Shown here in pieces: positions 1 to 64,000 of a stretch of DNA of 64,000 nt. The notes under the pieces are model-generated. The model searched no databases and had not been told where the DNA came from. It worked only from the letters and a program-made list of their open reading frames with translations. Origin of the DNA: an uncultured Lachnospiraceae bacterium (GTDB lineage Bacteria > Bacillota > Clostridia > Lachnospirales > Lachnospiraceae); assembly GCA_910588535.1 (NCBI GenBank), contig CAJUOO010000002.1, forward strand, positions 47,176 to 111,175, read 5' to 3'. Both the position numbers and the translations under genes were made by a program. The first letter of the stretch is position 1, and each line of letters begins with the position of its first letter.

Positions 1-190
1 TCAGCCAGCCCCATTCCCCTGCGGATAAACTGCTGCAATTATGGTTCGCAAAAACGCAATATAATCCCTGCTTCACCACAAGCTGGCAGGCTTCCCCCAC
101 AATCTGCGCTGCTGCCAGTTCCCCCGATACCAGATATTGCCGATAATTCTTTACTTCCTGTTCCATCCGTCTTAAAACATTTTCTCTCAT
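1..190 (-). CDS. hypothetical protein, N-terminal 63 codons only (gene runs off the window start); probably mobile-element associated
   Basis: ATG at 190-188 with SD GGAAGGAG 6 nt upstream. The frame stays open to position 1. It directly follows the Cys-rich gene in the same orientation. Confidence 0.5.
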   Translation of the reverse strand, partial: MRENVLRRMEQEVKNYRQYLVSGELAAAQIVGEACQLVVKQGLYCVFANHNCSSLSAGEWGWL

Positions 191-203
191 AAAGTTCTCC
201 TTC

Positions 204-392
204 CTATGCCCCGCATTCTTCATAAAGAGGGCAGTCACAACAATAGTCATAGTCACATTCCGCACCTGTCAGAAAACCATACTGCACAATCGGCATACAG
301 GTGTTCAGATACAGGCTGCACCTTCCGCAAGCCCCAGGCATTTCAGGCGTTACGGGCTTCCCCTGTAATAAGCAGTTCTCCATCCCATTCAT
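204..392 (-). CDS. small cysteine-rich protein of the kind carried by Firmicutes conjugative elements
   Basis: 62-aa ORF with 9 Cys, including GACGRC and CCDC clusters. The internal ATG at 383 (M4) has better SD spacing. The family call is from memory. Confidence 0.55.
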   Translation of the reverse strand: MNGMENCLLQGKPVTPEMPGACGRCSLYLNTCMPIVQYGFLTGAECDYDYCCDCPLYEECGA

Positions 393-435
393 CTCCTTTC
401 CTTAAAAAATGGCAAAAAAATAAGACCTATGGGGG

Positions 436-1440
436 TTACACTATTTCCACACGGTCATATGCCCTGCTGTAAAAATACACATTGTCGGATAAGACTTCTT
501 CCTCCGCAACCTCGGAACCGTTGATTCCCTGAACCATCATTTTCATGTATTCAACATCCATGTCCTCCGTGTCAGGGAGAAAGATAAGCTCATGTATAGA
601 GGACGGGAGAATGTAAAAATCAGAACCGATACACTCCGCAAAATCCCTTAACAGGTTCGGGTACAGAAGGACGGATGCGCCGTTAAGCCTGTCATGATTG
701 GAAGCCACATACATAGGAAACACATCTTCCGTTACCGCTGGCATATCATAAAATTCTCCTGAATCACCAGCATCCAGCATATCCTCCATCATTTCCACCA
801 TCACGCTTTCCATGGACTGCACCCTGCCCCTGAAAATACGCTGCGTGTTCTCCATGGCGATAGGATAGATTGTCTGCGTATCGGTTCCCCATGCATCCAT
901 AAAACTATTTCTTACAAGGATTGTGCCTGCATCTTTATGCCCCCTTGACACCAGAATGTAAAAGACAACGGCAAGGTCATGGTACGGGATATAAGGGATG
1001 CCTGAAAGCAATTCCCTGTTCCGCTCCGCATTTACCAGCTTGAAGCATATCCTTTCTTTCGCACGGTTGAAGTCTGTTACCATCCTGCTGTCAAATCCCC
1101 GTACCGCCTTGCCCTGCTCATATAAGCGCATAATTTCCTTACATACCGCTTCCATTGTCATGCCGTCCTGATATTCTTCAAACAGGCTTTCAAGGTAGAT
1201 GGTCGGGGCTATGTTGATAACCTTCTCACGGATGGCAAGCCCTGTTAAATGTGTGCCGTTGTTCTTCGTCACTGGCTGGATGCTGATGCTATACCCGCTG
1301 CCATAGACCGCCTCCATTGCGCTCTTTACTGTCCCTGCAAATGCCTCCATAGTCCTGATTGTACCGTCTGCCATGATTATGCGTCCTCCTTCGTTGTTCG
1401 AATTGCTGTTAGCTGCTCCGTTATTCTTTGCGTTGTTCAT
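436..1440 (-). CDS. DUF5688-like protein (ICE accessory/leading-region protein)
   Basis: 334 aa with SD AAAGGAG 9 nt upstream of the ATG. It has an Asn/Gly-rich N-terminus followed by a globular domain. The resemblance to DUF5688 is recalled, not searched. Confidence 0.6.
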   Translation of the reverse strand: MNNAKNNGAANSNSNNEGGRIIMADGTIRTMEAFAGTVKSAMEAVYGSGYSISIQPVTKNNGTHLTGLAIREKVINIAPTIYLESLFEEYQDGMTMEAVCKEIMRLYEQGKAVRGFDSRMVTDFNRAKERICFKLVNAERNRELLSGIPYIPYHDLAVVFYILVSRGHKDAGTILVRNSFMDAWGTDTQTIYPIAMENTQRIFRGRVQSMESVMVEMMEDMLDAGDSGEFYDMPAVTEDVFPMYVASNHDRLNGASVLLYPNLLRDFAECIGSDFYILPSSIHELIFLPDTEDMDVEYMKMMVQGINGSEVAEEEVLSDNVYFYSRAYDRVEIV

Positions 1441-1731
1441 AGTGATAATCTCCTTTTCTTTGATAAAATGTGTTGTCGTGTTCCATATTCAGTTGTAAGC
1501 TGCTGTTTCAGGCACAGCTACCATGGATTCTGCAAGGGAACCACCGCCTTTCCTTTGGATTGTGTACAAAAATAGAACAGTTTTATGACTTGTTCAGGTC
1601 AAATAAAAAAGACACCAAGATTTCTCCTGATGCCTTAAATACTCTGATATATAGACCCGTGGGGTTCCGAACGAAAAACTTCTGTAAAAGTTAAAAGCGG
1701 GAACCGAACGGAAAATATATCTGAAAATTTC

Positions 1732-2475
1732 CTATATAACGGGCGTTGCCACACCCATGTTTACATATGTATAATCCACAATAATAATCAAATGGTCATA
1801 CACTACTATCGTGAAAGTCGCTGCCTTATTCCCATCCTCTTTTATTATTATGAATTGCATGGGCGTACAAACCATAGTACCCAGATTATAATATGACTTT
1901 TGCAGACAATCCGCTGCTTCATCAAAAAATGGCATACTTAATTCCCTGCTTGGAATACCATTACCATGCTGCCCTGCATACTTGCAAAAAGCATTATAAG
2001 TATTCAGGATATAATAATCCGTACCAGAATAAAGCCTGTAAAAATCTTCTTTATCAGGTATGTACTCCCACCTGTGATAATCAACCCAATTGCAGAAATC
2101 CTTACCGTCTGGCTCACAGTTTATAAGGATTTTATATTCATTGCATACCAGAAAAAGATACTTATATCCTCTGTAGCTTAGTATTTTTAAGCCGTTATCC
2201 TTACTATTGCTGTTGGCAACATGGTAGCTGCCACTTTCCATAAGGGTGACATATTCCGTATCAGATTCAGGAGCACTCTGCGCCACATAATCAATGCTTT
2301 TCCTGATTCGCTCATTTAACGCTCTGGCATCCATATTATCTTGATAAAGTTCCCAATCTATAAACTCTAAAGGAATCTTTTGTCTTTTTATTTTCTCAAA
2401 AACAATATATAAATTTGTACAAACCATAGTTTTTACTTTTCCTACTTTCCATGTACCACTTCCATAAAACATCAC
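1732..2475 (-). CDS. hypothetical protein (AT-rich cargo gene)
   Basis: 247-aa ORF. The start is uncertain; the ATG at 2427 (M17) has a better AGGAAAAG SD. No motif recognised. Confidence 0.55.
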   Translation of the reverse strand: MMFYGSGTWKVGKVKTMVCTNLYIVFEKIKRQKIPLEFIDWELYQDNMDARALNERIRKSIDYVAQSAPESDTEYVTLMESGSYHVANSNSKDNGLKILSYRGYKYLFLVCNEYKILINCEPDGKDFCNWVDYHRWEYIPDKEDFYRLYSGTDYYILNTYNAFCKYAGQHGNGIPSRELSMPFFDEAADCLQKSYYNLGTMVCTPMQFIIIKEDGNKAATFTIVVYDHLIIIVDYTYVNMGVATPVI

Positions 2476-2524
2476 TCAATTTTTTTAGTATTCGTTTTTA
2501 CTAATAATATATGTATACTTCCTT

Positions 2525-3013
2525 TCAAACCTCTCCCCGCAGCATTTTCGATACAAGATATTCTTTTCCAAAAAACTTTTCATAATCTTTCAAGGTATGG
2601 TTACAGTATAATATAGTTTCGGTGATTTGTTTTTCTAGCGCGATAGTATTATTATTCCTAACTCCTGTTTCATTTAAAATTCTTTTTGCGTTTTCGCAAT
2701 GTACTAGTGCATCCTTATGTAACATCTTATATTTCTCAAAAATCATATCATATTTTTCACCATTGCTTTCCTCCCATTTATCAATCAACTCTTTTATATT
2801 ACTGACTCTTCTAGTGGCAGTAGTACCCCAAATAATGCCAAGGCCATATAATTCGTTTCGCATTTCACATAAGTCTGTAAAGAAACGACCAGCTAGACCC
2901 GTTGCTTCTTTTGCTTTATCGTAATGTTCTAAAACTACATTCAACACACTTGGGTCATCTACTTTTTCAATAGTTACATTTATTTTTCCCCACTGTATAT
3001 CTCCCATTGACAT
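2525..3013 (-). CDS. hypothetical helical protein
   Basis: 162-aa ORF with AGGAGGT immediately upstream. The likely start is the third codon, ATG at 3007. It lies 5 nt downstream of the preceding gene. Confidence 0.6.
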   Translation of the reverse strand: MSMGDIQWGKINVTIEKVDDPSVLNVVLEHYDKAKEATGLAGRFFTDLCEMRNELYGLGIIWGTTATRRVSNIKELIDKWEESNGEKYDMIFEKYKMLHKDALVHCENAKRILNETGVRNNNTIALEKQITETILYCNHTLKDYEKFFGKEYLVSKMLRGEV

Positions 3014-3018
3014 ACCTC

Positions 3019-3378
3019 CTAATAATACTGGAACTCATTAACAAGTTCCCCTTTTTTGTCTATTTCATTCAGGATATCTTCATCCACCTGATATGCAGGG
3101 GCTTCTGTTTCATATGTAGCTTTAATAAAATACCTATCCATTGGATTTTTCTTTGTATAAATTACACCGTGGTTGCGAAGCCTATCTCTTATCCTGCTTA
3201 CTGTCACAACCGCCCTCTGCATATTTTTCCTTGCATTAACTCCCAGCATTCTTCCAACCACATCAGCCGCTGTGTTATTCAGCCAATTTGCAATGCTATC
3301 CCAAAATTTGTCTAAAATAACCGCCAATGCAATCCCCACTACAGCTCCAAGTGCTATTCCTGCTACTACATGCCACAT
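3019..3378 (-). CDS. small membrane-anchored protein (one N-terminal TM helix)
   Basis: 119 aa with SD GGGAGG 10 nt upstream. The N-terminus WHVVAGIALGAVVGIALAVIL is hydrophobic and the rest is soluble. Confidence 0.65.
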   Translation of the reverse strand: MWHVVAGIALGAVVGIALAVILDKFWDSIANWLNNTAADVVGRMLGVNARKNMQRAVVTVSRIRDRLRNHGVIYTKKNPMDRYFIKATYETEAPAYQVDEDILNEIDKKGELVNEFQYY

Positions 3379-3486
3379 AATGTATCTACCTCCCTATCTT
3401 ATATATTTTCTTAATTCCGAGTCATTTATTATAAATCTGGCAAATATGGATTATCTTTTTGCACTCCATATTTTAAACTTATGTCT

Positions 3487-4344
3487 TTATTCAGAACAAC
3501 GAGCTATTGTCGCATATATTTCCTTTTCAGTTTCTTTATCACCACCCGCATATTCTAACGCATAATTTGCTACTTCTATTGCTTTATCTTTTTCTCCGCA
3601 TTCTTCATATATTATAGACATCCATCGATAACAAAAACATGCCATTGTCCGCCAATATGGAATGCCCCTCGATAGATTATCTCCTTGATTATTAGAGAGA
3701 ATCCTCTCTACAGATTCCAGACAAAGATTTGAATATCTTATTACCTCTCGACCATGACCTTCTAAATCAGATTCAGACAATTCAAATTCTGAATTTGACA
3801 TTAGACTAAAGCATTCTGCAATCTCACCATCAGATTCAGCATAATCCAAAGCAGATTGCACCATTTTTAATTCATTATGAAAATCCTTATAATTACCATA
3901 CAGTCTCCCCATATTTATATAATAAGTCCAATGGTCTCTACTCGTCTCTGCGAACCTAAATCCCGCTTTCCATACTTTCATAGCATTTTCAGGCATATTC
4001 ATTCCCATATAACACACGCCCAAATCGTTATGACATAAGAACCTCTGTGTATGAGCACCATAATAATTAGTGCAATATTCTATCGCTTTCGAAAATTCTA
4101 TAACAACTTTCGCATCATTCATCTCCGATAAACTTCGCGCCATCAAATAGTGTCCCCAAAATTTATCAGCATCCGTTTTTGCAAACCACAAAACTTTCTT
4201 TGCCGCATTTAATGCCCCCTTATAATCTGCGCTATTATAAAGAGTCATCGCTTTATCTACTGCGTTTAACAGTGCCTTTCCAGGTGTTCCTTCATATTTG
4301 GTTTCTATGCTTTTTATGGTAACATTCGACCATTCCATTTCCAT
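3487..4344 (-). CDS. tetratricopeptide-repeat protein (operon gene E)
   Basis: 285 aa with repeated ~34-aa A/Y/G-patterned helical pairs (e.g. GHYLMARSLSEMNDAKVVIEFSKAIEY). It starts 6 nt after the stop of gene D. Confidence 0.75.
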   Translation of the reverse strand: MEMEWSNVTIKSIETKYEGTPGKALLNAVDKAMTLYNSADYKGALNAAKKVLWFAKTDADKFWGHYLMARSLSEMNDAKVVIEFSKAIEYCTNYYGAHTQRFLCHNDLGVCYMGMNMPENAMKVWKAGFRFAETSRDHWTYYINMGRLYGNYKDFHNELKMVQSALDYAESDGEIAECFSLMSNSEFELSESDLEGHGREVIRYSNLCLESVERILSNNQGDNLSRGIPYWRTMACFCYRWMSIIYEECGEKDKAIEVANYALEYAGGDKETEKEIYATIARCSE

Positions 4345-4350
4345 AATTTA

Positions 4351-5115
4351 TCATTTCCTCTCTTTCATCCCTCGTTCCGATACTGCATAACCTAATAAAT
4401 TCTGTATTCTATGGGGTGCATACGGTACAATTTCATCTGCCTTAGTATAATTGAGTACCATATCATCCAGCCTGTTTATCTCGGATGCCTGACTGATAAA
4501 CTCCTTCACGTCCACCTGTTCTGCCAACATTATGCTGTTCAGTACCATTTTCAGGATTGCATCAACAGAGCTTTTCACGCTCCCACACATCAGATATGCA
4601 AAATTATCAGCGGAATAATTCGCAAGCCTGTACCAGTGGTAGAATGACAGTTTTGACGATTTTTCAAACTGGTCTGGTGCCATCTGGTGAATAACTTTAA
4701 ATCGTTCCTCCATCATAGTACGCTGCTTTGTCACGCCATCCGCAATCTTATATATCTCCCTTGCCAATACAAATTGCAGCTCCCTATCCGTAAAATCCTG
4801 TATGGTCTTTGCGGAAAGCTCTATCCAGAAATTGCTGATTCCATAGCTCTCTGCGCCGTAATAATAATCCTCATAGACATACACGGTCGGGCTGCTTATC
4901 CCTGCTGCCCCTGCCATATCTCTAACCATCTGGAACACTCTGGGAAACTGTTTTTCCGATACCCTTACTGTCTTCCCAAGGAAATCAGGCAGCTTTATCT
5001 TATAGTCGATTTCGTCATAAACCTTCTCGAAATCCTCCTGAAACATCACACCGCCCTCATACTGGCTGTATGCTTTATCCTGCCCTGCATGGATAAACGC
5101 CGAACGTTCCATCAT
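4351..5115 (-). CDS. M48 (HtpX/Ste24)-fold protein lacking the HExxH zinc site (operon gene D, pseudo-peptidase)
   Basis: 254 aa. The region PTVYVYED...NFWIELSAKTIQDFTDRELQFVLAREIYKIADG follows the M48 pattern, but HExxH reads AREIYK. There is an ATGA overlap with gene C. Confidence 0.6.
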   Translation of the reverse strand: MMERSAFIHAGQDKAYSQYEGGVMFQEDFEKVYDEIDYKIKLPDFLGKTVRVSEKQFPRVFQMVRDMAGAAGISSPTVYVYEDYYYGAESYGISNFWIELSAKTIQDFTDRELQFVLAREIYKIADGVTKQRTMMEERFKVIHQMAPDQFEKSSKLSFYHWYRLANYSADNFAYLMCGSVKSSVDAILKMVLNSIMLAEQVDVKEFISQASEINRLDDMVLNYTKADEIVPYAPHRIQNLLGYAVSERGMKERK

Positions 5116-5777
5116 ATATACACATACACCTCCGTATCTCCCAGAACTGCAAGCACTTCCCCCACAACCTCACGGCATCTTGTTTCTCCCGTTTCCCTGT
5201 AGCATGACTGCAACGCTTCCAATGCCTCCATATCATCAGGGATGAATTGCAGCGCATAGGTTAGGAACGGAACCGCTTTCTTGTACAGCCCTTTCCCTGA
5301 CAGCAGCATTCCGAACACTTTATTTGCAAGGAAATGTCCCTCCACGCTCCCATGCTCCCGAAAATACGCCTCCATCAGCTCAAATGCCTTGTCCTTATGC
5401 CCTGCATGGTATTCCTGCAATCCCTGAATACACTCCATGAACACAAAATTATGACCATCTGCCATCTTCACACAGTCACCCAGATTTTTGAAACTGTTGG
5501 ATGCAAGGAACACCATGCGGTACAATAGCTGCTCCCTCTGCGCCATCAGTTCTGACCTGTGCTTTTTCCCATAGTCCGAATTGTCCTGTATCTCAATGCT
5601 GGTCTTTACTTCGCCCTCAATCCGCTTTAGCTCCTTCTGGATGCGGCTTATCTGTGTCTGCATATAGCCTGTGTCATAAAAATGTGTTTCTTCTATGACT
5701 TTTTCCGTTGCCCCTGATAATGCATTGACAAATCCCATCTCTGCCTTGCGGTACATTGTCACGGTTTTTTCAATCAT
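5112..5777 (-). CDS. coiled-coil / TPR-like helical protein (operon gene C)
   Basis: 221 aa with SD AGGAGGG inside the end of gene B. The N-terminal part is a charged helical segment and the C-terminal part has TPR-like repeats. Confidence 0.65.
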   Translation of the reverse strand: MIEKTVTMYRKAEMGFVNALSGATEKVIEETHFYDTGYMQTQISRIQKELKRIEGEVKTSIEIQDNSDYGKKHRSELMAQREQLLYRMVFLASNSFKNLGDCVKMADGHNFVFMECIQGLQEYHAGHKDKAFELMEAYFREHGSVEGHFLANKVFGMLLSGKGLYKKAVPFLTYALQFIPDDMEALEALQSCYRETGETRCREVVGEVLAVLGDTEVYVYI

Positions 5778-5780
5778 CCC

Positions 5781-6953
5781 TTATCCCTCCTGACCGCTTA
5801 TCTCTTTCTGGTACTGTTCCTCGGTAATGGTTTCCGTGGATACTACCTGAAACCCTCCCGTCCCGCTTTTATCCTCATAACGTTCTCGGATAACATGGTA
5901 GGCATAATCAAACACAGAAAAATCCAGCATTTCCTTTTCCTGCTCCAATGCATACAGGGCAGCATAAAATACCATATCCTTGATATCTGCCCCTGAAATG
6001 CCCCCATAACGCCCTGCAAGGCTGTCTGCTGTGACTTCCCCCTGCAATGGCATTCTCGCCCCTAAATGCAGCTTCCAGATAGCTTCCCGCGCCTCCCTGT
6101 CTGGCATATCGAAATAAACGCTCAACAGGATTCTCCGCTTGAACGCCTCGTCATAATTGCTGATAAGGTTTGTTGTAAAGACCACGACACCCACAAACTT
6201 TTCCAGTTCCATCAAAAGTACGCTTCTGGTGATGTTCACCCCATAATCCGCTGACTGCGTGACGGATGTAAGCCGTTTCCCCAGAAAGGAATCCGCTTCA
6301 TCAAATACCAGCACCGCATCATCCCTTGTGGCGCACTCAAAAGCCTTTCGGATGTTCTTGGGCGTTTCCCCAACATACTTTGATTCCAGCTCCGAATAAT
6401 TGATGTGGTACACTTTCTTGCCTAGAGCCTGTGCGACCGCCTCCGCTGTCATGCTCTTGCCTGTCCCAGCTTTACCATAAAAATTGAGGATGATAGCCCT
6501 GCTGCCATTAAAATATTCTGACATCCCCCATTCCTCGGACATCTTCTTCCTGTGCCTGACCGCTGATATGGCTGTCCTGACCTTCTCCCTGACTTCCTCA
6601 TTCAATGCGACCTGTCCCAGCGAAAACCTCGGTTCGTAGCTCTCTATGATTTCCTGTGCTGGCTCCTGCTGCCCCTGCTTATCATTATCAGATATAGCCC
6701 TGCTGCCCGACTTTCGGATGATGATTTCATCTGGTACGGGGTTGTATCTGGAACAGTTGCCCTTGACCGCCTTTGCCATCTGTTCCAGCATATTGTCAAT
6801 CAGTATCTCGTCCAGCAGTTCCTCTTTCCCGTTTACCTCCCCCGTAAAGACATCCTGCAAATGGAAGCTCACTGTCCTGCCCCCTATGGAACAGTATTTT
6901 GTAATCCCTGCTGCCTTTATGTTCTGTACATCTGGTTCTCTTTTCTGTTTCAT
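5781..6953 (-). CDS. classical-clade AAA+ ATPase with ~150-aa N-terminal non-ATPase domain (operon gene B)
   Basis: Walker A is GKAGTGKS and Walker B is LVFDEAD. It also has the ESKYVGETPKNIRKAF and FKRR motifs. There is an ATGA overlap with gene A. Confidence 0.9.
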   Translation of the reverse strand: MKQKREPDVQNIKAAGITKYCSIGGRTVSFHLQDVFTGEVNGKEELLDEILIDNMLEQMAKAVKGNCSRYNPVPDEIIIRKSGSRAISDNDKQGQQEPAQEIIESYEPRFSLGQVALNEEVREKVRTAISAVRHRKKMSEEWGMSEYFNGSRAIILNFYGKAGTGKSMTAEAVAQALGKKVYHINYSELESKYVGETPKNIRKAFECATRDDAVLVFDEADSFLGKRLTSVTQSADYGVNITRSVLLMELEKFVGVVVFTTNLISNYDEAFKRRILLSVYFDMPDREAREAIWKLHLGARMPLQGEVTADSLAGRYGGISGADIKDMVFYAALYALEQEKEMLDFSVFDYAYHVIRERYEDKSGTGGFQVVSTETITEEQYQKEISGQEG

Positions 6954-7204
6954 TTCTTCCCGCCTTTCCCGAATATCAAAGGTACGGCATTGGGGTTTCT
7001 GGCAAAATAGCCTGTTGCCCTGTTGATGGCTGTATTACCGTCACCATCACGCCAATATCCCGCTACGGATGTACCGTCTTTCCGCATATATGCGCTTACA
7101 TTGTGTGGATGGACATAATGCGCTGGCGTGAGTGTGGTAAACTGCCTCCCCCTGCCACTGAATGTATTGATTGCATAAGGCTGGAATGTCGTTTCCCCTA
7201 ACAT
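6950..7204 (-). CDS. small soluble protein, Gly/Arg/aromatic rich (operon gene A)
   Basis: The track ORF starts at a GTG (7213). The ATG at 7204 has SD GGAAAGG about 8 nt upstream. Motif: YMRKDGTSVAGYWRDGDG. No TM segment or signal peptide. Confidence 0.6.
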   Translation of the reverse strand: MLGETTFQPYAINTFSGRGRQFTTLTPAHYVHPHNVSAYMRKDGTSVAGYWRDGDGNTAINRATGYFARNPNAVPLIFGKGGKK

Positions 7205-7232
7205 ATCTTTCACCTTTCCTGTCCGCTACAGT

Positions 7233-7255
7233 CTGTATCTTATTTTTCGATACAG
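7233..7255. promoter_or_regulatory. inverted repeat CTGTATC-N9-GATACAG in the divergent promoter region (possible operator)
   Basis: A perfect 7-bp inverted repeat lies between the first gene of the minus-strand operon and the XRE gene. Confidence 0.3.
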
Positions 7256-7357
7256 CTACACATATATTAACATATTAATAACTAAAATGCTACATCATGT
7301 TACATTTTTCTATGTTATGCCAAATAAAATTTTTATAAATGGAAGGTGGATAAGGAT

Positions 7358-7786
7358 ATGAAGGAACGGCTGCTCCCTGAAAAACTGAAAGAACTGCGGA
7401 AAGCGCACAACTACACACAGGATTATGTGGCTGCTGCCCTCGGTGTTGTGAGGCAGACCTACAGCCATTATGAATCTGGCAGAAGGACACCAAGCCCCGA
7501 CATCCTCTATAAGCTGGCTGGGCTTTACAATATCACCGTGGATGATTTGATGCAGCTCACGATTGAATTAGACCGCAATGTCTACTATGATGCACCAGCA
7601 CCCACACAATCCAGTGAGGATTTAGCTGGGTTCCTCGAATACTTCAACAGCCCGAACAACAAAAAGAAATACCAGCTTTTCAACAATCTGGAAAAAGAGC
7701 TGCTGTATTATTTTGAGAAGATATCAGAGGATGATAAGAGGGAAATCATAGAGTTTACGAAAATCAAAGCACATAAGAACAGATAA
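7358..7786 (+). CDS. XRE-family helix-turn-helix transcriptional regulator
   Basis: The HTH signature is LKELRKAHNYTQDYVAAALGVVRQTYSHYESGRRTP. The ATG at 7358 is preferred over the GTG at 7346 (SD GGAAGGTGG). Confidence 0.85.
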   Translation: MKERLLPEKLKELRKAHNYTQDYVAAALGVVRQTYSHYESGRRTPSPDILYKLAGLYNITVDDLMQLTIELDRNVYYDAPAPTQSSEDLAGFLEYFNSPNNKKKYQLFNNLEKELLYYFEKISEDDKREIIEFTKIKAHKNR

Positions 7787-7829
7787 CAGCCAAAGTATAG
7801 CATGACCGTACTCTGGCTGTTCTTGTATT
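7785..7829 (+). terminator. possible intrinsic terminator of the XRE gene
   Basis: The stem AACAGCCAAAG / CTCTGGCTGTT has 1 mismatch and is followed by a weak T-rich tail, CTTGTATT. Confidence 0.35.
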
Positions 7830-8297
7830 AAAGCCATATATAGGAAGGGCTGGGTATATATCTTTTTGTTTCTTTAAAGGAAAAGGAGTCGGTTCTCCCA
7901 GAAATTTTCACTGGATTTTCCCCTATACTGCGATTCCAAAAATATATATGCAGATTTTTCTCCCTAAATTGGCAGTTTCTTTAACCTATAACAGCAAAAA
8001 AGATACCATTCATAGAAGTATATCCTATGAATATAGTATCCCTAAGTTAACAATATTGTGTCGTCATCAAGAGAGACAGACTGACATATTATTAAAGAAA
8101 ATATTGCTCTAATCTGCATCCGCTAATCTTCATTGACTTGGCTGCTGCCACGCTATGCTTTGCTACAATATTCTATATTATAATATAATTCGCTAAGATA
8201 TGCTCTGCTCTGCAATATCCACTTTCAAATATACACCAGCCGTCTCTTCTATTAAGATAACACACTCCGCATAAAAAGACAATCAACTAAACAATAT

Positions 8298-8870
8298 TCA
8301 ATTTTCACACTGTAGCCTCTTAGCCCGCAACAATGTACTTTTGCTGATGCCTGTCATTTCTGAAACCTCTTTGTAAGAATGATTCTCCAATAGCTCCATA
8401 GCATGATTCAGTTGTGCCCTGCCATACTTCGGTGGTCTTCCCTCCTTAAAGTCAGGGTTCTGCCTTGCTATGGCTTTCCCTTCCCCTGTGCGCTCCACAA
8501 TCATATCACGCTCAAATTCCGCAAATGCAAGCATGACGTTCCGCACCAGCTTCCCCGTAGGGGTATTGTCCATCATGCCCATATTCAGCACATGGACGGT
8601 GATACCCTTATCAAGCAATGACTGTATCAGTTCAATGCCCTGTGTGGCACTTCTGGCTATCCTGTCCAGCTTCGTGACCTTCAATGTATCGCCTGGCTGC
8701 ATGACTGTCAGCAGCTTATCCAGTTCTGGGCGGCGTGATTTCGTTCCCGTAAAAGCATCTGCATAAACCTCCTCTGCCCCTGCTGCCCTTAGTGCGTTCT
8801 CCTGTGCTTCCAGACTGTTCCCGTCCTTTGCCTGTGTCTTTGTTGATACCCTTGCATAACCGTAAATCAT
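8298..8870 (-). CDS. small serine recombinase (resolvase/invertase family)
   Basis: [13 protein letters not shown] carries the catalytic Ser, and there is a C-terminal HTH ([16 protein letters not shown]). The ATG at 8870 has SD AAAGGAGAA. The upstream 44 codons of the track ORF are discarded. Confidence 0.9.
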
Positions 8871-9027
8871 AATGTGTTTCTCCTTTCGTAATTTGATTTC
8901 AGGAATCAAAAAAAGAAGGTCATTACAACCTTCTCCTAATGATACCCATGATTCTATTTTGTTACTTATGAATATAAGAAATGACACCACTGGAAGCCCC
9001 ATAAAACCGTAGGTCAGCAGTTGGTGT

Positions 9028-9045
9028 CATAACTTAAAAGTTATG
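9028..9045. other. perfect palindrome CATAACTT-AA-AAGTTATG (hix/res-like candidate recombinase site)
   Basis: Two 8-bp half sites surround a central AA, about 160 bp upstream of the recombinase start. The loop is too short, and there is no T-run, for a good terminator. Confidence 0.3.
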
Positions 9046-9059
9046 GTACTACACAATAC

Positions 9060-9848
9060 TTACCAAGATAATTTACCATTCTCTATTTGTATCGGTTTAC
9101 CTTGAACGTTTGATAAAACTTGCATGATTCCAGCAAACTGCAATTGCACCCCATTTGACTTAATTGTCACTCTCATTGCATTATTAGGTGTTAATGGTCT
9201 AAACAGTCGTATCGTTTTCATTTTCAATCTAACAGGAGTTCCGTTAATACTTCCATCTACCTCACCTGTACTATCATAATGAGTTGAATCCTCTGGTTGC
9301 ACATCAAATTCTTCATATTTGTTATTAAAAATAAAAGCAAAATTTGCATCATTTTCGCTAAACATCATTGCCCTGATTTCTATTTTAATCAATTTATCTG
9401 ACACAATATCTACTACAGCCTTTACGTTCTCTATATCCGCCAAAGCTTTATATGTACTATTTCCTTTTGCTACGCACTTCATTTGTGCAACTGCATCATC
9501 TAAACCAACTCCATACAAATCTATATATAATGAATCGGTTAATATAGCAGGAGGTTTACAATCCGCAATTCTTACAGGTACAAATTTCAAGTTCTCGTTT
9601 ATGGACTTAGTTAATCCACTTTGCCATTCCTTTGTTACCATCTTACTGTTTAAACTATTTGGAGATAAAAAATAGAAGAATGTAGTAAACTTTTCTATCC
9701 CTTCATTCATTTTTCCAATTATGCTATCTCCTGGCTGTATAGACCATTTATCATAAAAAATATTATTTCTTCCAAATTCCAATTCCAACCTTCTTGCAAC
9801 CATATCTACTATTTGTTCATCATTATGGTTATAACTAATAAAAATCAT
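9060..9848 (-). CDS. TIR-domain protein with ~130-aa beta-rich C-terminal domain
   Basis: MIFISYNHND ... NNIFYDKWSIQPGDSI ... FLSPNSLNSKMVTKEWQSGL matches the bacterial TIR pattern, including the Glu before Trp. The ATG at 9848 has SD AAGGAGG. Confidence 0.85.
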   Translation of the reverse strand: MIFISYNHNDEQIVDMVARRLELEFGRNNIFYDKWSIQPGDSIIGKMNEGIEKFTTFFYFLSPNSLNSKMVTKEWQSGLTKSINENLKFVPVRIADCKPPAILTDSLYIDLYGVGLDDAVAQMKCVAKGNSTYKALADIENVKAVVDIVSDKLIKIEIRAMMFSENDANFAFIFNNKYEEFDVQPEDSTHYDSTGEVDGSINGTPVRLKMKTIRLFRPLTPNNAMRVTIKSNGVQLQFAGIMQVLSNVQGKPIQIENGKLSW

Positions 9849-9934
9849 TTTACATGACCTCCTTCTCAAATGTTATTGTTAATCTATTCTCAGCATATCT
9901 ACGCCATTTAAAATCCTATCCTAAAATTTTTCAA

Positions 9935-11593
9935 TTAGCAAATCACATTAAAATATTTTAAGGCATCCTTAATGTACTCCACCTTCTCCTGCGGACAGTG
10001 CTTGACTTCTGGATTATCTTTCTTGGATTTATTATAGTTCTCTCCCATATCCAATCCACACATCCGCTTTACTTCTGCAATATACCTCGTATGCACATTC
10101 ACACCATACTTTTCCTTCACATACTCCTTAATCTTCCCATAGGTAGCCTTTTCTGTTGGCGTGTAATTGCTTTCTGCACTAGGCTCCATTGTTACCTCAA
10201 TTTTAGGTGTATCTTTTTTGAGGGATAATTTGACAACCGTCTCCACATGCCTCGTCTGCGGAAACATATCCACCATCTGCACCTTCTCCGCCCGATATCC
10301 CATCTCCTCCAGCTTTTTCAAATCTCTCGCCAATGTAGCCGAGTCACATGATACATACACTATTCGTTCTGGTTGCATCTCAACCATAGTTTGTAACAGT
10401 CCTTCTTCACACCCCTTTCTTGGCGGATCTACTACAATTACATCCACCTGCGCCGCAACCTCATCTCCACTATGCGTTTTATTCTTCTTACACCATTCAG
10501 GAAACACTTCCTCTGCTTTTCCAACAAAAAATTCTGCATTATCCACTCCATTTTTTAATGCATTTTGCCGTGCATTATCAATAGCAGCTGGTACAATCTC
10601 AACCCCATACACTTTACCAGCCTTTTTTGCAAGAAAAAGTGAAATAGTACCAATTCCACAATACAGATCCCACACCACCTCACGTCCAGTAAGCTCTGCA
10701 TATTCTAATACTTTCGCATATAGCTTTTCTGTCTGCACAGGATTTACTTGAAAAAATGACAACGGCGAGATCTCAAACCACACATCACCAATTCGATCCT
10801 CAATCGTTGTATCACCCCAAAGACTAATAATCTCTTTACCCAAAATTACATTTGTCCTCTCCTGATTTGGGCTTATTGTAATACTCTTCATCCCATTTAC
10901 CACCGCCAAACGCTCTGCCAAAATCTGCCCATGCGGAAGCTGTCTACCATTTATCACAATACAAACCATCAGATGTCCCGTGTGATATCCTTTTCGGATC
11001 AACACATGCCGAACCAGACCTGAATGGCTCTCCTCACAATATGGCTCCACATAATACTCACGCATATAATCCATGACAATAGACAAAATCTCTTTATTCT
11101 CCTCCACTCCCAACACACAATCATCACAAGAAATAACCGAATGAGTCCTGCCCGCATAAAACCCAGCAATCAGATTGCCGGACTTATCCCGCCCTATTGG
11201 AAACTGTGCCTTATTGCGGTAGCGCCACGGATTGTCCATACCAATAATCGGCTCACAACTATACTCAGATAACTTGCCGATACGATCCAGATTATTTCTC
11301 ACCATAGCTTCCTTAAGTCTAAGCTGCTCTTGATACTCATACGCCTGAAGCTGACATCCCCCACACTGCCTCGCCACTGGGCATCGTGGAGCAACACGCT
11401 TCTCTGAAGGCTTTATTAATTTAACAAGCCTGCCATACCCATAACTTTTTTTTGCCTTAATCACTTTAATCTCCGCCACATCTCCGACAACTGTATCCTT
11501 GATAAAAAGGGTATAGCCATCAACCTTGCCTATACCCTCTCCATCCTGATTGATATCTATAATTTCTACAACCGAATAATCATTTTTTTTCAT
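9935..11593 (-). CDS. rlmD: 23S rRNA (uracil-5-)-methyltransferase RlmD/RumA family with ~95-aa C-terminal extension
   Basis: It has a TRAM-like N-terminus, the Cys cluster CPVARQCGGCQ, the SAM motif DLYCGIGT and the PPRKG motif. The ATG at 11593 has SD GAGGTGG. Confidence 0.85.
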   Translation of the reverse strand: MKKNDYSVVEIIDINQDGEGIGKVDGYTLFIKDTVVGDVAEIKVIKAKKSYGYGRLVKLIKPSEKRVAPRCPVARQCGGCQLQAYEYQEQLRLKEAMVRNNLDRIGKLSEYSCEPIIGMDNPWRYRNKAQFPIGRDKSGNLIAGFYAGRTHSVISCDDCVLGVEENKEILSIVMDYMREYYVEPYCEESHSGLVRHVLIRKGYHTGHLMVCIVINGRQLPHGQILAERLAVVNGMKSITISPNQERTNVILGKEIISLWGDTTIEDRIGDVWFEISPLSFFQVNPVQTEKLYAKVLEYAELTGREVVWDLYCGIGTISLFLAKKAGKVYGVEIVPAAIDNARQNALKNGVDNAEFFVGKAEEVFPEWCKKNKTHSGDEVAAQVDVIVVDPPRKGCEEGLLQTMVEMQPERIVYVSCDSATLARDLKKLEEMGYRAEKVQMVDMFPQTRHVETVVKLSLKKDTPKIEVTMEPSAESNYTPTEKATYGKIKEYVKEKYGVNVHTRYIAEVKRMCGLDMGENYNKSKKDNPEVKHCPQEKVEYIKDALKYFNVIC

Positions 11594-11968
11594 ATATAAA
11601 CCACCTCTCTGCCCCAAACACCAATATATCATAAAATATATTAACTAACTCTTGCTTATCCACTCTAGCCTTCTTCTGTTTTTATCTTCTACTTAGTTAT
11701 AAAACTGACACACTATAAAAACACGCGGAAATAAAGCCACAATCACAACTGCCAATGATCCGTTTGTTTCGTATTTCTGCGGCATTACAGACAGCAGATA
11801 GAAAAAATTGAAAAATCAAACTAATCCAAGCAGGAAAAATAATACTATTTCCAACAAATTCCACATCTCCCTAATATACCTAAGTATAATAACTATCCAA
11901 ATGTAATTTTGACAAGTAAGACAGAATATTTATATTTCTTATTTTGTCACTCTTACTCTGAAAAAAAT

Positions 11969-12619
11969 TTACCTCTTTTCTCTCAAAATATGCCACACAT
12001 CATTACCAATGAAACCACATTTACGATATAGTTCTTCTGGTTTATCAGGGCTGCAACATTGTCCCGATACAGTAACAAATCGTGCTGTGTTTTTCATTCT
12101 CCGTAACAGATCCAATACCATATAACGCCCTAACCCACATCTACGATAATTCTTTGATACCTGAATCCATTCTAGTACACCTTCACCGATCTCCTCATCC
12201 AGTTCAGCAATACCAGTTGCCACAATTTCTCCTGTATTAATGTCCTTGACAGCCAACCACAATTCTGGGCAATATACTCTTCTGGCTATATAGCTCTGTA
12301 ACTCAGACACAGAAAGACAGACGTCTTTATAACATTTATTAATATGTTCAGCAAACTCTGGAATAGTGGCTTTATAAAGCGAATATCCATCTGGCATTGA
12401 TACAGAATCAACTTCCTGCAAATGATGCTGCAGACGAAAATATGGTTCATCAAAATATTTATCCAACAACTCTGGATAAAACTCCCTATGATGTAAGATT
12501 TTCATATGATCTGGCACAGTAGTACAATTTGCTTTCCAATAAGGAACAGATAATGTACCACATGGATTTTCAAGATATTGCTTTTTTGATACGATATTCA
12601 TAAACCAATTTTTCTCCAT
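11969..12619 (-). CDS. GNAT family N-acetyltransferase
   Basis: The acetyl-CoA motif is RRCGLGRYMVLDLLRR. 216 aa; start uncertain. Confidence 0.7.
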   Translation of the reverse strand: MEKNWFMNIVSKKQYLENPCGTLSVPYWKANCTTVPDHMKILHHREFYPELLDKYFDEPYFRLQHHLQEVDSVSMPDGYSLYKATIPEFAEHINKCYKDVCLSVSELQSYIARRVYCPELWLAVKDINTGEIVATGIAELDEEIGEGVLEWIQVSKNYRRCGLGRYMVLDLLRRMKNTARFVTVSGQCCSPDKPEELYRKCGFIGNDVWHILREKR

Positions 12620-12721
12620 ATTTTCAAGAATTTTTTATCACCCAGATAAATTCTATTAAAATACATAATATATATTAAGAAAATTCCTATTAACTATAAC
12701 CATAACAAATCATACAAAAAC

Positions 12722-13339
12722 CTAATTTAAAACCTCCATAACTTTATCAAACTTTATCTTATAATACTTTGCACTGCATTCCGACAATTTCTGAAAGCTT
12801 CTCATCCATTTATTTCTTACAAACTCTCTGCCTTCTTCTATACCCATTCCATTCTCTACATACGCTAAATACAGTAAACTGGGCACATTATCAAAATGTG
12901 AAATTGCATCTGCATCCGCCACACACAATTCTTCCAAACTGTCTCTTTCGCTCCACACACTTCCTCTATGTTTTTTTATGCAATCCTGTACCAAAGCAAT
13001 TTTCTCATCATCATAATTATATTCTTTCAAAATTCCATAAGCCATTTCTGCCCCATAAATATGGTGTTGTTTATATAAACTATAATCTGTAACAGAGGCA
13101 ATATCATGTAGCCATGCTGCAATCATTACTATTTCCTTATCTGCTCCAAATCTCTCCGCAAGAATTTCTGCATTTTTCACCACAGCCGCAATATGATAAT
13201 AACATCCCATTCCAAATTTATTTGTTTCTTTTAAACACCTGCTATATACTTCTTTTTGCAACCCTTCTAAAATATCTTTCCGCATAGCTTTCTTTATCCC
13301 ACACCCAAACATAACAACCGCCATCACATCATACTCCAC
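12722..13339 (-). CDS. HD-domain phosphohydrolase
   Basis: Contains the H...HD motif (AAWLHDIASV). The track start is a GTG and the true start may be an internal ATG. Confidence 0.7.
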   Translation of the reverse strand: MEYDVMAVVMFGCGIKKAMRKDILEGLQKEVYSRCLKETNKFGMGCYYHIAAVVKNAEILAERFGADKEIVMIAAWLHDIASVTDYSLYKQHHIYGAEMAYGILKEYNYDDEKIALVQDCIKKHRGSVWSERDSLEELCVADADAISHFDNVPSLLYLAYVENGMGIEEGREFVRNKWMRSFQKLSECSAKYYKIKFDKVMEVLN

Positions 13340-13393
13340 TTTTTATTCCCTTACATTGCACATGAGTAGACTGGGCGGTCATACAATAAGCAT

Positions 13394-14194
13394 CTATATA
13401 ATCTCTCCGCGAATTAAATTATAATCTGCTGCACATTTCCTTAATCCATCTATAACAGTGCTAAACCTTACACCATATTTTTTTGCCTTATCACAATTCA
13501 TCCATAAATTATGTCTCGCAGGACTATCTTCTAACTTAACTGTTCTCCCCAATAAATCAATGAATTCTTGAGTAATATCATACATTGATTTTGTTGTTTC
13601 ACTACCAAAATTATATACGCCTCCCGGTAAAGCAATGGCTTTTTCTATGTTTTTTCCTACTTCTTTCAAATATGTAATCCCTCGAAACTGTCTGGAACTA
13701 AACGAGACACTTTCTTTTGCATGAATAATATTCATAAAATAATTTGTTTTGTTCAAATAATAATCATACATCCATTCAGCACGCAATATCACTACATTAG
13801 GATTCATTTCTAATACCCTCTGTTCCATCTCTAACTTATGTTTTGCATATATATTTTTCGGGTTTACTATATCCTCCTGATATGGTCCTTCTTCGTTACA
13901 TCCATTATAAACCTGATCCGAACTAAAACAGACTAATTTCCTGTCTTTTGATGCTTGTGCAATAAAAAGTGGAATTTGCACATTTGCATAATAAGAAGCA
14001 TCTGGGTCAGCTTGACACACTCCCATATCAGAAATAACAGCAGTATGAATAATGACATCTGCGTCACTTTCCGCGATTATGCGATTTATTTCTTCTTGCG
14101 TGACATTACGAAGCGATGGAGCAGCAATTGTATTCTTATATATCTCCATTATTTTATGACCTACAAATCCATTCGCCCCTGTTACCAAAATCAT
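13394..14194 (-). CDS. NAD-dependent epimerase/dehydratase (RmlD-like sugar-nucleotide reductase)
   Basis: Contains the Rossmann motif VTGANGFVG and the YxxxK motif (YAKHK). The ATG at 14194 has SD GGGAGGA 5 nt upstream. Confidence 0.8.
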   Translation of the reverse strand: MILVTGANGFVGHKIMEIYKNTIAAPSLRNVTQEEINRIIAESDADVIIHTAVISDMGVCQADPDASYYANVQIPLFIAQASKDRKLVCFSSDQVYNGCNEEGPYQEDIVNPKNIYAKHKLEMEQRVLEMNPNVVILRAEWMYDYYLNKTNYFMNIIHAKESVSFSSRQFRGITYLKEVGKNIEKAIALPGGVYNFGSETTKSMYDITQEFIDLLGRTVKLEDSPARHNLWMNCDKAKKYGVRFSTVIDGLRKCAADYNLIRGEII

Positions 14195-14348
14195 ACTATC
14201 CTCCCAAATTGTCACTATCTAAATTCACTCAAATCCTACAAATTTCTGCTCTCTTATACTCTCACACAACAAGATTTTTATATGATAGTACAGTTATCCA
14301 TAACTTCTTGTAGGATAAATGTTCGTTCATCATTTTCGAAGAAGGTCC

Positions 14349-14489
14349 GTATAGCCAATCCGCTGTTTTCCTCCGTCACCCCGCTCCCGCTTAGTGAAAA
14401 ACGTAATGGATACTAAGCTCGTAAAATACCTCGCTAAGTACCAACGTTTTTCAATAGGTTCCTTGAGGAAAACAGCGGATTGGCTATAC
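14349..14489 (+). repeat. structured palindromic repeat module 1A (candidate ncRNA / hairpin element)
   Basis: A 23-bp perfect outer stem (GTATAGCCAATCCGCTGTTTTCC / complement) encloses the conserved core TCCGTCACCCCGCTCCCGCTTAGTGAAAAACG ... CGTTTTTCAATAGGTTCCTTGAG. Confidence 0.7.
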
Positions 14490-14839
14490 TACTTTACTAG
14501 ATGTTTCAGACACGCTGTACATCTGCATATACTTACAGCTCCATATCTATTCTTATTCCCTCGAATAACTAGACAAGTGACTGCTTACAGTTATATGATA
14601 ACTGCCATGAAAATCAAAAATTCCACTGCAAATACTCAATTTGACCCACATTTGTAAATTTACACAACTATAGTTATCAAAAGATACTTTGCTGATTTTA
14701 TTTTTTCTATAATCAATACACGTAGAATTGTAAGCAGGAAGTTAGTTTTATGTTGTACAAAATTACCTGTTTTTTGACTTGTGGGTTAAGTTAAATGCAA
14801 GCAGAATTACAATTTGTTTCGCCTAACTGATAAAACAGT

Positions 14840-14975
14840 CTGGTGAATTGTCTGTGGTTCTCAAGGAACCTATTGAAAAACGCCGGCGGTTAGCGAGGTA
14901 GTTTCGAGCTTACCGTCCGTTGCGTTTTTCACTAAGCGGGAGCGGGGTGACGGAGAACCACAGACAATTCACCGG
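14840..14975 (-). repeat. structured palindromic repeat module 1B (inverted relative to 1A)
   Basis: It has the same core in reverse complement. The outer stem differs (CTGGTGAATTGTCTGTGGTTC / GAACCACAGACAATTCACCGG) but is still self-complementary. Confidence 0.7.
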
Positions 14976-15128
14976 ACGGAACTTCCCCAAAATGATACAG
15001 CAAATTTTAAACAACAGAAAAAATATAAAACTCACAAAAAACTATAATAAATTGCTATATTTATCTATCCCAGAAATAAGTAAATTCAGCTAAGAAGATT
15101 ATATACAAAAACTCTCATTCTATTATTT

Positions 15129-15162
15129 AAAAAACAGGCAGAACAACAATATGTCCTGCCTT
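15129..15162 (-). terminator. intrinsic terminator downstream of yhaM
   Basis: On the minus strand: AGGCAGGACATATTGTTGTTCTGCCTGTTTTTT. Confidence 0.5.
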
Positions 15163-15287
15163 TAAATCACAAGTACAGTTTAGTATAGTTAAAAGTATCG
15201 CTGGTTTCGACACCCTGCGAAGCCAGCTTCACCTATAAAATCCACAGCAAACCCATATGGAAGCAATATCTGCTCAAAAATACAATA

Positions 15288-16244
15288 CTACTCTGGATTG
15301 ATCTGGCTGGTTCTTCTTAGATTCGAGTCAGCAAAGCGATTAAACCCAAGCCAGCCGTCATTGCCAGCCGCATTATCAAGTATCTCTGTCATCATCTCCA
15401 GCTTATCGTCCGCCACATCGGCAAAATTAAGTGCCATCGCCTCCACAAGTGCTGGTTTCTTTGGCGAACCAAATTCTAGCTCACCGTGATGTGCCAAGAT
15501 ACAGTGCTTCAACTCACTTGCAAGTTTTTGTGGAAAGCCCTCTATTTTTCTAATATGTTCACCGATCAGCTCACTTCCAATAACAATATGCCCCAGAAGC
15601 TGTCCATCGTCTGTATAATCATTCTCTGGAAAAGCAGAGATCTCCCAAACCTTTCCTATATCATGGAACATGGCCGCAGGAATCAAAAGATCATATTGCA
15701 ACACCTTATAATTCTCTGTAAAATATGAACATATCTTTGTAACTCCGAGCGTATGCTCCAACAAACCGCCTATAAATCCGTGATGGACTGTCTTTGCCGC
15801 AGAATGTTTTTTAAACCTATTGATAAATTCCTGATCCTCCACAAAAAAGCTGTCAACCAACTTCTTCATGTAGGGATTGCGAATTTTAGCCGCATAGCCC
15901 ATCAACTCACAATACATCTGTTCAATATCCCGGCTGCTTGCCGGAAGATAATCTGCCGGATTACAGTCCTTTGCCTCAATTTTGCGAATACGCTTAATAT
16001 TTAACTGTTTTGTGCCGTTAAAGACCGTCACCTCACCCATAACCTCAACATAATCGAGTGAATCAAAATCCTCTATTCCCATGGAATTTGGCTCCCAGAT
16101 CTTTGCGTCAAGAACTCCCGTCTTATCCTGCAAGATAACATTGTCATAAGCCTTCCCATTCTTTGTCACTGCTGACTGCTTATATTTACACAAGTACACA
16201 GACTGTACCCGCTCTCCTTCTGTGATATCCTTAATATATTTCAT
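15288..16244 (-). CDS. yhaM: 3'-5' exoribonuclease YhaM (OB-fold + HD domain)
   Basis: It has an N-terminal OB-fold pattern (VYLCKYKQSAVTKNGKAYDNVILQDKTG) and an HD domain (MFHDIGK, ILAHHG). SD GGAGG is 6 nt upstream. Confidence 0.85.
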   Translation of the reverse strand: MKYIKDITEGERVQSVYLCKYKQSAVTKNGKAYDNVILQDKTGVLDAKIWEPNSMGIEDFDSLDYVEVMGEVTVFNGTKQLNIKRIRKIEAKDCNPADYLPASSRDIEQMYCELMGYAAKIRNPYMKKLVDSFFVEDQEFINRFKKHSAAKTVHHGFIGGLLEHTLGVTKICSYFTENYKVLQYDLLIPAAMFHDIGKVWEISAFPENDYTDDGQLLGHIVIGSELIGEHIRKIEGFPQKLASELKHCILAHHGELEFGSPKKPALVEAMALNFADVADDKLEMMTEILDNAAGNDGWLGFNRFADSNLRRTSQINPE

Positions 16245-16343
16245 ATTTCGCCTCCATCCTACAACTGTTTTCTGAGAACAATAAATTATTCAATCCTTGA
16301 CACAACACAAGGCTAAAAATTAAAGTCCTTCAAAATCATTCCG

Positions 16344-17687
16344 CTACTCATGCGTGCTGACCGTCACATCAAACTCTATATTGGTATACCCTTCTCTTCC
16401 ACGGCGCATCACCTTAATGTGTATCACATCACCCGCCTGATGACTTTCCAGTAGATTCCGGTATGCTCTCATACTCCGCACTTCCACGCCATCAAATTCT
16501 ACTAAGACATCTCCGCTCTGCACGCCGGACTGGTACACTGGTGATCCCGCGACAGCTTCAGCGATATACACACCCTCAGGAAGCCCTGTCTCCTTTGCAA
16601 TATCAGCAGTCACATCCTGACCTTTAATGCCAAAATACAATATCTCCTGTTCATTGGACAGCCGTTCCAGCACTCCCTTCAAATCTGAGATAGCAAGTGC
16701 GGTCGTAATTCCATTTGACGCCCCATTTTTATAGATCTTTGTAATAACCCCCATAATCTCACCCTTGGTGTTAATCAAAAATCCGCCTCCTGTTGGGCTT
16801 TCCAATATATTCGTGTCGATCACACGATAATTCACATCGATCGCCTGAGCAATATTTCTCACAGAGGAAATCACTCCATATGACATAGAATAGTTATATC
16901 CAAAAGGATTTCCCACTGTCATGGCAAGTGCTCCCTGCTTCATGCTGTAAGAATTTCCCAGTACCGCCACCGGATATTCACTGAGAGCCTTCCCAAGCGG
17001 CGCCGGATCAACAGCAAGTACCGCCAGACCAGAAACGGGATCTGCCTTTCTCAAAACCGCGTCACATTCCTCACCATTTAAAAATGTCACCCATATATTA
17101 TCCGCCGCGTGAAGACTTTCCGCATCTGTAAGAATCAGAATCTCTGTGTCCGTCTTATTGTAGATAAGCCCTGCTGCTTCCTCTTTCAGCTCATAAGGCT
17201 GATTAAACAGATCCAACTTACTCTCTGCCGAGGTAACAGTCACTATGGATCGATTGACTGCCGCCACCACCTCATACATGGAATCATACAATGCCTCATA
17301 ATCCTCAAGTGTCAAACTTCTCTCTGATAAAACATTCTCCACTATCTGTTCAATTGGTTCTGTTGTTTCGGTCGGTGTAGTTGGTGCCTCTGTCGTCGTC
17401 TCAGGAGGACTGTCTGTCACGGGCTCCGTTGTCGGCGCCTCCGTCATAGTGGGAACCTCATCACGCGGTATTGTGACAGATGGCCTTACCCGATCTTCCT
17501 CCTTTACGATCATTCCCTTGTAAGAAAGCACAAAGACAAAACTGACTCCCGCTGTCACCCCAAATATCACCGCCAAAGTCACTGCCTTAACAATCTTCCA
17601 AAGCCGCCGTTTTATACTTGACTGTCTCACAATCTGCTCTGTGACAAAAGGCAGCTCTTTTTGTTCATCCCCTTTTCTGCCAGCCAT
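16344..17687 (-). CDS. HtrA/DegP-like trypsin-fold + PDZ membrane protein with apparently substituted catalytic triad
   Basis: It has an N-terminal TM helix, a Thr/Pro-rich linker, an S1C-like core (GNPFGYNYSMSYGVISS) and a C-terminal PDZ domain. GNSGG reads SPTGGG, DLAV reads GLAV and TNNHV reads TDAES. Confidence 0.75.
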   Translation of the reverse strand: MAGRKGDEQKELPFVTEQIVRQSSIKRRLWKIVKAVTLAVIFGVTAGVSFVFVLSYKGMIVKEEDRVRPSVTIPRDEVPTMTEAPTTEPVTDSPPETTTEAPTTPTETTEPIEQIVENVLSERSLTLEDYEALYDSMYEVVAAVNRSIVTVTSAESKLDLFNQPYELKEEAAGLIYNKTDTEILILTDAESLHAADNIWVTFLNGEECDAVLRKADPVSGLAVLAVDPAPLGKALSEYPVAVLGNSYSMKQGALAMTVGNPFGYNYSMSYGVISSVRNIAQAIDVNYRVIDTNILESPTGGGFLINTKGEIMGVITKIYKNGASNGITTALAISDLKGVLERLSNEQEILYFGIKGQDVTADIAKETGLPEGVYIAEAVAGSPVYQSGVQSGDVLVEFDGVEVRSMRAYRNLLESHQAGDVIHIKVMRRGREGYTNIEFDVTVSTHE

Positions 17688-17901
17688 ACCCTTCTCCTTC
17701 GCATCCTACGAACCTGTAAAAACACCCATATGCGCTATTATACCGAAACTTTATGAACAATTTATGAATGAATGTAAAAAAACTGTATTCAAACACCAAA
17801 AATTCGTGTATACTTGTACTAGAATCGCCGGTCCTTCTGCCCGGAAAGGTGATTGGAACAGATAATGACACAGTTACTATTTAATTATAGAAGGGATAAT
17901 C

Positions 17902-20268
17902 ATGAACGAGAAGGTTTTAAAAACACTAGAATTTACCAAGATCATCTCACAGCTTGAGGAATATGCCTCCTCCGATGCCGCTAAGGATATATGCCGGCAT
18001 CTGACTCCCTCCTCCGATCTGGAGACGATACAGACCAATCAGGCACAGACAAGTGATGCCTTAACACGCATCTTAAGAAAAGGGAGCATCTCCTTCTCCG
18101 GTATTCGTGACGTACGTGCATCCTTAAAAAGACTTGCCATCGGCAGTGTGCTGGGTATGGGAGAATTATTAGCTGTCAGCTCTTTGCTCGACTGTGCTGC
18201 ACGAGTTAAGGCATTTTCAAGAAATCTGGATGCTGACACCCAAGAAGATTCCTTAGATAGTTTTTTTGATGCACTGGAGCCACTCACTCCACTTAATCAT
18301 GAACTAAAGCGCTGCATTCTCTCCGAGGAGGAGATAAGCGACGATGCAAGCCCCGGACTAAAAAGTGTGCGCAGACAGATGCAGACAGCCAATGAGCGCA
18401 TACGCAGCCAGCTAAACTCTATGATAAGCAGCCAGACCACCCGCACCTACCTTCAGGAAAATGTAGTCACCATGAGGAATGGCAGATATTGTATTCCTGT
18501 AAAACAAGAATATCGCGGTCAAGTGCCCGGCATGATCCATGATCAATCATCCACAGGCTCCACATTATTTATTGAGCCAATGGCTGTGGTTAAACTAAAT
18601 AATGATATTAAAGAACTTATATTAAAGGAACAAGATGAGATCGAAAAGATTCTCTCTGAGTTAAGCAATCAGACGGCTGTTCATATCGAAGAGATTGAAG
18701 AGAATTTCACATTGCTGACCAAGCTAGATTTTATTTTTGCTAAGGCGATGTTGTCATGCTCCTACAAGGGAAGCGAGCCAATATTGAACCAACAGGGCAT
18801 TATTCATCTTAAGCAGGCAAGGCATCCTCTTCTCAACCCCGACCATGTTGTGCCATCCAATATCCATTTAGGAGAGGACTTTACACTGCTTATCGTCACC
18901 GGACCCAACACGGGAGGAAAAACCGTTTCTCTTAAGACTGTAGGATTGTTGACCTTGATGGGGCAGGCAGGGCTTCATATTCCTGCCTTTGATGGTTCTA
19001 AACTAGCTGTATTTGAGGAGGTCTACGCGGACATTGGAGATGAGCAGAGTATTGAGCAGAGCTTAAGTACCTTCTCTTCACATATGACCAATATCGTATC
19101 TATACTTGAGAAAGCTGACGATCGATCACTTGTTCTCTTTGACGAGCTGGGAGCAGGTACAGATCCCACAGAAGGCGCTGCCCTCGCGATCTCCATTCTG
19201 TCCTTTCTTCATAATATGCAGGTCAGAACCATGGCAACCACTCACTACAGTGAGCTTAAGGTCTATGCACTTTCCACAGAGGGAGTCGAAAATGCCTGTT
19301 GTGAATTTGACGTGGAGACTTTGCGTCCTACCTATCGCCTGCTTATCGGAATCCCCGGAAAGAGCAACGCATTCGCCATCTCTGGCAAGCTCGGTCTTCC
19401 TGCATTTCTGATAGAAGATGCAAAAAAACATGTTACGGAGCAGGATATCGCCTTTGAGGATCTGATATCTGATCTGGAAACCAGCCGTGTCACGATAGAG
19501 CGCGAGCGAGAAGAAATCAAGCACTATAAAGCAGAGGTTGAGACCTTAAAGCAAAAACTTGAGCAGAAACAGGAACGCTTTGAAGAACAGAAAGAACGAA
19601 TTCTTCGCGAGGCAACCGAGCAGGCAAGAGATATTCTGCAGGGAGCAAAGGACTATGTAGACGAGACCATAAGAAAATTTAATAAAGGACTGTCTGGTAA
19701 GGAGATGGAACAGGAGCGCAGCAAAGTTCGAGAAAAGCTATCCTCCACCAATGATAAGTTGTCCTTTCAGACAAAGCCAGCCAAGAAGAAGGCCTCCAAG
19801 GCAGAGGATTTCCACATCGGTGATGCTGTCCGGGTACTCTCACTTAATCTAAATGGAACAGTGAGCACATTACCTAACGCAAAGGGTGATCTCTTTGTTC
19901 AGATGGGAATTTTGCGGTCCCAGATTAACATCAAGGATCTGGAACGGCTTGATGAGCCTGTAATCACAGGTCCGAATCTTACAAAGACCTCCTCCGGCAA
20001 GATTAAGATGTCCAAGACCTCCACCATATCGCCGGAGATTAACTTAATTGGCAAGACCTCAGACGAAGCATTGTCCGAGTTGGATAAGTATCTGGATGAC
20101 GCATATTTGTCACATCTATCGCAGGTGCGCGTCGTGCATGGAAAAGGTACAGGAGCACTGCGGCAGGCAGTGCACACTCACCTTAAGCGCCAAAAATATA
20201 TTAAATCTTTTCATCTTGGCGCCTTTGGAGAGGGCGACGCAGGTGTGACAATAGTAGAATTTAAGTAA
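17902..20268 (+). CDS. mutS2: endonuclease MutS2 (with C-terminal Smr domain)
   Basis: Contains the Walker A motif GPNTGGKT, a coiled-coil region and the Smr motif VRVVHGKGTGALR at the C-terminus. Confidence 0.92.
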   Translation: MNEKVLKTLEFTKIISQLEEYASSDAAKDICRHLTPSSDLETIQTNQAQTSDALTRILRKGSISFSGIRDVRASLKRLAIGSVLGMGELLAVSSLLDCAARVKAFSRNLDADTQEDSLDSFFDALEPLTPLNHELKRCILSEEEISDDASPGLKSVRRQMQTANERIRSQLNSMISSQTTRTYLQENVVTMRNGRYCIPVKQEYRGQVPGMIHDQSSTGSTLFIEPMAVVKLNNDIKELILKEQDEIEKILSELSNQTAVHIEEIEENFTLLTKLDFIFAKAMLSCSYKGSEPILNQQGIIHLKQARHPLLNPDHVVPSNIHLGEDFTLLIVTGPNTGGKTVSLKTVGLLTLMGQAGLHIPAFDGSKLAVFEEVYADIGDEQSIEQSLSTFSSHMTNIVSILEKADDRSLVLFDELGAGTDPTEGAALAISILSFLHNMQVRTMATTHYSELKVYALSTEGVENACCEFDVETLRPTYRLLIGIPGKSNAFAISGKLGLPAFLIEDAKKHVTEQDIAFEDLISDLETSRVTIEREREEIKHYKAEVETLKQKLEQKQERFEEQKERILREATEQARDILQGAKDYVDETIRKFNKGLSGKEMEQERSKVREKLSSTNDKLSFQTKPAKKKASKAEDFHIGDAVRVLSLNLNGTVSTLPNAKGDLFVQMGILRSQINIKDLERLDEPVITGPNLTKTSSGKIKMSKTSTISPEINLIGKTSDEALSELDKYLDDAYLSHLSQVRVVHGKGTGALRQAVHTHLKRQKYIKSFHLGAFGEGDAGVTIVEFK

Positions 20269-20279
20269 CGGAGGCAACC

Positions 20280-20984
20280 ATGGCTGCAAAGCAGAAAATT
20301 TTGATTGTAGATGATGATGTCAACATCGCAGAGCTGATCTCATTATATCTGCTCAAGGAATGTTTTGACACAATGATTGTAAACGACGGGGAGGAAGCAC
20401 TTTCTGTATTCTCAACTTATAAACCGAATCTCGTCCTGCTTGACCTGATGCTTCCGGGTATTGACGGCTATCAGGTCTGCAGGGAGCTGCGCAGAGATTC
20501 CTCCGTGCCGATCATTATGCTCTCTGCAAAGGGTGAGATATTTGACAAGGTGCTGGGGCTTGAACTTGGTGCAGATGATTATATGATCAAGCCCTTTGAT
20601 TCCAAAGAACTGGTAGCAAGGGTAAAAGCTGTGCTTCGGCGCTACCAGCCCACCATACAGGAGCCAGAAGTCCCAAAGGGAAACTTTGTGGAATATCCGG
20701 ATCTCACCATTAACCTGACAAATTACTCTGTATTGTATAAAGGTTTTCCGGTGGAGATGCCACCAAAGGAATTGGAGCTTCTCTATTTTCTCGCCTCCTC
20801 GCCCAATCAAGTATTTACCAGAGAACAGCTCTTAGATCATATCTGGGGCTATGAATACATCGGAGACACACGCACGGTTGATGTACATATCAAGCGACTG
20901 CGTGAGAAAATCAAGGATCATGAAAGCTGGAGCTTGTCTACTGTGTGGGGAATTGGCTACAAATTCGAGGTACGCACAAGATGA
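20280..20984 (+). CDS. OmpR-family response regulator
   Basis: It has a receiver domain (ILIVDDD, LLDLMLPG) and a winged-helix C-terminus (VDVHIKRLREKI, WGIGYKF). Confidence 0.9.
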   Translation: MAAKQKILIVDDDVNIAELISLYLLKECFDTMIVNDGEEALSVFSTYKPNLVLLDLMLPGIDGYQVCRELRRDSSVPIIMLSAKGEIFDKVLGLELGADDYMIKPFDSKELVARVKAVLRRYQPTIQEPEVPKGNFVEYPDLTINLTNYSVLYKGFPVEMPPKELELLYFLASSPNQVFTREQLLDHIWGYEYIGDTRTVDVHIKRLREKIKDHESWSLSTVWGIGYKFEVRTR

Positions 20985-22387
20985 GAGGCACCGTCTACAC
21001 CAAGTTTATTATAGGATATATCTTATTTGGCTTATTTGGCTTTTTGACAATCGCTATCCTGACCTCAGATTGGACCTTCGATCACCTCGCCAGAGAGAGG
21101 GCACAGGAACTGTATAACGAGGCAAACTTAATTGCAAACCAGTATGGATCGGAATATTATAACAATCAGATGACGCGCTCAGAGGTGTCCATTCAGCTTA
21201 AGGCGGTGGATACCTTTTTGAACGTTACCATCTGGATGGTTGACACGACGGGAAATATTATTATTAATACTAGAGATTCTTCTCTAACTACCTCCTCTAT
21301 ACCTGATTTTGATCCCGCCTCCCTCGGCAAAAGCTTATATCAGATCGGTTATTATTATAATATGTTCTCGGAGGAGATGATCAGTGTCTCTGCACCGATC
21401 ACCTCCAATTTCCGCATACGGGGCTATATTATTATTCATTCGTCCATCCGATCCTTAAGAGGAGCGAGAGATGCTCTGCTCAATATATCCTATTTTACTT
21501 TACTGGTTATCTTTGTGCTGTCGCTTGTCTTTTTGGTTATCTTTACGGTCAGCATCTATCTTCCACTAAAAAAGATCACCGCTGCCGCAAATGCCTACGC
21601 GGAAGGCAATCTAAAATATAAGCTGATCTACTACAGCAACGACGAGATGGGCTACCTTGCCGCCACATTAAATTATATGGCACATGAACTAAACAAATCA
21701 GAAGAATATCAAAAAACCTTTATTGCCAATGTATCTCATGATTTTCGCTCTCCTTTAACCTCCATCAAGGGCTATGTTGAAGCGATGAAAGATGGTACCA
21801 TCCCCTACGAGATGCAGGAAAAATATCTGGATATCGTGATCTTTGAGACAGAGCGGCTGCGCAAGCTTACCAGCAGCTTGCTGACACTAAACTCCTATGA
21901 CTCCCGCGCGGTATTATTAGATATCAGCACCTTTGATATTAATCAGGTTATCAAAAATACACTTGCGTCCTTTGAAGGAACTTGCGGCAAAAAAAAGATA
22001 TCCTTTGTATTGACCTTAGATGAAAAGGTAAAGCCTGTCTCCGCCGATCTGGGAAAGATCCAGCAGGTATTATATAATTTAATTGACAATGCTGTGAAAT
22101 TCAGTCATAACAACTCTTCCATCCGCATAGCTGTGAGCGAGCGAAACGGAAAAATCTTTGTGTCTGTCAAGGATACTGGAATAGGAATTCCAAAAGATTC
22201 GATCGGAAAGATATGGGATCGGTTCTATAAAACGGATCTCTCACGTGGAAAGGATAAGAAAGGCACAGGACTCGGCCTTTCTATCACAAAAGAAATTATA
22301 CAAAGTCATAACGAAAATATCGATGTGATTTCCACCGAGGGGGTTGGGACAGAATTTATATTCTCGCTTCCCAAAGCAAAAAATTAA
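20981..22387 (+). CDS. sensor histidine kinase
   Basis: ATGA overlap with the regulator gene. It has two TM segments, a HAMP-like region, an H-box (SHDFRSPLTSIKGY) and N/G boxes (DNAVKF, GTGLGLSI). Confidence 0.9.
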   Translation: MRGTVYTKFIIGYILFGLFGFLTIAILTSDWTFDHLARERAQELYNEANLIANQYGSEYYNNQMTRSEVSIQLKAVDTFLNVTIWMVDTTGNIIINTRDSSLTTSSIPDFDPASLGKSLYQIGYYYNMFSEEMISVSAPITSNFRIRGYIIIHSSIRSLRGARDALLNISYFTLLVIFVLSLVFLVIFTVSIYLPLKKITAAANAYAEGNLKYKLIYYSNDEMGYLAATLNYMAHELNKSEEYQKTFIANVSHDFRSPLTSIKGYVEAMKDGTIPYEMQEKYLDIVIFETERLRKLTSSLLTLNSYDSRAVLLDISTFDINQVIKNTLASFEGTCGKKKISFVLTLDEKVKPVSADLGKIQQVLYNLIDNAVKFSHNNSSIRIAVSERNGKIFVSVKDTGIGIPKDSIGKIWDRFYKTDLSRGKDKKGTGLGLSITKEIIQSHNENIDVISTEGVGTEFIFSLPKAKN

Positions 22388-22422
22388 ATTCCCCACAGCC
22401 CCGCAGCTTCGCATAAGTGCAA

Positions 22423-22917
22423 TTATCTCCAGCTCAGCCGATGCAGCTCTCCCTCTCTTTGCATATGTACAAAGTCCTGCTGCCGCAAAGCCTCATACAA
22501 CACTATCGCAACAGAATTTGACAGATTCAGAGAGCGGATCTCTTCCTTCATCGGTATCCGCACCGCACACTCCTGATACTGCACCAGCAGCTCCTCTGGA
22601 AGCCCTGCACTTTCCTTTCCAAACATCAGGTAAGCAGAATCAGGATAGCGGACCTCGGCATAATTTTTCTTTGCCTTAGTCGTCGCCATAAATAGCTTGG
22701 CACTCGGATTCCTCTGCATAAAATCTTCAAAATTCTCATATACACTGACATCCAGATCCTTCCAATAATCCAAACCAGCGCGCCTAAGTTCCTTCTCCTC
22801 CAAGCGAAACCCCAAAGGCTTAATCAGATGAAGCCTACTTCCAGTCGCCACACAGGTCCTTCCAATATTTCCTGTATTTGCAGGAATCTCCGGCTCTAAC
22901 AGCACAATATTCATCAT
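22423..22917 (-). CDS. trmL: tRNA (cytidine/uridine-2'-O)-methyltransferase TrmL (SpoU family)
   Basis: The N-terminus reads MMNIVLLEPEIPANTGNIGRTC. ATGA overlap with the aminotransferase stop. The upstream 36 codons of the track ORF are discarded. Confidence 0.85.
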   Translation of the reverse strand: MMNIVLLEPEIPANTGNIGRTCVATGSRLHLIKPLGFRLEEKELRRAGLDYWKDLDVSVYENFEDFMQRNPSAKLFMATTKAKKNYAEVRYPDSAYLMFGKESAGLPEELLVQYQECAVRIPMKEEIRSLNLSNSVAIVLYEALRQQDFVHMQREGELHRLSWR

Positions 22918-24086
22918 CTTAGTTCTACCTCTAATTTCTTGATAAATCGTTCCAGTCTCTCCAAAGCTCTTTTTAAATCTTCCAAGGAATACGCGTAGGA
23001 TATTCTCAAAAAGCCTTCTCCGCAAGCTCCAAACGCCGTTCCGGGCACTATGGCAACCTTCTCTTCCATTAAAAGTCTTGTGGCAAACTCATCTGAGCTT
23101 AACCCAAATTTCTTAATGCTAGGAAATACATAAAATGCACCGAAGGGCTCAAAACATTGAAGTCCCATCTTTCGCAGAGCGTGAACCAGATAACGCCTTC
23201 TCTGATTATATGCCTCCCGCATGACAGCAATATCCTTATCACCATTTCGTAACGCCTCCACTGCCGCATACTGGCTGTTGGTGGGTGCACACATTATGGC
23301 AAATTGATGAATCTTAAGTATCTGCTCCATAATCTCCGCTGGTCCCGCCACATACCCAAGACGCCAGCCCGTCATAGCATATGCCTTAGAAAAGCCGTTG
23401 ATCACGATGGTCCGCTCCTTCATGCCCGGACATGCTGCTATGGATATATGCTCTGACTTGTACGTAAGCTCCGAGTAAATCTCATCCGATAGCACCAGAA
23501 TATCCTTCTCCACCACCACATTGGCGATCTCCAAAAGCTCTTCCCTCTCCATAATCGCTCCTGTCGGATTATTTGGAAAAGGAAAGACCAAAACCTTTGT
23601 CCTCGGTGTAATATGGGCAAGAAGCTGTTCTTTTGTGAGTCGAAACTCATTTTCCTCTTTTAATTCAATAATCACCGGTGTGGCACCAGCCATCACGGCA
23701 CAGGGAAGATAGGAGACAAAGCTCGGCTGTGGAATTAATACCTCATCGCCGGGATTGATAACAGCGCGCAGCGCATTGTCAATCCCCTCACTGCCTCCCA
23801 CCGTCACCACAATCTCCTTCTTGCTGTCATAACTAATTCCAATCCGCCTTTTAAGATAGCTGCCTATCTCTTCCCTCAGCTCCTTAAGACCTGCATTGGA
23901 TGTATAGAAGGTCCTTCCTCTCTCCAGAGAATAGATTCCCTCCTCCCTAATATGCCATGGTGTATCAAAATCAGGCTCCCCAACACCAAGTGAGATTGCA
24001 TCCTTCATCTCACTCACAATATCAAAAAACTTTCGAATACCGGAAGGTTCTATCTCCACTATTTTATCTGCCAAAAAATTTCTCAA
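22914..24086 (-). CDS. class I/II PLP-dependent aminotransferase (aspartate/aromatic type)
   Basis: Contains the EPSGIRKF and GVGEPDF motifs and the PLP-Lys motif SFSKAYAMTGWR. Confidence 0.88.
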   Translation of the reverse strand: MRNFLADKIVEIEPSGIRKFFDIVSEMKDAISLGVGEPDFDTPWHIREEGIYSLERGRTFYTSNAGLKELREEIGSYLKRRIGISYDSKKEIVVTVGGSEGIDNALRAVINPGDEVLIPQPSFVSYLPCAVMAGATPVIIELKEENEFRLTKEQLLAHITPRTKVLVFPFPNNPTGAIMEREELLEIANVVVEKDILVLSDEIYSELTYKSEHISIAACPGMKERTIVINGFSKAYAMTGWRLGYVAGPAEIMEQILKIHQFAIMCAPTNSQYAAVEALRNGDKDIAVMREAYNQRRRYLVHALRKMGLQCFEPFGAFYVFPSIKKFGLSSDEFATRLLMEEKVAIVPGTAFGACGEGFLRISYAYSLEDLKRALERLERFIKKLEVELR

Positions 24087-24565
24087 GGTGTCACCAGCAT
24101 CCTTTCCTCACGCACCATATCCACAAGCACTGTTCCGTGATCCTTATATTTCTTTAATACAAAATGCGTCGCTGTGCTTAAGATCGCATCCATGGGTGCA
24201 AGCTTATCAGAGACAAACTGCGCCACCTCCCGCATAGTTTTCTCCTCAATAATTACGGTAAAATCAAAACCGCCTGACATTAGATACACTGCATTTACCT
24301 CAGGAAATTTATAGATGCGCTCCGCTATCTTATCAAATCCCTGTCCTCTCTGCGGTGTCACCTTCACCTCAATAAGGGCTGTCACCTTCTCCTCGCTAGT
24401 ATTATCCCAGTTAATCAACGTGTGATAGCCACAGATCACCTTTTCTTGTTCCATCGCCGCGATCTCTTCCGCCACAGTTTCCTCTGGCTCACCAAGCAAG
24501 ACAGCGAGATCCTTTACTGCAATTCTGCTGTTTTTCTCAATAACAGCCAATATTTTCTCTCTCAT
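24083..24565 (-). CDS. Lrp/AsnC-family transcriptional regulator
   Basis: N-terminal HTH (ILAVIEKNSRIAVKDLAVLLG) plus an RAM-like domain. ATG at 24565 with SD AGAGGGA. 4-nt overlap with the aminotransferase start. Confidence 0.8.
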   Translation of the reverse strand: MREKILAVIEKNSRIAVKDLAVLLGEPEETVAEEIAAMEQEKVICGYHTLINWDNTSEEKVTALIEVKVTPQRGQGFDKIAERIYKFPEVNAVYLMSGGFDFTVIIEEKTMREVAQFVSDKLAPMDAILSTATHFVLKKYKDHGTVLVDMVREERMLVTP

Positions 24566-24589
24566 CCATATCCCTCTTTTCACTGATCT

Positions 24590-25597
24590 TTATTCTTCTC
24601 TTTCGCCAAGCGGCCCACCATAATTGGGCAGCTCCAAAAAACGCTTTTCCTCTCCATGAAACAATATCCTGTCTCTTCCTTCTGTCAACCTTCCTATCAC
24701 CACAGCCGACATTCCTTCTGCCATTAAACTCTTTCTTAGATGCTCTCCATCTTCTGCCGCAATTAGCAGACTTCCCGCAGAAGAAAGCTGATATGGATTC
24801 TTGTGAAGCAACTCACATACCTCTATCGTTTCCTGCTTGACAGGAATCGCCCTGACATCTACCTCTAAGCCAAGTCCTGCACCCTCTGCAAGCTCCCAGA
24901 GCGCGCCAAAGATACCTCCCTCCTCTATAGGAAGCACCGCAGCAGCATGGTATCGAAATGCTGCCTTTGCCTCCTGCACCACAGAAAGATACTGAAACAG
25001 CTCCTTGATGTGCGAGACAAACACTGGTGTAAATCGCCTACGCAGTTCCTTCTCATATATGGCAGCAAGCTGGATGGATGCCTCCATCGCAATCCAATTT
25101 ACCACAAGCAGATCCTGATTAGCGGCCAAATTTTGACCGGGCAGGAACTCCTGCCCGGCCTGTTCTCGTGTTCCAAATCCACTCAGTGTAAGATAGGGCT
25201 TCTTTACGGCCAAGGAGGCTTCAATTATGCCGGGAAGCAGAGATATGCCTAGCTTCTCTGCCTCCTTCTCCAATCCGCCAATCACCTTTCTTAAATCCGG
25301 CTCAGCAAAAGCCTCTGGACACAAAAGCTGAAGCTGAACTGCCAAAGGCTCAGCACCCATGGCAACACAGCTATTGACTGCTCGATGAAGCAGGATTCTT
25401 GCACAAAGTTCACCACCTGACAAAAGGGATGGGAGAAAGGCAGCCTTTGCAGAGACTGCCACACTCCCCTCCTTCACAGACAAAATACTGCCTGCCCTTC
25501 CCACTTCTGCTCTCTGTTTTATCTCTGATCTTCTATTCTTTATTTTTCTCAGCACAGAACGCTTCCATATTGGCTCTGATATTCTGCCCTCTTTCAT
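24590..25597 (-). CDS. AIR synthase-related (PurM-like fold) protein
   Basis: 335 aa with the general PurM/HypE-like pattern, but the assignment is weak. ATG at 25597 with SD AGGAGG 6 nt upstream. Confidence 0.55.
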   Translation of the reverse strand: MKEGRISEPIWKRSVLRKIKNRRSEIKQRAEVGRAGSILSVKEGSVAVSAKAAFLPSLLSGGELCARILLHRAVNSCVAMGAEPLAVQLQLLCPEAFAEPDLRKVIGGLEKEAEKLGISLLPGIIEASLAVKKPYLTLSGFGTREQAGQEFLPGQNLAANQDLLVVNWIAMEASIQLAAIYEKELRRRFTPVFVSHIKELFQYLSVVQEAKAAFRYHAAAVLPIEEGGIFGALWELAEGAGLGLEVDVRAIPVKQETIEVCELLHKNPYQLSSAGSLLIAAEDGEHLRKSLMAEGMSAVVIGRLTEGRDRILFHGEEKRFLELPNYGGPLGEREE

Positions 25598-25608
25598 TCT
25601 CTGTCCTC

Positions 25609-27432
25609 CTAACCAACAGGCTGATCCCAAGGTCCAGAGGGACCCTGCTGACTTGGCTGCGACCCCGGTCCAGACGAATAGCCCGGTCCCTGTTGGTAAG
25701 AATTATCTGGCTGTGAACTCGGTCCAGACTGTGGTCCCTGTTGGGATGGCATACCCGGTGTACCTGATGGTCCCTGCTGGTATGAATTATCTGGTGTACC
25801 TGATGGGTTTTGTTGATCAGAATTTTCTGGCGTGCCCGACGATCCCTGCTGATAAGGACCTTGCTGACCGGGATTATCTGGCGTACTAGGTGGATTCTGC
25901 TGACCAGAATTATCTGGTGTGCCCGATGGATTTTGTTGGCCAGAATTTTCTGGCGTACCAGATGAATTTTGCTGATCCGCTGGATCTGCCACTGCTGGGA
26001 CATCTTCTGGATTTTCAGGGTTCTCCGATGATGGCTCCTCTGAAACCGTTGCCCCCGGTCCCACTGAGATATAATTTGGTGCCGGCGCATAATAACTTGA
26101 ATTTACCTTTTCTTTCGAAACCTGAACACCATCTACATATACATATTTATATAGCTCTGCGCGATAGCCCGTGTGAGAACTTTGTGTCACCTTTCTGGCT
26201 CCCTCAGGAAGCGATGGATCTTCCTTTATCACATCCTCCGGCGGATTAATCACCTCTATCACTGTATTCTTATACTCAACCTTTCTGTTGGCAGGACGTT
26301 CATCCAAACCATAGATATTGAATGTGACACGCTTGTCCTTTGTGTAGCCCTCAATATAGATTGGAGCATTTGTATTATTTGTAAATACAAAATCCATACC
26401 ACTGCTCTCTGCTATCGCAGCATCTGAGGAAAGCTGCACATAACCAACTGTCAATCCATGATTATAGCGCTGATTCACCTCAAGCTCTGCCAACAAAACA
26501 GAATTATAAAGAGTGGTTGACACCTGACATACTCCGCCACCATAGCTGTCCACCAACATTCCACCCATGTAAGAGCCCGCTGGGAAATATCCATTTTCAG
26601 CGGTAAATGGAAGCATATGCTCCAGACAGGAGAATTTGTCTCCCGGCATCAAAACAGCTCCATTGATCTTTGAGACGGCCGCATCAATATTTTTGCATCT
26701 AGAACTTCCCGAAGAAGTGTATGATGTAGTAAATTCTGCCATCGGCGTAGATTGAATCTTAGCACACTCTGCAGCAGTCACCCTAGGATTCTGCACAGCT
26801 CCCACAAGACTCACTGTACAATCCTCATAATTCCAGCTTTCCAACATATAATTCTTCACTGCCAGAATAGAAGCTTCTATATCCACAGTACTTCCCACCT
26901 GCTCAGGAGTAATAGAAAAACCCTGCTCTGTCTTCTGGATCACAGCATCTACTGCTGGACTTTCCAATGTCCCAAGATTCGCCTCAATCCATGCTCTTAT
27001 CTTCGCATCATCAACAGCGATCTCTAGATCCAACGATGTCTCTGTATAAGCGAGATCCTTCTTCACCTTATATCTTCGAATTACATTCCCAGACTTACCC
27101 ATCTGATCAATATTGTCAAAGACATCGGGATTTGCCCATGACAGCCCAACCTCTGCCATCGAAGACTCTATTTTCTTATCGTCACTTCCCTCCAGAGCAA
27201 GCGTAATCTTTTTTGAACGAAGCTCTTCCATATAAGCTTCCACTGCTGCTTTTGCTTCTTCTTTTGTCATGCCGCCGACCTCTACTGGTCCAACTTTCAC
27301 ACCATCATACACAACTGCCTCTGACGCTTCTGACGTCTCCGCCGCGTATGCAGGACATACTGCCGTTCCCGCCACCGCTGTTAAACTCAGCACGACGGAA
27401 GCCACCATCGCGTAAGCATGATTCCTTTTCAT
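25609..27432 (-). CDS. VanW-family protein with G5 domain and Q/P/S/G-rich repetitive C-terminal tail
   Basis: It has a signal/anchor sequence (AYAMVASVVLSLTAVAG), a VanW core (GGGVCQVSTTLYN) and a G5-like segment. The ATG at 27432 (SD GGAGG) is preferred over the TTG at 27492. Confidence 0.8.
   Translation of the reverse strand: MKRNHAYAMVASVVLSLTAVAGTAVCPAYAAETSEASEAVVYDGVKVGPVEVGGMTKEEAKAAVEAYMEELRSKKITLALEGSDDKKIESSMAEVGLSWANPDVFDNIDQMGKSGNVIRRYKVKKDLAYTETSLDLEIAVDDAKIRAWIEANLGTLESPAVDAVIQKTEQGFSITPEQVGSTVDIEASILAVKNYMLESWNYEDCTVSLVGAVQNPRVTAAECAKIQSTPMAEFTTSYTSSGSSRCKNIDAAVSKINGAVLMPGDKFSCLEHMLPFTAENGYFPAGSYMGGMLVDSYGGGVCQVSTTLYNSVLLAELEVNQRYNHGLTVGYVQLSSDAAIAESSGMDFVFTNNTNAPIYIEGYTKDKRVTFNIYGLDERPANRKVEYKNTVIEVINPPEDVIKEDPSLPEGARKVTQSSHTGYRAELYKYVYVDGVQVSKEKVNSSYYAPAPNYISVGPGATVSEEPSSENPENPEDVPAVADPADQQNSSGTPENSGQQNPSGTPDNSGQQNPPSTPDNPGQQGPYQQGSSGTPENSDQQNPSGTPDNSYQQGPSGTPGMPSQQGPQSGPSSQPDNSYQQGPGYSSGPGSQPSQQGPSGPWDQPVG
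25612..26015 (-). repeat. degenerate in-frame tandem repeats encoding (QQNPSGTPDNSG)-like units
   Basis: Repeated CTGGTGTRCCYGATGG-like units are visible in the DNA, and the protein tail is low-complexity. Confidence 0.6.
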
Positions 27433-27525
27433 ATCTTCCTCCATACTTTCTACTTCAAAACTATTGCTATCCTTTGACATCCTCTTCTTCAAACGGTTGA
27501 CGCCAAAGCGAATTTCCGCTATACT

Positions 27526-27630
27526 TTATTGTAATGCACCTAACAGAACCGGAAGGATCATGGAAATAACCAGCAGAATAATAATTACTGCGGAAATAAT
27601 CTTTTTGGTTTTGGAATTATTAAAATCCAT
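27526..27630 (-). CDS. possible 34-aa hydrophobic peptide upstream of the VanW gene
   Basis: Encodes MDFNNSKTKKIISAVIIILLVISMILPVLLGALQ with SD AAGGGG about 7 nt upstream. Below the ORF-track cutoff. Confidence 0.3.
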   Translation of the reverse strand: MDFNNSKTKKIISAVIIILLVISMILPVLLGALQ

Positions 27631-27663
27631 ACTATCACCCCTTTCATGATTGGAGAAACAGCT

Positions 27664-28272
27664 ATGCGCTTTCCTGCACTTTTTGCTATTTTTGTCACAT
27701 TTTTACTCTGGCTGTCCTATGAGCTGCGAAAAGCTAAAAAGCTTGACGCAGATTCCTCTGCTTCCTTCTGGCAGCGTGAGGCACAAGCTGATAATGTCCG
27801 TAGACAGTCATTGGACAATCTTGATTATATCACAATTCCATTAGATTCCCTACCCTTTTTTTCTGGAATTGATGAAAAACTTGATGAACTACAAAAAAAT
27901 ATTACTGATCTCGCTCCCTGCACCATGGTAAACTTAAGTAATTACACCAACACAGAGCTAAAGCTCATGTATGGTCCCGCCAATCTTCCCGCACTTACGG
28001 AGTACGATCAAAATTACACACGGCTAGTACGCACTTTGTATCAGTGGGGAAACAGGCTGTCAGAAATTGGACATGACAAGGAAGCGATCCAAGTTCTTGA
28101 ATATGCCGTCTCTATTAAAAGTGATGTTACTGGTGGATATCTGCTTTTGGGAAAGCTATATCAAAAAACTGGAAGTCCGCATAAAATTGATACTCTTATT
28201 GCCACCGCCTCTTCATTGGACTCACTTCTCAAGGATAGCCTTGTACAACAACTAAAAACTCTGCGCCTCTAA
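27664..28272 (+). CDS. membrane-anchored protein with TPR-like C-terminal region
   Basis: One N-terminal TM helix (FPALFAIFVTFLLWLSY). The ATG at 27664 has SD TGGAGAA. Confidence 0.6.
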   Translation: MRFPALFAIFVTFLLWLSYELRKAKKLDADSSASFWQREAQADNVRRQSLDNLDYITIPLDSLPFFSGIDEKLDELQKNITDLAPCTMVNLSNYTNTELKLMYGPANLPALTEYDQNYTRLVRTLYQWGNRLSEIGHDKEAIQVLEYAVSIKSDVTGGYLLLGKLYQKTGSPHKIDTLIATASSLDSLLKDSLVQQLKTLRL

Positions 28273-28325
28273 CTTTAGCGCATACCATATCAATCAGGCT
28301 TCCATTATTTATCCTGTCATTTTTC

Positions 28326-29066
28326 TTACATCTTGTTTGAAATTTTGCCATGCATAAGGATTATTTTATCAATCCGCCTTGAAGCCTCACTTTTTGTGAG
28401 GTTCTCAAGCTCCATCTCCGGCAAACCATGGCAGGCCAAAAGTGCTTTCAGGTATCTAAGCTGTGCCGCTGTGGCTGGACTGTTCTTTTTTAGACGACAG
28501 TACAGTGGCACAGGACAGAAAAGCTTATTCACTTCTAAACTGCCACCATAACTATCCTTCAGCCGGCAATAAAGCTTAAACGCCGCTATCGCATCCTCCT
28601 TTGCTCGATGTGCCCGCGCGTTTTCAATCTGATAATAATGGCACAGTGCACCCAAACTGCGATCTTCCATATCAGGAAGCAATTTCCTTGCAATAGATAA
28701 GGTATCTATTCCGTTCCTCACAAATTTCTCTCCAATATCCGCCATATGTCTCTTAAGAAAACTATAATCAAATGTAACATTATGCCCAAGAAGTGCCTCT
28801 TGTCCGGCAAAATCCAAAAAAGCTCTTAAAGCTCTTTCTATATCAGGTGCTCCATCCAACATAGAATCCGTGATCCCTGTCAATTCTGTGACAAAACTAC
28901 TTAATTTCCTCTCCGGCTGTACAAATGTCTGAAATTCCTCTTCTATCCGCCCTGCTCTTATTCGCACCGCTCCAATCTCAATAATATGCTCCGTGCACGG
29001 ATTCAAACCTGTAGTCTCAACATCCACCGCAACAAAGCTATCCATGCTAGATTCCAATATAGGCAT
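28326..29066 (-). CDS. DEDDh 3'-5' exonuclease (DnaQ/PolC epsilon-like)
   Basis: Exo I is VAVDVETTG, Exo II is LLGHNVTFD and Exo III is HRAKEDA. SD AAAGGAGAG. The start overlaps the upstream gene by 20 nt. Confidence 0.85.
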   Translation of the reverse strand: MPILESSMDSFVAVDVETTGLNPCTEHIIEIGAVRIRAGRIEEEFQTFVQPERKLSSFVTELTGITDSMLDGAPDIERALRAFLDFAGQEALLGHNVTFDYSFLKRHMADIGEKFVRNGIDTLSIARKLLPDMEDRSLGALCHYYQIENARAHRAKEDAIAAFKLYCRLKDSYGGSLEVNKLFCPVPLYCRLKKNSPATAAQLRYLKALLACHGLPEMELENLTKSEASRRIDKIILMHGKISNKM

Positions 29067-30795
29067 ACAGCTCTCCTTTCTGTATCTGTGTCACTGCCGC
29101 CGCATAACTAAATGGATCTCTATTTCTATAATCAAACAGAAGAAACACCTCCTGCTCACTCCCCGTCAGCGGATTATAACAAAAATATTCTAGCTGCGTC
29201 AGCCTTGCAAGCTGCTTTCCATCACATTCTACATAATCTGGCAGATAATGGTGCCGTCTCGCCTCCACCTTATAAAAGGTCTTTCTCTCCTCCTTGTATT
29301 TCTCCGTATTCTGCGCAAAATCTATGCGACTTTTCCAGTTCTCCCTCAGATATAGATCATAACAAAGGCATTCTCGAAACTGTCCTTTTTCTCTTTCCGT
29401 CATATAGTTCTCCGCAAATGCAAGCAAAATCTCATATCGCTCCAACCGATTCAGTTTTCTGTTCGTCAAACCTTCCTGTCTGTAATATTCTGCCATACCA
29501 TCATACATATCATACGGTGATTTAAAATATGGAAGTAATTTTCGCACACTGGAAGTAAACTGTGCACTATTATAATATACCTCCACCATCTCCTCCACTC
29601 CCTTAAGTCTCAAGAGCTCCTTATAGCTGATCCATCTTGTATATAGCACCTCATAAGTTGGCATACTGCGAAATACCATGCCATAGCGCTCTGCCTCTTC
29701 CGCCATATAGGTTCCCGGCAAAACCTTTAAAAAACCAAGCTGAAGTTGATCTGGCTCCATCTGATAAATGGTATTAAAAGATTGGCAAAAACTATTATAA
29801 TCCTCATAGGGAAGCCCTGCAATCAGATCCAGATGAAGATGAATATTTCTGCCACCGCGCAATCTATCTACCACATACCTAACCTTATCAAGCTGCATTG
29901 TGCGGTGAATTTCTTTAAGAGTGCGGCTATTCGCCGACTGAACTCCTATCTCAAGCTGCACCAGCCCTCTTCTCATCCTTCCCAGAAGTAGAAGCTCATC
30001 CTCCTCCAACAAATCAGCCGCTATCTCAAAGTGAAAATTTGTGATCCCATTATCATGCTCAAAAAGATATCTCCAGATTTCCACTGCATGTTCCTTCCAA
30101 ACATTAAAGGTTCGGTCGACAAATTTCACCTGTCTCACCTTCTGATCTAGAAAAAACTGCAACTCCTTCTTCACCATAGAAAGCTCACGAAACCGAAGCT
30201 TTTTATCCACCGATGAGAGACAATAACTGCACGAAAATGGGCATCCTCTGCTGCTCTCATAATATACAATCCGATTTCTAAAATCTGTCATATCCTTATA
30301 GGGAAATGGCACCTCCGACAAAGCCACCATCTCCCCCACCTGTGTGTAAAAGATACCATCTTTCCCACGGCAAGCTAAATTCTGAACCGACGAAAGCTCC
30401 CTGATCCCACTGACATAATGTTCCAGCAACTGATAAAAGGTTCTCTCTCCCTCACCTATCATAATACCACTCAGACATGGATGCCTGCCAAGCAGCTCCG
30501 CCGCCCGATAAGAAGCCTCCGGCCCACCTAACCACAGCTTTGTGTCGGGAAGCACCTTACACAGCTCATCCGCCAACTGTTCTATCAGCACAATATTCCA
30601 GATATAGCAAGAAAACGCCACTGCATCCGGCTCACGCTGAAAAATATCTTCTAATATATGATCGACAGTATCATTGATGGTATATTCTGCCAACTCAATA
30701 TTTTCCTTAAAATCCCGACAATATGCCCGCAGATCATAGAGCGCCAGATTTGAATGGATATATTTAGCATTGACCGCAGCCAATAAAAATTTCAT
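29047..30795 (-). CDS. B12-binding-domain radical SAM protein
   Basis: Contains the CxxxCxxC motif (GCPFSCSYC) after an N-terminal B12-binding-like domain. ATG at 30795 with SD GGGAGG. Confidence 0.85.
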   Translation of the reverse strand: MKFLLAAVNAKYIHSNLALYDLRAYCRDFKENIELAEYTINDTVDHILEDIFQREPDAVAFSCYIWNIVLIEQLADELCKVLPDTKLWLGGPEASYRAAELLGRHPCLSGIMIGEGERTFYQLLEHYVSGIRELSSVQNLACRGKDGIFYTQVGEMVALSEVPFPYKDMTDFRNRIVYYESSRGCPFSCSYCLSSVDKKLRFRELSMVKKELQFFLDQKVRQVKFVDRTFNVWKEHAVEIWRYLFEHDNGITNFHFEIAADLLEEDELLLLGRMRRGLVQLEIGVQSANSRTLKEIHRTMQLDKVRYVVDRLRGGRNIHLHLDLIAGLPYEDYNSFCQSFNTIYQMEPDQLQLGFLKVLPGTYMAEEAERYGMVFRSMPTYEVLYTRWISYKELLRLKGVEEMVEVYYNSAQFTSSVRKLLPYFKSPYDMYDGMAEYYRQEGLTNRKLNRLERYEILLAFAENYMTEREKGQFRECLCYDLYLRENWKSRIDFAQNTEKYKEERKTFYKVEARRHHYLPDYVECDGKQLARLTQLEYFCYNPLTGSEQEVFLLFDYRNRDPFSYAAAVTQIQKGELYAYIGI

Positions 30796-30926
30796 AAAAC
30801 CTCCCATTTTTAGTCACTCTTTTTCATAATATCCAAAGTATAACATATTTCCTGAAAAAAAACAGTAATATTCCTTGTATATAATTTTGAACTTTTTGCG
30901 TTTTTCGAATTTTTATAAATTATTAG

Positions 30927-30955
30927 TTGACTTTTGAGAATGTATATGATAAAAT
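30927..30955 (+). promoter_or_regulatory. sigma-A type promoter for the tRNA-Gly pair
   Basis: TTGACT, a 17-nt spacer, then TAAAAT, about 30 nt upstream of the first tRNA. Confidence 0.6.
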
Positions 30956-30985
30956 ATTATTCAGTTACAGGTGTTAGATAATTTT

Positions 30986-31056
30986 GCGGGTGTAGTTCAA
31001 TGGTAGAACACTAGCCTTCCAAGCTAGATACGTGGGTTCGATTCCCATCACCCGCT
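30986..31056 (+). tRNA. tRNA-Gly (anticodon UCC)
   Basis: Cloverleaf folded by hand: acceptor GCGGGTG/CACCCGC, anticodon loop CTTCCAA, T-loop TTCGATT. No encoded CCA. Confidence 0.9.
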
Positions 31057-31085
31057 CTGGCGTCAGTTTAATATTATTTTTGTAT

Positions 31086-31157
<72 letters not shown>

Positions 31158-31218
31158 TTTTTTATTTAAGAAACCATATGCAAGTGTATATTCTTATCAC
31201 AATATGCGTACCACACTT

Positions 31219-31256
31219 CGAGTAGAGAAAAACGTTTTTCCCTACTCGATTTTTTA
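31219..31256 (+). terminator. intrinsic terminator after the tRNA genes
   Basis: The sequence CGAGTAGAGAAAAACGTTTTTCCCTACTCG forms a ~13-bp stem and is followed by ATTTTTT. Confidence 0.7.
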
Positions 31257-31450
31257 TATGCCGTCCTATACTACCCAAATATGCCTCTAAGGCTGCTGTA
31301 CACAGAATGAACGACAAGAAGAAAACTTCCCCCTACTCAACTTTCTCCGTCCATAATACCTACTCACAACATTGGTTCAAAAAAATATCAGTTTATTTCA
31401 AAAAAGTACTCTCTATCTTATCAAGCAAGAAGATTCTATTCTAAATCCTA

Positions 31451-32257
31451 TCAATCCCACCAGAAAAACCATACTTTTGACATTGTTAGCATCTCTGCCA
31501 ACATACCTACTGTCACATTATCACCCTGCTCCACAATATCGGGACAATACCCATACTGCTCTATAGCAAGCTTTATTGCCTTTTCCATATCCACAGGTTT
31601 TGGCACGTCAAATTCTAATACATCATGTGTTATCACAGCGGGAACTGCGCCATGTTGCTCATACCAATATTTAGCCACTGCCATCTGAGTTAGAGTATCA
31701 GGACATTCATTCCACCCGCCAAAGGGAACCCAAGCAAATACCTCCCAAGGATTTTTCACCGGAATCTTTGCCAGAAGCACCGGACCACAACCGCCGGAAG
31801 AATAATCACGATAGCCACTAAAATCGTTTACCTCGTTTTCCACGTCCTCGTCGTATTCCACCCCACCAAGCTCCTCCAGCATTTCTTCTATATCAAAAAG
31901 ATCTTCCTCATACATTTTCTTATACTGTTCCATCATGGATATTAGAATTTCCCTTCCATCCTCAAGTGGGGCTGCCAACATTTCTTGACGAAAGGCTGAT
32001 ACCTGTTCAGCATTATAATCTTCCTCTCCTTCTTCTTGGCTCTCATCAAACATATACATCGTCAGCCACTCTCCAAGTATCCCCTCCACCGGGACGATCA
32101 CTGGGACAAATCCTTCTTTCTCCCCCTGTCTTCTCGCTTCACGGTATGCACTTATCAGTGCAAAATCATCTGACGATGGCTCAAAGTACTGACAGGGACA
32201 GCCAAGATACTGGATAAACCCCGAAATTAACTCTTCTAATGTGTCATCTCTTCTCAT
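31451..32257 (-). CDS. DUF4253-like protein
   Basis: 268 aa with an acidic middle and C-terminal WVPFGGWNECPD, which I recall as a DUF4253 signature. Confidence 0.6.
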   Translation of the reverse strand: MRRDDTLEELISGFIQYLGCPCQYFEPSSDDFALISAYREARRQGEKEGFVPVIVPVEGILGEWLTMYMFDESQEEGEEDYNAEQVSAFRQEMLAAPLEDGREILISMMEQYKKMYEEDLFDIEEMLEELGGVEYDEDVENEVNDFSGYRDYSSGGCGPVLLAKIPVKNPWEVFAWVPFGGWNECPDTLTQMAVAKYWYEQHGAVPAVITHDVLEFDVPKPVDMEKAIKLAIEQYGYCPDIVEQGDNVTVGMLAEMLTMSKVWFFWWD

Positions 32258-32289
32258 ACTTATTATACTCCTTCTCTCTTATCAGAATG

Positions 32290-33585
32290 TTACATCTCAC
32301 TCGCCAAAAGATTAAGACAAACTGCTCCATATGGGCGTATGCTCATGAGATATACATTTCCTTTTCCTAGAGCTGCCTCCATATAATCCGCGTATTCATC
32401 TGCCAGCTCCTCCGGCAGCATCGCCATAATCACGCCTGCAAAACCTCCTCCGTGTATTCGGCACGCCCCGCATTTCTTTTCCTTTATAAAAAGCTCTGTG
32501 AGAGCAAGAGCTATCGAAATCCCCTGCTCTTGATACGAATGATTTGTAAAGCAATTCTGAAGCCATTTCCATGAGGAATTTCCAGATTCTGTGATCTCGG
32601 AAAGAAAATCATTAAATCGATTCTCCTTAAGTGCCAGCACCTCAGCCTCCACACGCTTATTTTCCTCAAAAAAATGAAGTGCTCTCATCACGGCACGATC
32701 CCCACATGCTTCTCTCACCGCAGCGAGATTTTCCAGCACCTGCTTCTCAGTAATGTCCGCACATACCTCTTTTCCAAAATAAGCTGCCACACTCTTCATC
32801 TCCTTTGGAACGGATGAATAGTCCTCACTCAAATCAGCATGGCCCTTCCCTGTATTTACGATAATCAGCTTATGCTTCTGTGCTCCAAAGTCAAACGCTA
32901 TCTTCTCCACCTCCGGCTCCTTCGGATTCTTAAAATCAATGGTAATCAGTCCCCCTGCCGCACATGCCATCTGATCCAGAAGCCCGGACGCCTTATCCCA
33001 ATACTGATTCTCTGCAAATTGCCCTATATGTGCATAATTTACAATATTTAATCGATCCTCATTATAAAAATGATTTAAGATCACGCAGATCAGCATCTCA
33101 AATGCCGCTGAGGAGCTAACCCCTGCCGCACTGATCACAGTGCTGCTTGTGTAGAGATCAAATCCGCCTATCTGAAAGCCAAAGCTTTGAAAACCTTTCA
33201 CTAAACCTTTGACAAGCTCTACCGTTCCCACATGCCTCTCGCCTCGCTCCAGCTCCTGCACAGATACTGTAAAATCCTGTGAAAACGTCTCACTGACAAT
33301 ATGTATCAACCCAGTATTATTTTTAGCTGCCACTCCAATGCAGTCAAGATTTATACTGCCTGCCAGCACCTTCCCGTGATTGTGATCTGTGTGGTTGCCA
33401 CTGATCTCCGTGCGCCCCGGTGAGCTAAAAAGACAGATATCCTTATCCCCAAAGGTCTGCTTGAACTTTTCCACAAGTTCCTGATAACGCTTTTGATTCT
33501 TCTCCCTCTCTCCCTTATACAGCCTCTCCAACAATGCCTCTGTTTTTTCTTCCTTCAAAAATGCCAGCGTTTCCTTACTATTCAT
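32290..33585 (-). CDS. galK: galactokinase (GHMP kinase family)
   Basis: Contains the PGRTEISGNHTDHNHG signature and the GHMP motif GAGVSSSAA. The ATG at 33585 is preferred over the GTG at 33597. Confidence 0.85.
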   Translation of the reverse strand: MNSKETLAFLKEEKTEALLERLYKGEREKNQKRYQELVEKFKQTFGDKDICLFSSPGRTEISGNHTDHNHGKVLAGSINLDCIGVAAKNNTGLIHIVSETFSQDFTVSVQELERGERHVGTVELVKGLVKGFQSFGFQIGGFDLYTSSTVISAAGVSSSAAFEMLICVILNHFYNEDRLNIVNYAHIGQFAENQYWDKASGLLDQMACAAGGLITIDFKNPKEPEVEKIAFDFGAQKHKLIIVNTGKGHADLSEDYSSVPKEMKSVAAYFGKEVCADITEKQVLENLAAVREACGDRAVMRALHFFEENKRVEAEVLALKENRFNDFLSEITESGNSSWKWLQNCFTNHSYQEQGISIALALTELFIKEKKCGACRIHGGGFAGVIMAMLPEELADEYADYMEAALGKGNVYLMSIRPYGAVCLNLLASEM

Positions 33586-33867
33586 TCTCCTACACACCTC
33601 TCCATTCCCATAAATTTAGCTCAAAAGTCAGCAATCTCACAGCAAAGCTGCGAAACAGGTTGATCTGGTACTATATCATGTATTATCTTATCACCCTTTT
33701 TACAAATTGCAAACCCTTTTTCACACTAACTCCCATCTGCCTGCTTTTTCATTCTTTCCAACAGAAAAATCCGTGCATTTCTGATAATTACACAGATCCA
33801 TGTATAAAAAGCTGCCACAGTTATATCCCGTGACAGCTCTCTTTTACAAATTACTATATGTCTTTTT

Positions 33868-34023
33868 CTATGCCTCTACAAACTGGTCTTTTCCTACACT
33901 GCACAGTGGACATTCAAAGTCCTCCGGCACATCCTCCCACTTTGTTCCCGGTGCAATTCCACCTTCTGGATAACCAGCTTCCTCATCGTACTCCCATCCA
34001 CATACTTCACAAACATATTTCAT
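33868..34023 (-). CDS. rubredoxin
   Basis: 51-aa ORF MKYVCEVCGWEYDEEAGYPEGGIAPGTKWEDVPEDFECPLCSVGKDQFVEA with two CxxC pairs. SD AAGGAGG 8 nt upstream. Below the track cutoff. Confidence 0.9.
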   Translation of the reverse strand: MKYVCEVCGWEYDEEAGYPEGGIAPGTKWEDVPEDFECPLCSVGKDQFVEA

Positions 34024-34079
34024 TGTCGTGTCCTCCTTTTATAATTTTCTCTTCTAATCATTACCCTATTTACTTCCAC

Positions 34080-35915
34080 CTATGCAAGTGGCTGAAAATC
34101 ACTTGCTCCATGCTTACAGATTGGACATACATAGTCTTCAGGAAGAGTATCTCCCTCATACACATAGCCACAGATCTTGCACACAAATCCCTTCTTTGGT
34201 TTCTCCTCCTTGCTAGCTGCAGCCGGCTTAGGTTTCACATTATCAAAATAATACTGATAGGTCATGCTTGGTTCCTCAACAAGCACCTTAGCCTCCGTCA
34301 CCTTGGCAACAAACAAGGTATGTGTGCCATAATCTTTGGAATCCACTAATTCCGCTGATATCACTGTATTTGTGTAAGCCGTCAGATAACAAATACCATT
34401 CTCTGTGCGCGCTGTATTCTCAAAACCTGCGAACTTGTCTGTATTCTTTCCACTCTGGAAGCCAAAGTTTTTAAATACCTCAAGCGGCGCTTCTTCGCTG
34501 AGCACGGATAGATTAAATACCCCTGTATTGCAGATCATCTCATGAGTGTAATTCATCTTATTTACAATTACAGCGATCTGATTAGGGGAAGCTGTCACCT
34601 GCATAGCTGTGTTAATTATACAGCCATTATCCTTTCCTCCATCCTTTGCCGTAAGCACATATAGACCATATGGCAGCTTAAGCATTGGATCAGAAACTGG
34701 TACCTCCTTCTTCTCACTCTTAATACTATCTGCTATCTTGTCTGCTATCACACAGAGCTGCTGATACTGTGCTTCCTTTACAGAAGAACTTATGCTGCAC
34801 ACAGGCTCCATATAGGTTATATTTTTACAACCCTTCAATACATCCATCATAAGCTTTGCACTGACAGGTGCCCATGAGCCATTCTCTATTATCGCCACTG
34901 TTCGATTCTGGATATTATGTGCGGCAAGATCATGGAGAAATGCCTCCATTGTGACAAAAATGCCTGCATTGTAGGTAGGTGAAGCCAGAACAAGATGGCT
35001 CATCTTAAATACCTCGGCGATCACCTCCGACGCCGCTGTCACAGAGACATCAAACATTACTGTTTTCACTCCCTGCTCTCTAAGCTTACATGCAAGAACC
35101 TCAGCAGCATTTCCTGTATTGCCGTAGATAGTAGCATAGGCAATCACAACTCCCTGCTCCTCCGGCTCATAACGACTCCACTTATCGTACTTGTCCACAT
35201 AAAATCCAATATTTTTTCTCCACACAAAGCCATGAAGTGGGCAGATCATCTGAATTGCAAGCCCGGATGCCTTCTTGAGCAGAGCCTGAACCTGCGGGCC
35301 ATATTTCCCCACAATATTTGTGTAATAGCGCCTTGCCTCATCCAGATAATCTCTCTCAAAATCTACCTCATCCGCAAAGATCGCTCCATTCAGCGCACCA
35401 AAGCAGCCAAATGCATCTGCCGCAAACAATATCTTATCTGTCTTGTCATATGATACCATAACTTCCGGCCAATGAACCATTGGAGCCATCACAAATGTAA
35501 GTACATGACGCCCAAAGGAGATCTCCTCCCCTTCCTTTACCACAACAGCACAACTATCCACATCAAAGCTGAAAAATTGCTTCATCATCGCTGCACTTTT
35601 TGCATTGCATATAATTTTAACCTGAGGATAGCGCAGCACAAGCTCCTGAAGTGTCGCGGAATGATCTGGTTCCATGTGATGAACCACAACATAATCAAGC
35701 TCTCTGTCTTTTAAAAGTTCTTCCAGATTCTCAAAAAATACCCCCGACACTGCCTTATCCACGGTATCAAATAATACGGTCTTCTCATCCAACAAAAGAT
35801 AAGAGTTATACGATACTCCGTCCGGCACGGAATAAACTCCCTCGAACATACTCAATCTTCTGTCATTTGCTCCAACCCAGATAAGATCCTCTGTCACATT
35901 TCTATAACAATACAT
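34080..35915 (-). CDS. multidomain flavodiiron protein (diiron beta-lactamase fold + flavodoxin + flavin-reductase-like + C-terminal rubredoxin)
   Basis: Contains the diiron motif HHMEPDHS, the flavodoxin-like segment VIAYATIYGNTGNAA, a flavin-reductase-like region and a C-terminal CKICG...CPICK. Confidence 0.85.
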   Translation of the reverse strand: MYCYRNVTEDLIWVGANDRRLSMFEGVYSVPDGVSYNSYLLLDEKTVLFDTVDKAVSGVFFENLEELLKDRELDYVVVHHMEPDHSATLQELVLRYPQVKIICNAKSAAMMKQFFSFDVDSCAVVVKEGEEISFGRHVLTFVMAPMVHWPEVMVSYDKTDKILFAADAFGCFGALNGAIFADEVDFERDYLDEARRYYTNIVGKYGPQVQALLKKASGLAIQMICPLHGFVWRKNIGFYVDKYDKWSRYEPEEQGVVIAYATIYGNTGNAAEVLACKLREQGVKTVMFDVSVTAASEVIAEVFKMSHLVLASPTYNAGIFVTMEAFLHDLAAHNIQNRTVAIIENGSWAPVSAKLMMDVLKGCKNITYMEPVCSISSSVKEAQYQQLCVIADKIADSIKSEKKEVPVSDPMLKLPYGLYVLTAKDGGKDNGCIINTAMQVTASPNQIAVIVNKMNYTHEMICNTGVFNLSVLSEEAPLEVFKNFGFQSGKNTDKFAGFENTARTENGICYLTAYTNTVISAELVDSKDYGTHTLFVAKVTEAKVLVEEPSMTYQYYFDNVKPKPAAASKEEKPKKGFVCKICGYVYEGDTLPEDYVCPICKHGASDFQPLA

Positions 35916-35943
35916 ATTTCTCCTCCTTATTCCTCACTTTTCA

Positions 35944-38055
35944 TCAAAATTTCTTTCGGTAAACGGCTGCCGATACTGGTGGAAGCGTAACCTTAAGTAC
36001 TCTGTTTTCTATACTATATACCATTCTGCCAATACTATAGCCTGTCTCTGTCGTCAATATAAGCTGCTCCATCAAGGAACCATTCTCCACTCCGATCTCC
36101 CACACCGGAATCTCAAGCTCCATCTCCTCATAATTATTGTTGATCGCAACAGCTATCTGACTGTCCCATGTAAATCTTCCATATGCGATTACCTTATGCA
36201 TCCCCAACAGCGCCTTGTAGGAACCACACATCAAAGCTCTGTTCTCCTTATGAATCTGAATAATATCCCTGTGAAACTCTATCAGCTCCATATCCTCATG
36301 CTTCCACGGATAACTTCTGCGGTTATCTGGATCGGTCCATCCACACAGCCCCGCCTCATCGCCATAATAGATGGTCGGTGCTCCCGGCCATGTCATCTGA
36401 ATGACTACAGCCTCCCGGAAGGTCCCTTTGTTAATATTCTGGTTCGCGGCCTCCGGTCCAAGACCTGCCACTCTTCCCACGCGGCGGTTTGTCCTTGTCA
36501 AAAATCTGGAATGATCATGATTCGAAAGCTCATTCATCGCCACCTGAAGTGACGGAGCAGGAAAGCGGGACATATGATGTGACATCGCGGAAAAAAAACT
36601 TTCAGAATTCCCCAGCAGATCTCCTCGAAATTCATCACTATGTTTCTCCATGCCTGTCAAGAACCATGTCACAGGTTCCATAAAGGCATCATAATTCATA
36701 ACAGTATCCCACTCTTTTCCATGAAGCCAGCTCCACGGATCACCGTAATGCTCTGCCAAGATAATCGCCTCAGGATTTGCCTCCTTCACGGCAGCCCGAA
36801 ATTTCTTCCAAAACTCATGATTGTACTCACTGCTGTGGCCCAGATCAGCGGCCACGTCAAGCCGCCAGCCATCTGCATAATATGGAGCAGACACCCATTT
36901 TGCGGCAACTCTCAAAATATCCTGAACCAGATTCTCCGACTCCTCATAATTAAGCTTGGGAAGTGTATCGTGTCCCCACCAGCCATCATAGCTGGTGTTA
37001 TATGGCCAGCGGTTTTGATCATTAAACTGGAAAAAACTCCGATATGGACTATCCGCAGACACATATGCTCCCTTTTCATAACCTTCCTGCTTCTCATAGA
37101 TACGCTCTCTGTCAAGCCACTTATTAAAAGAACCACAATGATTAAACACGCCGTCAAGGATCACCTTCATACCTCTTCGGTGTGCTTCCTCCACCAGCTC
37201 CCGAAACAGCTCATTGCTCGCCTCCAGATTCTCCTTGTCCGTCACTCGCATAATATAGCGAGAAGCGTGAGAATTATCCCTGTCCCCCGGCGCAAGCAGC
37301 TCTCCCTCATCCTTCACTATTCTTCCTATATGAGGATCGATATAATCATAATCCTGTATATCATATTTATGATTAGAAGGGGACACAAATAAGGGATTAA
37401 AATATATGACATCCACCCCCAAGGACTGAAGATAATCCAACTTCTCCATAACTCCCTGCAAATCACCGCCATAAAATTCCCGCACACCCATCGACGCCGG
37501 ATATTTCATCCAATCCCTAACTTGGCTGATCCCCTCTCCAATATAAGCATACTCATTATCCAGAGGATCGTTCCCTGTATCACTATTATAAAATCTGTCT
37601 ACAAAAATCTGATAAAACACCGCGCCCTTTGCCCAGTCTGGTGTTTTATAGCCCGGCAGCAGCCTGAAATCATAATAAGGTTCTCTATTCCTCATAGCTC
37701 CCCTCTGATTATAATAACACTCTACCTTGCCAGATATAATTCGAAAGCAATAGGAGATCATCTCCTCTCCCACTGTTATCTCTGTTGCATAGTAATCAAA
37801 GCTTCCCATTGACCCCTTGAGAAAAAGCTCCTTACATTCCTCTCCATACAACAGATATACATGATCTACATTATTTTTCAAAGTGCGAAACCGGATAATA
37901 ACCCTATCTCCCGGCATCGGCTGTGCAGGACTTACAAATTCCTCTGTTCCATCACTAAATAGTGCTTTTGTGTTCAATGCAGATCGCATGCTCATCATAT
38001 ACATCTGCATCTTGCCGGTTTTTGTCATTTGCTTCAATCTAACTTTGATATCCAT
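35944..38055 (-). CDS. glycoside hydrolase family 13 (neopullulanase/cyclomaltodextrinase-like alpha-amylase)
   Basis: Contains the GH13 regions DGVFNHC, GWRLDVA and EHYG, plus FLTRTNRR near region IV. Confidence 0.85.
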   Translation of the reverse strand: MDIKVRLKQMTKTGKMQMYMMSMRSALNTKALFSDGTEEFVSPAQPMPGDRVIIRFRTLKNNVDHVYLLYGEECKELFLKGSMGSFDYYATEITVGEEMISYCFRIISGKVECYYNQRGAMRNREPYYDFRLLPGYKTPDWAKGAVFYQIFVDRFYNSDTGNDPLDNEYAYIGEGISQVRDWMKYPASMGVREFYGGDLQGVMEKLDYLQSLGVDVIYFNPLFVSPSNHKYDIQDYDYIDPHIGRIVKDEGELLAPGDRDNSHASRYIMRVTDKENLEASNELFRELVEEAHRRGMKVILDGVFNHCGSFNKWLDRERIYEKQEGYEKGAYVSADSPYRSFFQFNDQNRWPYNTSYDGWWGHDTLPKLNYEESENLVQDILRVAAKWVSAPYYADGWRLDVAADLGHSSEYNHEFWKKFRAAVKEANPEAIILAEHYGDPWSWLHGKEWDTVMNYDAFMEPVTWFLTGMEKHSDEFRGDLLGNSESFFSAMSHHMSRFPAPSLQVAMNELSNHDHSRFLTRTNRRVGRVAGLGPEAANQNINKGTFREAVVIQMTWPGAPTIYYGDEAGLCGWTDPDNRRSYPWKHEDMELIEFHRDIIQIHKENRALMCGSYKALLGMHKVIAYGRFTWDSQIAVAINNNYEEMELEIPVWEIGVENGSLMEQLILTTETGYSIGRMVYSIENRVLKVTLPPVSAAVYRKKF

Positions 38056-38180
38056 TGCAATCCCCTGCCCACCTTTATAGTGTATTCTTATTTTTTGGTT
38101 CTAGTCTCTATTTTATTATAAACAAGCCAGAAATACAACCTTTTTCTGCCAACGCATAAAATAAACTTATTCTCTATTCT

Positions 38181-38217
38181 AAAAAGTGAAAAGGACAACC
38201 AAACGGCTGTCCTTTTC
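38181..38217 (-). terminator. intrinsic terminator between ftsH and the GH13 gene
   Basis: On the minus strand: AAAAGGACAGCCGTTTGGTTGTCCTTTTCACTTTTT. Confidence 0.55.
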
Positions 38218-38399
38218 GGAGAAGGTATTTCATTTCTTATGGGGTGTAGCAAAAAACTATATAATGTATTGGGGGTTTTACAATATTTAGTATAGCATCT
38301 CCTTGTCAAAAAGTGTGCACAAACTTTTTCCTTCTTTCCCCAATTTTTTGTTACTTTTAACGTCGTTCCATTTTATCTTATATATTTCCGCCGTTATTT

Positions 38400-40220
38400 T
38401 TAACAAGCCTCCCACAATCCTTCAAATTCCTCTCTGCCAATCTTCTCTTTCTCTAAAAGCAATCCGGCACATCGATGCAGCACCGCCTCGTTCTCCAACA
38501 AAAGCTTTTTTGCCTTCTCATAACATTCATCCACAATCCGCTTTACTTCTGCGTCAATAACACTTGCTGTATTCTCTGCATAGCTTCTGGTATGTGCCAG
38601 ATCTCTGCCGATAAATACTTCATCTTCGTCACTTCCATAGTGAATCAGACCAATCTTCTCAGACATACCATATTTTGTTATCATAGAGCGCGCAATTCCT
38701 GTCGCCTGCTTAATGTCTTGAGATGCACCTGTCGTGATATCATCAAAGACAAGCTCCTCCGCGATCCGTCCTCCTAAGTCCACCATAATATCCTGAAGCA
38801 TCCGCCCTTTTGTATTAAACATTTCATCCTTCTCAGGCAGAGGCATAGTATAACCTGCTGCTCCTATTCCAGTTGGGATAATTGACACAGAATACACTGG
38901 TCCCACATCTGGTAGCACATGGAATAAAATCGCATGGCCAGCCTCATGATAGGCTGTCACCTTCTTTTCCTTCTCCGATATTACACGGCTCTTCTTTTCC
39001 ACACCAATGCCAACCTTGACAAAGGCTTCCTTTATATCTGCTCCCGTGATAAAGTTTCGATCTCCTTTAGCAGCAAGAATTGCAGACTCATTCAACAGAT
39101 TCTCCAAGTCTGCACCAGTAAAGCCAGATGTTGTTCTGGCTATTTCCTTAAGATCCACATCATCTCCCAGAGGCTTTCCTTTCGCGTGTACAGATAAGAT
39201 CTCCTCTCTGCCCTTTACATCGGGTCTTCCCACCATAACCTTGCGATCAAACCGTCCCGGTCTTAAGATAGCTGGATCAAGAATATCCACGCGGTTTGTC
39301 GCGGACATCACAATAATCCCCTCATTGGCATTAAAGCCATCCATCTCCACCAAAAGCTGGTTCAATGTCTGCTCTCTCTCATCATGCCCGCCGCCCATGC
39401 CAGTTCCTCGCCTTCTAGCCACGGCATCAATCTCGTCGATAAATACAATACAGGGTGAATTTTTCTTTGCATCCTCAAACAGATCCCTGACGCGGGAAGC
39501 TCCCACGCCGACGAACATCTCCACAAAGTCAGAGCCAGATATGCTGAAAAACGGCACTCCTGCCTCACCTGCCACCGCGCGGGCAAGCAACGTCTTACCT
39601 GTTCCGGGAGGTCCCACAAGCAGCACTCCTTTTGGAATCCTCGCGCCGACCATCAGATATTTCTTTGGATTTTTAAGAAAATCTACAATCTCTCGAAGTT
39701 CCTCCTTCTCCTCATCTAACCCGGCTACATTTTTAAAACTTATCTGCTTTATTGTATCAACCACCATTCTTGCACGGCTTTTGCCAAAGTTCATCACCCT
39801 GCTGTTTCCGCCTCCTGATGCCTGATTATTCATGTAGGCAAAAAATACAATAATCACGACGACACCGATCATAATCGGAAAAACAGTAGTCAAGAAAACA
39901 CTGTCTCTCTGAACATCCGTAACATAATAATTCTTCATGCTCCGCTTATCCAGATCCGCTATCACATCCTTGACATCGGGAACATATAGGCTTTCCCGCG
40001 AACCATTGGTAAATTCTATAACCAGCTCACCGGTGGGAGTTTCTCCATTTCCATTCTGCCGGATTGTAACAGAGGAGACATTTCCCTCCTCAACATTCGT
40101 GAGAAACTGCGGATAGGTATAATCATTTACATGATATTGATTTCTGGTCGTCCACAGCATTATTACCACAATAATCGCCATAATGGCAAAATAAATTCCC
40201 AATCCTTTTGTTTTCAACAT
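38400..40220 (-). CDS. ftsH: ATP-dependent zinc metalloprotease FtsH
   Basis: Contains Walker A GPPGTGKT, Walker B VFIDEID and the zinc site HEAGHAI, with two N-terminal TM segments. Confidence 0.95.
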
Positions 40221-40252
40221 CTATCCTCCTTCTTATGCGATCTCTGGCATTT

Positions 40253-40780
40253 TTATTCTATCTCCACCACGCCAATATACGGCAGATTCCTGTACTTCTG
40301 ATCGTAATCCAACCCATAGCCGACAACAAATTCATCTGGAATGGCAAAGCCCACATAATCCACCTTCACATCTGCCACACGGCGCTCCGGCTTATCCAAA
40401 AGTGTGCAGAGGCGTATCGAAGCCGGATTCCTCTTATATAATATCTCAATAAGATAACTCAGGGTCCTTCCAGAATCAATGATGTCCTCCACAATCAAAA
40501 CTTCCTTGCCATCCAAAGGTTCATCCAGATCCTTCACAAGCTTTACCACTCCGCTGGACTTTGTTCCTGAACCATAGCTGGACACTGACATAAAATCCAT
40601 GGAAACCGGGATACTGATTCTCTTTGCAAGCTCACAGGTAAAGAAAACGCCTCCCTTAAGCACACAGATCAGATGGACCTGCTTGCCAGCATAATCCTTG
40701 CTTATCTGCGCACCGATCTCTTCAATCCTTCTGTCAACTTCTTCCTCACTCACAAGTACCCTAATCTTATCTTCTGCCAT
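40253..40780 (-). CDS. hpt: hypoxanthine phosphoribosyltransferase
   Basis: Contains the PRPP motif VLIVEDIIDSGRTL. Its position between tilS and ftsH matches Bacillus. Confidence 0.92.
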   Translation of the reverse strand: MAEDKIRVLVSEEEVDRRIEEIGAQISKDYAGKQVHLICVLKGGVFFTCELAKRISIPVSMDFMSVSSYGSGTKSSGVVKLVKDLDEPLDGKEVLIVEDIIDSGRTLSYLIEILYKRNPASIRLCTLLDKPERRVADVKVDYVGFAIPDEFVVGYGLDYDQKYRNLPYIGVVEIE

Positions 40781-40784
40781 ATTC

Positions 40785-42206
40785 TTACCTCCATTTCATC
40801 TCTGCTTTCACCGCATACTTTGTACTTTTTCCTATCTTGTATCCTTCGCTTATTCTATATCCTATAATCCAAAGTACATGACTTTGGTCTGCAAGAAGCC
40901 AAATGCTGTCCCGAAGCTGTCTTGGAACCTTCTTATCAATAAAGTAGGACTTAAGCTTCTTTCTGTTGCCCGTCTTTGAGATCTCGATATAATCGCCCTC
41001 TCGGCGGGTCCTTAATTGCAAAGTACCTTTTATTTTATCATAATCAAACCATTTCGTATAGGTATTTTCTTCATTTTTAGCGATTTCTTTTATAGGCACC
41101 TGCTCTGCTGGAACGGGAGAGGATACCAAGAGTACTCCTTTTCCATCGGGGAGTACATATTCTGTACCAGATGCTCGTAGATATTCACATACTTCTCCCA
41201 TATTCTGTGATTCTTCTTTATCCAAATCAGACCGTGCAAACACTAGCCTCCCATATTCCCGGCAAACCAGAAGGCCCCCCGGAAGATTGGCAGACCTCCC
41301 CGTCTGTGCCTCTGTAAGCCTTAACACCATAGAGAGGTGCTCCGATGTCAAATCTTTCCTTCCTGTTCCCAGATCATCTGCTGCCATAAAGATTAATTGC
41401 TTTTTTATCACAATATCCAGACAGCCATACTTCTCCAGATCAAACCATAATGTCGTCTTTTCTTTTTCTTTGCTAGCACAACACGCCCACGCTTTTTTTG
41501 CCTGTCCTGCAAGATACCTATCTGCCTCTGCCAGATAAGAAGCACATGCTGCAATATGCTGCGCCGCCGCCCTGTTAATATTTTCCTGAAGACATGGAAT
41601 CACTTGGCTGCGTATCCGGTTCCTCGTATAATGCAGCTCTTTATTCGTCGCGTCCTCCTGCCAGCTTATCCGCCGTTTTTTCAGATATAAGATTATCTCT
41701 TCCTTTTGCACGCACAAAAGTGGCCGGATGCGGTTCCCCGATACTGGGCGGATACCAGAAAGACCTGTAAGCCCGCTTCCCCTGCACAGATGATATATCA
41801 CGGTCTCCGCCTGATCTAACATATGGTGTGCCACTGCTATTTTATTAAATCCAAGCTCGTCTAAGACCTTTTCAAAGCTCTGATATCGCAAAATCCTCCC
41901 TGTCTCTTCCTCCGAAAGACCTCTTCTCTTGGCCTCTTCCTTTACATTATAAAAATAGCTTCTATATGGCACATTATACTTCCTACATAACTGCGATGCA
42001 TATTCCTCGTCCTCGTCCGCAGCTTGTCCTCGTATTCCATGATGTACATGGACACACACAAGCTGAAACTTCCACTCCACTCTCACAGAAAGTAACAGAA
42101 AGAAAAGGCAGACGGAATCTGCTCCTCCTGACAGACCCAGCACAATCCCATCTCCCGGAAGGATCATCTGATTTTCTATCATAAATGTTCTGACTTTCTC
42201 CTCCAC
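40785..42206 (-). CDS. tilS: tRNA(Ile)-lysidine synthetase
   Basis: Contains the PP-loop motif GLSGGADS and is in conserved synteny. Confidence 0.9.
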   Translation of the reverse strand: MEEKVRTFMIENQMILPGDGIVLGLSGGADSVCLFFLLLSVRVEWKFQLVCVHVHHGIRGQAADEDEEYASQLCRKYNVPYRSYFYNVKEEAKRRGLSEEETGRILRYQSFEKVLDELGFNKIAVAHHMLDQAETVIYHLCRGSGLTGLSGIRPVSGNRIRPLLCVQKEEIILYLKKRRISWQEDATNKELHYTRNRIRSQVIPCLQENINRAAAQHIAACASYLAEADRYLAGQAKKAWACCASKEKEKTTLWFDLEKYGCLDIVIKKQLIFMAADDLGTGRKDLTSEHLSMVLRLTEAQTGRSANLPGGLLVCREYGRLVFARSDLDKEESQNMGEVCEYLRASGTEYVLPDGKGVLLVSSPVPAEQVPIKEIAKNEENTYTKWFDYDKIKGTLQLRTRREGDYIEISKTGNRKKLKSYFIDKKVPRQLRDSIWLLADQSHVLWIIGYRISEGYKIGKSTKYAVKAEMKWR

Positions 42207-42296
42207 CTAAGTCCTCCTTTTCAATAAGATCCTATATCAAACCACCATGTTTTCACAAGTATAGAACAAAGCAGATAAAAAGTCAAACCTTTCCCA

Positions 42297-44294
42297 TTAT
42301 GCCGTTCTCTGCCAGATCCCTGTCACAAGAACCGTCATATCATCCATAATATTCTGCCCACTGTACTCACGAACTGCCATGAGAAGTTCGTCCGCCATAT
42401 CCTTTGGATTCTTTGTGTTAATATCCATCAAAAGCCTGCCAAGCTCCTCCTCCTTGTTCTCCCCCTCAAATACATCAAGTACCCCATCAGATACCATAAT
42501 AATATAATCACCGTCATATAACTTTTTATAAGCAGATTCATAGTCTACCTCCCTGAGCACTCCTATGGGAAGACTCGTGGATTTCATCACCTCCACCCAT
42601 TGATTCCGCTTAATAAATGTAGCCGCAGCCCCAGATTTGTAGAAGCTACATTTTCCAGAATACAGATCTGTGATCGCTAAATCCACCGCGGTTGAAGCCT
42701 CCCCATTTTCTTTGCCCAAAAGCACAGAATTAACAAGGCGCAGCGCCGTCTCCTCCTCATATCCCGCCTTCAACAAATCTTCCAGAAGTCCTATAATCTC
42801 TTCACTGTCCTCACTCGCCTCTCCCCCAGAGCCCATTCCATCCACAATTCCCATCAGAAGCTGTCCCTCCATCAGCTCCGTGCAGGAAAAATTATCACCA
42901 GACACAATCTCGCCTGTCTTTGTCACACCACTCGCTCCGTGCAGAACCATAAAATTAGGTTCCTCCACAAAGCCATATACAGCATACTCTCTATTTACGA
43001 TCGTCTTTCCCTCCGAGCACACTCTCACTTTTCTTCCATAACCCTTGCTGACATGAGCACATACTTCTCTCATGGTGGCAATTCTGCCCCCAACACTTCT
43101 CATCTCGATCTGTATCCGCTCTCTTCCATTCTGCTGTCTTACAATATGTACATATCGCACCTCGAACCGCGCACGCTCCAAGGCTCGCCATATGGCTGTC
43201 TCCTGCTTCCCTCTATTTCTGTGCTCTCCAAGCTGTTCGGTCATATCCTCCAAAAGTGCGGCTGTCTCCGAGAGCTGAACAGAAGCAGCGAAGGACAGAT
43301 CATTCTGTGTATGAAAACGCCCAATACTTCTTGACAATGATTTAAAGGATTCCGCAAGCTCAACAAGCCGTCCTCTCTTCTCCTCCAAGCCTCCGTCTGT
43401 CAATATCCCCCTTCTTCCTTGCTCCAGACGATAAGCCACACTTCTAGGAAGTATCAGAAAAAACAAGCTTCCTAGCACTGCTCCCATCAGTTGATCTATC
43501 TCCAATAAAAACGGTGCATATAATGTTCCAAGCAGCCACACACCAAGCAAAAATCCCGCTGTGCTCCCAAGCCTTCCCAATGCCCGGAATATCCCTGCCA
43601 TTATGCCAAGTGCGCAGAGCATCCCCAACATACTTCCATCTCCGTGCCACAATGTCATCACCATGCCGCACGCGGCACCGACCATTGCCCCCATACCGAT
43701 CCCATGGCGGTAGGAGAACAGCAAAATTCCTAAATACATACTGACTGGACCTACCGCCACAGTAAAAAGCCTCTGTCCCCGCAATGCATATAAAAAAATT
43801 CCAAACAAGATTCCAATTACCGCCGTCTCTTCATTGCCAAAAGCCTCTCCACTCTTTCTGTATAATATCCCCTTCACTCCTATCTGAAAAAGCTGCACCA
43901 GAGCAAATACCAACACTCCCTCACACACACCCGCCAACAGCTCATAGCGAGGTTCTCTTATCATAAGTGCCCCTGCACACTGAATAGATAAAAGACAGAA
44001 CACTGCCAAGATTCCGGCTGTGCTTCTTTTTACACTGCCATTGCGCGCCTCCAAAAATCCCATCACCAAAGCATAGGTCATCATCGCGAGCAGATACTTG
44101 ATCGCGGGTATCGCGGGCATGGCTGCCGCAATCACTGCAAATATCACTGGAAAAGCAAAAATCCTCTGTCCTTTTTCCATATAGAGAGCAGCAAAATATG
44201 CAAATCCCACTGGATTATAATTTCCCACTGTGCACAAAGCTGCTGCCACTCCCATCATTTGTACGCCAATTTTACGAATTATGTTTTCTTTCAT
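42297..44294 (-). CDS. spoIIE: stage II sporulation protein E (PP2C phosphatase with polytopic membrane domain)
   Basis: About 10 TM helices followed by a PP2C-like domain (GIVDGMGSG ... DGDYIIMVSDGV). ATG at 44294 with SD AGGAGGGA. Confidence 0.88.
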   Translation of the reverse strand: MKENIIRKIGVQMMGVAAALCTVGNYNPVGFAYFAALYMEKGQRIFAFPVIFAVIAAAMPAIPAIKYLLAMMTYALVMGFLEARNGSVKRSTAGILAVFCLLSIQCAGALMIREPRYELLAGVCEGVLVFALVQLFQIGVKGILYRKSGEAFGNEETAVIGILFGIFLYALRGQRLFTVAVGPVSMYLGILLFSYRHGIGMGAMVGAACGMVMTLWHGDGSMLGMLCALGIMAGIFRALGRLGSTAGFLLGVWLLGTLYAPFLLEIDQLMGAVLGSLFFLILPRSVAYRLEQGRRGILTDGGLEEKRGRLVELAESFKSLSRSIGRFHTQNDLSFAASVQLSETAALLEDMTEQLGEHRNRGKQETAIWRALERARFEVRYVHIVRQQNGRERIQIEMRSVGGRIATMREVCAHVSKGYGRKVRVCSEGKTIVNREYAVYGFVEEPNFMVLHGASGVTKTGEIVSGDNFSCTELMEGQLLMGIVDGMGSGGEASEDSEEIIGLLEDLLKAGYEEETALRLVNSVLLGKENGEASTAVDLAITDLYSGKCSFYKSGAAATFIKRNQWVEVMKSTSLPIGVLREVDYESAYKKLYDGDYIIMVSDGVLDVFEGENKEEELGRLLMDINTKNPKDMADELLMAVREYSGQNIMDDMTVLVTGIWQRTA

Positions 44295-44467
44295 ATCCTG
44301 TCCCTCCTGTTTCCTTGTCACTGATTTGGTATTATAGCGGACAGGTTTTACTAATTTTGTCAAATCTGGTACAGGTTTTTCAAAAAATTATTGACAAAAA
44401 GAAGCACCACTGCAATCTTTTATCGAATACAGGGTGCTCACAGTGATTCAGATATTCATACTCCTTT

Positions 44468-44782
44468 TTATTTCTCAGGCTTGAAAATAATCTCATTTTC
44501 ATAGACCAGTCCTAATTTCTCTCTGGCAACCTCCTCCACATATTTTTTCGTCTGCACATATTTCTCATACTCCTCAAGCTCCGCCTTGCGCTCCATCTCG
44601 TCCTCGATCTGTCTGCTAAGACTTTCCTCCCTCTGTATATACGCCTTATTCTTCGCCTTAAGCTCAACGCTCTTATATGCTATCACAGCAGATAACATCA
44701 TAACAACAAGACTGATCGCAATCACGCTGATCTTACTCTTTCTCTTTCTTCTCTGCCTTCTTTTTTGTGTTCTTTCTGCCAT
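44468..44782 (-). CDS. divIC: septum formation initiator (DivIC/FtsB family)
   Basis: It has a basic N-terminus, one TM helix and a coiled coil. Its position after yabQ matches B. subtilis. Confidence 0.8.
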   Translation of the reverse strand: MAERTQKRRQRRKRKSKISVIAISLVVMMLSAVIAYKSVELKAKNKAYIQREESLSRQIEDEMERKAELEEYEKYVQTKKYVEEVAREKLGLVYENEIIFKPEK

Positions 44783-45176
44783 GAAACCACCTTCTCTTTA
44801 CCTTGCTAAGCATTATTTTAAACTTTTTTCCTGCTCTTTTCAATACCTTTCCAATAAAATCTATCGGTGTCCGAAGAAGTCCCCCGATAAAAGGAACTAC
44901 AAATCGGCTGACACAGAGGTTAAAAAGGAACATCGCTGCCGCCACCGCAGCGATCGCATACCATCGAATAATCCCATCATTTCCCTTATAGAGCAGGACA
45001 AATACCGCCACCGCCACCACAAGCCAATAGATGGCATCCTCTATACCTATTATAAATAATTTCCGAGGCAGCACAATTCTTGCAATTCTTAACACATCAT
45101 AGAGCATGGCAAGAAAAATACCCAGCAAAAAGCAAGAAAGCAGATAATCTGTCTCCCACAGAATCATCTGGCTCAT
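44733..45176 (-). CDS. yabQ: spore cortex biosynthesis protein YabQ
   Basis: A small polytopic membrane protein immediately downstream of yabP (1-nt overlap). Confidence 0.75.
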   Translation of the reverse strand: MSQMILWETDYLLSCFLLGIFLAMLYDVLRIARIVLPRKLFIIGIEDAIYWLVVAVAVFVLLYKGNDGIIRWYAIAAVAAAMFLFNLCVSRFVVPFIGGLLRTPIDFIGKVLKRAGKKFKIMLSKVKRRWFHGRKNTKKKAEKKEKE

Positions 45177-45487
45177 CAGCTAAATAGTCTTTTGATCAAA
45201 GACTCCCCTTTTTTTGAGTAATCGCTGACTTCCGAGTAGGTAAGGCTGTCGATTGTACCATCGATATCCACTTCCCCCTTCTCCAGATTCAGCTTATTGA
45301 CGTGCAGATCCTTCCCTTTTATCATCAACATGCCAAGCTCTGTCTCAAGGAGCACCTCATTCATATCGAAGGCTATCACGTCGGTCACTCCTGTCATGGC
45401 GCCGCCCTTTCTGTTATTCACTACCAACCTGTGGCTCCCTGATGGTACTCTTTCCTCCATAAAAAACCTCCTAATATACTTCTTCAA
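45176..45487 (-). CDS. yabP: sporulation protein YabP
   Basis: HRLVVNNRKGGAMTGVTDVIAFDMNEVLLETELGMLMIKGKDLHVNKLNLEKGEVDIDG matches the YabP pattern. Confidence 0.88.
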   Translation of the reverse strand: MKKYIRRFFMEERVPSGSHRLVVNNRKGGAMTGVTDVIAFDMNEVLLETELGMLMIKGKDLHVNKLNLEKGEVDIDGTIDSLTYSEVSDYSKKGESLIKRLFS

Positions 45488-45523
45488 TCTGATAAAGTAT
45501 ATTAGGAGTGTCCATGTTTTATG

Positions 45524-45763
45524 CTAAATGTATCTGTACAGCTCTTTTGCCTCGTCCTTCTTCACTGTCTCCAAAACATCAAGAACTTGTACCTTTACTG
45601 CCTTTGTTCCAAACTGGATCTCGATCTCGTCGCCCTCCTTCACAGTGGCAGATGCCTTTGCAACCTTACCATTCACAAGCACCCTGCCAGAATCACATGC
45701 CTCATTGGCGATCGTGCGGCGCTTGATCAGACGCGAAACCTTTAAAAACTTATCTAATCTCAT
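45524..45763 (-). CDS. yabO: S4-domain RNA-binding protein (YabO-like)
   Basis: The N-terminus MRLDKFLKVSRLIKRRT is an S4 signature. Synteny with yabP. Confidence 0.8.
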   Translation of the reverse strand: MRLDKFLKVSRLIKRRTIANEACDSGRVLVNGKVAKASATVKEGDEIEIQFGTKAVKVQVLDVLETVKKDEAKELYRYI

Positions 45764-45766
45764 AAA

Positions 45767-46042
45767 TTATTCGTTAATTTCATCCTTTAAAGCCTTGCCC
45801 GCCTTGAACTTAGGAGCCTTGGATGCAGGGATCGGCATCACTTCACCGGTCTGAGGATTTCTTCCGTCTCTTGCAGCCCTCTCTGCCACCTCAAATGTAC
45901 CAAAGCCGACTAACTGGATCTTCTCACCTTTCTTTAATTCTTCCGTCACTACCTCGATAAATGCCTTTAAAGCCTTTTCAGAATCCTTCTTGGACAACTC
46001 GGTTTTCTCTGCAATCGCAGCAATAAGTTCAGTCTTGTTCAT
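45767..46042 (-). CDS. hup: HU-family DNA-binding protein
   Basis: Contains [13 protein letters not shown] ... [18 protein letters not shown]. Confidence 0.93.
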
Positions 46043-46212
46043 TGACTAACTCCTCCTCTGATATTTTATACTTTTCGTTGAGGTGATATCATACGTGAAA
46101 CTGCCTGTCCTCATCTAAGAACCCTCAACACCTTCATGTTTATTTATAAACTGTTACGCCTCATTTGTCAAGGAATTTTTCCTCTATTTTCCGGTATTTG
46201 CGCAAATTTCCC

Positions 46213-46761
46213 TTAATTTTCCATCTGCCTGCCCAAAAAGCTGGAAGCAACCCCCACAAGCTTCAACTCTGTCTCTCCCATCTGACTTCTACCATCCTTG
46301 CTCAGCATGGCAACCACGCCGATCACATCCCCCTCACAGATAATTGGCTGAGCGACAAGCGAAACATATTCTTCCGTCTGCCCATTCACGATAGGAATCA
46401 TATTCCTGCCATCCCTTCCTGTCATCAAAACCTCTCTCTCACTCATCAGATGCTCTAACTGCTTGCTGATTGGCTTATCCTGAAGCTCCTTCTTAGCAGT
46501 TCCTGTGGCGGCGATAATCTGATCTCTGTCCGCAATACATACAATATGCCCTGTAATCTGTGCCAAACTCTCCGCATACTGCCTTGCAAACAAACTCAAT
46601 TCTCCAATGGGAGAATATTTCTTAAGAATTATCTCCCCTTCCCGATCTGTAAATATCTCTAATGGATCTCCTTCCCTAATTCTCAAGGTTCTCCTAATTT
46701 CCTTCGGCACTACCACTCTTCCTAAATCATCTATCCGTCTCACTATTCCGGTCGCTTTCAT
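46213..46761 (-). CDS. spoVT: stage V sporulation protein T (AbrB-family regulator)
   Basis: N-terminal SpoVT/AbrB domain MKATGIVRRIDDLGRVVVPKEIRRTLRIREGDPLEIF plus a GAF-like C-terminus. Confidence 0.9.
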   Translation of the reverse strand: MKATGIVRRIDDLGRVVVPKEIRRTLRIREGDPLEIFTDREGEIILKKYSPIGELSLFARQYAESLAQITGHIVCIADRDQIIAATGTAKKELQDKPISKQLEHLMSEREVLMTGRDGRNMIPIVNGQTEEYVSLVAQPIICEGDVIGVVAMLSKDGRSQMGETELKLVGVASSFLGRQMEN

Positions 46762-46847
46762 ATTCTAATTGCTCCTCCATTTTTATATAGTTCTATGATG
46801 CTATTGTTTGTAAAAAATGGAGATTTATTCATTCATATGAGAAGAGA

Positions 46848-47348
46848 TCAATAGCTTCTAATGGAATCTCCTTCGTCATCGGTATTTTTTATGTTCTTAA
46901 TTTCAATATAATAGCCACATTGTTCATCTATGGCGACATAGACGCGATCCCCCACCTTTTTTCCTAATATGGCCCTGCCAAGAGGAGACTGTGTGCTGAT
47001 CATTCCTTTCATAGAATTACCGCGAATCGAGGTGACAAGCTTAAAGGTCTCAAGCTCCTCCTCATCCTCCATATAGATCTCCACAGTATTATTGATGCCG
47101 ACCTCATCCTCCATAGACTGATCTGACACAATCTGGGCGGTTCTTATTAATCGCTCCAAATAACGGATACGGCTCTCATTTTTATTCTTGTCCTTTTTGG
47201 CAGCATAATATTCAAAATTCTCGCTCAGATCCCCCTGAGCACGTGCCTCCTTGACAGCCTCAATAGCTTCCTTGCGGACGACAAGTTTACGATAGTCAAT
47301 CTCCTCCTGAATTTTCTTAATATCATTATAGGTAAGCTGATTTTGCAT
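46848..47348 (-). CDS. greA: transcription elongation factor GreA
   Basis: Coiled-coil N-terminus with GDLSENFEYYAAK, and a C-terminal FKBP-like domain with SPLGRAILGKKVGD. Confidence 0.92.
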   Translation of the reverse strand: MQNQLTYNDIKKIQEEIDYRKLVVRKEAIEAVKEARAQGDLSENFEYYAAKKDKNKNESRIRYLERLIRTAQIVSDQSMEDEVGINNTVEIYMEDEEELETFKLVTSIRGNSMKGMISTQSPLGRAILGKKVGDRVYVAIDEQCGYYIEIKNIKNTDDEGDSIRSY

Positions 47349-47400
47349 GGTAGTGTGCCTTTCTATGTTTTTATATCAGTTTTTATATTATGTTTCACTT

Positions 47401-47760
47401 CTATATCTCGTCCAATATTTTCTTTCTCTGCTCCTCGCGCTCCTCCATCGTGATGATTCCTTCATTATATAAACTGTCCAGCTTACTTAAGCGCTCCTTA
47501 ACCGTCTCCTTCTGCTCTGGCTTGCCGATATCTCTTGTCTCATCCTCTATCATAATCTCATGTGTGGCTATTCCTTTCTCAGAAAAAACATTCATTGCAT
47601 TTAAAACCGTGATAATCACTGCCACCACTGTCCAAATCAATCCAAAAATCCCCATGCTGGGAATTGCTACTAACAGCCCAAAGAAACAAAAAAATACACC
47701 CACAATCATACCTGCTATCGATTGCCCTTTCCCCGGCTTTATCCTCATATTTTTACTCAT
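47401..47760 (-). CDS. membrane protein with C-terminal SHOCT domain
   Basis: Two TM helices followed by LSKLDSLYNEGIITMEEREEQRKKIL. ATG at 47760 with SD AAGGAGGAG. Confidence 0.7.
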   Translation of the reverse strand: MSKNMRIKPGKGQSIAGMIVGVFFCFFGLLVAIPSMGIFGLIWTVVAVIITVLNAMNVFSEKGIATHEIMIEDETRDIGKPEQKETVKERLSKLDSLYNEGIITMEEREEQRKKILDEI

Positions 47761-48042
47761 ATTTTCTCCTCCTTTTCTCAAAGTATCGCAATCCTTTCGA
47801 CATATTTGTAAGAGAACCATCCTATATCTTTCAGGCAAACTCCTATCCCACAGATTACAAATCAGCTTCTCAAGCTAATAACCCAGCGCTGGCTGAACGA
47901 TATTTGTTTTTATTATAATATATTATTCCACACATGCATAGCAGATTTTTTCTTTCACTATAAGTGAAATTTTTTCCTTACCAAATTATGAGAAAATAAC
48001 AATATCATTAATTGGCACATCCTGCCGGAAATGAGGTTATAT

Positions 48043-48294
48043 ATGCAATTCAAGGATGATAGCGAGCTTTATAAAACCATCAGCCGTAACATCAAATACT
48101 ACAGGGAACATGCCAACATGACACAGGCCCGGCTCGCAGAAAAGAGCCACTTAAGCCTTAGCTACATAACTAAAATTGAAGCTTCTGGCTGTGATAAAAG
48201 CATTTCCTTATCTGCCCTGCACCAAATTGCACGGGCTCTTAACGTGGATATGACTCTTTTCTTTGAAAACCGGCATACATCACAAAAATGTTAA
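48043..48294 (+). CDS. XRE-family HTH transcriptional regulator
   Basis: Contains IKYYREHANMTQARLAEKSHLSLSYITKIE. ATG at 48043 with SD GAGG. Confidence 0.8.
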   Translation: MQFKDDSELYKTISRNIKYYREHANMTQARLAEKSHLSLSYITKIEASGCDKSISLSALHQIARALNVDMTLFFENRHTSQKC

Positions 48295-48312
48295 GCTGAT
48301 AAACATGTTGTA

Positions 48313-50208
48313 TTATTCATAATGAATAACACCCTGTGTGTATTTCCTGTCCATCTGATGTCGAAGCTTTCGGTTCTCCACTGTGTCGAAAATAATTGAA
48401 AAATCATAGTCCTCAGGATACAATTCCTCTGCCGCCACATGAAGCTTAATTCGCTTGTGGTTAATCCATATTTTTCGGTCTGGTAATTGTATGCGGAGAA
48501 CCCCTTTTTCATTTGCCGTCTGGCACACAATCCCAATCTTCCGGTCCGGCAGAACAAAAACACTGTCACCAAGCTGGAATTTGTCTGCCTCCTGTTGATG
48601 ATGTACCTTCTTCTTTTTCACAATCTTCTCCGCCGAAAGCTTCAAGAACTCGTCGCTCTCCTCACCGGGCAATGCAAGCGTATACTCCTCCCCATAAGCA
48701 GCCATAGAAGCTCTTCTAAGCATAGAGTATGGCATGCCAAGCTTTTTGGCAATATAGAACGCACAGCTCTCTCCTGCCTCTCCTATAATCATCTGATACA
48801 ATGGTTTTAAGCTATCTCTGTCAAACGTCATTCTTGCATTGAGAAGTCCACTTTCCCTCTCCGCGTACTCTTTTATCTCAGGGTAATGTGTTGTCACCAA
48901 AAACAGTGCTCCACTCTTCTTTAGTTCCTCAAGCACTGCAACCGCGATGCCCATGCCTTCCGCTGGATCCGTCCCAGAACCAAGCTCATCCAAGACCACA
49001 AGACTATCTTTTTCCACACGCCTTAAAATATCCAATATATTTGTAATATGCGCAGAAAATGTTGATAGATTTTCTGACAGATTCTGCCCATCGCCAATAT
49101 CGCAGAGAAATTGGCTGTTCATGCTGATCTGTGCCTCCTCGCATGTAACATGCAGACCACTCTGTGCCATCAAACAATTGAGCGCCACCGTCTTGATTGC
49201 CACCGTTTTTCCTCCAGTGTTTGGCCCTGTAATTACAATGCCCCGCACATCTCCACCCATCTCAAATTGAAGAGGAACACAGATCTCTCTGTCAATCAGA
49301 GGATGTCTTGCCGATTTAAGGATAATCCTTCGATCTGTTGTAATTACAGGTCTCACACCACCATACAGCAGACTTAGCTTCCCTTTTGCAAAGGCAAAAT
49401 CAAGTTTTTCTATAGTATCAATATTCTGTTCCATACTCTCTGCAGAATCTGCAACCATCGCTGTCAAAACATAAAGAATCCGCCGCTCCTCATTCTCTTC
49501 ATCCAACCGTAATCCCACCAATTCCTCATAATATTTTGCTGCTGAGGAAGGCTCCATAAACAATGTATTACCCGTGGAAGATTTATCAATCACCGTACCA
49601 GAAATCCGAAATTTATATTCTTTCTTAACTGGAATACAAATATGTCCATTTCTTATTGTACTAAAACTGTCAGACATACATTCCTTATTGGAGCGCAGTA
49701 TATTCTCTGCCTTCTCTCTCATACGCTCTGAGGTTCGCTCTATCCCCTCCCTGAGAGAGCATAAAAGCTTGGATGCATAATCATCTACTCTTCCTCCTCT
49801 TATCTGTGTGCGGATGGCATCCTTAAGCTCCTCCAACACACAGAGCCTATCCTCCTCATACGCCAGAGAAATCTCATACCCTTTGCACTTCTGAAGATAT
49901 GCTTTCAACCTTCCCACTGCTACTAATGCATTTCCAAATGTCTCCAACTGTTCTGCGCTGAGACACTCACCTCTATTAGCGGCCTTCATTAACTCCATCA
50001 TCCCCTGCAAAGACACCAGTGGTGGATTTCCTGCTCTCTCTATCAGAATCCTAGCCTCCTCCGTCTCCCTCTGCGCCGCAGCAAGCCTGCTCTCAGAAAG
50101 ATATGGTTTTAACTCTTGTATCTCCTGTTTTGCTTTCTCCGTAAGAGCTAACTCAGAAAGCTTCTCCTTTATTTTATAAAATTCTAATACTTGTTCTATC
50201 TCTATCAT
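48313..50208 (-). CDS. MutS2-family ATPase paralog lacking the Smr domain
   Basis: The N-terminus MIEIEQVLEFYKIKEKL parallels MutS2. It has Walker A GPNTGGKT, DELGSGTD and a KOW-like segment, but no HGxGxG Smr motif. The upstream 43 codons of the track ORF are discarded. Confidence 0.8.
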   Translation of the reverse strand: MIEIEQVLEFYKIKEKLSELALTEKAKQEIQELKPYLSESRLAAAQRETEEARILIERAGNPPLVSLQGMMELMKAANRGECLSAEQLETFGNALVAVGRLKAYLQKCKGYEISLAYEEDRLCVLEELKDAIRTQIRGGRVDDYASKLLCSLREGIERTSERMREKAENILRSNKECMSDSFSTIRNGHICIPVKKEYKFRISGTVIDKSSTGNTLFMEPSSAAKYYEELVGLRLDEENEERRILYVLTAMVADSAESMEQNIDTIEKLDFAFAKGKLSLLYGGVRPVITTDRRIILKSARHPLIDREICVPLQFEMGGDVRGIVITGPNTGGKTVAIKTVALNCLMAQSGLHVTCEEAQISMNSQFLCDIGDGQNLSENLSTFSAHITNILDILRRVEKDSLVVLDELGSGTDPAEGMGIAVAVLEELKKSGALFLVTTHYPEIKEYAERESGLLNARMTFDRDSLKPLYQMIIGEAGESCAFYIAKKLGMPYSMLRRASMAAYGEEYTLALPGEESDEFLKLSAEKIVKKKKVHHQQEADKFQLGDSVFVLPDRKIGIVCQTANEKGVLRIQLPDRKIWINHKRIKLHVAAEELYPEDYDFSIIFDTVENRKLRHQMDRKYTQGVIHYE

Positions 50209-50318
50209 TGTTCCAATCCTTTCTAAAAATACTAATCGAGCAGGAGAACGATCTTCTCCACTGCTCGCCGCGCGGGGCACGTGCAGCTTCTGCCAATCTC
50301 CCTGCGCGCCCCAACACA

Positions 50319-50359
50319 TAAAAAAACCATACAGCAATCACAACGTAAATGCTGCATGG
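50319..50359 (-). terminator. intrinsic terminator closing a ~300-nt leader/sRNA unit
   Basis: On the minus strand CCATGCAGCA-13 nt-TGCTGTATGG (10 bp, one G-T pair) is followed by TTTTTTTAT. Confidence 0.65.
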
Positions 50360-50556
50360 TCAAAAAAGGGCACACTAACTCCTATCTACCTGCTTTAGCA
50401 GGCATACAAATCAGGATGTGAAATTCTAATTTCACACTAGTTCCCAAAATTATTTATACACATAATAAGCATATGAGACGTTGGACCATCAGCTTTTACG
50501 CTGAAAAAAGGACATACTTCCAGCCAACTCTTGGCAGAAAACCCTTCAACAACTAT

Positions 50557-50595
50557 TTAGTTAGCTGTATTCTCCATTCTCACAATGCTTAACAT
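50557..50595 (-). other. 12-codon mini-ORF (MLSIVRMENTAN) inside the leader unit
   Basis: The ATG is preceded by AAGAAGGAGA at 10-nt spacing. It could be a leader peptide or chance. Confidence 0.25.
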
Positions 50596-50627
50596 ACTAC
50601 ACAATCTCCTTCTTTTAGACTGTTACC

Positions 50628-50656
50628 AGTATAAAAGAAAATATCTGCAAAGTCAA
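50628..50656 (-). promoter_or_regulatory. near-consensus sigma-A promoter
   Basis: On the minus strand: TTGACT, a 17-nt spacer, then TATACT, immediately after the stop of the oxidoreductase gene. Confidence 0.6.
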
Positions 50657-50666
50657 GGACTTAATA

Positions 50667-52037
50667 TTATTCTGCCTGACATTCTTTCTGTTTCAGTTCT
50701 ATCCCCTTTTTCGCTGGATTATCTACCAAGCTTCCATCCTCCTCAAATCTCGAACCATGGCAGGGACATTCCCATGTTCCTTCTTGAGGATTCCACTTCA
50801 GTGCACAACCCATATGAGAACATCTTGGAGATGTCTTGGAAAACAGCCTTATGGCTCCTTCAGAAAGCCCTTTTAAGCTCGCTCCCATATCAACGACAAA
50901 ATTCCTCGCTGACGCCACAGGGTATATGCGCTGTGGAGAAAATAGCTGCTCATAAGGATTTCTCCTGCCACATATCTCATCACTTATCAACACTGCAGCC
51001 AGCATGGCAGATGTCATTCCCCATTTCTTAAACCCTGATATCACATACCAGTATGGGCGAAATATAGAATACCTACCTATAAATGGAAAATCATCATGTG
51101 TTATGCAATCCTGTGCTGACCAACTATATTCCTCGTTGCAGCAGGGGTAATATCTCTGTGCCTTCTGTCTAAGAGCAGTATATCCACAACTTCCTTTCAG
51201 CTCTCCTGTGCGGTGTGCACCTCCCCCGATTAATAGAAAATCTTGAAAACTTCTCAAGGATATCCCATCTCGATCAGCACTGTAATACATGCCTATTAAT
51301 TTATCTGCTCCCGACATAGCCAGCACATAGCTTCTTTCCTGATGTTGACGCATAAAATAAAAGCCCGGCAGATTTACCATTGGGTAATGTGTCGCTATCA
51401 CAATATAATCCGCCTGAACCTGTGCTTGTCTGGTTATGATTGTATGTCCCTTCACAGATAAAACTTTTGTTTTTTCAAATATAGTGAGTTCCCGTGACAT
51501 TTCCTTTAGAAAACGAAGCGGCTCAAACTGAGCCTGATGCTCAAAACAGACCGCTCCCACATGCTCAAATGGCAGCTCTGTATCCGACACCAATCGGGAA
51601 GGTATGCCAAGAGAAGCTGCTGCACTCGCTTCTCTTGCAAGTAATTCTCTGTCCTCCACAGAATAAAGGTAGGATGGCAGACGCTCAAAATTACAGTCAA
51701 TCTGCTTTTCTTTGATAAACTGTTCATAAAGATCCATCGCCTGTTGATTTGCACGCCAGTAATCCAATGCCTTTTTCCTACCATATTTTCTTATCAGCTT
51801 CTCATACAACAATCCATGCTGAACTGTCAGCTTTGCTGTTGTGTTCCCCGTCTGTCCGCTGCCTATCCGCTCTGCCTCCAGCACCACCACTTTCTTTCCC
51901 TGTCGCTGTAAAAAGCAGGCTGTCAGTATTCCTGCCATGCCTGCTCCAATCACTGCCACCTCTGTAGTTAGATTCTCAAGAAGTGCTTCTCGCTCTGGTA
52001 TAATTGTATGCTCCTTCCACACTGATATTTTTTTCAT
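50667..52037 (-). CDS. FAD-dependent oxidoreductase with C-terminal Rieske [2Fe-2S] domain
   Basis: Contains the dinucleotide motif VAVIGAGMAGI and the Rieske motifs CSHMGC ... CPCHGS. The ATG at 52037 (SD GGAAGGTGAG) is preferred over the GTG at 52058. Confidence 0.85.
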   Translation of the reverse strand: MKKISVWKEHTIIPEREALLENLTTEVAVIGAGMAGILTACFLQRQGKKVVVLEAERIGSGQTGNTTAKLTVQHGLLYEKLIRKYGRKKALDYWRANQQAMDLYEQFIKEKQIDCNFERLPSYLYSVEDRELLAREASAAASLGIPSRLVSDTELPFEHVGAVCFEHQAQFEPLRFLKEMSRELTIFEKTKVLSVKGHTIITRQAQVQADYIVIATHYPMVNLPGFYFMRQHQERSYVLAMSGADKLIGMYYSADRDGISLRSFQDFLLIGGGAHRTGELKGSCGYTALRQKAQRYYPCCNEEYSWSAQDCITHDDFPFIGRYSIFRPYWYVISGFKKWGMTSAMLAAVLISDEICGRRNPYEQLFSPQRIYPVASARNFVVDMGASLKGLSEGAIRLFSKTSPRCSHMGCALKWNPQEGTWECPCHGSRFEEDGSLVDNPAKKGIELKQKECQAE

Positions 52038-52151
52038 TTTCTCACCTTCCTGCAGCACTTGCGCCCAATCTTATTTCTGTACAGTATCTCCCTTAGTTAG
52101 AAATTCATACATATAACAAAATAAAGCTCATGTGATGCAGGCAATGTAGCT

Positions 52152-53627
52152 TTAATACTTTGAAGCCTTTTTTGAAGAAGTGCTAAAAGCACACGCAAAG
52201 ATAAATATAAGAAATAAAACAGCCACTGTCATCCAAATCAACAATGTAACCGTCCCCTTTTTGGCGAACATATCATAATAACCTTTTAGGTAGATCACCA
52301 CGATAATAGCAGGAATAACATAAGACACATAATATCGAAACTTCTCAGGGAACGGAAGCCCTGTTCCCTGATTTGCCTCATTAATAAATGCCTGCCAGCC
52401 CCATCCTCTTCGGCTGGTACAAAAAAGCACATACCCAAGACTTCCCAGTGGAAGCAGATTGTTAGACACGATAAAATCCTCCAGATCCATAATAGTACTT
52501 CCACTGCCAAAAGGCATTATCCATGAGAGCAGATGGAATCCCAGCACACAGGGCATACTAAGCACAATCATCAAACCCAAACTTACAAACACACTCTTTT
52601 TTCTAGACCAGTTTAAAAGATCCATATTAAATGCCACAATATTTTCAAATACTGCAATAATGGTTGTCAGAGCAGCAAAAGTCAAAAATAAAAAAAATAA
52701 GGAACCCCACAGCCTTCCTCCTGCCATCTGAGAGAAGATGCGTGGAAGCGTGATAAATACTAGGCTTGGTCCTGCACCCGGCTCTATTCCAAAAGCAAAA
52801 CATGCTGGTATCACTATAAAGCCTGCCGTCAATGCGACAAAAGTATCTAATCCCGTGATACTAAGCGCCTCCCCTGTCAGACTCCTCTCATTTCCCAGAT
52901 AACTTCCAAAGATCAGCATGGCACCCACACCAAGCGAAAGCGTAAAAAATGCCTGACTGAGCGCTGCAAATACTACATTTCCAATCCCCTGCTCTGCCAT
53001 CTTACCAAAATCAGGAATTAAATAAAAGCGGATGCCCTCTGCAGCACCCTTTAAGAAGACAGAATGTACGGCAAGCACAACCATAATCACCAACAGCGCT
53101 GCCATCATAAATTTCGTGATCTTCTCAATTCCTTTCTGCAGACCAAACAAGCACACAGCAAAGCCAATCACACAGATAAGCACAGTCCAGAAAATCATCT
53201 CAGGAGTATTCACCAGCATTTGGTTAAAGGTATTCGTAATCTGCTCCTGTGATGCTTGATGAAATACTCCCTGCACACTTTTCACGCAGTAATTCATCAT
53301 CCAACCACCCACTGATGTGTAAAACATCATCAGCATATAACAGCCCACAATTCCTATTAGCTTCAACCTATGCCACGCCGTTCCCTCAGGCTCCAGACGC
53401 TCAAAGCTCATCACCACACTGCGACGGCTTGCCCGTCCCACCGCAAATTCACAGACAAGTACCGGAATTCCCAACAACACTAAAAAACAAAGATAAATTA
53501 ATATAAATGCTGCCCCACCATATTCACCACACATATATGGAAACTTCCACACATTTCCTATCCCGATCGCACAGCCTGCCGACACCAAGATAAAACCTAT
53601 TCTTGAACCAAACCTTTCTCTACCCAT
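52152..53627 (-). CDS. sodium-dependent transporter (NSS/SNF family)
   Basis: Contains the signature GFILVSAGCAIGIGNVWKFPY and about 11-12 TM helices. Confidence 0.9.
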   Translation of the reverse strand: MGRERFGSRIGFILVSAGCAIGIGNVWKFPYMCGEYGGAAFILIYLCFLVLLGIPVLVCEFAVGRASRRSVVMSFERLEPEGTAWHRLKLIGIVGCYMLMMFYTSVGGWMMNYCVKSVQGVFHQASQEQITNTFNQMLVNTPEMIFWTVLICVIGFAVCLFGLQKGIEKITKFMMAALLVIMVVLAVHSVFLKGAAEGIRFYLIPDFGKMAEQGIGNVVFAALSQAFFTLSLGVGAMLIFGSYLGNERSLTGEALSITGLDTFVALTAGFIVIPACFAFGIEPGAGPSLVFITLPRIFSQMAGGRLWGSLFFLFLTFAALTTIIAVFENIVAFNMDLLNWSRKKSVFVSLGLMIVLSMPCVLGFHLLSWIMPFGSGSTIMDLEDFIVSNNLLPLGSLGYVLFCTSRRGWGWQAFINEANQGTGLPFPEKFRYYVSYVIPAIIVVIYLKGYYDMFAKKGTVTLLIWMTVAVLFLIFIFACAFSTSSKKASKY

Positions 53628-53664
53628 ACGCCTCCTGTTCCTCTCTTATTATTTCTCTTTGCTA

Positions 53665-55614
53665 TCACAACTTCTGAATCTTTAAAAGCTCCTCTTGAAT
53701 CTGCCCTGATAACTCCTCCACCAGTTTGGTGCTTGCAGCAATCTGCTCTGTCGCAGCCGCAAGAGTATCCACTCTCTGATCCACCTGAAACACAAGCCCA
53801 GACAAATTTTCTGCCTGCTGTCTTAGATCTTCCATAAACTTCTTCACCTTTGCTGAAGTATCATTGGAATCCTTTGCCGCATCACGACTCGAATCTGACA
53901 GATTCTTAATCTCTCCTGCCACCACTGCAAAACCCTTACCGGCTTCACCAGCCTTCGCTGCCTCGATGGATGCATTGAGTGATAACAGCTCCGTCTCAGA
54001 AGCAATGTCAAAGATCGATTCATTATTCTTCTCAATGCTGTTTAACAAATCCGTAATATGCCCGAACGCTTCTGCCATCTGCCTGCTGTAATTATTAATA
54101 TTCTGCATATTGACCGCGATCTCTGTGCTCTCCTGCGCATTTCCCTCATTCCCCACACTCACCTCTGAAAGTGAGCTCTGCATAGACTGAAAGCTTTCTG
54201 TCACATAATCAATAATGTCCCTCACGGTATCTGCGCGCCTTATTCTCTCCTCTGTCTCCGCCTGTACCTGAGCACTGAGTTCCTTCACATGCTCCATCTC
54301 CTCCATCGCCAGATCCTTCATATAATGGATACAATTCTCTTTAAAATTAATTCCATTGTAGATCGCACACGCCATATCCCTACAACTTGCATACCCGCAC
54401 GCGGAGCAATCAACCTGCTGCTGTTCTGCTGTATGTTTACCCATCTCATCAAATATTTTTAAAATCTCTTGATTGGATACTGGTTTTCCTTTTATCTGGC
54501 TTGATTTATTAGTATAATGGCGAATAAAATCCTCCAGCCTCAGCTTCCTAAATTGAAAATTCAAAGCTGCTAATCTTCTTCTTGGCGAAAGCTTTCTGCC
54601 CCATGCACCTCCATGCTTCATGCTACTCTCGCGAATCTTCTGAATATTCATCAGAGTGTCATCACCCTTTGCTTTGCTCTCCTCAATTCCAGTGCCATAC
54701 AGGCATCCCTGAGAACAATTTAAAGCATCCACCATAAAAGGAAGCTGTTTTCCTGTATGTATTCTCTCCTGATACTCCTTCAAATACTCATACATATGCC
54801 TTTCGCCCTCTGACTGACGAACAAAGATCTCATCCCCAAGAAACCAATATATATTTTCCTTCAACCCACCGGGTGTGGGATAAATAGAGCCAAGCCCATA
54901 CTCTATCTCATCCTTCGCCAGCGCATTTCCAGACAATTTGTGTTCCTTAATATATTGTACTAAATGCTGGAATGTGACATTATAAGATACATAGCCCCCA
55001 CAATTCTGATCCATAATCTCATTCTTTTTGGCTATACAAGGACTGATAAAAGCCAGCTTATCCCTAAGCCCCATGTATTTCTTCACATAGATTGCCGCGC
55101 ACATCAAAGGACTGTGCACTGGCATCAGTCGTGACAGAAGATCAGGCATATTTTTCTCAATATAATCTACTACTGCCGGACATGGCTGAGAAATTCCGCC
55201 AAGAAAATGATGTGATTTTATATAATTCAGATATGCCCATGTTGTGATATCCGCCCCGAAAGACACACTAAAAATCCGATTAATCCCGGCATTCTTTAAA
55301 ATACCTAGATACTTCTGATACTCCGACGGATAGTTCGCCATAAAGGCTGGCGCTATCAAAAGTGAAATCTTCTCTCCCTTTTTCAAATCCTCAAAAAAGC
55401 TTTCTGTGTCATCCCTGTAGGATCTTGCATTATGCTTACAGGCATCAAAACAAGCTCCACAAGAGATACAAGCATCTCCCTCCACCTCAATCCTGCTGCT
55501 TCCATCCAAAAGCTTGACTGCATAGTTGGCGGATGGAACTGGACATACCGAAATACATTTGTTACACACAATACAATTTTCGTTAGTATAAACTAATCCC
55601 GTGTTTTTTCCCAT
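53665..55614 (-). CDS. [FeFe]-hydrogenase-like sensory domain fused to a methyl-accepting chemotaxis signalling domain
   Basis: N-terminal 2x[4Fe-4S] ferredoxin motifs (CIVCNKCISVCP, CISCGACFDAC). H-cluster-like motifs are PCP, SPCIAKKNE and CSQGC. The C-terminus has the MCP motif LLSLNASIEAAKAGEAGKGFAVVAGEI. Confidence 0.8.
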   Translation of the reverse strand: MGKNTGLVYTNENCIVCNKCISVCPVPSANYAVKLLDGSSRIEVEGDACISCGACFDACKHNARSYRDDTESFFEDLKKGEKISLLIAPAFMANYPSEYQKYLGILKNAGINRIFSVSFGADITTWAYLNYIKSHHFLGGISQPCPAVVDYIEKNMPDLLSRLMPVHSPLMCAAIYVKKYMGLRDKLAFISPCIAKKNEIMDQNCGGYVSYNVTFQHLVQYIKEHKLSGNALAKDEIEYGLGSIYPTPGGLKENIYWFLGDEIFVRQSEGERHMYEYLKEYQERIHTGKQLPFMVDALNCSQGCLYGTGIEESKAKGDDTLMNIQKIRESSMKHGGAWGRKLSPRRRLAALNFQFRKLRLEDFIRHYTNKSSQIKGKPVSNQEILKIFDEMGKHTAEQQQVDCSACGYASCRDMACAIYNGINFKENCIHYMKDLAMEEMEHVKELSAQVQAETEERIRRADTVRDIIDYVTESFQSMQSSLSEVSVGNEGNAQESTEIAVNMQNINNYSRQMAEAFGHITDLLNSIEKNNESIFDIASETELLSLNASIEAAKAGEAGKGFAVVAGEIKNLSDSSRDAAKDSNDTSAKVKKFMEDLRQQAENLSGLVFQVDQRVDTLAAATEQIAASTKLVEELSGQIQEELLKIQKL

Positions 55615-55816
55615 TCCTCATTCCCCTCTCAAGTTCTCTCAGTAATACTGCCATATAATGCTTCTCCGATCGCTTCATACAAAAATATTATAAACTCAAA
55701 CGCCAATATCATCAACAAAATTTTACAAAGAATAAAGATAAAAAATAATCCGAGCAAAAGCGTTTCTTCACAATACCAAAACCAGAGGCAAAATGGTCTG
55801 TCCATGTGGCTTTAAC

Positions 55817-55845
55817 TTGCCATTCCATCTGAAATTTGCTATACT
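55817..55845 (+). promoter_or_regulatory. sigma-A type promoter for the ABC transporter operon
   Basis: TTGCCA, a 17-nt spacer, then TATACT, about 55 nt upstream of the start codon. Confidence 0.55.
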
Positions 55846-55900
55846 CTATGTTGAAAAAACTGCTCCTGTTATAAGGTGACAATTACAGAAAGGATCGATT

Positions 55901-56914
55901 ATGCATATGTACAAGAAGCTTATTACCCTTATTTTATTGGGCTGCACCGCCCTAACCCTTTTGTCTGGCTGTTCTTCTAAGCCACAAGAAACGACACAAA
56001 GCGAAAGCACAAACGCTCCCTCACAGGTAAACGAGATCCGCATAGGCTGCATGAAGGGTCCAACCGCCATAGGTATGATCCAGTTATTATCCGAATCTGA
56101 CGCTGGCAATACAGAAAATACCTATCAGTATACTATCGCGGGAGCTGCGGATGAGCTAAGTGCTGCACTGATAAAGGGGGATCTGGATATCGCCTCCATT
56201 CCCTGCAATCTTGCGAGTGTACTATACAATAAGACAGAGGGAGAGATCTTGACAGCCGCGATCAACACTTTGGGGGTTCTCTATATTGTCGAGGGTGGCA
56301 CCTCCATCCAAACGGTCAGCGATCTTGCCGGAAAGACGCTGTACTCTACCGGTCAGGGAACCACACCAGAATACACGTTGCGCTACCTTTTGACCTGCGC
56401 AGGTCTTGATCCTGACAAGGATGTCACCATTGAGTACAAAGCGGAGGCTTCTGAGGTAGTTGCCACACTCTCTCAACACCCTGATGGTGCCGCCATGCTG
56501 CCACAACCCTTTGTCACCGCCGCCATGAATAGCAATCCCGATCTTCGCATTGCATTAGATATCACAAAAGAATGGGAGGCACTCACACAAAATACCGTTG
56601 TCACTGGTGTGATTGTAGTGCGCAAAGCCTTTCTTGAGCAAAATCCAGAGGCCTTTCACACCTTCTTGACAGAATATCAAAGCTCTGCAGAATATGCTAA
56701 CCATTCCATTGACGAGACAGCCGCACTCTTAGAAAAATATGATGTTTTTAAGGCTGCCATAGCCAAAAAAGCTATTCCATATTGTAATGTCGTCTTTCTG
56801 ACAGGAAAAGAAATGAAGGAACATACAACTGCCTACCTTCAAGTTTTATATGATCAGAATCCGTCTTCTATAGGCGGCAGCTTAAAAGAGGAGATGTTCT
56901 ATCTTGAAGAATAA
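55901..56914 (+). CDS. ABC transporter substrate-binding lipoprotein (NMT1/THI5-, NitT/TauT-type)
   Basis: It has a lipobox (LLSGCSS) and the overall SsuA/THI5-like pattern. Confidence 0.75.
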   Translation: MHMYKKLITLILLGCTALTLLSGCSSKPQETTQSESTNAPSQVNEIRIGCMKGPTAIGMIQLLSESDAGNTENTYQYTIAGAADELSAALIKGDLDIASIPCNLASVLYNKTEGEILTAAINTLGVLYIVEGGTSIQTVSDLAGKTLYSTGQGTTPEYTLRYLLTCAGLDPDKDVTIEYKAEASEVVATLSQHPDGAAMLPQPFVTAAMNSNPDLRIALDITKEWEALTQNTVVTGVIVVRKAFLEQNPEAFHTFLTEYQSSAEYANHSIDETAALLEKYDVFKAAIAKKAIPYCNVVFLTGKEMKEHTTAYLQVLYDQNPSSIGGSLKEEMFYLEE

Positions 56915-57671
56915 ACCAGCGATTCTATATTACTCTCTGGCTTCCCTGTTTTGGCTGCTGCTTTGGCAAGTGGCGGCCAAACAAATAGGAAAAGAATTAT
57001 TTCTGCCCGCTCCCATACAAGTATTTACTGTGCTTGTCACAGAGCTGCTTCCATCCAAAAGTTTCTGGATCTGTGTGCTCTCTTCCTTTCTCCGCATTGG
57101 CGCCGGTTTTCTGTCAGGCTTAGCTGCCGGGGTATCTTTGGCTGTGGCCTCCCACTGCTGCGAGCCTGTAAAAATACTTCTCTGGCTTCCCATCAAGGTA
57201 ATAAAAGCTGTCCCTGTGGCTTCCTTTGTTATATTGACACTGCTTTGGATGGACTCTTCCATGTTGGCTGTTTTTATTCCCTTTTTGATGGTGCTTCCTA
57301 TTTTGTACCTGCACACTCTGACAGCACTCTCACAGACCGATCAAAAACTGCTTGAGATGGCAAGACTTTTTCACATTCCTTTTCTTAACCAACTTTCTGC
57401 CATCTATCTGCCACATATATTCCCTTCTGTGCTGTCAGCCTGCTCTCTCGCTGCTGGCATGGCTTGGAAATCCGGCATCGCGGCAGAGATTATAGGACTT
57501 TCCAGAAATTCTGTGGGAAATAAGCTCTACCAAGCCAAAATCTATCTGCTGACACCAGAACTATTTGCATGGACGATTGTCATTGTACTATTAAGCATAG
57601 GATGGGAACAGCTTTTTAAACTCTTATCCAGACTGATTGGATCAGAAACATCCTCAATAAAAAGGAGCTAA
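56904..57671 (+). CDS. ABC transporter permease (NitT/TauT family)
   Basis: About six TM helices. Overlaps the binding-protein gene by 11 nt. Confidence 0.8.
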   Translation: MKNKPAILYYSLASLFWLLLWQVAAKQIGKELFLPAPIQVFTVLVTELLPSKSFWICVLSSFLRIGAGFLSGLAAGVSLAVASHCCEPVKILLWLPIKVIKAVPVASFVILTLLWMDSSMLAVFIPFLMVLPILYLHTLTALSQTDQKLLEMARLFHIPFLNQLSAIYLPHIFPSVLSACSLAAGMAWKSGIAAEIIGLSRNSVGNKLYQAKIYLLTPELFAWTIVIVLLSIGWEQLFKLLSRLIGSETSSIKRS

Positions 57672-57675
57672 TGCC

Positions 57676-58260
57676 ATGGCTGATAGAATATCCATTCAAA
57701 ATATATCTTTTTCCTATCCCAATAAAGCACCCATTTTTTCGCATTTCTCCACATCCATCCACACAGAGACAGCGACAGCACTCACCGCACCCTCTGGCTC
57801 AGGCAAAACAACACTATTGCACTTGATAGCAGGACTGATTAAGCCACAGGAGGGCCAGATACTATTTCCGCAATCACATAATAGAATTTCCATGGTATTT
57901 CAAGAAAATCGCCTGATCCCCTCCGCCAGCATTGCCAAAAACATCAGACTGGTTAATAAAAAACTGACGGATAGTGAAATCTTCAGCTTACTAGAACAGG
58001 CAAAGCTTGAACGCTATACAGCCTGTAAACCCAGTTCTCTGAGCGGTGGTGAACAAAGACGCGCCGCCATTATCCGTGCACTTGCCGCAGACTATGATAT
58101 ACTACTTCTGGATGAGCCTTTCACCGGGCTTGACGCTGGCATAAAAGAAACAATAAGCCAGTTCATTCATAACCGCACACAAAGCAAGACACTCATTCTT
58201 GTCACACACAATCCTGACGATATTGCACTCTTAAAATGTAAAATGGCAGTACAGCTCTAA
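57676..58260 (+). CDS. ABC transporter ATP-binding protein
   Basis: Contains Walker A APSGSGKTT, the signature LSGGEQRR and Walker B LLLDEP. Confidence 0.9.
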   Translation: MADRISIQNISFSYPNKAPIFSHFSTSIHTETATALTAPSGSGKTTLLHLIAGLIKPQEGQILFPQSHNRISMVFQENRLIPSASIAKNIRLVNKKLTDSEIFSLLEQAKLERYTACKPSSLSGGEQRRAAIIRALAADYDILLLDEPFTGLDAGIKETISQFIHNRTQSKTLILVTHNPDDIALLKCKMAVQL

Positions 58261-58282
58261 GCTCTGTACTGCCTGATCTTTT
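58245..58282. terminator. bidirectional hairpin terminator between convergent genes
   Basis: GGCAGTACAG-9 nt-CTGTACTGCC followed by TGATCTTTTATTT. It overlaps the ABC ATPase stop codon. Confidence 0.55.
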
Positions 58283-59441
58283 ATTTCTCTTTTCCTTCTT
58301 GGTGAATCAACCTTGTGTATATCGAATTTTCCTGATAATTACTGCCCTTGTAGGTCAATTTCTGCAAAAATCCACCTTCTGTATACCTTTGGTATACCTC
58401 TGGATCATATTCCTCAGAAAGATGTTTTTGTAATTCTGTTCCGTGTAAATTATTCATTGGAATCCTTCTAAACTTTTCTTCTACTCCCGGCAAACTTCTA
58501 CACGCAATCGCAATAAGAAAATCTATCATATAATAATGGATTGCCTTCCTGTGCGATCGAAAATAAGCAAAGAACATTTCCATCAGAAAGCGAAAAAGTT
58601 CTTCTCCTTTTCTCGCACCCAAAAACCATGTCACCCAAGAAACACCTGTACAATATATCCCTTCTCCTGTCGTGCGGGTAAACAGAGAATAATTGAAATA
58701 TTCCTCTGGCAGCTTTCCTGTCATAAACACAGTAGCATCCAGCCAGATACCTCCATATCGATACAACAAGCAGCATCTTGTAATATCTGCCAGATGTGCC
58801 ATACACAGATCTCCACACCTAGCCATCTCCATTATCTCGTCAGGCATCTCTATATAATCTCTTACATTCTCCCACGTAACCACAATATGCTTTGCCTGAG
58901 TCGGCAGATTCTCTCTCTGACTTTTCAGACACACCTGCACCAGCTCAGGGGCATTTTCCTCCCCCTGCCACCAGCAGCTCCATACATAGATATCTTCTTC
59001 TTTTCCCGGAACATTACGATTGCTTACATCATGTGGATACTTCTTTAAATATGGCTCTATTTCTTTATAAACTTTATGATAGGGTATTCTGTCAATTATC
59101 GAATAATCTAGTTGATACACCTGATCTACAACACCATAATCTTCTAACGTTCTTTTTACATCTTCTACAAAGCAATCACTTATTGTAAGTAAAATACAAT
59201 CTGCCTCACAAAGCTCTGCCCCCGCTATCTCCACTATAGGAATCTCAAAAGCAGTGCTTGGGTTTCCTTTTGCAGAGGATACCAAAATACAGGACGCATG
59301 AAATGGCAGCTTTTGTTCCTCCACCAGTTCCATAAAAGAAGCGAGGCGAAGCCCTGCTCCATATAACTTTATTTGCTCTGTTCTTCTTAACAGATTCTCC
59401 AAATCCTCCAAACTCGAAATTCTTCTCATGCCAATCCTCAT
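58281..59441 (-). CDS. capsular-polysaccharide-synthesis family glycosyltransferase (Caps_synth / DXD type)
   Basis: WSCWWQGEENAP ... AHLADITRCCLLYRYGGIWLDATVF resembles the Caps_synth family. ATGA overlap with the upstream gene. Confidence 0.7.
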   Translation of the reverse strand: MRIGMRRISSLEDLENLLRRTEQIKLYGAGLRLASFMELVEEQKLPFHASCILVSSAKGNPSTAFEIPIVEIAGAELCEADCILLTISDCFVEDVKRTLEDYGVVDQVYQLDYSIIDRIPYHKVYKEIEPYLKKYPHDVSNRNVPGKEEDIYVWSCWWQGEENAPELVQVCLKSQRENLPTQAKHIVVTWENVRDYIEMPDEIMEMARCGDLCMAHLADITRCCLLYRYGGIWLDATVFMTGKLPEEYFNYSLFTRTTGEGIYCTGVSWVTWFLGARKGEELFRFLMEMFFAYFRSHRKAIHYYMIDFLIAIACRSLPGVEEKFRRIPMNNLHGTELQKHLSEEYDPEVYQRYTEGGFLQKLTYKGSNYQENSIYTRLIHQEGKEK

Positions 59442-61795
59442 TTCTCTGCATCTCTATCTGCACCTATCCTATCTTTTAATTCTGTGGTACTGATCCCTTC
59501 TGTATAGGGAAAAAACACCAAGTCCGATCCATGGCGCTGCAAAAACTCCTTTTTTGCTATCCACTTTGGATCGTCCGCATAATCACTCCCTGAAAACTGT
59601 ACATCAAACCGATATCTGCGGTACGCCTCATCAGTATCCCCCTGATCCAGTGGTATCTCCACCGCCTCATCTACATATCTACATGCACGTACCAACTCAA
59701 TCCGCTCTTGAAATGGAATTTTTGGATTGGATTTTTTATGCTTAATCACACCCTCATCTGTGACAACTCCCACTATCAGATAATCACATTGTTCCTTTGC
59801 ACGGCGAAACAAATTGAGATGCCCAATATGAAATAAATCAAATACACCTGCCACATATCCAACGTGATAGTTTTTACTAATCTTTTCTGATGAATCCTCC
59901 TGATACATCTTCTTATTGTCCTGCCTTAAATTAGATGCTTCTTGATAAACATCATTGCGATATATCTCATTTGGATTATATACACTAAAATTAGGGACGC
60001 CCTCTCTGCGAAGCTGCTGCATTACAGGCATATAATTTCTAATACAGATAATTACCTTATACTCTGCTGGGTTCATCTCCCTTAGAATAGCTGGATTTTG
60101 TACCGATACCCCGTCAATCTCGCTGCCCCAACGACTTGCCTCATTATCCAGATAACCTGACACAGGATATACTTCCCCATATCTCTCCCGAAATATTTTG
60201 GCATATTTTCCAGAACCAAACAAGTAAAGCTTGCGTCCTTTTGTCTGATGAAAAATATCTTTAAATATTAACGAATATTCTTCTTCTGCATAATTCATCC
60301 TTTTTCGATTTTCCTGAACAACATAATATTCTCTTCTTCCCTCCTTAAAATAATCAGAGAGCCCATCGTCATTCCGCAGTATTTTTAAAAAATAACTGAT
60401 AAAAGATTGATACAAAGATTGATATGTGCTCAGTCCATATCGCATCAAAAGTTCTTCTCTGGGCAGAATATGATCAAGTTGTTCATTAAATTTATAGATA
60501 AACTCTATTGTGCGAAGCAAAATTGCCTTAGCAGGTACATTTTCAAGATAAAGCTCCTGATCGTAAAATAAAAACGATTGATTCAGATAAAAACAGTTTA
60601 AAGAGACCAGATCCAGATAACCTCGTTTTAATATCACTCCCAATTCCTCTCTCTCTCTGGAAGAGCCGGAGGCAATCCGCTTCCATTTCCCTCTATTTGG
60701 ATCATCTTTTTTTCTTTTCTCCCAGCCCGGCTCGAATTGCTCCCAATTGATTTCATCCACAGATGCATAATCAGACGAATGTAAGATCAGCTCCCAAAAC
60801 TTGTCCAATTGCTGCAAAAAAGCTGCCTTATCCTGCTCTAATAGACTGCGAAAGTAACTATTTAATGGCACCCCTACTATATAGGGCATCACAAGTGTAT
60901 CCTCTTTTATGCTGGAATTTATCATGGGTACACCATGTGCAGATAAATATTGCTGGTTAGAAAAAAGCTGCCTTACTTTACCTTTCCCGGCCGGATACAG
61001 CGCATATTTTTCTACCATATTATCTTTCCGTATTATAGTGGCCATCGCCTGCTCTGATCCTCTCTCCGCGGAAAGTGTCACTTGATTTACTGGCGAAAAA
61101 TCGCCATTAAGAGGACATTCTATAAAGAATCCATTTGCCATAGTATGGAGAAGTTGATTTTCCATCAAAGTCGGATATAGCTCTTCTTCCATCAAAAATA
61201 CTGTGTTGGGATTGTTATATTCTGGAAATATTCGAATATCCAACGCTTCATTAGGCGTATAATCCTCTGCGAGAAGTAACTGTGGATTGGATATTCTGGG
61301 AAATACAGAAAAAAAACGATGATTTTGAAATCCGACATTCTCTAAAAATCGAATCCATTCTGCTTTTGCATAAGCTCTTCCTTTTCTTTTCTCCTGCTCC
61401 CATGGCAGCAGATGCGAATAATTCTCCACACCGTCGAAATTCTTTCCAGTAAATATATCCTGATCTCCACAAAAATATCGGATTCCCAAGCGATTGTCCG
61501 TCGCCAAAAGCAACTTTCCATCAGGCTTAAGCAGAGATTTTATATCACGTAGCATCTGCTCCACATTCTGCACATATTCCAATACATCCACCACAACTGC
61601 AAAGTCATATCTGGCCGTATCTTCTTCTATTGTTGACATTCTTTTTACATGCAGACCTCTTTCTTCCAAAGCCTCTGCTATCAAATTGCTGTTTCCATAT
61701 TCTGATACAATACAAAGTATCTTACTTTCTTTGTCAATTTTATACCATCTGATAAGTGCTTTTGGCAGCTCTCTTCGCTGCTGCTCCGATACCAT
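59438..61795 (-). CDS. multidomain protein: N-terminal class I SAM methyltransferase, central unknown region, C-terminal glycerol-3-phosphate cytidylyltransferase (TagD-like)
   Basis: The N-terminus has DFAVVVDVLEYV ... LKPDGKLLL. The C-terminus has GYVAGVFDLFHIGHLNLFRRAKE (HxGH) and RYVDE. Confidence 0.8.
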   Translation of the reverse strand: MVSEQQRRELPKALIRWYKIDKESKILCIVSEYGNSNLIAEALEERGLHVKRMSTIEEDTARYDFAVVVDVLEYVQNVEQMLRDIKSLLKPDGKLLLATDNRLGIRYFCGDQDIFTGKNFDGVENYSHLLPWEQEKRKGRAYAKAEWIRFLENVGFQNHRFFSVFPRISNPQLLLAEDYTPNEALDIRIFPEYNNPNTVFLMEEELYPTLMENQLLHTMANGFFIECPLNGDFSPVNQVTLSAERGSEQAMATIIRKDNMVEKYALYPAGKGKVRQLFSNQQYLSAHGVPMINSSIKEDTLVMPYIVGVPLNSYFRSLLEQDKAAFLQQLDKFWELILHSSDYASVDEINWEQFEPGWEKRKKDDPNRGKWKRIASGSSREREELGVILKRGYLDLVSLNCFYLNQSFLFYDQELYLENVPAKAILLRTIEFIYKFNEQLDHILPREELLMRYGLSTYQSLYQSFISYFLKILRNDDGLSDYFKEGRREYYVVQENRKRMNYAEEEYSLIFKDIFHQTKGRKLYLFGSGKYAKIFRERYGEVYPVSGYLDNEASRWGSEIDGVSVQNPAILREMNPAEYKVIICIRNYMPVMQQLRREGVPNFSVYNPNEIYRNDVYQEASNLRQDNKKMYQEDSSEKISKNYHVGYVAGVFDLFHIGHLNLFRRAKEQCDYLIVGVVTDEGVIKHKKSNPKIPFQERIELVRACRYVDEAVEIPLDQGDTDEAYRRYRFDVQFSGSDYADDPKWIAKKEFLQRHGSDLVFFPYTEGISTTELKDRIGADRDAEK

Positions 61796-61940
61796 ATCTA
61801 TGTCCCTGCCTTTCCTATTTCTATTTTCTTATCTTTTTTTATTTCCTCTTCCCCAACCTGCTATTTTTCGATGTTCCTAATATGTGGTTATTCTATATGC
61901 ATTTCTAGGACCATAATATCGATTAAATTAAAACAACTAT

Positions 61941-63302
61941 TTACAGCTCTCTCATAAAAAGATTGGTACTTCCAAATGCCTGAAGAGGAAGCTGATAGGC
62001 CGACGTCTGTTCCTTTTTTATCCCACATTCGCCCAGCTGTTCTAATATCTCCGCCGGACATTTCTTGTTGGCAACCAGATAGTATGCCTGCGGATAATTT
62101 TTTACCGCCTCTTCCGGCGGCAGGATTATATGCCCATAAAAGCTTTTTCCCCATTTTTCTCTGTTATTATCACAGACAGCCACGATATTTTCTAGTCGGT
62201 TCATCCGCATAAGGCATAGAGCAAATTTTGCTGCTTTTCCACTGCCAAATATAACAATCTGCTCTTTATCAGCCATCTTTTTAACAAAATCCCCATATAA
62301 GTCATGGTCTGCTTTTGCTTTTATTTCTATATAATCCTCATAAGACGCCGGCTTTTCTGTAAATAACCGCATCTCAATCCAATGCTGAGGCAGCATCTCC
62401 TCTTGTTTTAACAGCCCGTCTTCTCTGTCTTTTATAATTATCTGACGAAATTCGTCCAGCACAGCAAGAATTGCTTTGTCTGGCTGGCTGTGTTCTCTGT
62501 ATGTTGTATATGGGGACAATGCCATCATCACCGTTTCTCTCGCGAAAAAAGCTCGTCTCGCTCTATCTGTCAATCCGTCCTCTTCCATCCTTTTTCTAAT
62601 ATATTTATATTCCGCAAGATTAAATTCTGCAAATCTTGAATTATAGGTGGAGGAGGCCGCGTTGTCTCTTCGATAATGATAGAATAGCTGACTTAAAAAC
62701 ATCCCTCTTCTCAGATTCATATCGGTTAAATAACGAAAACCACAATCCTGAAAAGCTGCTCCCTTCGTTTCATTGAGCCGAATATGAAATTCACGAAGAA
62801 ACGATAGCTTATATATACCATTCCATATGTAAATATCAGGAGACAGCCTGTTTTCTGTAAAATATTGATAGGATAGTATCTTATCACAATCAGTGAAAGG
62901 ATATTCCAAAAGATATTGTTCTTTTTCATAGGGTGTCACTAATGTACAAAAGCCTGCCTTGACATAATCCAACTCTTTCTCTACAGCAGCTTGATATAGA
63001 GTTTCATACATATCTGGCTCTATACTGTCATCTGTCTCTACAATTCCCAGATATTCTCCCTTCGCGATGTCCATACCCAAATTAACTTGATAGCCATAAC
63101 TTTTTTTGTCAGAACAAATAAGATGAATCCGCTGATCTTTGGCGGCATACTCTTTTATTATTTCGCAGGTGCCGTCTGTGGAACCGGCATCGATACATAA
63201 AATTTCTATATCAGATAATGTTTGATTCATTACACTTTCTATACATTCTCCTATATATGCTACCACATTTAAGGATGGCAGGATAACAGATATTTTCGGC
63301 AT
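61941..63302 (-). CDS. family 2 glycosyltransferase with C-terminal extension
   Basis: Contains ISVILPSLNVVAYIGECIESVMNQT ... DAGSTDGT and a DxD-type motif (ETDD). Confidence 0.85.
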   Translation of the reverse strand: MPKISVILPSLNVVAYIGECIESVMNQTLSDIEILCIDAGSTDGTCEIIKEYAAKDQRIHLICSDKKSYGYQVNLGMDIAKGEYLGIVETDDSIEPDMYETLYQAAVEKELDYVKAGFCTLVTPYEKEQYLLEYPFTDCDKILSYQYFTENRLSPDIYIWNGIYKLSFLREFHIRLNETKGAAFQDCGFRYLTDMNLRRGMFLSQLFYHYRRDNAASSTYNSRFAEFNLAEYKYIRKRMEEDGLTDRARRAFFARETVMMALSPYTTYREHSQPDKAILAVLDEFRQIIIKDREDGLLKQEEMLPQHWIEMRLFTEKPASYEDYIEIKAKADHDLYGDFVKKMADKEQIVIFGSGKAAKFALCLMRMNRLENIVAVCDNNREKWGKSFYGHIILPPEEAVKNYPQAYYLVANKKCPAEILEQLGECGIKKEQTSAYQLPLQAFGSTNLFMREL

Positions 63303-63381
63303 ATTGCACCTCCATTTTCATTATTAATAACTATAACTTCTTGTAAGATAAGTTTTTTGACATCATTTTCGAAAGAGGTTC

Positions 63382-63522
63382 GTATAGCCAGTCCGCTGTT
63401 TTCCTCCGTCACCCCGCTCCCGCTTAGTGAAAAACGTAACGGATACTAAGCTCGTAAAACACCTCGCTAAGTACCAACGTTTTTCAATAGGTTCCTTGAG
63501 GAAAACAGCGGGCTGGCTATAC
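63382..63522 (+). repeat. structured palindromic repeat module 2A
   Basis: Near-identical to module 1A. The outer stem carries one compensated A-T to G-C change and one T-G pair. Confidence 0.7.
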
Positions 63523-63691
63523 TGCTTTGCTGAATATTTCACATACGCTGTGATTCTTCATATACTTGCAGCTTTGTGTCTATTTTTTGTATTCATAGAT
63601 CATCAAATTTTTTTAAGGAAGACAATAAAAATTATCTATCAATCCTATACAAGCAGAGATACAGCGTGTTTTGCCTTATCGATAAAAACAG

Positions 63692-63829
63692 CCCGGCGAA
63701 CTGCCTATGGTCCTCAAGGAACCTATTGAAAAACGCTGGCGCTTAGCAAGGTATTATCGAGCTTAGCGTCCACTGCGTTTTTCACTAAGCGAGAGCAGGG
63801 TGACGGAGGACCATAGGCAGTTCGCCGGG
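63692..63829 (-). repeat. structured palindromic repeat module 2B (inverted relative to 2A)
   Basis: The core is nearly the same as in 1B (2 substitutions, CCCCGCTCCC to CCCTGCTCTC). The 22-bp perfect outer stem (CCCGGCGAACTGCCTATGGTCC / complement) differs from 1B at 5 positions, all compensated. Confidence 0.7.
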
Positions 63830-64000
63830 TGGATCTCTCCAGAAAATGATACAGCAAATTTTTAACAGCAAATAAAGTATAACACTTACAAAAAAGTATA
63901 CAAAATGGCATAGAACAACGCTTATCCAAAGCAATTCTTATATGTTTTCACATGCAAAAATCTTTCTCTAACTAAAATCTGTTTCATTTCCTTATATGCT

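Follow-up and report, generated by a model that had tools for sequence, protein, structure and literature searches.

Two copies of a composite fold-back element lie in the window, by which we mean the whole stretch of 64,000 nucleotides that was analyzed. Repeat comparison identified the sequence at 63328-63909 (locus 2) as a second copy of the locus-1 composite at 14295-15055, which consists of an outer flank, module 1A, a centre, module 1B, and another outer flank. Immediately downstream of the A side of locus 2 is a gene annotated by Pfam as a family-2 glycosyltransferase (61941-63302, minus strand), and downstream of the A side of locus 1 is a gene for an RmlD-like sugar-nucleotide reductase (13394-14194, minus strand; Pfam). 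On an 84-kb contig from the same strain (L001) the locus-2 element exactly fills a 620-nt gap between two glycosyltransferase genes encoded on the same strand, a pair that sits in a long polysaccharide cluster. A small serine recombinase gene was also found in the window, at 8298-9002, 5.3 kb from locus 1.

In locus 1, module 1A (14349-14489, plus strand) and module 1B (14839-14976) enclose a centre of 349 nt (14490-14838). The reading direction that takes A from the plus strand and B from the minus strand is called the 'X' orientation here; module 1B therefore has its X orientation on the minus strand. The original prediction described locus 2 as having the architecture of locus 1 with a shorter centre homologous at its edges, and this description held: its coordinates were confirmed, the variable centre M (63523-63691) is 169 nt long, and ~65 nt at its start and ~45 nt at its end are homologous to the locus-1 centre, as seen in repeats D1, D2, and D4 and in the alignment. 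The conserved edges of the centre belong to the inverted repeat, where they form a GTATTYCAGACACGTT-like inner flank.

The A-side outer flank of locus 2 (63328-63381) was delimited by repeat D1, by the alignment of six composites, and by comparing the outward flanks of 45 modules; it is shared in conserved form by locus 1 and by copies from metagenome-assembled genomes (MAGs). It contains CTTGTAAG at 63340-63347, which reads TTACAAG outward, and ATCATTTTCGAAAGAGGTTC at 63362-63381. Module 2A follows in X orientation (63382-63522, plus strand), as defined by its fold, pair list, and covariation; its outer stem pairs 63382-63406 with 63498-63522 and encloses a conserved core (63407-63497) with a C-rich internal loop of 15 nt (CGTCACCCCGCTCCC), an inner helix (GCTTAGTGAAAAACG.../...CGTTTTTCAATAGG), and an apical helix. 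The fold energy of this module is -66 to -71 kcal/mol, with z-scores of -8 to -10. Beyond the centre, module 2B (63692-63829) has its X orientation on the minus strand, its outer stem pairs 63692-63715 with 63806-63829, and the sequence of its arm is unrelated to the 2A arm. On the minus strand the 2B hairpin is followed by CTGTTTTTATCG (63680-63691). The B-side outer flank (63830-63909; repeat D4) carries GGATCTCTCCAGAAAATGAT and then CTTACAAAAAAGTATAC (63886-63902), a terminal motif common to the family.

The likeness of the copies in the window is far beyond chance. In both composites the B core is the reverse complement of the A core, and an invariant 22-mer occurs four times in the window, where none was expected. 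All four modules form long hairpins on either strand, with energies of -65 to -86 kcal/mol and z-scores of -8.3 to -12.2 against dinucleotide shuffles. Most of the particulars given at the outset for the differences between the copies agreed with our pair lists. Module 2A differs from 1A by the replacement of one A-T pair by G-C and by one new T.G pair, exactly as stated; the apical helix changes from CGG/CCG in 1B to CGC/GCG in 2B; and the 2B core has only two substitutions, which turn CCCCGCTCCC into CCCTGCTCTC in the C-rich loop. The one figure that needed revision was the count of differences between 1B and 2B: five compensated transitions lie inside a 22-bp span, as proposed, and seven pairs differ over the full 24-bp stem. 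Six of these seven (pairs 1, 6, 10, 13, 16, and 21) are fully compensated double transitions, and the remaining one, pair 3, is T.G in 1B and C-G in 2B.

The covariation analysis was based on 25 modules with complementary arms, the four in the window and 21 from other genomes. Standard pairs were present in 95.3% of stem cells, compared with a shuffled mean of 81.7%, and 28 of the 50 pairs had changed on both sides (177 cells), with a covariation score of 0.373 against 0.122 in shuffles; none of 500 shuffles reached the observed values. When the 3' partner was shifted by 1-3 columns, pairing was 34-46% and no more than 10 pairs were changed on both sides. Support from covarying pairs extended to the outer stem (19 of 25) as well as to the inner helices (9 of 25). 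Mean pairwise identity reached 89-94% for the helices and loops of the core and 80% for the apical loop, whereas the neighboring flanks had 73-76%; several asymmetric features, including bulges and an internal loop of 15 nt on one side and 5 nt on the other, were near-invariant. The arms were only 53-57% identical, yet 92% paired, and uncompensated stem changes were thus not as common as loop changes. The sequence of the arms is therefore essentially free, while their complementarity is kept, and the argument that pairing rather than sequence is maintained, made originally from four copies, holds after the addition of the 21 independent modules.

Searches of other genomes revealed that the element is a dispersed, multi-copy repeat and not the two-locus feature that was first described. 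Among species-representative genomes, a 20-mer from the core was found at no fewer than 17 and 18 loci, respectively, in CAMUFS01 and CAMWWW01, two MAGs labelled 'uncultured Clostridia', and at one locus in a MAG labelled Bacilli; the other matches listed were attributable to chance. The two Clostridia MAGs, with at least 17 loci each, yielded ~45 further modules, and a hidden Markov model of the core gave 56 matches across the MAG loci and the window, 35 of them full-length modules, some of which carry a ~30-nt insertion in the apical region. The hosts are a clade of uncultured Clostridia, probably Lachnospiraceae. Modules that lie close together are nearly always convergent ('-> <-') and 300-560 nt apart; the one exception, L037, is on a contig that stops inside the second core. 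These pairs make up composites of 540-850 nt, in which inverted repeats of ~300 nt surround a spacer of 100-350 nt that has no conserved ORF.

Alignment of six composites from three genomes provided the boundaries of the repeated unit, which is ~300 nt per side and not 140. Its order is an outer flank of ~60 nt, which ends near ..TTACAAAAAcTTATAy, then GAGAAAGGTCCGC, the first arm, the core, the complementary arm, GCTGCTTTTTT, and an inner flank of ~35 nt (GTATTCCAGACACGTT). Within it, a variable arm of 20 nt adjoins a conserved, asymmetric core of 95 nt, and conservation across genera extends to the flanks and to the margins of the centre. Each composite has two types of arm, A (for example, GCATAGCCA......CTATTTCC) and B (for example, GCnCAGAGA.....CTATAGTCC), and a core groups with cores of its own type, A or B, from other loci and not with its partner in the element. 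In all five composites for which a downstream gene could be scored, the order was B, centre, A, gene.

The genes next to the MAG copies are diverse, and include a type I restriction operon with glyQS, sugar ABC permeases with a glycosidase, the S10 ribosomal-protein operon, groES-groEL, parA, MatE pumps, ABC transporters, and two-component systems, indicating that association with sugar or polysaccharide genes is not a family-wide trait. Of 39 cases, 21 have the outer side of the module toward the 3' end of a gene, usually 14-116 nt past the stop codon, and the remaining 18 have it toward a gene start. None of the loci examined had a gene enclosed by a module pair. The 122 ORFs that lie within 2.5 kb of a module match 176 families, and neither a transposase nor a recombinase is among the 25 most common of these. 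The flanking sequence available, ~200 kb in total, showed no transposase, no RAYT-like gene, and no autonomous partner.

Comparisons of related sequences indicate that the family has been gained or lost between related genomes. RmlD orthologues from three other lineages, with 77-80% protein identity, have no module or comparable fold-back upstream, and the idea that the element is a conserved leader of the RmlD or glycosyltransferase genes was rejected on this basis. The two MAGs share a syntenic block of 4.9 kb with 82% identity. At its upstream edge only CAMWWW has the element, as a half that comprises the outer flank, module A, and part of the centre, and the sequence of CAMUFS at this place is unrelated. 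This pair of occupied and empty sites placed the end of the element at ..CTTATATTTTATCAAAA; when copies that share arms were also considered, the ends mapped to ~..AAGTATA / ..TTATAyTTT. No consistent direct repeat that could represent a target-site duplication was found, either in the arm-sharing copies or at the syntenic site, which is not clean at both junctions. One further copy, L011, is a collapsed composite that consists of a single module with a B-type 5' arm and an A-like 3' arm, with outer flanks on both sides. A form of this kind would arise by deletion between the directly repeated halves of the quasi-palindromic cores.

No member of a named family was recognized in any of the searches. 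At the gathering threshold, Rfam 15 reported only two tRNAs in the whole window, and at E<=10 the best match within 63250-64000 was a plant microRNA model at 25.6 bits, against a threshold of 80, which we regard as noise. Distant blastn searches of annotated plasmids and phages returned no match to the whole element, and there was no viral-contig match that would point to a viral origin. In JGI metagenomes one search pattern had no matches and another had 14, of which a single one was real, a partial copy on a short ENA contig (L056). In the literature searched, no paper contains the core sequence, and none found on invertons or MITEs describes the element. It is a palindromic intergenic repeat family that has not been described before.

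Several known systems share features with the family, and we compared it with REP/BIME/REPIN sequences, MITEs, and attC sites at the level of general properties rather than of sequence. REP, BIME, and REPIN sequences of Proteobacteria are imperfect palindromes of 20-40 nt that occur as inverted doublets in hundreds of copies and depend on a single-copy RAYT, a Y1 HUH transposase whose gene is flanked by the repeats; REP-type elements past stop codons act as terminators or mRNA stabilizers, and are mobilized in trans by this single-copy enzyme. Like them, the modules described here are intergenic and multi-copy, each unit is an imperfect palindrome, units of two distinguishable types, like Y and Z REPs, are paired in inverted orientation across a linker, compensatory changes preserve the hairpin, and the position is often just past a stop codon. 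They differ in size, with units of ~140 nt (~300 nt with flanks) being four to five times larger, and in the pattern of conservation, which here favors the hairpin interior and the flanks while the stem is variable. Other differences are the host, which is a member of the Clostridia, the number of copies, which is in the tens and not the hundreds, and the flanks searched, in which no RAYT-type gene was identified. Inverted doublets are thus present in this family, but they are built of 140-nt units and occur in tens of copies, which sets them apart from REP and REPIN units.

The family also resembles MITEs. The composites have terminal inverted repeats, are small and non-coding, and are present in many dispersed copies, as is typical of MITEs. 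Correia elements (Neisseria), ERIC/IRU (enterobacteria), RUP and BOX (Streptococcus), and bcr1 (Bacillus cereus) are likewise non-coding sequences of <1 kb with long terminal inverted repeats, and elements of the Correia, ERIC, RUP, and bcr1 type share with this family an intergenic dispersal, presence/absence polymorphism, and internal length variants, such as the ~30-nt core insertion. Palindromic MITEs of this type are co-transcribed as stable hairpins. Neither a target-site duplication nor a parent insertion sequence was found here, however, and the element is without similarity to annotated plasmid or phage records. Each terminal repeat also holds a 140-nt hairpin, making a palindrome inside a palindrome, and whereas the terminal repeats are the conserved part of classical MITEs, the most variable part of this element is inside each repeat.

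Two other types of element invite comparison. An arrangement in which inverted repeats border a short, non-coding segment, here ahead of polysaccharide genes of a gut-type Firmicute, is reminiscent of invertons, but the repeats are ~300 nt here rather than 10-40 nt, a single orientation was seen in the full-length assemblies that were read, most family members are beside housekeeping genes, and no linked recombinase was found. Integron attC sites, the ends of IS200/IS605, and the attP site of CTX phage resemble the modules in that structure is conserved rather than stem sequence, and the conserved, asymmetric bulges and loops could mark one strand. A folded single-strand site of this kind fits the lack of an RNA-type wobble signature, described below. 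Unlike attC sites, the modules have no integrase, HUH transposase, or cassette array nearby, their core sequence is highly conserved, and they are arranged in inverted pairs and not in one orientation.

RNA under long-term structural selection is normally enriched in wobble pairs. In the pairs that vary, the non-Watson-Crick cells comprised 9 G.U, 17 A.C, and ~24 transversion-type mismatches, and a separate, gapped comparison of the arms gave 8 vs 12 for the two transition types; neither the 25 modules nor the arm comparison had an enrichment of G.U among variable pairs for either strand. A strand call from wobble pairs was consequently dropped. Some features are found in the X orientation only: two invariant G.U pairs (GCUUA with UAGGU), and a closing helix between an A/G-rich 5' flank and a U-rich 3' flank. 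The invariant G.U pairs and the A-rich/U-rich extension could be signs of a strand-specific RNA, although the invariant pairs prove nothing, as they never vary. The functional strand is not deducible, as the original prediction had stated. Mismatches are without wobble bias for either strand, and we consider that neither the strand nor the choice between RNA and DNA can be decided from sequence.

Candidate transcription signals were found in and around the composites. The locus-2 centre includes a sigma-70-like site, TTCACA-17-TATACT (63538-63566, plus strand), which points away from the downstream gene, and the locus-1 centre has a promoter-like site, TTCAGA-17-TATACT (14505-14533), that also points away from the gene. 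The sites of the two window loci have 10/12 and 9/12 matches, and are conserved between these loci but not in the aligned MAG copies. A weak promoter candidate, CTTACA-16-AATAAT, is present in the A-side outer flank of locus 2 and beyond it (63347-63320, minus strand). Neither a sigma-70 promoter belonging to each module nor an outward promoter at the ends was accepted, as only weak and inconsistently spaced boxes were seen. Read in X orientation, the hairpin precedes T[A/G][C/T]TTTT(TT), a U-tract that is interrupted (UGCUUUU / UACUUUUUU), with its first U positions broken, after a hairpin of 140 nt. In the A modules of the window, 1A and 2A, this tract is degenerate (CTACTTTAC, CTGCTTTGC). 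Termination alone does not explain the pairing, because the arms of 1A and 2A are perfect despite their decayed U-tracts.

Taken together, the family looks more like a transcription-punctuating genome repeat of the REP/MITE type than a gene-specific regulatory RNA. The reading we prefer, to which we assign a probability of about one half, is that it is a non-autonomous REPIN/BIME/MITE-like repeat, the hairpin of which is needed for propagation and, in transcripts, terminates or insulates in the inward direction. A trans-acting protein, possibly a transposase, a nuclease, or a DNA- or RNA-binding factor, would recognize the hairpin and its conserved loops and would propagate or use the element, probably acting on a folded single strand, given the absence of an RNA-type wobble signature on both strands. 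Transcription arriving from outside would read the first module as a very stable hairpin with a U-rich tract, such that the composite might function as an inward-facing, bidirectional terminator or insulator and as a 3'-end stabilizer. For its expression, a gene downstream of the A side, such as the glycosyltransferase gene at 61941-63302 or the RmlD-like gene, would in that case need a promoter located at the A-side end or shortly past it.

In a purely selfish or decaying repeat, the arms might also stay complementary without any function of the pairing, if replication corrects them through intrastrand template switching (quasipalindrome correction) or converts one arm to match the other. Such a mechanism has in its favor that arm mismatches include every type and show no preference for wobble, that changes on one side only are very rare relative to double changes (~6 vs 177 cells), as if both arms change in one event, and that the arms are perfect even where the U-tract has decayed. 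The same mechanism should also erase the bulges, mismatches, and 15-nt vs 5-nt loop of the core, which are near-invariant across genera, and it does not account for the inner helices, which covary at single pairs in the manner of ordinary compensatory evolution, or for the flanks, which are ~75% conserved and have no pairing partner. Mechanical palindrome correction alone is insufficient because the asymmetries of the core are frozen, and we think it unlikely as an account of the family, but for the perfect outer arms templated correction remains an alternative to selection. Rather improbable in our estimation is that the modules are small structured RNA genes, each transcribed in X orientation from the outer flank into a rod-like RNA of ~165 nt. 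The transcript would run from ~..UCGAGAAAGG to the U-tract, a composite would be two convergent genes, a protein, or G-rich targets like Shine-Dalgarno regions, would be bound by the invariant C-rich internal loop (CCGUCACCCCGCUCCC), and the perfect arm of 23-25 bp would serve, whatever its sequence, as a stalk for processing, for instance by RNase III. The very strong covariation in both helices, the conserved asymmetric loops, the U-rich tract after the hairpin, a TATAAT-like box (..TTTGTATAATCATTTTCGAG) at a fixed upstream distance in many copies, and the restriction of both the two invariant G.U pairs and the 5'-GAGAAAGG / CUUUUUU-3' closing helix to the X orientation are consistent with this proposal. 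However, the -10-like box is degenerate in many other copies (GTGAATTAT, GTAGGAATC; CATCAT in the window) and has no -35 box at the proper spacing, the inner flank is conserved past the U-tract as well, the U-tract is poor in the A modules of the window, no Rfam family matches, and the variable pairs, with 9 G.U vs 17 A.C, lack the enrichment expected of an RNA.

A further possibility is that the composite is an inverton, in which site-specific recombination between invariant core blocks of A and B flips the segment arm-centre-arm. Inversion would convert a5-C-a3-M-b5-C'-b3 into a5-C-b3-M'-a5-C'-b3. State S1, seen in the window, has complementary arms, terminator-like hairpins, and a promoter-like site directed away from the gene, and would be OFF; in the inverted state, S2, each module would have one A and one B arm and no hairpin, and the centre would face the gene (ON). 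The model is attractive in that it would explain both the pairing of arms within a module and the difference between A and B arms, and it is in keeping with the inverted repeats around a polar centre, the order B-centre-A-gene in 5/5 scorable composites, the promoter-like site that faces away from the gene in both window centres, the location of both window loci in polysaccharide gene clusters, and the small serine recombinase gene at 8298-9002. The chimeric arm combinations that it predicts were found in 5 of 35 full modules, all on MAG contigs. We have downgraded these as proof of inversion, since most are at contig ends, where a 95-nt repeat with invariant blocks of 23-33 nt is expected to cause assembly chimeras, and L011 is a collapsed composite. 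Only one orientation (S1), with 100% identity over the element, was present in the full-length assemblies L001, L002, L003, and L005 (locus 2) and L061 (locus 1), a count that was made on assemblies and not on reads, and that leaves outside up to 20 further similar contigs. In addition, MAG copies are beside essential genes (the S10 operon, groEL, glyQS), no recombinase was found near any MAG copy, and none of these copies has a homologue of the serine recombinase of the window close by; the A and B cores cluster by type across loci, and the promoter-like site is not conserved in the MAG copies. The block CGTTTTTCAATAGG resembles a hix half-site, but a site of the Hin/Gin type was dropped, as there is no 12-2-12 dyad and A and B have different dinucleotides at the presumed crossover (AA, GG, AG, GA). 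An invertible switch is not supported by these observations, and we hold the inverton to be quite unlikely. A related proposal, which seems to us equally doubtful, is that each module is a new kind of folded recognition element (a single-stranded DNA hairpin or an RNA), in which a sequence-free stalk of 23-25 bp presents the invariant, asymmetric core to a protein, and that the composite works as a phase-variable 'terminator switch', in which the A and B arms trade places when the invariant core blocks recombine. Two terminator hairpins would then be made or destroyed together, which would explain why arms pair within a module yet differ between modules.

If the preferred reading of a non-autonomous, transcription-punctuating repeat is true, gut Clostridia own a large counterpart of the REP/BIME and MITE repeats of Proteobacteria, and the element is a portable form of transcription punctuation that can land in operons, here in polysaccharide clusters, and alter the expression of genes downstream. 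That the stem is free and the asymmetric interior frozen suggests a specific protein partner, and a search for it would be worthwhile. The strong covariation also has a practical consequence, in that comparative screens will flag the element as a 'structured RNA'. Genome assembly is affected as well: most other contigs of the species of the window end at the arm/core boundary of the element, which we attribute to repeat-induced assembly breaks, and most public assemblies of this species are thus broken exactly at the hairpin core.

Most public contigs of the window's species that carry the RmlD-like gene, which adjoins the A side of the first composite repeat (locus 1), or the family-2 glycosyltransferase gene, which adjoins the A side of the second copy (locus 2), stop exactly at the boundary between arm and core of module A. 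The break points fall at approximately window positions 14372-14398 in locus 1 and 63402-63406 in locus 2, and contigs L004, L006 and L062-L070 start at this same boundary. Assemblies of this species are systematically fragmented by the repeat.

Also found among the retrieved copies was a "long" variant of the hairpin module, in which an insertion of about 30 nt in the apical region, containing ..GAAGCATATCGCATAATTCGCAAGCTCATTATGC.., forms an extra hairpin. This variant occurs with both arm types (L024:2827-2954, L029:7156-7284, L039:4266-4399, L042:2922-3050, L008:2864-2991, L030:230-356 and L040:4087-4213). At L011:2722-2884, between convergent genes, there is a lone module with non-complementary arms and an outer-type flank at each side, which we read as a composite collapsed through deletion between the quasi-palindromic cores. 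At L037:6440-6955 the core that comes after a module with a 5' arm of type B has the "wrong" orientation (C, not C'), and the contig terminates within this core, which is either flipped or an assembly artefact.

Each hairpin is flanked on its two sides by direct repeats of a short motif, TTACAAG/TTACAAA, which lie some 45-70 nt away from the arms, at window positions 14307-14314 in locus 1 and at 63340-63347, about 63565-63572, and 63886-63893 in locus 2. The motif is also present in the copies from uncultured Clostridia MAGs; a binding site for a protein and an outward-facing -35 box are both possible readings of it.

Directly upstream of locus 1, a minus-strand gene (15288-16244) encodes an HD and OB-fold protein that looks like a YhaM-type 3'-5' exoribonuclease; its terminator-like site, of conventional type (15136-15161), lies about 80 nt ahead of the B-side end of the element. 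The minus-strand region 8298-9869, 5.3 kb from locus 1, encodes a small serine recombinase (Resolvase and HTH_7 domains; about 190 aa, counted from an internal Met) and an adjoining TIR-domain protein, a pair resembling a defence or mobile islet. In other genomes, no homologue of this recombinase was found in the vicinity of the repeat.

Elsewhere in the window, two tandem copies of a unit of about 123 nt (25733-25976; 72% identity) lie within a long minus-strand ORF and are probably a protein-internal repeat. Two neighbouring plus-strand tRNA genes (30986-31157), spaced 30 nt apart, are positioned halfway between the two repeat loci.
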